Shown piece after piece: positions 1 to 29,002 of a stretch of 29,002 bases of DNA (the first letter of the stretch is position 1; every line of letters starts with the position of its first letter). The notes beneath the pieces are model-generated. The model saw only the letters and a program-made list of their open reading frames with translations, had not been told where the DNA came from and did not search any database. This DNA comes from a virus. Taxonomy: Duplodnaviria; Caudoviricetes. The position numbers and the translations under genes were made by a program. The stretch lies in IMG/VR virus record IMGVR_UViG_3300027973_000167, positions 1 through 29,002 of that record; one strand, given 5' to 3'.

Positions 1-873
1 ATGCTGGAGGAACACGTGGCCACCGGGTTCACCGATCTCGACCGCATGACCGGCGGCTTGAAAGCGGGGCAGCTCATGATCGTGGCGGCCCGCCCTGCCC
101 AGGGGAAGACTTCGCTTGTCAGCAACCTCGCGCACAAGGCAGCCTTGGGAGCCACTGCCATGGACTACAAGGATGGGCTGAAGAATGTCAGGCCCAAGAG
201 AGTGGCGTTCATTTCGCTGGAAATGGGCGCGGATGAAATCCTGATGCGCGAGTATGTCGGCGGCTCCGGTGTGGACCTCACCGCCATGCGTAGCGGCTTA
301 CCGCTCCGCCGTGATCAGCAGGCAGATCTTCAGATCCAGCAGCGCGTGCTGATGAATGCAGACATTCAGTGGCTCGACACCCCTGGCATCACCGTGCAAA
401 CGCTGCGCGGGAAGCTGCGCAAACTGAAATCACGGCGCGGACTTGACATCATCATCATCGACTACCTGCAACTGCTCAAAAGCAGCAGCCGCCGAGCCAA
501 AGGCAACCGCGAGCAGGAGATTGCCGACATTAGCGCCACGCTGAAGGAAATGGCCAAAGAACTTCAGGTGCCCGTGCTAGTGCTGGCCCAGCTCAACCGG
601 AAGGCCGAGGATCGCAAGGATGGCCGGCCTGAACTGTCCGACCTGCGCGAGAGCGGCAGCATCGAGCAGGATGCCGACATCGTGGGCCTCCTGTGGCGCG
701 GCAGCTATTACAACGAAGAACTGCCCGAGGAGGAAACCCGCTTGATCATTGCCAAGCATCGCGGCGGTCCCGTGGGTGACATCGTGCTGAAGTGGGAAGC
801 CCGCCGCACGCAGTTCACCAGCACCTGTTTCTACCTGCACAGCAACAACGAAGCCAACCGGCAACAACACTGA
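1..873 (+). CDS. dnaB: Replicative DNA helicase, DnaB C-terminal ATPase domain (N-terminus probably upstream of the window)
   Basis: Walker A AARPAQGKT, FISLEM, IIIDYLQLL (Walker B), LAQLNR, DLRESGSIEQDAD and KHRGGP are all DnaB motifs. Only 290 aa and it starts at base 1. Confidence 0.95.
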   Translation: MLEEHVATGFTDLDRMTGGLKAGQLMIVAARPAQGKTSLVSNLAHKAALGATAMDYKDGLKNVRPKRVAFISLEMGADEILMREYVGGSGVDLTAMRSGLPLRRDQQADLQIQQRVLMNADIQWLDTPGITVQTLRGKLRKLKSRRGLDIIIIDYLQLLKSSSRRAKGNREQEIADISATLKEMAKELQVPVLVLAQLNRKAEDRKDGRPELSDLRESGSIEQDADIVGLLWRGSYYNEELPEEETRLIIAKHRGGPVGDIVLKWEARRTQFTSTCFYLHSNNEANRQQH

Positions 874-916
874 TTAGCAACCCAAACCAGACACACCCAA
901 AGAAGCAACAACGACC

Positions 917-1327
917 ATGCCGAACAAACTCAGACTGAACATTGACCTGTCCAAGATCCAAGGCGCTCTGTGGTTCACTTCGCCGAAGTCGGGCGAAAAG
1001 TGCCTTGTCATCGTGCCGTCCAAGTCGCGCATGAAGCGCTACGAATCCAAAAAAGAGGGTGCGCAGGATGCCATGTATTTCAGCGCCGAGATCGTGCCGC
1101 TGAAGAATCCGCCACTGGACCGGGAGGACACGCATTTTGTGGTGGAGCCGACCACCCGCGACGAGCGCGAGCAGGCCAATCCGCCCCGACTGCCGATCCT
1201 GGGCAGTGCGCGGGAGTTTGCCCCGTATGGCAACTCACCCAACCAGCCGCGGACCACCCCAGCAGCGCAGGCCAGCGATGGCGCTAGCCTGACCGATGGC
1301 CTGGAGGATGACGACATTCCGTTTTGA
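917..1327 (+). CDS. Putative single-stranded DNA-binding protein
   Basis: Beta-rich core, flexible linker and acidic SSB-type tail LEDDDIPF. Directly follows the helicase. Confidence 0.65.
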   Translation: MPNKLRLNIDLSKIQGALWFTSPKSGEKCLVIVPSKSRMKRYESKKEGAQDAMYFSAEIVPLKNPPLDREDTHFVVEPTTRDEREQANPPRLPILGSAREFAPYGNSPNQPRTTPAAQASDGASLTDGLEDDDIPF

Positions 1328-1362
1328 TCAGTCCACCGCTCACCTCACACCCACAACGCTCT

Positions 1363-2016
1363 ATGCCTCTTCACGAAACCTCCATTCCTCCTCTCAAGTG
1401 CCTCGTTCGCCGCGAGTTCATGACCGGCAACCCGGAGCATGTTGGTCAATACGAAAGCGGCGTGGCGGTGTCGGTGCGGAGCATTCCCGGCTCTTGCGCT
1501 TTGTTTCAGGTGTTGCTCGAGAACGGCGCGTTGCGCGACAAGCTGCCGATTCATGCGCTGCATGATTTCGAGCACGCGCATGTCCACCCGTTCCACCACC
1601 TGCAACTGTGGAATTGTTTCAGTGCGAACTTCGCCATTGTGGAGATCAATTTCCTGTCCGGGCTGCGCGTGTCAGTGCACCTCAAAGACGGCACCTGGGT
1701 GGATGGCATCTACCTGTGGACGCTGCAATGGGGGCCGGACTACACGCACGGCGCAGACATCACGCTGGCGATCCATCCGCAGGAGCACAAGAGCGGGCAT
1801 TTCATCGCGCTGGATAGCGGAGAGTTCGCCATCCAGCCGAACAACCGGCTGCGCTGGCATGAGCCCAGCCACGTCACCAAGCCCTTCCCTGCGCGGCCTG
1901 ATTACGTGGTGAACGAGGACGAGTGGAACTGCGAAGCCCACGCCAAGTGGACCACCGAGGACTCCACCGCGTGGCACTACGACACGACGGAGGCCACCAC
2001 CCATTCCCCCACATGA
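1363..2016 (+). CDS. Conserved phage hypothetical protein
   Basis: ATG at 1363 preferred over the track's TTG at 1324. Motifs (IPP..C.VRREF, SIPG...LF..LLENGA...KLPI.A, LQLWNCFS, EHKS, QPNNR.RW..PS) resemble, from memory, a widespread aquatic-phage family. Stop overlaps the next start (ATGA). Confidence 0.7.
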   Translation: MPLHETSIPPLKCLVRREFMTGNPEHVGQYESGVAVSVRSIPGSCALFQVLLENGALRDKLPIHALHDFEHAHVHPFHHLQLWNCFSANFAIVEINFLSGLRVSVHLKDGTWVDGIYLWTLQWGPDYTHGADITLAIHPQEHKSGHFIALDSGEFAIQPNNRLRWHEPSHVTKPFPARPDYVVNEDEWNCEAHAKWTTEDSTAWHYDTTEATTHSPT

Positions 2017-2546
2017 ACTCACCACCCGCACAACCCAAGCTGCCGCTAACGCTGCCGGATGGCTCGGCATTGGCGGAACCATTGCAGATGGAAATGGCGC
2101 GGCACTCGGGGGTGCGGTTTTTTGAGCAGCACCGCGAGGCTGGGGAAGCAGTGCTGCAACTGCTGCGTGAGGGCGTGCCGGTGTCGGAGGTAGCGCGGAC
2201 CATTGGCCCCTACGTGGGCCGATCAAACGAAGGCACCACCGATACCGGTTTGCGCAAGCTAGTGGAGCGCTTCGGCGCTTATCACCAAGTCAAAATGGGC
2301 GGCGTTATTGCGGGGCGGGCGGCGATGGTGGCCAATGAGGCGTTGGCACAGATGCAGGAGGTTTTGCCGCGCGCCACGCACAGGGAGCTGGGCGCGCTGT
2401 CCATGGCAGCCACCCAGGCCACGCAAATTGAGCGCGAGGCGGCTGGCGTGTCGCTGCCACCTATTCGACATGTGCACCTGCATGTCACCCCCGAGGATTT
2501 AGAACGCATGGAACGCGAAGCTTCAGGACCCATCATTGACGCATGA
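2013..2546 (+). CDS. Probable terminase small subunit
   Basis: HTH-like segment (VLQLLREGVPVSEVARTIG) followed by oligomerisation-type helices. ATGA-coupled to the genes on both sides and directly upstream of the large terminase. Confidence 0.6.
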   Translation: MNSPPAQPKLPLTLPDGSALAEPLQMEMARHSGVRFFEQHREAGEAVLQLLREGVPVSEVARTIGPYVGRSNEGTTDTGLRKLVERFGAYHQVKMGGVIAGRAAMVANEALAQMQEVLPRATHRELGALSMAATQATQIEREAAGVSLPPIRHVHLHVTPEDLERMEREASGPIIDA

Positions 2547-4528
2547 GTGACACCTTGAAATTCTACGAGTTGCTGGCCGAGCAGCAAGAGCCGCACCCGT
2601 TCAAACGCGCTTCGGCAGAGTCATTGGAACGCATGGGCCGCGACAAGGCCGCCAGCTATGTGAACAGCCGCGCCGAATTGATTCAGCTCTCGCGTAAGCA
2701 GCCATTGTCCCATGCGTGGGAGCCTCCCATTTGGCGGCAGATTGACCTGCGCGTGGTGCGCAAGCGGCTGCAATTCCCTGGCCAGGTGCTCAAGGTGTTT
2801 GTCACCGGCGGCATGAGACCGGGCAAGACCTTTTCGTGTGCGCGGCGGATGGTGGCGCATTGGCTTTACACGCAGAACGCGGCGGTGTTCGCCTTGGCGG
2901 AGACGGTGGAGACGAGCCGCAGCATTCAGCAGAAGGTGGTGGAGTTCTTCTTGCCTGATGAGGTATCGCCCGAGGATGGCAAGCGCTCCGCCAAGAACAC
3001 CAAGACCGGCGGCAAGCATGAGCGGTTCAAGTTCAGCGGTGGGCACTTCACCAATGAGCAGTTCTCGCTGCTGGTGCCGGTGCTGGATGCGCAGGAGCAG
3101 GAATACCTGGGCGGTGGCGAGTTTGTGTTTCGCTTCTTCTCGCAGGGATTGGAACGCTTCCAGGGATTCTCCCTGACATCCGCCTGGAGTGACGAGCTGG
3201 TGCCGCTCACGCATGTGAAGGCAGTGCATGAACGTATGGTGACGCGGGCCGTGGACACACGAAAGCCTGCTTTCCTGGACGAGATGCGGTTAATCGAGCG
3301 CACGCTGGAAGAGGGCAAGCGGCTGACCGTGCGGCAGATGGGCATGCTCTACCACGGCGTGCACCTGATCAGCTTCACGCCCTACTTAGGCTGGAACGAA
3401 ACGGTGAATTATTTCCTGAATGGCGCAGTGAAGGGAGAGATGGAGGTGTCGCCAGACTTGGAGGGTCGGGACGGCGTGCTGGACCCGCGCGTGCCCCGCT
3501 TTGCCCAGCCGCGCGATCCCACGGCCTTGGTGGCCTACGTGTTCACCCAGGACAACCAGATTGCCCCCGCGTATGAGGGCCTGCGCGCGGAGCTGCGCCA
3601 TGCACCAGAGCGCGAGATCCGGATCAAGCTGCATGGCGACGTGAGCCAGGACAACGCGGTGGTGTTCTCCAGCTTCGGCGAGCGGCACCTGTGCGATTGG
3701 CAGGACCTGCCGCGCACGAATTGCACGCTGTGGGAGGTGATCGACTTCGGCAAGAAGAAGCCCGCCTTTGTGCAGTGGTGGCTGGTAGATGTGCGCGGCT
3801 ATCGCTGGCTGGCGCAGGAGTGGCCCAGCCCAAAAATAGGCATCCCGATTGATGGCCGCGTAGTCCTGCCCGGCCCGTGGGCCGTGCCCAGCGAAAGCGG
3901 CCGCGTGAATGGCGATGAAGGCCCGGCCTATCGTCTGGACCTTCGCTGGAACAGTGAGCGCATGGTGCGGGAGATTTGGGCTATGCGCGCGCGGCTGATG
4001 GCCAAGCTGAAGGAGACCGGGGCCGAGTATCAGGGCAGCATCCAGAGCGCGGAGCTAACCTGGACCAAGGAATTAAAAGATGCTGGCAAGACGCTGCAAG
4101 GCCCATTTGCCCTCCCCTACCAGACCATCCCCGACCCTCGCGGCGTGGAGGAGTCGATTGAAGGCGTCAAGCTAGGCAACAAATATGAGGAGTGCCAAAA
4201 CGGAATCCTGCTATCACCGTGGAAGGCGGACAACGGCGAAACGATTGTCAGCGCGCCGAGCGATGACGACGGCATCAAGCTCATCTTGGAAGACCTCAAC
4301 AGCATCATCGACGACGTGCCCATGATGCGCATCAACCGCGAGTGCGAGAACGCACAATTCATGCTGACCACCTTCGCCCTGCCACCGCACAAGGACGGCC
4401 CCGCCCGCAAGGATGAAGCCTGTGTGGAGAGCTTCGACTGCATGAAATACTTCCTAGCCTGGGACCCGTGGCATGTGGACCGGCAACGCTGGGTGGACAT
4501 GAACGCGGACGGCTTTGGCTACGGATGA
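2543..4528 (+). CDS. terL: Terminase large subunit
   Basis: Walker A GGMRPGKT, Walker B AWSDE, coupling motif SFTP, nuclease acidic motif VIDFG and C-terminal KDEAC...DCMKY. Lies upstream of the portal. Confidence 0.88.
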   Translation: MSDTLKFYELLAEQQEPHPFKRASAESLERMGRDKAASYVNSRAELIQLSRKQPLSHAWEPPIWRQIDLRVVRKRLQFPGQVLKVFVTGGMRPGKTFSCARRMVAHWLYTQNAAVFALAETVETSRSIQQKVVEFFLPDEVSPEDGKRSAKNTKTGGKHERFKFSGGHFTNEQFSLLVPVLDAQEQEYLGGGEFVFRFFSQGLERFQGFSLTSAWSDELVPLTHVKAVHERMVTRAVDTRKPAFLDEMRLIERTLEEGKRLTVRQMGMLYHGVHLISFTPYLGWNETVNYFLNGAVKGEMEVSPDLEGRDGVLDPRVPRFAQPRDPTALVAYVFTQDNQIAPAYEGLRAELRHAPEREIRIKLHGDVSQDNAVVFSSFGERHLCDWQDLPRTNCTLWEVIDFGKKKPAFVQWWLVDVRGYRWLAQEWPSPKIGIPIDGRVVLPGPWAVPSESGRVNGDEGPAYRLDLRWNSERMVREIWAMRARLMAKLKETGAEYQGSIQSAELTWTKELKDAGKTLQGPFALPYQTIPDPRGVEESIEGVKLGNKYEECQNGILLSPWKADNGETIVSAPSDDDGIKLILEDLNSIIDDVPMMRINRECENAQFMLTTFALPPHKDGPARKDEACVESFDCMKYFLAWDPWHVDRQRWVDMNADGFGYG

Positions 4529-4562
4529 ACACGCTAACAACACACCAACAGACAACTACACG

Positions 4563-5183
4563 ATGAGCAACAAACCCATTTTCTATCCTATCATCGACAA
4601 CGGCATGGGCCTTTCCGTCACCGCCTGGGCGATGTCCATGCTAGTTGCCACGGGCGGGGACCGCATATTCTGCCACATCTCATCCCCGTATTGCGGCTAT
4701 GCCATGGACATGGCCACGCACCAGTTCCTCGATAGCGAGTGTGATGAAATGGTGCTGATCGACACCGACTTGATATTCACACCGCAGGATTTGCAGCACT
4801 TGATGGAGCATTGCAACGAGCCGCTGGTATTTGGTGTTTACCCAAAGCGAAAAGTGAAGTTTGACCTGCCGCTGGTGACGCTGCCGGATAAGCCGCGTCC
4901 GTTTGATGATCCCGGCCCGTTGTGCGAGGTGGCCAAGACCGCGCGCGGATTCATGCGGGTGCATCGGTCCGTGTTTGAGAAAATGAAGCCCCATGTGCCG
5001 CTGCTCTCGGGCGAGTTTGGCAACTTTTACCACTTCTGGCCACTGGCACCGGACGGCACTAGCGAGGACTTCGCCTTCTGCGCCAAGTGGCGCGAGCTGG
5101 GCGGCAAGATCCTCATCGACAAACGCATCCTGGTTCGGCACGCGGGGCAGGTGACTTATCCCATTCACGCGCCGCACGCTTGA
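4563..5183 (+). CDS. GT-A fold (family 2-like) glycosyltransferase
   Basis: DxD in LIDTDL, then GVYPKR, GFMRVHRSVFEKM and SEDFAFC..WRELGGKI.ID....H.G. ATG at 4563 preferred. Confidence 0.75.
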   Translation: MSNKPIFYPIIDNGMGLSVTAWAMSMLVATGGDRIFCHISSPYCGYAMDMATHQFLDSECDEMVLIDTDLIFTPQDLQHLMEHCNEPLVFGVYPKRKVKFDLPLVTLPDKPRPFDDPGPLCEVAKTARGFMRVHRSVFEKMKPHVPLLSGEFGNFYHFWPLAPDGTSEDFAFCAKWRELGGKILIDKRILVRHAGQVTYPIHAPHA

Positions 5184-5215
5184 ACCCCAGTAACAACACA
5201 TAACCAGCCACCACG

Positions 5216-5668
5216 ATGGAAAACCCGACCGATACCACGACCCTGACAGAACCCGTGCGCGAAAGCGTGCTGGCGCAACGGCTCAACATTCCCCGGCAAC
5301 AGTTCAAGGCATGGCGAGAGAATGGGGTGTCATTGCTCACGCCGCTGCACTGGTGGAAAGACGAACAGGGCGCGTATATGCTGACCGCTGCCGGTCAAGA
5401 GCGCGTGCTGGAGATCATGCAAGTGCCCACGGAGCAAACGCCGCCACCGCCTGTCACCGTGCCACTGGTGGCGGTGTGCTCGGGGGCCATGAATCGCGTG
5501 CTGCGCTGCCGCTCGCCGGAAGGCGGGCCCCAGGTGTCGGTGCGGTTGATGGGGGCCAGAGTCTTTGCCGGCCTGTTCCGCCGGGGTGACCGCATTGAGG
5601 CAACGCCTACCGAAACAGAAGGAATTTACGAGTATGACGGGACCGTGCCGCGCAGAACCAGACTGTAA
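5216..5668 (+). CDS. Hypothetical protein, possible N-terminal HTH plus C-terminal beta domain
   Basis: Clean ORF with genome-typical codon use. ESVLAQRLNIPRQQFKAWR is HTH-like. Confidence 0.6.
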   Translation: MENPTDTTTLTEPVRESVLAQRLNIPRQQFKAWRENGVSLLTPLHWWKDEQGAYMLTAAGQERVLEIMQVPTEQTPPPPVTVPLVAVCSGAMNRVLRCRSPEGGPQVSVRLMGARVFAGLFRRGDRIEATPTETEGIYEYDGTVPRRTRL

Positions 5669-5684
5669 TCAGCTGACTCAATTT

Positions 5685-5885
5685 ATGCCACGCCTATTCA
5701 TGACCTATGCCGAAGTGGTGGAAGCTCTGATGGCCGCTGGCTTGCGACGGCGCGAGGCGCGGGCACGCTTGGTGCGCGGGCAGGAACAGCTGACACCGCA
5801 CCGGCACACCATGCACACTCAGCGCCGCTGGCTGCGCACGGTGGTGGTGCGCTACTGTGAGGAGCTGACTAGAACCGTGACTTGA
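5685..5885 (+). CDS. Small basic protein, possible AlpA/excisionase-like winged helix
   Basis: MPRLFMTYAEVVEAL...RRWLRTVV pattern, 66 aa. Fills the gap before the portal. Confidence 0.5.
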   Translation: MPRLFMTYAEVVEALMAAGLRRREARARLVRGQEQLTPHRHTMHTQRRWLRTVVVRYCEELTRTVT

Positions 5886-5910
5886 CATTTCGCCCGCTTG
5901 CTCGCAAACT
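5882..5910 (+). promoter_or_regulatory. Putative sigma70-type promoter for the portal operon
   Basis: TTGACA (5882-5887), 17 bp spacer, weak -10 CAAACT (5905-5910). Lies about 60 nt before ATG 5969. Confidence 0.45.
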
Positions 5911-5968
5911 CGCCCCGCCTTTGGGGAAGGGTGCGTGCGATGCAAAACTACTGCACCGCCATTCCTTC

Positions 5969-8302
5969 ATGTCATCCCCCGCTGAACTTCCTGTGGAGAC
6001 CGAACCGGATCGTCCCTTGGTCGATTTTAGAGTGGCGGATGTGATCAATGAGATGGACGCGGCATGTGCCGATGCGGGTTGGTTCCTCAAGACCATGCAG
6101 CGCAACAACCAGACCATGGCTAGCTGGTGGTCTGGCAAGGACTACACCGGCAAGAAGAGCAACGCACCGGGCCGCGATGCCAAGCCCTTCAATGGCGCGT
6201 CTGACAGCGACGCCTTCCTGGCCAAGACGGTGATCCGCAAGCGCAATGCCATGCGTGTGGCAGGGCTAGCGCGCGGGGCTTTGCAGGTGACGCCGACCGG
6301 CAGCGACGATGCGCGCAAGGCGGGGCTCATGCGTCAAGTGCTGCGCTATTTTCTCAATGGTCCCATGAAGTCTGAGGTGCTGACCCAGGGCGTGCGCGCA
6401 GGCAGCTATGCCGACCGCTACCGGTGCAGCCTGCTCTATGTCGGCTGGAAGGAGGAGCGCGGCGTAGAGCCCGTGCGCTTCACCGCGGCGGAGATCGCCG
6501 GGGCCATGCAGCAGATGGACGCGCAATTCCTCACCGCAGAGCAGGACGGCATGGTGCTGCAAGAGGAGCCGCAGACGGATTACCTCGCCGTTGTCCAGAC
6601 CGGCCCAGCAGATGACATCGCCAAGCTCATGGTGCAGATGCAGCCAGGCCTAGCCGCCCGTGGTGCGGAAGGGCTGAAGCAAGCCAAACGAGCGCTGGCT
6701 CAGCTGCGCCGGGGTGATCCTGAAGGCGTGGCCTATGCCAGCTATGTCAAGCGCTCGTCACCCATTTGGGAGGCACTGCAACCCTTTGTTGACGTCTTCT
6801 TTCCAGCCGAAGCCTTCATGGAAGACGGGCTGGAAAGCTGCCGCTGGATTGCGCGGGTGCAGTGGCGCAGCGCGCAGTGGATCAAGGAGCAGGCGGCCAT
6901 TCATGGCTGGGATGCAAAATGGGTGACCGAGGTGCTGGCCAATCACAAGGGCCGCAGTCGCATGTTGGCCAAGCGGCTCATTTCCACCCCGTGGGCACTC
7001 ACCACGCTAGGCGTTGGTTGGGGGGCCAAGATCAACAGCGAGACGCACCAGCACCTTTACGAGATCATCGAGCTATGGGACCGCAGCATGACCAGCGACG
7101 GACTCACCGGCACTTACCGCACCGTGTTGCACGCAGATGTAGGCGAGATGGTAGCCAAACGTGAACTGCGCGCCGATTGGGATGGCATGTATCCGTTTGT
7201 TCCGTTCAAGTTTGACCTGGACGAGAAGATGCTGTTGGCCGGTGACTCCCTGCCCGAGCTGACACAGACCGCACAGCAGGACATCAAGGCCCAGCTGGAT
7301 GCACGCAAGGACGTGGCCAGCATGACCACCTACCCCGTGTGGACGGGCGACCCTGAGCTAGCCAATCTGCGCCCCTCGCCAGGGCAATTCCTGCCTGCAC
7401 TGCGTGGCAAGCTACCAGAGGTGCTGAAGCTCAATCCACCAGATGGGCGCAGCGTGGAGATCGAGCGTGCCGTGCGCGACTCCATTGACGAGATGTTTGG
7501 CTTTGAAAGCACCCGCCTAGGCAGCGCACAGTCCATGACCATGCAGCAGGCAGAGATGGATTGGTTTATGTCCAGCATCTCGCAGGCCGTGGCCCGCACC
7601 GCGCGGCTTATTCAGCAATACATGGCCCCGTTGCGCAGCGCGCGGATTGCGGGGACCAACGAACTGGTGACAGCCACCGCCGAGGAGGTGCGCGGGGGGT
7701 TTGACTTTGCCAGCAGCTTCAACGTCATGTCCACCGACGTGAAGTGGGTGAAGGAGCACCTGGGCATGATCAAGGACACCGTGCTGGCGCTGGACAATCG
7801 CGGCTACATCAACACACTGCCCATCCTTGAGGCCGGGCTGAACATGATCGACCCGCAGCTGGCCGAGCGCAGCTTGCCCAAGACCAACGACGACGCGCAG
7901 CAGCAGTCCGTAGACACGGCCAATGCCGCGCTGGCAGACATCTTCACCGGTGGGGCACCCATGGTGAAGGAAGGCATGGACTTCGGCGGTATCGCCCAAG
8001 CCATGACCGACGAGATCAACCGCAGCCCGCTACGGCAGCAGAGCATCATTGGCGGCACCCAGGTCTATGCCGCGCTGACCGCTTACATGAGTTCTCTGGT
8101 GAACAACGACGTGCAGCACGGCGGCGAAAATGCCCGCGTGGGCAAGACGCTGATGGAGGACCCGCTACGCCAGCCGAAGCCTGCCGAGCAGTTGCTGGCC
8201 ATGCTGGAGCAACTGCCGCCAGGCGTGAGCCTGTATCAACTGCTGAATCAATCCCCTGCCGCGCCGATGCAGCCGCAGCAGGCGCAACAGATGGCTGCTT
8301 AA
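5969..8302 (+). CDS. Portal protein (podovirus-like, long)
   Basis: 777 aa between terminase and scaffold/capsid. Portal-like segments KPFNGASD, YEIIELW, YPFVPFKF and a Gln-rich C-terminal tail. Confidence 0.8.
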   Translation: MSSPAELPVETEPDRPLVDFRVADVINEMDAACADAGWFLKTMQRNNQTMASWWSGKDYTGKKSNAPGRDAKPFNGASDSDAFLAKTVIRKRNAMRVAGLARGALQVTPTGSDDARKAGLMRQVLRYFLNGPMKSEVLTQGVRAGSYADRYRCSLLYVGWKEERGVEPVRFTAAEIAGAMQQMDAQFLTAEQDGMVLQEEPQTDYLAVVQTGPADDIAKLMVQMQPGLAARGAEGLKQAKRALAQLRRGDPEGVAYASYVKRSSPIWEALQPFVDVFFPAEAFMEDGLESCRWIARVQWRSAQWIKEQAAIHGWDAKWVTEVLANHKGRSRMLAKRLISTPWALTTLGVGWGAKINSETHQHLYEIIELWDRSMTSDGLTGTYRTVLHADVGEMVAKRELRADWDGMYPFVPFKFDLDEKMLLAGDSLPELTQTAQQDIKAQLDARKDVASMTTYPVWTGDPELANLRPSPGQFLPALRGKLPEVLKLNPPDGRSVEIERAVRDSIDEMFGFESTRLGSAQSMTMQQAEMDWFMSSISQAVARTARLIQQYMAPLRSARIAGTNELVTATAEEVRGGFDFASSFNVMSTDVKWVKEHLGMIKDTVLALDNRGYINTLPILEAGLNMIDPQLAERSLPKTNDDAQQQSVDTANAALADIFTGGAPMVKEGMDFGGIAQAMTDEINRSPLRQQSIIGGTQVYAALTAYMSSLVNNDVQHGGENARVGKTLMEDPLRQPKPAEQLLAMLEQLPPGVSLYQLLNQSPAAPMQPQQAQQMAA

Positions 8303-8314
8303 CCCTGCAACCAC

Positions 8315-8626
8315 ATGAGCCACATCTATTTCCGCCCGCTATTCCTGCCCGGCACCACTGACAAGCTGACCCATGAGCAACTGACGGACATGGTGACCGA
8401 ACGGCAGCGCATCATCCGTGATCATGCGCAGCACAAGGCCGTCCGCGCCATCGCAGAAATGCTGGACTTGCAAGCGGCACGGCTGACCATGCAAGCCCTA
8501 GAGACCGAGGTGACCAACCGCGAGCACGCTGTGGGCCAGGCGTATGGCGTGGGCTATGTCACCAGCGTGTTGCAACGCATCATGGAGGCCGAGCCTGAAA
8601 ACGAGGAGCCAAGTGACGAGGATTGA
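8315..8626 (+). CDS. Small helical protein between portal and scaffold
   Basis: 103 aa with REHAVGQAYG helix and acidic tail, in a position typical of podovirus head modules. Confidence 0.65.
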   Translation: MSHIYFRPLFLPGTTDKLTHEQLTDMVTERQRIIRDHAQHKAVRAIAEMLDLQAARLTMQALETEVTNREHAVGQAYGVGYVTSVLQRIMEAEPENEEPSDED

Positions 8627-8629
8627 GTC

Positions 8630-8702
8630 CGTGTCTAAAAGCGTGTCAAACCGTGCCAAACTACGCCGTGGTTTGAAATGTTAAACGCTTTGCCTGTAAG
8701 GT
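8630..8702 (+). promoter_or_regulatory. Putative promoter with upstream direct repeats
   Basis: Three near-tandem repeats CGTGTCTAA / CGTGTCAAA / CGTGCCAAA (8630-8660), then TTGAAA (8673-8678), 18 bp spacer and TAAGGT (8697-8702). Confidence 0.4.
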
Positions 8703-8714
8703 GCCGCCATTCGT

Positions 8715-9929
8715 ATGGCAGACACCGACATTTCCAGTGAGCTAACCCCGGCACCTACGCCCGTAGAGAGTGCGCGGGAGGCATCGCTGACGCTGCTCGA
8801 ACAACGCCTGCCGCATGAGCAAGCCAAGGTGCTGAAGGCCGAGCGCAGAGCCAAGGCCAGCGCCAAAGCTGCTGAGCCTGCCCCTGCCCCAGCGGCTAGA
8901 TCAGAAACGCCCACTGCCGATGGCAACGAGGTGATCGACTTTGGTCAGGACGACACTGCCAGCCCAACACTCACCGTGACCTCGGAGGAAGCCGCACCTG
9001 CGGAGCTGACCGACGGCGAACTGGCCAAGCTGGACGACAAGGCGCGCAAGAACTACCTGGACGCCCACAAGGAAGCCGCCAAGATCCGCAAGCGTGCGCA
9101 GGAAGCCGAAGCCAAGCTGGCCGAGCGCGACACCAAGCTATCCGAGGCAGACAAGGAACGCGCCGCGCTCAAGCAGCAACTGACCGCGCTGCAAAGCCGG
9201 GGCCCTGCGCTGGCAGGCAATCAATTTGTTAAATTCACCGATGGCCAGCAAGTGGCCGATTGGGGCCGCAATGCCCAAGAAGCCATAGCGCTGCTGACCG
9301 CGCATGAGCGAGCCATCAAAGCAGGCCGCGCAGACGAGGACGACGCCATCATGCATCAACTGGCCAATGGCCAAGAGATTGAGCTACGAGTCTCTGACCG
9401 TGCCGTGTTTGAGAATCGCATTGCCGATGCACACGCATGGTTCGATACCGACCACAAAATTGGCCAGAACCGTGAAGCCGCTGGCAAGATCGCCGAGCGC
9501 TACGCCAAGACCAAGGGCTACAGCGATGCGCGCGAGGCCTACACCAAGGACCCGGCGCTGCACACGCGCCTGGAGGAGCTGACGGCCAAGGCCGCGCTCT
9601 ACGATACGCTGATGGCGCGCAAGGCCGTCATTACCTTTCCGGACACAGTGGGTGCCACGACCACGGCATCATCCGCCACGACGGCGCGGACTCCTGACAA
9701 AGCCGCCACCAGCAAGCAACGCACCGCTCCCCCCTCTGAAACATCGACCAGCGCTCCACGCATGGTGTCTTCGATGGAGGGGGATGACGCAGCCAATCGC
9801 AAGAGCCAGCTCATGGAGCAGGCGAGGACGGCGAAGAACTACGACGAGCAGCAGAAATACCTGAAGCAAGCCATGATGATCCCCAGTCCAGGCCGCACGG
9901 TCTCGATGCGCCGGGGAAAAGTGGCCTGA
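8715..9929 (+). CDS. Capsid scaffolding protein
   Basis: Acidic low-complexity N-terminus, long coiled coil, Pro/Thr linker and C-terminal helix. Directly upstream of the capsid gene. Confidence 0.75.
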   Translation: MADTDISSELTPAPTPVESAREASLTLLEQRLPHEQAKVLKAERRAKASAKAAEPAPAPAARSETPTADGNEVIDFGQDDTASPTLTVTSEEAAPAELTDGELAKLDDKARKNYLDAHKEAAKIRKRAQEAEAKLAERDTKLSEADKERAALKQQLTALQSRGPALAGNQFVKFTDGQQVADWGRNAQEAIALLTAHERAIKAGRADEDDAIMHQLANGQEIELRVSDRAVFENRIADAHAWFDTDHKIGQNREAAGKIAERYAKTKGYSDAREAYTKDPALHTRLEELTAKAALYDTLMARKAVITFPDTVGATTTASSATTARTPDKAATSKQRTAPPSETSTSAPRMVSSMEGDDAANRKSQLMEQARTAKNYDEQQKYLKQAMMIPSPGRTVSMRRGKVA

Positions 9930-9978
9930 CTCACCCGCGTGGAGACCCAACGAACGCAATCTAACTTTTTGAACGACT

Positions 9979-11208
9979 ATGGCCCAAGCCCTTTCTTCGA
10001 CCGTTCCCGCGCTCCATGAAGATCTAGCCGACGAGCTGGCACTTCTGGACAACGAGAACACCGTTTTTTCCTCCACCGTGCAGAGCGGTGGCAAAGCCGA
10101 AAACTCCTCTTACAGCCGTGTGGCTGACAGCCAACTCAGCGGCCGCCTTGGTGGCGTTGCTGAAGGTGCGTCCGTCACCCGTGCTAACGTGGCCAACCAC
10201 TTCGCCAACCGCGCGAAAATCTGGGGTGCCATCCAGCAGAAGCGCGAGACGTGGGGTGTGTCCCGCCGTGCGCAGAAGGTGGAAAACCCCGCCGGTGTGA
10301 ACAACCTGGAAGGGGAAGCCCGCTACCGTGGCCTGGAGCGCTACAAGCAAGGCAAGGAGCTAACGTATCTCAGCCGCCAGATCCAGAATGACAACGCCTA
10401 CTTCTACGACGACGAAGGCAACCTGAAGCAGGATTACCTGACTATGGGTGCCAGCGGCTGGGTGGACAGCAGCGCGCAGCCCACGGACAGCACTTATCAG
10501 GTGCCTAGCGCTTTCCGCCCCGGCAGCGCGCAGATCATCAACATTGCGACCGCATCCGCCTTCACCGAAGCCAATTTGCGCACGGTGATCAGCGAATGCC
10601 GCAAGGCCAAGCGCCGCAATGTGAAGCTGACCACGTTCTGCTCGGTGGACTTCGCCAATCAACTGGCGACGTTCTTCGACAGCGGCAGCACCAGCGGCAG
10701 TGTCACCCCGATCCGCCGTTTTAACCAGGACGGCACCAGCGGTGAAATCACCAGCAAGCTGACCGGCTATACCACGGCCTTTGGCAGCATGATGGTGGTG
10801 CCCACCGAACTGCTCAACGGCGTGCGCAACGCAGGCAGCCTGGCCGGTGCCAGCACCACCAACACCAACACCACGCTTACTGTCACCAGCACCGCTGGCC
10901 TGCAAAGCGGCATGTTGATCTATGGCACGGGCATCACCGCTGGCACCACCATTAGCACCATTACCAACAGTACCACGCTGGTCTTGTCTGCGGCTGCCAC
11001 CGCCACCGGTAGCCCAACTTTGACGCTGGGCACCAATGACCACGCGCTGTTCCTGGAAATGGAATACTTCTTCGAGATGCTGAACGGCATCGAAGAAGTG
11101 GACCTCTCGCCAGACGGCAGTGGTGCACAGGGCTACATCGAAGAGTTCTTCTCTTTGTACTGCTCCATGCCCAAAGTTCACGGCAAAGCGCACACCGTGC
11201 CATCCTAA
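9979..11208 (+). CDS. Major capsid protein (DUF5309/SU10-like HK97 fold) with inserted beta-domain
   Basis: HEDLAD...NTVF, EG, NRAKIWGAIQQKRETWGVS, YTTAFG...VVP and terminal P..HGK match the DUF5309-type pattern from memory. Follows the scaffold. Confidence 0.85.
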   Translation: MAQALSSTVPALHEDLADELALLDNENTVFSSTVQSGGKAENSSYSRVADSQLSGRLGGVAEGASVTRANVANHFANRAKIWGAIQQKRETWGVSRRAQKVENPAGVNNLEGEARYRGLERYKQGKELTYLSRQIQNDNAYFYDDEGNLKQDYLTMGASGWVDSSAQPTDSTYQVPSAFRPGSAQIINIATASAFTEANLRTVISECRKAKRRNVKLTTFCSVDFANQLATFFDSGSTSGSVTPIRRFNQDGTSGEITSKLTGYTTAFGSMMVVPTELLNGVRNAGSLAGASTTNTNTTLTVTSTAGLQSGMLIYGTGITAGTTISTITNSTTLVLSAAATATGSPTLTLGTNDHALFLEMEYFFEMLNGIEEVDLSPDGSGAQGYIEEFFSLYCSMPKVHGKAHTVPS

Positions 11209-11214
11209 CCCTCT

Positions 11215-11298
11215 GCGCGGGTGGGGACAGCGTGGGCGCTCCTTTCAGCATCCACGCACCCTTCCCCGGTGTTTCCGCCCGCGCGCTCCTTTTGTTTT
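11215..11298 (+). terminator. Branched hairpin plus U-tract after the capsid gene
   Basis: GCGCGGGTGGGGAC (11215-11228) pairs with GTTTCCGCCCGCGC (11271-11284). Inner stem 11230-11240/11247-11257. Followed by TTTTGTTTT. Confidence 0.5.
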
Positions 11299-11305
11299 CA
11301 TTACC

Positions 11306-11812
11306 ATGTGGAATCCTGACACCGCGCCTCGTATGGGGTTTGAGCAACTGGCCCGCCGTTTCGGTTTGGCCAAGGCTCGCCGCATGTGGGCCACGCACGG
11401 GCAGCGCATCGAAGCCGCGGCTGCTAAAGCTGCCAAGCAAGAAGCCGCCTGGGCAGCGGAGCGGCACCGCAAGGGGCCTATCGTCCTGAAGGACGACTGG
11501 ATTCGCCCCCAGTTCCACATCGCCCCCTACACGTTCAAGGCCATGCACAACAGCACCAAGCCGCAGCGCGGATGCGTGGGCGGCGAGGCGCTGGAAGATG
11601 AGGAAACCATTCGTGACTTCCTGAAACGCAATCCGGACTGTGCTCCGCAGAAGATCGTCACCGGCGACATCCGCAGTGGCTGGAGTGCGCGCCTAGAACG
11701 TGCCGCCGTCTTTGGCCGCTGTGAACGCGCCATGCGCCAGATGCAAATCAACCACAGCCTGCAAGCCGCTGCCGCCGAAGGCCGCCAACAACAACCTCTG
11801 ATCGCTGCCTAA
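11306..11812 (+). CDS. Conserved hypothetical protein downstream of the capsid gene
   Basis: ATG at 11306 lies after the hairpin. Contains DEETIRDFLKRNPD, a motif type I recall next to this capsid family. Confidence 0.6.
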   Translation: MWNPDTAPRMGFEQLARRFGLAKARRMWATHGQRIEAAAAKAAKQEAAWAAERHRKGPIVLKDDWIRPQFHIAPYTFKAMHNSTKPQRGCVGGEALEDEETIRDFLKRNPDCAPQKIVTGDIRSGWSARLERAAVFGRCERAMRQMQINHSLQAAAAEGRQQQPLIAA

Positions 11813-11819
11813 ATCATTT

Positions 11820-12083
11820 ATGAATGCTTACGAACACAACGCCAATGCAGGCAACGGCATCGTCATTGAGACCGGCACCACCGCCGTCACGGGCGACTTT
11901 TTCAGCATCCAAGTGCTGGAAGCGGCTACCTTCACCACGTTCACCGAACGCGGGGCGTCGGGTGATGCGATGACCGGCTTTTCCATTGCTGCCGGAACCA
12001 TACTGGAAAACGGCCAAGGCATCACCGCGTTCACGATGAGCAGCGGCAAGGTGCGGGCCAGCCAACGCTTGACCTACTCTTAA
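11820..12083 (+). CDS. Small beta-rich protein, possible virion/decoration protein
   Basis: 87 aa, Thr/Gly-rich beta pattern (TGDFFSIQVLEAATFTT...FTMSSGKV). Confidence 0.6.
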   Translation: MNAYEHNANAGNGIVIETGTTAVTGDFFSIQVLEAATFTTFTERGASGDAMTGFSIAAGTILENGQGITAFTMSSGKVRASQRLTYS

Positions 12084-12107
12084 CAACCTTGCGCCGCGCT
12101 GACTCCC

Positions 12108-12395
12108 ATGCGGACTTTCCACCTGGCTTTGATTGCGTTGACCTGCTTGCTGCTAAGCCAGTGCACGGTGGCGCGCGGCACGGGCTGGACGTATGCCAGC
12201 GTGGGGGCGGATGCGGCCAAGGTGCAAGTGCAGAACGACACGCTGACCATTACGGACCTGAAGCAGTCGGATGGGCTGAAGCATGGCACGCAGGCGCTGA
12301 AGGACATCACCCGCCTGCAAGCGATGTTTGGCTTGGGCGAGACGCTTTTGAATAAGACGCCAAGCATTATCAACTCTGTGCAGACCACCCCCTGA
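12108..12395 (+). CDS. Putative lipoprotein (possible spanin component)
   Basis: Basic N-terminus, hydrophobic stretch and lipobox-like LLSQC. Inside the lysis cluster. Confidence 0.5.
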   Translation: MRTFHLALIALTCLLLSQCTVARGTGWTYASVGADAAKVQVQNDTLTITDLKQSDGLKHGTQALKDITRLQAMFGLGETLLNKTPSIINSVQTTP

Positions 12396-12399
12396 AAAC

Positions 12400-12630
12400 A
12401 TGACGCTGGAAACCGCCCTGCTATCTGCCCTTTCTGCTGTCACCGCCGCTCTGTGCTGGGCGGTGCAACTGCTTTACCTGCGCCTTCAGAAGGCGGAGTC
12501 AACGGTTGAGGCTCTACGCATGGCCTTAGACTCGCTGAACCACGACCACGGAGAAGCATCGGCCAAGGTGGAGATGTATCAGCGCTGCCCGCGCCGGGCG
12601 GATTGTCCGTTTTTTTCGGCGACACCATGA
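12400..12630 (+). CDS. Single-pass membrane protein with coiled coil (lysis accessory)
   Basis: N-terminal hydrophobic helix, coiled coil and C-terminal CPRRADCP. Confidence 0.55.
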   Translation: MTLETALLSALSAVTAALCWAVQLLYLRLQKAESTVEALRMALDSLNHDHGEASAKVEMYQRCPRRADCPFFSATP

Positions 12631-12920
12631 GCAATTTGAACCCACCGGGCTACCGCCCCAAATCGACTGCAAAACTGAAACTGAACCTACCCACGACCAT
12701 GAATGACCTGCTTTACACTCTTGTTTCCACCCAAAAGGGTTGGCTGCTGCGCCAAGCGCTGAAGCTCGCCACGACCGGCGGCACCGCCTTCACCACCTGG
12801 CTGATCGCGCACGGTGTGCCGGTGGACGGCACGGTGCTGTCGGCTGGCCTGGGCACGCTGGCGATTGGCGTGCTGGAGTTTGCGCTGTCCAAAGTCGCCA
12901 GCCGCATTGCCGCCAAATAG
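12627..12920 (+). CDS. Putative holin (alternative start at 12699)
   Basis: Two hydrophobic segments and a basic C-terminus. Directly upstream of the endolysin. Confidence 0.55.
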   Translation: MSNLNPPGYRPKSTAKLKLNLPTTMNDLLYTLVSTQKGWLLRQALKLATTGGTAFTTWLIAHGVPVDGTVLSAGLGTLAIGVLEFALSKVASRIAAK

Positions 12921-12921
12921 C

Positions 12922-13356
12922 ATGAGTCATTCCCAGCGCATCTACGACGCGGCTCGGCGCTACCTGGGCATCCAGGAGACGCCGGGGCCACAGTCCACGG
13001 CTAGCATTCGCCAGTGGATCACCGCAGCGGCGGACTGGCTGGACAAGGATGATTCCAAGACGGCTTGGTGCGGGTGTTTCCGTGGGGCTATCGGCGTTGA
13101 AACGGCAACGGGCCTTCCTAAAGCCCACTATCGAGCCGCATCGTGGGCGACATGGGGCAAACCCGTCGAAATAGCGCGGCCTGACTTGTGGCAGTGCGGC
13201 GACACCATTGTGATGACGCGACCCGGTGGCAACCATGTGTGCCTGCTGGATCGTGTCAGTGGCAAGTATGCCTATTGCCTGGGTGGCAATCAATCCGATG
13301 CCGTAACCATTTCACGTTTTCCGCTGGCGCGCATTACGGCAGTGCGGCGCAGCTAA
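12922..13356 (+). CDS. Endolysin, TIGR02594 family (NlpC/P60-like Cys-His peptidase)
   Basis: ARRYLGIQETPG, DDSKTAWCG (catalytic Cys), RAASW..WG, GNHV (His) and LGGNQSDAV. Confidence 0.88.
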   Translation: MSHSQRIYDAARRYLGIQETPGPQSTASIRQWITAAADWLDKDDSKTAWCGCFRGAIGVETATGLPKAHYRAASWATWGKPVEIARPDLWQCGDTIVMTRPGGNHVCLLDRVSGKYAYCLGGNQSDAVTISRFPLARITAVRRS

Positions 13357-13364
13357 TTTTTTGT

Positions 13365-13724
13365 ATGGCCTACCCACAAACCAGTTTTCAAGATTTGCTC
13401 TATTCCTTGGCCAGGGATGCGGGGCTGAACCCAGACCCGGCGCTCAATGCTGGCACCAGTGACGTGTCAACAGCCACGGAACATCTACTGCTGCACTACC
13501 TGCAAGAAGCAACCAACTGGGCGTGGCGCGAATACACTGTCTACATGGCGCTGCCGTGCACGGTGACGAGTGGCACGCAGACAGTGGTGAACGGCGTGAT
13601 CGCAGGTGGCGATGACAGCGTGCCGACAGGCTACACCTTCACACCAGGCCCGGCGGGTAGCGGCCAGATCCTGGTGACGCGCCACGGCGTGCAACTGGGC
13701 TATCTCCAAATCTTCGACGCTTAA
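13365..13724 (+). CDS. N-terminal part of a head-tail adaptor / tail tubular protein A-like protein
   Basis: SFQDLLYSLARDAG...LLHYLQEATNWAW...LP resembles adaptor N-terminal helices. The last ~40 aa look unrelated. Confidence 0.5.
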   Translation: MAYPQTSFQDLLYSLARDAGLNPDPALNAGTSDVSTATEHLLLHYLQEATNWAWREYTVYMALPCTVTSGTQTVVNGVIAGGDDSVPTGYTFTPGPAGSGQILVTRHGVQLGYLQIFDA

Positions 13725-15568
13725 TGTTTATGAACCGAGTGCTTTCCTTCTTGATCGTGTGTTCCATTGCTAGCCCACTGCTGGCGCAGAGCACTGGCGA
13801 CTACAGTTTCACCCGCAAAACCGCGACTGGCGCGGCGCAGGATTGGCTATCATCCCCGGCAGCGGATCGATTGCTGTTCTATGATTACAGCGCGGGCCGC
13901 GTGGCTTATCTCACGCTCGGCAGCGGATTGAGCATCACAGGCACCACCATCACCAGCAGCGGCGGCGGTGGCGGTAGCAGTTGGGGCAGCATCACGGGCA
14001 CCTTGTCTTCACAGACCGACCTCCAATCCGCGCTGGATGCCAAGCTGGGCACCAGTGCAGCGGCGGCAGCGTATCAGCCTTTGGATAGCGACCTGACTGG
14101 CTGGGCAGCAAAAACGCCGTATGTCGGCACCGTCGTGGTATCCTCCGGCAAGACCTTCACCGCTAGCAACACACTGACACTCACGGCGACGGATGGCAGC
14201 ACGCTGGCCATTGGTGGCGGCGGAACGCTGGGCACGGCGGCCTACACGGCAGCAAGCGCCTACGAGGTGCCGCTGACCTTCAGCACCGGCCTGAGCCGAG
14301 CGACCAACACCATCTCCCTGGCCAACACTGCCGTCACCGCTGGCAGCTACACGTCAGCCAATATTACCGTGGATGCGCAAGGCCGGATCACAGCGGCTGC
14401 GAATGGCTCTGGCGGCAGTCTGCCCAGCATGACGGGCAATGCGAACAAACTACTGACCAACAACGGCAGCGCGGCAAGCTGGACAGCAGCGCTCACCGGA
14501 TTAACAACGGTGGCACAAACGGACCTGCACACGCTGACGAGCACCAGCAACACTATGTCCCCAGTTAATCGGATCCTATTGGAGAACTTACAAGCAGCGG
14601 TGGCTGACACTGCAACCGGATTAGCTGATGATCAGCAGCGAACCCCGTCTATCAAGTTCAAGGCAAATTATTGGAATGGCTCAGCGTCGGTAGCCAAGAC
14701 GGCGGAAATCTGGGGCCAAGCAGTGAGTGATGGAATCCATCTCAATATTGACAATTTGATTCTGACTCAAACCGCCATGTCGTTTGGAACGAATGCAGGT
14801 TCATCCTCTGCCAACTTTAATTTCGGAAAAGGCAGCAGCGACAACAGCTTTACGATCAGCACAAATGCTGGCGCGCATGATTTAGCCTATATTTGTGGCC
14901 AAACAATGCGGTTGAATTTATCAAACAACAACATCGAGTTTAACAACGGAAACACGGGCGCTTCCACTTTTAGTGGCACCGTGCTTTTTAGCCAAGCAAC
15001 GACATTCAGTGCGCTAGCAACTTTTAACGCGAGCCTCACTGCTAACACAGCCACCATCAGCGGCCTAGCAACGCTAAGCTCTGCAACGCTAAGCTCAACT
15101 GCAACCTTTAACGGTGCAGCTACATACAACAGCACCGCGACATTCAACAGTGGCCTGACGACCGGCGCTGCTGATGACATCGCTAGCGGTGGTGCCGTGA
15201 CAAGCAGCAGCGCAACGGCTGGCATTGGCTACGCTACGGGAGCGGGCGGCACGCAGACGCAGAGCACAAGCCGCACGACCACGGTGGCTTTTGCAAGTCC
15301 CGGCAAAGTCTGCGGCAGCATTACAACCAACACAACCAGCTTAGCAGCTGCTGCTGAAGCCGCGTTCACCGTGACCAACGCAGCCGTGGGTATCAATGAC
15401 ACCGTGGTGCTTTCCATCCGTTCAGGTGCCGCAACAACGACTATGGCCTATGTGTCTGCCGTGGCAGCGGGCAGCTTTCAGATCACGCTGAGCAACTTGC
15501 ACGCAAGCACTGCTGAGACTGGAGCCATTGTCATCAACTTTGCCGTCATCAAAGCCGTCACCAACTAA
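13724..15568 (+). CDS. Tail fibre/adhesin-like protein with signal-peptide-like N-terminus
   Basis: Fibre motifs WGSITGTLSSQTDLQSALDAK, QPLDSDLT and TAGSYTSANITVDAQGRITAAANG, hexapeptide ATFN-type repeats, and a C-terminal beta domain ending INFAVIKA. Confidence 0.75.
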   Translation: MFMNRVLSFLIVCSIASPLLAQSTGDYSFTRKTATGAAQDWLSSPAADRLLFYDYSAGRVAYLTLGSGLSITGTTITSSGGGGGSSWGSITGTLSSQTDLQSALDAKLGTSAAAAAYQPLDSDLTGWAAKTPYVGTVVVSSGKTFTASNTLTLTATDGSTLAIGGGGTLGTAAYTAASAYEVPLTFSTGLSRATNTISLANTAVTAGSYTSANITVDAQGRITAAANGSGGSLPSMTGNANKLLTNNGSAASWTAALTGLTTVAQTDLHTLTSTSNTMSPVNRILLENLQAAVADTATGLADDQQRTPSIKFKANYWNGSASVAKTAEIWGQAVSDGIHLNIDNLILTQTAMSFGTNAGSSSANFNFGKGSSDNSFTISTNAGAHDLAYICGQTMRLNLSNNNIEFNNGNTGASTFSGTVLFSQATTFSALATFNASLTANTATISGLATLSSATLSSTATFNGAATYNSTATFNSGLTTGAADDIASGGAVTSSSATAGIGYATGAGGTQTQSTSRTTTVAFASPGKVCGSITTNTTSLAAAAEAAFTVTNAAVGINDTVVLSIRSGAATTTMAYVSAVAAGSFQITLSNLHASTAETGAIVINFAVIKAVTN

Positions 15569-15578
15569 CCATGTCACT

Positions 15579-16082
15579 ATGAGCACCGCCCTTGCAGATT
15601 CTGACTGGGTTTCCTTGTGGACCTCTGACCCGCGCCCTAGCACCAGCACGGCACAGCGGGTGCCATTTTCCCGCGACGGCGATGGTTTGCATGTGGATGC
15701 CACGCTGACAGAAACCTTCGCCTTCTGGCGTCTGCTGCCACCGGAGTGGACGGTAACCCGGCTGGACACGACACTGACCTACGCGGTGGGCGCTCGCGTG
15801 TTCGACGCTGCGGGCACGGGACATGTCTATGTGGCGCTGGAAGCCGCTGCGCCGGGTAACAACCTGGCCGATGATCGGTGGGAGCAAGTAACGCTGCCCA
15901 CCTGCCTACGCCGCGCTGTGCTGCACTACGCACGCTATCTGTGGCTGCAATCCAAGGACCTGCCCAACAATGCCAGCACCAAGCTGAAGCTGGCGCAAGA
16001 GGCGCTGGATACCGAGCTGTTTCGCTCGCTGGGACCCGAGGTGACTAACCTGCCTTGGCTGCAAATCAACCTTCAACGCTGA
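15579..16082 (+). CDS. C-terminal part of a head-tail adaptor-like protein
   Basis: SLWTSDPR, a carbohydrate-binding-like insert (TYAVGARVF...VYVAL...W), then LPTCLRRAVLHYARYLWL...A...L..E helices typical of adaptor C-termini. Confidence 0.5.
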   Translation: MSTALADSDWVSLWTSDPRPSTSTAQRVPFSRDGDGLHVDATLTETFAFWRLLPPEWTVTRLDTTLTYAVGARVFDAAGTGHVYVALEAAAPGNNLADDRWEQVTLPTCLRRAVLHYARYLWLQSKDLPNNASTKLKLAQEALDTELFRSLGPEVTNLPWLQINLQR

Positions 16083-16088
16083 TCTACT

Positions 16089-16706
16089 ATGGCCCGCACT
16101 GCATACGTTTGTCTAACTGACGGCGCTTACCAATCCGTGAGTAACTACACGGCGGTGGCGGAAGAATTGCTGGATGCCTATCAAGACGGTGGGAATTACC
16201 GCGACCTGTTTAACTACCCGACAGATCAAGGCAGCGCCGCCTCTGGCATGAATGGCGTATTTTACCCCGCCGATGGGGGTACCTATGTGACTGGGCTGGC
16301 TACGGTGGCCCGTATCAGTGATGAGGTGGAGCATGAGCCGCCCCGGCCCGAGGCCCGGAAACACACGCGGCTGCGGTTCTTTGTCGATGCAGGCTACACG
16401 GTGGCCAGCATCGATGTCAGTGGCAACTGGATCGGGCTGCCATCCGGGCATGAGGTAAGCGTGGGCGACCGGGTTAGCCTGCGCTCTACCAGTGCGGTGC
16501 CGGGTGGCACTAGCGCCAGCACGGGCTACTACATCATCGCGGTCAATGGGAATCTGGTGCTCATTTCCACCACGTCCGGCGGCAGTGAGGTCAACATCAC
16601 AGATGTGGGCAGCGGCACCATCACGCTCACCGCCCGCCACAAGATCGCCGATTTCAAGCCGGGCGAATGGACCACCTGGAGCAACGCCGCGCCGCTGCGT
16701 TTCTAA
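16089..16706 (+). CDS. Putative tail/virion protein with inserted beta-barrel domain
   Basis: Segment HEVSVGDRVSL...PGG......YYII......L.ISTTSGGS.VNITDVGSG resembles small beta-barrels repeated in phage structural proteins. Confidence 0.6.
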   Translation: MARTAYVCLTDGAYQSVSNYTAVAEELLDAYQDGGNYRDLFNYPTDQGSAASGMNGVFYPADGGTYVTGLATVARISDEVEHEPPRPEARKHTRLRFFVDAGYTVASIDVSGNWIGLPSGHEVSVGDRVSLRSTSAVPGGTSASTGYYIIAVNGNLVLISTTSGGSEVNITDVGSGTITLTARHKIADFKPGEWTTWSNAAPLRF

Positions 16707-16713
16707 ATGACGC

Positions 16714-17532
16714 ATGACACCCCACCTCACAGCGGACCAGTTGTTTACCCTGCTGCCTACCAAGGTGCCGCAGGAGGATGTGGTGCGGATCGCCGTGGCC
16801 ACGCGCGATCTGATCCCGGCGCGCAAGCCTGCGCAGGGTAGCACGTACCGTGCTGCGGAGCTGCCAGAGAGGCCGCGCGTGACTGAGTTTGGCGACTATG
16901 TGCTGACGGACTGCGGGGAGGGACCGCCGGGCTATCAGTATCTCTACTTCAGCCAGGCCAAGACCCTAGCACAGCAGTGGACGGCGGTGGACGTGTGGGA
17001 GGATCAGGCCGTGGAGCAGTGGCCCGCCGTGCTGGAGGCCCTGCGCCCAGTGAAGAATGCCGCCGCACCCATCGCAGTGCAACGGCCCAGCGCGACCGAT
17101 GCCACAGGCAAGGAGACGGTCTATCTGGACCGCATTGATTATTTCCTAGCCGTCACGCCTGCGACAACGGCGGTGTGCCGCATTCGGGTGGAGCTGTTTC
17201 AGGGGCCGCTGCCCTTCATAGGCCTGTCCTATCCGGTGCCGGTGCCGGGGAATGTGAGTTGGAATTTTGGCCCGCTGGGCAGCGCTAGCTTTACCGCGCT
17301 GCATCCAGACGTGCGCATCCCCCGCCCGCCGGGCAAGTATCAGGTGGTGGCAGATGCCACGCCGGGCTTCACAGATGCACCTTATCAGCGCGATCTAATC
17401 TTTCCCGCCACGCGGTTCAAGACGTGGCGGCCCTACATCTTCCGCGCCACGCCAGGCCGCGTGAATGGCGTTTACACGCTGGAGCGCGCGACGATTTACC
17501 CGCCGCCAAAACCTAAACCTGTTTACTCATGA
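16714..17532 (+). CDS. Hypothetical tail-region protein
   Basis: 272 aa Pro- and aromatic-rich ORF, ATGA-coupled to the next gene. Confidence 0.6.
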   Translation: MTPHLTADQLFTLLPTKVPQEDVVRIAVATRDLIPARKPAQGSTYRAAELPERPRVTEFGDYVLTDCGEGPPGYQYLYFSQAKTLAQQWTAVDVWEDQAVEQWPAVLEALRPVKNAAAPIAVQRPSATDATGKETVYLDRIDYFLAVTPATTAVCRIRVELFQGPLPFIGLSYPVPVPGNVSWNFGPLGSASFTALHPDVRIPRPPGKYQVVADATPGFTDAPYQRDLIFPATRFKTWRPYIFRATPGRVNGVYTLERATIYPPPKPKPVYS

Positions 17533-18257
17533 TCAGGATGCCCACATCTCTTACCTCGCCCTGGGCGGGCATGGCCGTGGTGGGCGGTACTGGCGTGCAG
17601 GTCAGTGGGCATGGTCGACAGTCTGTGGTGCACGGCTCGCCGCAGGCCCCGCAACTGATCCCACCCGCTGACCAGCCCGTGACCGATGCGGGTGCCCGCG
17701 GCCCCACCGGACCCACCGGACCTAGAGGCTTGCCGGGCGACACCGGTGGCCTGGGCTCACCGGGTGCTCCCGGCTCACCGGGTAGTCCAGGGCTACCGGG
17801 CGATCCCGGCGGCACGGGGCCGCCCGGTGGCAGTGGCGATCCCGGCCCGCCTGGTCCCCCTGACAAGAACGCCATCGTGGACACCGCGCTGGGCATTCAT
17901 CGACTCAGCGCCATGGAGGCACCCGAGGCCCTGTTTTATGATCACCTGCACATCGACGTGGCCCCAGGCGCGATGGAGACGCGCACGCGCATCGATGCCC
18001 GTTTTCTCGCCAGTGTGGAGGCCAGCACCACCGTGTGCTGTGCAGCCGTGCCTGACCGGCTGATGACGGTAGCGGCCCGTGTGCACGGCGACATGCTGCA
18101 CTTGTTTACCGAGCCCGGCCCAGTCACCGTGCAGGTGATGATCAAGGCGACCCGCAGCGGTTTTGCCACGCGCCGTTTCCCCACGGCCAGCCGTGCTGAG
18201 CTGGAACGCAGCCATACCATGTGGAGCCGGATCAACGGCTACGCCCCTTTTGCCTGA
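17529..18257 (+). CDS. Collagen-like fibre protein
   Basis: 19 uninterrupted Gly-X-Y triplets, followed by a KNAIV...MEAPEALFYD domain of the kind seen at fibre C-termini. Confidence 0.8.
   Translation: MIRMPTSLTSPWAGMAVVGGTGVQVSGHGRQSVVHGSPQAPQLIPPADQPVTDAGARGPTGPTGPRGLPGDTGGLGSPGAPGSPGSPGLPGDPGGTGPPGGSGDPGPPGPPDKNAIVDTALGIHRLSAMEAPEALFYDHLHIDVAPGAMETRTRIDARFLASVEASTTVCCAAVPDRLMTVAARVHGDMLHLFTEPGPVTVQVMIKATRSGFATRRFPTASRAELERSHTMWSRINGYAPFA
17691..17861 (+). repeat. Collagen Gly-X-Y repeat (19 triplets)
   Basis: GAR GPT GPT GPR GLP GDT GGL GSP GAP GSP GSP GLP GDP GGT GPP GGS GDP GPP GPP. Confidence 0.95.
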
Positions 18258-18261
18258 TGCC

Positions 18262-18879
18262 ATGAGCCTACCCTATCAGCTTTTCTCCGCGCTTTTCACG
18301 CCAGCCGAGTGCGCGGAGCTGCGCGCCTATGCCCAGGGCCGCCCCGCGCAGACCGGCACCGTAGGCTATGGCGGAAAGCAAACCGTGCATGACATGCGCC
18401 GCGCAGAGGTCCGCTGGCTAGACGTGGCGGATGAGCACCTGACTACGCTGATGGCCCGGCTCCACAAGTCCCTGCACCGAGCCAATGCCAACCACTGGGG
18501 CCTGGATTGGAAGGCGCTGCTGGACGTGCAGTTCAGCACCTACGCGGCCTGGAATGCGGGGCACTATGACTGGCACTGCGACGACAACCGCGGCGCGGTT
18601 CATGCGCGGCCCTTTGACCGCTTGCTTAGCGTGGTAGTGCTGCTTTCGCCCCCGGCGGAGTTTGAAGGCGGCACCTTCCAAGTAAGGCCTGAACTAGACG
18701 AACAAAATGTACCATTGACACAGGGGGATTGTGTTGTGTTTCCATCCGGTTTGTTGCACCGTGTCACGCCGGTCACGCAGGGCGTGCGGCACTCTCTGGT
18801 AAGCTGGGCCGAGGGGCCACGCTTGCCAGTCCCAATTACCAAGCCTGAACCTGTACAGACGAAAGGACGCAAACGATGA
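18262..18879 (+). CDS. 2OG-Fe(II) oxygenase (PKHD / prolyl 4-hydroxylase-like)
   Basis: HxD in YDWHCD, EFEGG, distal His in VFPSGLLHRVTPV, and 2OG-binding RxS in RHSLVSW. Confidence 0.92.
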   Translation: MSLPYQLFSALFTPAECAELRAYAQGRPAQTGTVGYGGKQTVHDMRRAEVRWLDVADEHLTTLMARLHKSLHRANANHWGLDWKALLDVQFSTYAAWNAGHYDWHCDDNRGAVHARPFDRLLSVVVLLSPPAEFEGGTFQVRPELDEQNVPLTQGDCVVFPSGLLHRVTPVTQGVRHSLVSWAEGPRLPVPITKPEPVQTKGRKR

Positions 18880-20861
18880 GCCAATACACCCCCAGCTATG
18901 GCCAGCCCGTAGGCGGCCCCACGTGGATGGGCAGCGCGCCCCGCCCGAAACCCTTAGACCTCTTCACGGCCAGGGACCGCATCAATCAAGCGGGTGATCC
19001 GGCGGCTCGCCGTGCCGAGGCCATAAAGCTGGGCTATAGACCCATGGACGCACCGCCTCAATCCCAAGATGGCCAAGGTGGTCGTGGTGGCCGCAAGAAA
19101 ACCCCGCCAGGCCGCCCTGGTTACCCACGTCCAGGCCGCCCGAGCGACAACTGGGGCGATGGAGGTGGAGGTGGAGGTGGAGGTGGAGGTGGAGGTGGAG
19201 GTGGAGGTGGAGGTGGAGGTGGCGGTGGCGGTGGTGGTGGTGGCCCCAGCTACAAGTTCGCTCCCACCAATTATGAAAATGGCAACCGCTACAATGCCGA
19301 AGGCTATCGCGCCGACGGGCGCAAGAAGACCGAGGGCTTCAGCGCAGACGCAGCAGGCCTGCCGGACTATGGCGGGCTCAATGAGTTCTACGCCAACCAA
19401 GAAAGCACGCCCGGCAAGGAAGGCATGCCCGCCACCCGCACCAACCCTGCGTTTTATGCTGGCAGTGAGGACAACAACCAGCCGCCCACCTCGCCGGAGA
19501 TTGCGGGGCAGTTGGACAAGCGGAATGAGACGTTGGTGCCCTTTGCAGGCGGTATCGCCAGGACTAACAAACCCGGTGTAGGCAACTTTGATGAAGGCGG
19601 TTTTTTGCGCGCGGGCGAGACTGGCAATGTGGTGCAGAACGGACGGCCTGAGTTGGCTGTGCCGCTAGATGGCAGCGCCCCAGTGCTGCTGACCGATCCC
19701 ATGGAGATGAAAGCAGCCAAGGATTTGGTGATTCTCTCAAACGATCAACTCAAGCAACTGCCGCAGCTGCGCCAGGACGGCATCACGCCGCTAGGCGGTG
19801 GGCGCGCCGTGATGAGCAATCAGTATGGCACTGGCCTGGCCATGCCCGGCGCGGGCGGTTTGCCCATGGCGGATGAGCGCGGGGTGATCGACGTGGAGGC
19901 GATGAAAGCCAGCAAGGGCCGTGCCTCCATGGCAGCTTTTCCAGACGGCTACGTGCTCCAGAAGGATCGCCCCGGCCTGCGCTATGTGCCTGATCCATTG
20001 GCAGGCACGCCCATGGGCACGATGAGCGGCATCATGCCGAATGATCCTGCGCTGGTGCGTCAAGGCATTGCTCAATTCCAAGCGGCCAATCAATCCGCTA
20101 CCAATGCGGTGAACGCTGTGGACCCCGCCGCCTTGGCGGCTGAAATGCAACTGCGCAATCCCCTGCTGCGCACCTGGGAAGCTGGAGGCGGCACGCAAGG
20201 CCGCCCGCTGCCGAGCACCATGCAAGCCGCCGCGCCCCGCTTCATGCCGGGTCAAGCGCCGCTGGCACAGCAGGTGGGCTTGTCCACTATGCCCGGCCTG
20301 CCCATGTCAGCGGTGCGCGATGGCATGACCTCCATGAATCGTTTCCTGGACAGCCGCGCAGGGCGTGATGCCGTGGGGCAGCAGATGCTTCAGCAGGCAA
20401 TGACGCCGCCAGAAGTTCCGCTGCAACCCTGGGCGCTGCCGGTGCCGGGTGGCAATGAGGTCATCTATGGCGTGGGCCGCAATGTGATGGGCACGCGCCA
20501 AGCCCCCGAGCCGCAGAGTGATGAAGACCTGCTTGCCGAGGCCTACCGTGTGGACACGCCGGAGGAACTGCGCGCGCTGATGGGCAAGACCCGGAACATG
20601 GCCATCATCAAGGAAGCTCGTTCACGGCTGGACAAGATGACGACCAGCACCACGCCTACCGATGAAGTTTACTGGGACCCCGTCAACCGCAAGATGGTGA
20701 AGATCCCCAACGACCGCTTGCCCCCTGAAGGTGAGAACTGGGTGCCGATGAGAAGGAAGGGTGAAGCAATGCCTGCGCCGGGTGGTGCGGGGGCTGCCGC
20801 CGTGCCCGGCCAACGTCGCCCAAGCAGCTTTATTTCTCGCGTTGCACCTCCTGCTCAGTAA
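18876..20861 (+). CDS. Probable internal virion/ejection protein with poly-Gly tract
   Basis: Low-complexity Pro/Gly/Met/Gln composition. FDEGG...GRPELAVP resembles the tape-measure/ejection-protein GG...GPE..VP motif. Precedes the giant ORF. Confidence 0.6.
   Translation: MSQYTPSYGQPVGGPTWMGSAPRPKPLDLFTARDRINQAGDPAARRAEAIKLGYRPMDAPPQSQDGQGGRGGRKKTPPGRPGYPRPGRPSDNWGDGGGGGGGGGGGGGGGGGGGGGGGGGGGGPSYKFAPTNYENGNRYNAEGYRADGRKKTEGFSADAAGLPDYGGLNEFYANQESTPGKEGMPATRTNPAFYAGSEDNNQPPTSPEIAGQLDKRNETLVPFAGGIARTNKPGVGNFDEGGFLRAGETGNVVQNGRPELAVPLDGSAPVLLTDPMEMKAAKDLVILSNDQLKQLPQLRQDGITPLGGGRAVMSNQYGTGLAMPGAGGLPMADERGVIDVEAMKASKGRASMAAFPDGYVLQKDRPGLRYVPDPLAGTPMGTMSGIMPNDPALVRQGIAQFQAANQSATNAVNAVDPAALAAEMQLRNPLLRTWEAGGGTQGRPLPSTMQAAAPRFMPGQAPLAQQVGLSTMPGLPMSAVRDGMTSMNRFLDSRAGRDAVGQQMLQQAMTPPEVPLQPWALPVPGGNEVIYGVGRNVMGTRQAPEPQSDEDLLAEAYRVDTPEELRALMGKTRNMAIIKEARSRLDKMTTSTTPTDEVYWDPVNRKMVKIPNDRLPPEGENWVPMRRKGEAMPAPGGAGAAAVPGQRRPSSFISRVAPPAQ
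19161..19244 (+). repeat. (GGAGGT)10 microsatellite plus 8 more Gly codons (28 Gly)
   Basis: Perfect hexamer repeat at 19161-19220, then GGC/GGT codons to 19244. Confidence 0.95.
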
Positions 20862-20869
20862 ACTGCTCC

Positions 20870-23800
20870 ATGCCGATTGACACCGAACAGTTGGATGTGG
20901 ATTTGGAAGCTGTGCGCGCTCTGCCGGACTGGCAGGACGAGGGCAAACGGCGGGGCTTGATTCGCTCGCTCTCCGCCAACAGCTACGCCGCGCAGGACCC
21001 TGAGCAGCACCAGGCCTTTACCTCCAAGCTGTGGGAGGCAGCCGATCCGCGCAGCACCTTGCAGAAGGCGGGTGAGTTCATTGGTTCGGCGACTGAGGAG
21101 GTGGTGAAATCCATCCCCGCTGTGCCTGCGGCGGCAGCGCTGGCGATCACGGATGCCACGGGCCAGACGGACACGGGCAGCGGCTTTCGCTTGCAGCGTG
21201 GTGTCATGGATCTTGCCGAGCAGGGCTTTCAACGTGCCAAGCAATTCGCTGTGGGCGAGGGTGCGGTGGGTGCCACGCTGAACACCATCATGGGCGCAGC
21301 ACGCCTAGCAGGCCTGCCAGTCCCTGCCAGTGCCCAAGCGGAACGCGATCAAACCCTGACCGCGCTGAAGCAAGACATCGACACCGGTGCAGTGCCTGAC
21401 AGTGTGGCGCGCTGGCTGGCTGGTGCTGACGTGGGCGATGATCCCGATGTGAAGCAGTGGCAGGATGGCCTGAGCCGTGGTCTAGGCGAGGCCGCACTGA
21501 AGGCGCAGGGCATGGGCACCGTGCAGCCCGAGGCGCTGGATGCTTGGCTGAAGAGTGATCGCAATCCGTTGCGCGGCGGCATCAACGACGACAACACGGA
21601 CTTTTCCACGCGCGACATGCTGGCAGATTACCTGGCCACGCGCGACCCGCAAAGCTGGAATGCGTTTACCAATCGAGTCGCAGAGACCAATGGTCAATAC
21701 CAGACCCGCATTGGCCGGGCCGTGCGCGAGGGCACGCAGCTTAAGCAGATGGGCCAAAATGGCCTAATGGGTGAACTGCTAGGCCGTGGTGCCGACATGC
21801 AGGGCAGCCCGATTGACCTTGCCAGTGCAGCGCTGCCTCTGCTGCGCGGCATGAAGCTGCTAAAGGCGGTAAAGGAAGGAGCCAGTGGCCTGCGAGGCAT
21901 CGCTGCCGGTATGGGTGAGGAGTTCGCCCAGGAAGCAGGCACCGAATACCTTGGCGATGCCCGAGCCAGTGACATGCAAGTGCTTGAAGCCGGTGGCATG
22001 GGCGCGGTGGGCAGCGGTGTGCTGGAAGGTGGCTTTGCCACGGCGGGGCGTGTGCTGCGCAATCGGCCAAACGCTGAACTGCCCCCCATGCAGACTGGCA
22101 ACCCGCAGATCGATCAGGTGAATGCAGTGCTGCGTGCCAGCGGGCCGAGACCCAACGGCCCCATTTCGCGCACGGGCATCGCACGCGCTGCCGCACAAAG
22201 GCTATCGGAGCTGGAAAGGGCAATGCTGGGGCCTGTCCAAGTGGGGCGTGACGGTCAGGTGGAACAAAACATTAGCCGCCGTCTGAACACGCAAGAACAA
22301 GAGGAGTATGATTTCTTGCAGGCCGCCCTAGACGACCCCGCCGGACCTCAGCATGAGAAATTGGCCGCTGCCTATGGCTATGACCTGAAGGCGGTGAACC
22401 AGGTGCAGCCCTCCGAACTGCCCATGGGCAACGAGGGGGCGAGCGATGAGGACTTTGATGCTTTTGAACAGACGCGTGCCCTAGCCTCACAGAGACCACC
22501 TACAACGCCTGCTTCACCTTTTGCCAGTGTAAATGATAGGAACGTCCCAGCAAATGCCCCCGCCTCTAGCGGTATGGCGCAGGGCGTTGTGGGTTCGACT
22601 CCCGCCGCTGGCACCGATGTTTCTTTTGATCCTGCGGAAATACTCCGCCGTCGCCGTGTTCAAAATGAGCAATACACTGTTTATAACTCAGACGGGGATG
22701 TTGATCGAGCGGCATCGCAAGCCAAACGTAATACGGCGGCGGCGGCGGCTGGTTTGTCACGGGGCGACTGGGAAACCCAAAACTCAGCGGCCAACACTCA
22801 AGCAAAGAAAGATTTCTTTGCAGCGCTAAATAAAGGGGATGAAGTAAGCTGGACAGATTCAAACGGCAAAAGCCGCACCGGGAAAGTCGAAGTAAGTCTG
22901 AATGGTGAAAAGCAGGTGCGAGACACCACTGAAGGGTCCGCTGCGCAAGATTTCCTTTATGGATGGCAGACAGGGGAGTTTGACATGAACTCCAGTTCCT
23001 TGTCAGTAAAACGAAAGGGTTCAACTCCACCCACTGGCACCATTCCTTCAGAGTTTGAATATGCTTTGACATTGGCCGAGCGCCTTGCCAGCCAAGGCGA
23101 CACGGCCGCCTCAGAATCAGTGATTGATCTTGTTAGGACCAAGTTGGCAGCGTTGACCACAAAACAGCCACCCCCTGGTTGGTTTTTAAGTGGCAAAACA
23201 CCAGAGCAATGGGATGAACAGCGGGCTGTCAATGAACAGCTCCAGCAGCAGATCGAACAGCGGCTTGCGAAACCACCAGCACGCACCAACCGGGAACTGG
23301 GAACCAGGAACCAGGAACCCGTCCCTTCCATCGACAACATCGGGACCAAGTTCGCCCCGCCACAAGTTCGAACAGTGCCGGTGATCCCTGATAACCCGCT
23401 GGGGTATCGCGACTCGCTCGACTTCCTGAACGAGATGCCGATTGCCATTTCGCGCAGCGGCACAGGTGGAGAGCTGGACTGGCAGGAGACGGCTAACATT
23501 CCCAAGTATTACCGCCCGTTCATTGCCAATGAGCAGGGCTTGCCTATCGACGTGGTGGCGGAGGCAGCTTATGAGGCCAACCTAATCCCGCAGCCCACCG
23601 CCGACGCGCTGATGAAGCGGGTGCAGGAGGACATCGGCGCGCGCAGGACCTACCGCGTGCAGGGCCGCGAGCAGAAAGCCGAGCTGCTGACCCGCGAGAA
23701 GCAGACCGTCAGCTTTGACAAGTCGCAGACCAAGCTGGGCAACAAGGCCACGGCTGTGCAAGTGCCCTTTGACTCGCTGGCAACGGGGGATCAACTGACC

Positions 23801-26800
23801 ATTGACGGCGAGCAGGTCACCGTGCGCGCGGTGGAGTCGGACGAAGACGGCTACCTGACCAAGGTGGTGCTGGAGGATGGGAAAAAGTTCGGCGTGCAGG
23901 AGTTCAACCCGCAATCCCGTGAGGGTGTGTTTGTCGATGCCTTTGACCCCAAGCCCCGGCTGGCTGGGGAACCGGAGGTGTTCAGCCCGGCGCAGACAGG
24001 GGATGCTGTGCCGAGCGGTCTTACAGAGGCAGAGGTCAAGCGTTGGCGCAAAATTGAATTCCTGGCCGGAAAATACAATCTGGACCTGAGCGCCGAAGAT
24101 CGTCCGTTTGATGATTGGCGTGAGGTTTGGCTCAACTTGCGGAACGCAAGGTCCTGGCTGGAGGTAGCGGCAAGCTACCGCAGGGGCGAAACGAAAATAT
24201 CACCAGGAGCTATTGAGCGGTTTGCAAAGCAGCAATCAGGCTATGCAACTAACGCTATCAGCAACGCTGAGAAAATGGCGGTCACAGCCCTTGCTAAAAG
24301 CGGGCAACAGCCCAAGCCAAAAATGGGATTCCGTTTGTTGGGCAAGGTAACAAAGACTCCGTGGGGAAGCCGTTACTACCATTTCGACTACAAAGGACAG
24401 TGGTGGTATGTCAGAGTTGCTGATCATGCAAACACTGCCAACCGCGCTGGCATTGATGACAACACACTAGGCCGTTATTACACAACTTCGGGAATGAGTC
24501 TGCCCCAGCGGTTGAATATCGTGCTGGATGAACCGGCCTCATCCGATGCTGTCGCTTTGGCTTATGCTAAAAGTGGCGTGGAAGCAGCGCTTGAGCAGTT
24601 CGGCCTGACCAAAGACGATGCAGATAACTATTATCAGCCCGTTTTGAGAGGCAAGGACGGAAGCATTACCTTCGATGATCCCGAGTATTTGCAGGAACAG
24701 TTAGCAGAATCGCGAAACGAAAAAGCTCAGTCAACGCCGCTGACCGGACAAGCCGGGGAGAGCAGATTGGACATGCTAGGCAGAGGACCGTCGAAGACTG
24801 AGCAAAGCAAGTCTCCACCATCCACCGCCGCCGTCAACCCCAATCTCAACCCCGCTGCTTTGGAATCCCCCGCACGCGGCCTAGGCCGTGGCTTGGGTGC
24901 AATACTGGGGCAGCCACCGCCGGGGGCTGCGACCTCACAACGGCCAACAACAACGGCACCTGCCAATGCGCCCGCGATGTCGCAGGCGTTGTTCGATCGA
25001 GCGCGTGCAGTCACCAGCCAGCAAGCATTGCCACCGGTGGAGCTGGAAGAGCTGTTCACCCGTGCGCGAAACCTCCTGGCCAATGACGGCAGCATGGAGC
25101 TACGCCCGTCTGACCGCACGGTGATCCCGCAGGCGCTGGCCAAGCTGGCGGCGGGGGAGAATCCGCAGCTGATCGTCAACCAGTGGAAGGAGCACCGCAA
25201 TCAGGTGCTGATGGGCCGGACCACGGCTGCCACGCCGTTTGCGGAGTATGCGCAGGCAACAACTGACCCCGGCACGCCACGCGCGCGCCTGCTCTCCGCC
25301 TACGCACAGCTCGACCGCACCGGCCAGGGCTATGTGCGCATCCCCGACCTAGTGCGCGCCTCGGGCCTGCCCATCGCCGATGTGCGGGAGGTGCTGATTG
25401 ATCTCAGTGATCGCAACCAGGCCTACCTGACGCCTGCGGACGAGCCGCGCAACATCCCGGCTGGTGACCGCTCTCTGTTAGTGGTCGGCCCCAGCGGCCC
25501 CTCGCTCTACGTCACCCTGCCCAATCCAGCAGCGCTGGCGAGCCCTGCACAGCTAACCGCGCAAGATGCTGCTTACATGGCCGCTGTGGAAGCGGGCGAC
25601 ATAGATAAGGCATGGAGCATGGTAGTGGCGGCGGCAAAGAAGGCAGGATTGAGTGACTTATTATTTCACGGCACCGACTCAGAGTTTACCGAATTTGACG
25701 CAAAGAAAGCAGGCAGCAGAACTAGGGGGCCGAAAGCCAACCTAGCCTTTTGGTTCACTGAGAGCGAAAACCACTCTTTAGAACGCGGATCAATATCAAT
25801 GCCTGTGTTCCTGAAATACGAAAACCCTTTAACTATTTCGGAACTCACAGATACTTTTACGGCTGGAAACATTGTCGAGCGTGCTAAAAACTCAGGACAT
25901 GATGCGGTTATCTTTGAAAAGCTCGATGACTTGGACGGCAGCTCTGACGGGGTATATTCAGTGGCCCTTATTGTTAATGACAAAGTGGCGACACAAATCA
26001 AATCTGCCGATCCCGTCACCCGCGACGAACAAGGCAACGTCATCCCGCTTTCCCAGCGGTTCAATTCCGACTCAGACAGCATCCTTTACTCTCCTCCCAC
26101 CGTTTCCAGCCGAACCGTATACAAACGCAACACGACGCTGAATAAGGCCGAGCTGGCTCGGCTGGGCTTGCCGACAGATACGGGTAAATCGGTGCAGGGT
26201 CAAAAGCCGGTGAAGGAGGCGCTGAGCCGGATCGCCAAGGATAAGCGCCTGCCCGTCACGGTGCGGCGCATGGCCAAGGAACTGCAAAACGCGGACCTCA
26301 GCGGGTTGTATTTCCAAGTCGTTGCCGATGGCCGCAAGCAATACACAGGCCTCTATCAACCGCTGCGCGGCGGTCAGGGCGAGTTGGTGGTGAATTTACG
26401 CCACCTGGGCAGGGGCAATGTAGACCCCGCGCTCAACATGGCGGAGACGCTGGTGCATGAGGTGCTGCACCATGCCACCTACCGGGCGCTGCGCGGGCCG
26501 AAGAACGACGTGCAGAGGGCCGCCATCGGCAACCTAGAGCAACTGCGCCGCCGCGTGAAGGCCGTGCTGGGCAGCCAGCAGATGGCGGACTTTGATTATC
26601 AGACCAAAAATATCGACGAGTTCATCGCCGCGCTGTTCACGCAGAAGCCGTTCCAAGACGCGCTGGCCGCCATCCCGGCGGAGGCGACGCCGAAGAGCTT
26701 GGTGCAGCAGGTGCGCACCATGCTGGACGAGGCGTTCCGCTTGCTGGCCGAGATCGTGACCGGGAAGAAGGTGCCGCCGGGCAGTGTGCTCGATGCCGCC

Positions 26801-29002
26801 TTCCAGAACGCGCTGCGACTGGTGGAGGACGGGATGCGGGTGGCGGGCAACTACCAAGCCCTGCCCGGTGGCGGCATGCTCTCGCGCACGCCTAGCCTTC
26901 ACGGCGTGACCCCCACGCCGCTGCAATCCGTGCTCGCTCACCACGGCACGCCGCACAAGGTGCGCAAGTTCAGCTTGTCGAAGATCGGCACGGGCGAGGG
27001 TGCGCAGGCTTACGGGTGGGGACTTTACTTTGCGGAAAGCAAGGCGGTTGCTGAGGGGTATCAGCGTAAACTTTCGGTCGCAAATGAATATGCCAGAATG
27101 GCCCTGCAACTGAAGGGGTCCCGAGCAGCTGCCGTGGATTACATGCGCTCTGATTCGTGGGACCAAGCCAATAGCGATGTTAAGGCCGCTATTGGCGAAC
27201 TCCTCAACGACAATACCCAAGGCAATCTCTACACCGTCGAGCTTCTCCCCGACGAGGGCGACTTCTTGGACTGGGACAAGCCGCTGAGTGAGCAGTCAGA
27301 GAAGGTGCAAGCAGCGCTGGCTGCGATTATTGATAGTGCGGCCAAGTCATTTCCAACACTGCGCGGAAATAAGCAAGCGAGCGGTGCTGGCATCTATCAG
27401 GCATACGCAAGCCATCGCGGCGGTAACGCTCAAGCCGCAAGCCAAAAACTAGCTGAACTTGGCATCCCCGGCATCAAATACCTGGACGGCGGCAGTCGTG
27501 GCGCAGGCGATGGCACGCGCAACTACGTCATTTTTGACGAGAACCTGGTGCGCATCCTGGAAGAGAACGGGCAACCAATCAGCACCCCACCCCTCGCCTC
27601 CCCCGCCCAGCCCACCGGCCAAGTGCCCAGCCAAGCGGTGCCGCTGAAGCCGGAGTTTGGCGGGGCGTTTCCGGGGCATCTGCCTTACAAGGCCAAGGAA
27701 ATGCGTGAGTGGGCTGATGAAATCGTGCGGGAAATTGGCGGTTATACACAAGTGGCGGCGCAGGTGGAAGGAGGCCGTTTTTCTGAGGCGCAAGTGCCTT
27801 TCGTTTTGACTAAAGCAATCCTGGAAGCCGCATCCGTTGTTGGGGGTGCCAAGACGCAGGCGCAGCAGATAAGTGCCCAGGCGCAATTAAACCGTCTCCG
27901 CGCGCTGCTGAACCCGCAGAACAGGGTGGCGGGCCAAGCCCTGGTTGCGCAGCGCGATGCGCTGGGACCGATGCGAGATCGCGTGCCGGGCCTAGCCGTG
28001 GACGAGGCGTTGGAGAAGGCGCAGGTGCAGACCATTGATGCCGCGATCCCCGTGCAGCCCACGGTGACCGGCCTAGCCGATCTGACCACGCAGGCGAGCA
28101 CCGAGGCGACAGAGACGGTGGGGGCAATGCTGGAGGCTGAAGGCTTGGGGCTTGAGGAAGCCGACAGCACGCCGCAGGAGCAGGCGGCGGGCGAGGCTGT
28201 GCAGTCAGACTTGGAGGCCGAGGTGCTACGGCTGAAGCAGATGCAGACGGCGGAGAGGAATCAGTTCTCCCGCCTGACTACGAAGCTCCAGAAGATCCTC
28301 GCCACGTTGCAGGCCTTCGCAGGCAACAAGGGTGCGGTGATCGCGGGCGTGAAGGCGCGCCTGGCCGCACGCCGCGCTGCCCGTGCCAACACGGTGGCGG
28401 CAAACAAGCTGCAATCGCTGAGTTCCCCGGCCCAAGGCATCACGACCCCCACGCTGCCGGACACAGCGCTGGACGATGGGCTTGAGGTGCTGCTTACCCA
28501 GGGCATCCAGATTGACGACTGGAAGGCCGCCATGACCAAAAAGCTGGGGCCGAAATATGCCAGCCAGCTCACCGACCTCTATGAGCGTGCCGTTGACCTC
28601 TATCAGGCGGAATTGACTGCGGCCCATGCCGAGGTGGAGAAGCGGGTGAAGGAGAAAAAGGCCAAGCAAAAGCCCACGACCCGCCCGCAGCCGCAGCGCA
28701 AACCCCTTGCCCAGAGCTTTCCCGACCTAGCCAAGATGCTGCGCAAGCTGGGGCCTGCGATCAGCGGCTTGAATTGGCGGCAGATCATGACCAGCACTGC
28801 CACGGCCCAGCGCCAGTGGGAGCTGGACACCTATGCGCAGATCCGCCAGCACCCAAGGCTCTCCGCTTTGTCACCGGAGCAGGCCAAGCAACTGACCCGC
28901 GAACTGTCCAAAGCCTGGCAGCGTGAACGCCGGAAGGTGTGGAAGCGTGAACTCGAGAAGACCCTGATTGCCGCTGGCATGGCCAAGCCGAAGCACCGGG
29001 CG
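20870..29002 (+). CDS. Giant polyvalent virion-delivered protein, 3'-truncated (at least 2711 aa)
   Basis: Hand translation from ATG 20870 (MPIDTEQLDVDL...) found no stop up to the window end. Contains ART-like domains (~25556-26083, ~26939-27570), zincin HEVLH (26456-26470) and a winged helix (~25277-25519). Confidence 0.9.
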   Translation, partial: MPIDTEQLDVDLEAVRALPDWQDEGKRRGLIRSLSANSYAAQDPEQHQAFTSKLWEAADPRSTLQKAGEFIGSATEEVVKSIPAVPAAAALAITDATGQTDTGSGFRLQRGVMDLAEQGFQRAKQFAVGEGAVGATLNTIMGAARLAGLPVPASAQAERDQTLTALKQDIDTGAVPDSVARWLAGADVGDDPDVKQWQDGLSRGLGEAALKAQGMGTVQPEALDAWLKSDRNPLRGGINDDNTDFSTRDMLADYLATRDPQSWNAFTNRVAETNGQYQTRIGRAVREGTQLKQMGQNGLMGELLGRGADMQGSPIDLASAALPLLRGMKLLKAVKEGASGLRGIAAGMGEEFAQEAGTEYLGDARASDMQVLEAGGMGAVGSGVLEGGFATAGRVLRNRPNAELPPMQTGNPQIDQVNAVLRASGPRPNGPISRTGIARAAAQRLSELERAMLGPVQVGRDGQVEQNISRRLNTQEQEEYDFLQAALDDPAGPQHEKLAAAYGYDLKAVNQVQPSELPMGNEGASDEDFDAFEQTRALASQRPPTTPASPFASVNDRNVPANAPASSGMAQGVVGSTPAAGTDVSFDPAEILRRRRVQNEQYTVYNSDGDVDRAASQAKRNTAAAAAGLSRGDWETQNSAANTQAKKDFFAALNKGDEVSWTDSNGKSRTGKVEVSLNGEKQVRDTTEGSAAQDFLYGWQTGEFDMNSSSLSVKRKGSTPPTGTIPSEFEYALTLAERLASQGDTAASESVIDLVRTKLAALTTKQPPPGWFLSGKTPEQWDEQRAVNEQLQQQIEQRLAKPPARTNRELGTRNQEPVPSIDNIGTKFAPPQVRTVPVIPDNPLGYRDSLDFLNEMPIAISRSGTGGELDWQETANIPKYYRPFIANEQGLPIDVVAEAAYEANLIPQPTADALMKRVQEDIGARRTYRVQGREQKAELLTREKQTVSFDKSQTKLGNKATAVQVPFDSLATGDQLTIDGEQVTVRAVESDEDGYLTKVVLEDGKKFGVQEFNPQSREGVFVDAFDPKPRLAGEPEVFSPAQTGDAVPSGLTEAEVKRWRKIEFLAGKYNLDLSAEDRPFDDWREVWLNLRNARSWLEVAASYRRGETKISPGAIERFAKQQSGYATNAISNAEKMAVTALAKSGQQPKPKMGFRLLGKVTKTPWGSRYYHFDYKGQWWYVRVADHANTANRAGIDDNTLGRYYTTSGMSLPQRLNIVLDEPASSDAVALAYAKSGVEAALEQFGLTKDDADNYYQPVLRGKDGSITFDDPEYLQEQLAESRNEKAQSTPLTGQAGESRLDMLGRGPSKTEQSKSPPSTAAVNPNLNPAALESPARGLGRGLGAILGQPPPGAATSQRPTTTAPANAPAMSQALFDRARAVTSQQALPPVELEELFTRARNLLANDGSMELRPSDRTVIPQALAKLAAGENPQLIVNQWKEHRNQVLMGRTTAATPFAEYAQATTDPGTPRARLLSAYAQLDRTGQGYVRIPDLVRASGLPIADVREVLIDLSDRNQAYLTPADEPRNIPAGDRSLLVVGPSGPSLYVTLPNPAALASPAQLTAQDAAYMAAVEAGDIDKAWSMVVAAAKKAGLSDLLFHGTDSEFTEFDAKKAGSRTRGPKANLAFWFTESENHSLERGSISMPVFLKYENPLTISELTDTFTAGNIVERAKNSGHDAVIFEKLDDLDGSSDGVYSVALIVNDKVATQIKSADPVTRDEQGNVIPLSQRFNSDSDSILYSPPTVSSRTVYKRNTTLNKAELARLGLPTDTGKSVQGQKPVKEALSRIAKDKRLPVTVRRMAKELQNADLSGLYFQVVADGRKQYTGLYQPLRGGQGELVVNLRHLGRGNVDPALNMAETLVHEVLHHATYRALRGPKNDVQRAAIGNLEQLRRRVKAVLGSQQMADFDYQTKNIDEFIAALFTQKPFQDALAAIPAEATPKSLVQQVRTMLDEAFRLLAEIVTGKKVPPGSVLDAAFQNALRLVEDGMRVAGNYQALPGGGMLSRTPSLHGVTPTPLQSVLAHHGTPHKVRKFSLSKIGTGEGAQAYGWGLYFAESKAVAEGYQRKLSVANEYARMALQLKGSRAAAVDYMRSDSWDQANSDVKAAIGELLNDNTQGNLYTVELLPDEGDFLDWDKPLSEQSEKVQAALAAIIDSAAKSFPTLRGNKQASGAGIYQAYASHRGGNAQAASQKLAELGIPGIKYLDGGSRGAGDGTRNYVIFDENLVRILEENGQPISTPPLASPAQPTGQVPSQAVPLKPEFGGAFPGHLPYKAKEMREWADEIVREIGGYTQVAAQVEGGRFSEAQVPFVLTKAILEAASVVGGAKTQAQQISAQAQLNRLRALLNPQNRVAGQALVAQRDALGPMRDRVPGLAVDEALEKAQVQTIDAAIPVQPTVTGLADLTTQASTEATETVGAMLEAEGLGLEEADSTPQEQAAGEAVQSDLEAEVLRLKQMQTAERNQFSRLTTKLQKILATLQAFAGNKGAVIAGVKARLAARRAARANTVAANKLQSLSSPAQGITTPTLPDTALDDGLEVLLTQGIQIDDWKAAMTKKLGPKYASQLTDLYERAVDLYQAELTAAHAEVEKRVKEKKAKQKPTTRPQPQRKPLAQSFPDLAKMLRKLGPAISGLNWRQIMTSTATAQRQWELDTYAQIRQHPRLSALSPEQAKQLTRELSKAWQRERRKVWKRELEKTLIAAGMAKPKHRA
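22523..22616 (+). other. tRNA-like element inside the giant CDS (degenerate, probably not a functional tRNA)
   Basis: Acceptor GCCAGTG/CGCTGGC, T8-A9, T-arm GTGGG-TTCGACT-CCCGC, discriminator A then CCG. No canonical anticodon arm. Confidence 0.6.
23001..23042 (+). other. Second, truncated tRNA-3'-end-like element
   Basis: GGGTTCAACTCCACCCACTGGCACCA, 21/25 nt identical to 22591-22615 and ending in ACCA. TGTCAGT (23001-23007) pairs with ACTGGCA. Confidence 0.5.
23293..23320 (+). repeat. Heptamer tandem repeat (GGAACYV)x4
   Basis: GGAACTG GGAACCA GGAACCA GGAACCC. Confidence 0.8.

Follow-up and report, generated by a model that had tools for sequence, protein, structure and literature searches.

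ParA is a conserved and often essential motor. The locus described here raises the question of whether a very large phage protein carries, within its chain, a copy of the peptide with which ParB engages this motor, and what use the phage could make of it. The window, i.e., the whole stretch of DNA that was analysed, is a virus record of 29,002 bases (IMGVR_UViG_3300027973_000167, Caudoviricetes) that represents a partial genome. Sequence comparisons revealed a conserved peptide that looks like a mimic of the ParB N-terminus, placed behind a likely cut site, which suggests an undescribed route by which an infecting phage could grab the ParA motor.

The polyprotein and its modules

The window encodes a DnaB helicase, a terminase, an SU10-type capsid and tail-like genes, and the gene of interest is the last one, located after the terminase, capsid and tail-like genes in the position of a late virion gene (Table 1). 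The full-length database counterpart of its product, P0011, has 3445 residues, and its module is 100% identical. Two stretches of the polyprotein correspond to ART-PolyVal, and the overall architecture is that of a shuffled multidomain polyvalent protein. All 11 module-bearing proteins have at least one copy of HExxH; despite this motif, the polyprotein of the window has no match to a Pfam peptidase family.

Table 1. Features of the polyprotein and of the capsid gene in the window
Feature	Positions	Strand	Basis or remark
Major capsid protein	9979..11208	+	SU10_MCP, E 1.8e-9
Large polyvalent protein	20870..29002	+	Stop-free ORF of 2711 aa in the window, incomplete at its 3' end
Junction motif LESP, candidate processing site	24860..24871	+	Starts at aa 1331; recurs at module borders
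Putative ParB-type ParA-binding motif, RGLGRGLGAILG	24875..24910	+	aa 1336-1347; directly behind LESPA
Flexible linker, Pro/Ala/Thr/Ser/Gln-rich	24911..24982	+	Predicted unstructured
Four-helix domain, W..HRN signature	24983..25252	+	AlphaFold2 pLDDT 70-92
Winged-helix domain	25277..25516	+	AlphaFold2 and fold search
Junction motif LASPAQ, closes the module	25535..25552	+	Motif recurrence; GC drops to 0.494 in the module that follows
ART-PolyVal ADP-ribosyltransferase module (next module)	25658..26008	+	PF18760, E 8e-16 for the whole protein
Zinc-peptidase motif HEVLH (HExxH) of a candidate processing enzyme	26456..26470	+	Motif

The peptide-bearing segment is a discrete module, since the SPAQ motif recurs and the GC content changes in steps at the junctions, from 0.534 to 0.677 (peptide module), then to 0.494 and to 0.643. 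Four copies of SPAQ are found in the polyprotein, a number that 0/5000 shuffles reach; SP[AP], a pattern picked post hoc, has seven copies (12/5000 shuffles reach seven). A motif of the hydrophobic-x-Ser type lies upstream of the peptide in 11/11 proteins, and it is there that the chain would be cut. The module that precedes this motif varies among the proteins, and still the leucine of the peptide lies five to eight residues past the junction serine in all 11. The flavour of the junction goes with the lineage: the seven proteins with HE[VA]LHH have mostly xSP, and the four with HE[LV]GH have S[KRQ][AG]. None of the other junctions bears a segment like this peptide.

Within each polyprotein the junction flavour is uniform; the sites in the window are at 23978, 24860, 25535, 26084, 27593 and 28418. 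The inserted variable modules tend to have GL[TS]E[AG]E at their beginning and PP..AVN[PD] at their end (approximately 24017-24850 in the window; also P0003, P0006, P0010, P0012-P0014 and P0016). Comparison of P0003 with P0004 revealed an insertion flanked on both sides by the junction SKAGPQR, which hints at a specific module-shuffling process.

The gene that precedes the polyprotein (18876-20861) encodes 661 residues, includes a long poly-glycine stretch and matches nothing in Pfam or PHROG; its product is possibly another ejected protein. A 2OG-Fe(II) oxygenase (18163-18879), a glycosyltransferase-like ORF (4515-5183, assigned by eye) and a phrog_3704 gene (1324-2016) lie among the structural and packaging genes. 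The capsid protein shows an insert (approximately residues 280-355) with matches to repeats of very large host proteins and of other phage proteins.

A ParB-type peptide behind a junction

The available part of a report on M. xanthus ParB indicates that ParA binding requires L11, L15, L18 and I19, and that R13 is required for stimulation of the ATPase, which is reduced by the substitution R13K (PMC12462528). The spacing of these residues (L11, R13, L15, L18, I19) is matched in the phage polyprotein by L1338, R1340, L1342, I1345 and L1346. A reading of the locus from sequence only had proposed a ParB-like peptide directly after LESPA, and this was confirmed: RGLGRGLGAILG lies at 24875-24910, and LASPAQ at 25535-25552. 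The peptide has the LG(R/K)GL string and the two trailing hydrophobic residues that define the motif in ParB/Spo0J, and no second GLG[RK]GL occurs in any of the window's six frames. From the composition of the protein, GLG[RK]GLx[AS][LI][LIFM] would be expected 5.5e-6 times and its minimal form LG[RK]GLxx[LI][LIFM] 3.6e-4 times. With a ParB N-terminal profile made from 38 unique Verrucomicrobiota ParB windows, RGLGRGLGAILG scored 17.0 bits, above the best site in 300/300 shuffles (mean 2.7, maximum 15.6). The AlphaFold2 model predicts that the peptide and the linker are unstructured, with pLDDT below 50; the peptide has no secondary structure in the model and lies outside the fold.

Look-alike strings are present in unrelated viral frames (labelled by eye); therefore, the string alone is insufficient to establish a likeness to ParB, and it is its position and conservation that carry the case. 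DNA scans of IMG/VR with motif patterns gave 0 loci in one scan, 26 in another (22 parsed, of which four are true ParB and the remainder short or off-frame) and 42 in another (29 parsed, none recognisably a polyvalent protein). A loose pattern applied to 151 genomes matched at about the rate of its reversed control and was uninformative.

Conservation of the module

Relatives of the module were collected with phmmer against 1.84 billion representatives (eight matches), with a region search of proteins of 1491-4745 aa (11 matches, the one from the window included) and with a search of proteins of 406-2000 aa (one match). It had been anticipated that a lack of conservation in homologous modules would speak against the ParB reading; the motif was found right after the junction in the 10/10 other full-length polyproteins that bear the module. 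Their peptides are RGLGRGLGAILG, ..GDMLG, ..GALLG (in four of them), ..GEIMG, ..GTMGL, ..AELMG and RELGKGLAELMG. These proteins form four clusters that are 39-55% identical in the helical domain, so they count as four independent lineages and not as ten. R, L, G, G and L are the same in all 11 peptides, and the central residue is R in ten and K in one, the same swap that is seen in ParB. The two trailing positions are hydrophobic in 11/11 and 10/11 (the peptide of P0006 lacks the last hydrophobic residue), and the flanking columns agree in 3-9 of the 11. Scored with the profile of 38 ParB windows, the peptide is the top ParB-like site in each of the 11 module proteins.

The conserved unit is formed by the junction, the peptide, the linker and the helical domain. 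Counting against a role in ParA binding, the peptide is missing from three of the 13 other proteins that have the helical domain (P0002, P0008 and P0010). Another 14 related polyprotein ORFs lack both the peptide and the helical domain. A protein search of IMG/VR detected no relatives of the module; among cultured phages there were relatives neither of the module nor of the capsid, and the 8000 candidates of 66-247 aa that were scored included no stand-alone module protein. Matches in the atlas were all below 0.9.

Short ORFs that start with RVELALDVERGR (L028, L029:341-1075, P0002 and P0009) contain the winged helix and HExxH without the peptide; the helical domain is present in some of them and absent in others.

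Domains that follow the peptide

The sequence-only reading had also described a linker, a small helical domain and a winged helix after the peptide, an arrangement that AlphaFold2 and the fold search bear out. The linker is poorly conserved among the homologues, with 17-40 residues, and the four-helix domain stands directly behind the peptide and linker in 11/11 proteins. This domain has no family match and no informative fold match (best Z 5.4), which is not proof of a new fold. For the predicted winged helix, the best fold match was to another winged helix, with Z 8.6, rmsd 2.7 and 73 aligned residues. Foldseek returned nothing at E ≤ 0.001. A likeness of this region to EF-hands (best E 0.0015) was rejected, given that the model matches winged helices. 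As predicted, the module is a helical bundle plus a winged helix and not a ParB-CTPase fold; in agreement with the proposed absence of the ParB CTPase domain, no ParBc or TIGR00180 match was found in the module or in the whole protein.

The idea that the winged helix is a fixed partner of the peptide was not supported. It adjoins the helical domain in 8/11 proteins and is separated from it by an inserted module in the other three, two of which show a junction-like motif between both domains; it also occurs elsewhere without the peptide, and it is neutral to acidic rather than basic (Lys+Arg do not exceed Asp+Glu in 4/4 proteins checked). Given that the winged helix splits off in 3/11, lacks a basic character and has a homologue in a host protein (see below), a fixed DNA tether is not established. 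Tethering of DNA by the modelled domain is possible.

The host and its ParA and ParB

Related polyproteins were found in three Prosthecobacter contigs and in one Lysobacterales contig. The capsid is 37-38% identical to the capsids that phage regions of two Prosthecobacter genomes encode, with 23% identity in the other genome, and in one Prosthecobacter contig the prophage adjoins 35 kb of genes that by eye resemble host housekeeping genes. From these relationships the host is likely verrucomicrobial. The Prosthecobacter relatives behind this assignment do not carry the peptide, a point against the reading as a ParA ligand. No ParA was detected in the 29-kb window (best E 1.6), and the best parS-like site there matched 11/16 positions of a parS consensus. 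ParA was likewise found in 0/5 related phage records, four of which are at least 90% complete; an integrase is present in two of the five. Because neither the window nor any of these five records has a ParA, the target, if the peptide acts, would be the ParA of the host.

The comparison with host ParB was based on 60 verrucomicrobial loci, of which 53 were parsed with the motif, five were unparsed and two had variant motifs. The distance from a Met to the motif leucine is 5-9 aa in 50/53 parsed host ParBs, versus 5-8 aa from the junction serine in the phage proteins, and the Gly found at +5 in the phage peptide is also present in 26/38 unique verrucomicrobial ParB windows. Other data count against a close match: in a leave-one-out comparison all 11 phage peptides (6.7-23.5 bits) scored below the lowest host ParB (24.6 bits), and those of P0006 and P0017 (6.7 and 7.7 bits) did not exceed the 9.9 bits that one related polyprotein, which lacks the module, reached at its best site. 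In addition, 28/28 parsed ParBs of the Prosthecobacter family sample have K where the phage peptides mostly have R. A profile of peptide plus domain matched 2/401 Verrucomicrobiota genomes, and the better of the two matches was to the N-terminus of a ParB and the linker behind it (E 1.8e-5). As for the receptor, Y59, E93, L130 and L133 are kept in 26/26 verrucomicrobial ParAs, the residues being equated with the M. xanthus pocket by numbering offset only.

In two Prosthecobacter genomes the best parA sits on a different contig from parB (L043:1309-2295 and L054:1222-2298), and the gene that precedes parB in both is one that we take to be YicC-like.

Possible mode of action and alternatives

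Judged by its motif and context, the peptide of the phage polyprotein probably binds ParA. In the sequence of events that we favour, the polyprotein would be packaged and ejected like other polyvalent proteins; the HExxH peptidase would cut at the serine junction, so that, similarly to ParB, the motif leucine would lie five to eight residues from the newly made N-terminus; and the four hydrophobic residues would enter the pocket where the two subunits of the ParA dimer meet, and the Arg/Lys would stimulate ATP hydrolysis. The effect would most likely be local, i.e., incoming phage DNA would be coupled to nucleoid-bound ParA, or ParA would be cleared from that DNA, by an adaptor similar to ParZ that acts on the incoming DNA or on the ejected protein. 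ParB dimers stimulate ParA far more than single ParB peptides do; since single peptides are weak activators and few copies are presumably injected, local action is favoured over cell-wide sabotage. As a complete chain of delivery, junction cut, binding of host ParA and local adaptor action, drawn by analogy with known systems, this is a tentative proposal. In general terms, verrucomicrobial phages would inject a self-cleaving polyprotein that frees a CTPase-free ParB mimic, with which a phage devoid of partition genes would commandeer host ParA within the first minutes after infection, a view that we hold as an almost even possibility.

The same binding could instead be harmful, if the module, once released, or large amounts of the protein produced late in infection competed with ParB or discharged ParA throughout the cell and thereby blocked segregation or replication control. 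The motif evidence is common to this outcome and to the adaptor, the winged helix is dispensable as a partner, and neighbouring modules such as ART-PolyVal are of host-attack types; moreover, the phage prefers R, and in M. xanthus the ATPase is stimulated less after the substitution R13K, according to the available part of that report (PMC12462528). Nevertheless, we consider it unlikely, since a small number of injected copies and the low potency of single peptides are ill-suited to a cell-wide effect, and a temperate phage, as the integrase in 2/5 related phages points to, would gain little by crippling segregation at entry.

It also seems improbable that the peptide does a different job as a conserved amphipathic segment rich in glycine, its likeness to ParB being convergent. 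Such a job could be a glycine-zipper contact, a membrane or channel contact in ejection, or part of the protease signal, and G1339-x3-G1343-x3-G1347 does follow a zipper pattern; G is found at +9 in 10/11 phage proteins versus 8/38 host windows, and similar strings occur in proteins that by eye resemble tape measures and methyltransferases. On the other hand, the segment is confined to this one junction, is too short and polar to span a membrane (19-mer hydropathy of at most 0.25), and has substitutions (R to K, free +5/+6, hydrophobic +7/+8) that track the ParB pattern. We regard it as very unlikely that the segment is a passenger devoid of function, be it a chance string or the captured 5' end of a ParB. 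The motif is near-invariant, while the linker differs in sequence and in length (17-40 aa) and identity in the helical domain has dropped to 39-55%. In favour of a passenger are the resemblance of the segment to a host ParB N-terminus plus linker and the occurrence of the helical domain without the peptide in 3/13 other proteins.

Relation to known systems

The adaptor reading finds its closest parallels in known groups of proteins. With ParB/Spo0J the phage peptide shares, as far as the available parts of PMC12462528 and PMC12704722 describe, the motif, the spacing of its one basic and four hydrophobic residues, the R/K alternation and the flexible linker; it differs in being internal to a polyprotein that has no CTPase domain, and neither a parS-like site nor a cognate parA was found in the window. 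The available text of a ParB fold survey treats the motif solely within ParB proteins (PMC12704722). Judged by sequence, the module would work like a ParB N-terminus and yet is not a ParB.

The closest precedent is ParZ of Borrelia, a non-ParB protein with a grafted ParB-like peptide that is able to control ParA; a phage origin of the carrier was proposed, and phage ParZ-like proteins without the peptide were described in the accessible part of that work (PMC9712426). The phage polyprotein likewise bears a ParB-like peptide on a non-ParB protein; compared by description, ParZ is a chromosomal host protein with the peptide at its natural N-terminus, whereas the phage peptide stands behind a putative cut site. 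For polyvalent proteins, virion packaging has been reported and self-processing proposed, in the available parts of PMC5512222 and of the phi24B gp47 study (bioRxiv 10.64898/2026.04.10.717836). These proteins, and phi24B gp47 as far as its report is available, resemble the one in the window in their very large size, late-gene position, shuffled modules, ART-PolyVal and HExxH. In contrast, the ParB-like domains that the accessible text of both sources describes are nucleases unrelated to partitioning, with no link to ParA noted, and no ParA-binding peptide module is mentioned there. The literature searched, which mostly excluded subscription papers, contained no phage protein that mimics the ParB peptide. 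If correct, the adaptor reading would represent short-motif mimicry by a phage directed at chromosome segregation, and a phage-borne counterpart to the graft proposed for ParZ; it would also provide a cheap readout of polyvalent protein processing, because activity should depend on exposing one defined N-terminus.

A host counterpart of the winged helix

The winged helix of the module is homologous to the C-terminal domain of a chromosomal protein of the Verrucomicrobiaceae (hhalign probability 96%, E 1.5e-9). A two-domain profile matched 50/145 genomes of the Prosthecobacter family; among the best 20 loci, 17 correspond to the C-terminal domain of a chromosomal protein of approximately 285 aa and three to other large proteins. 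The domain shared with the phage module is the best-conserved one of the host protein; the latter differs from the phage module in being chromosomal, in its length of approximately 285 aa and in having no ParB motif noted. The phage winged helix may have been copied from this partner of a host ATPase, which would make it a second host mimic.

The host gene (loci L185:1474-2391, L187:910-1806 and L252:7786-11118) lies directly upstream of a gene for a STAND/BrxD-like ATPase of 715-800 aa. A role of the pair as a defence system was considered and rejected, the BrxD likeness being weak and below the cut-off, with no defence neighbours seen by eye in 3/3 loci; the pair is not named in the available part of the BREX paper (PMC12839542). 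The winged-helix protein and its ATPase are a possible unnamed two-gene unit of the host.
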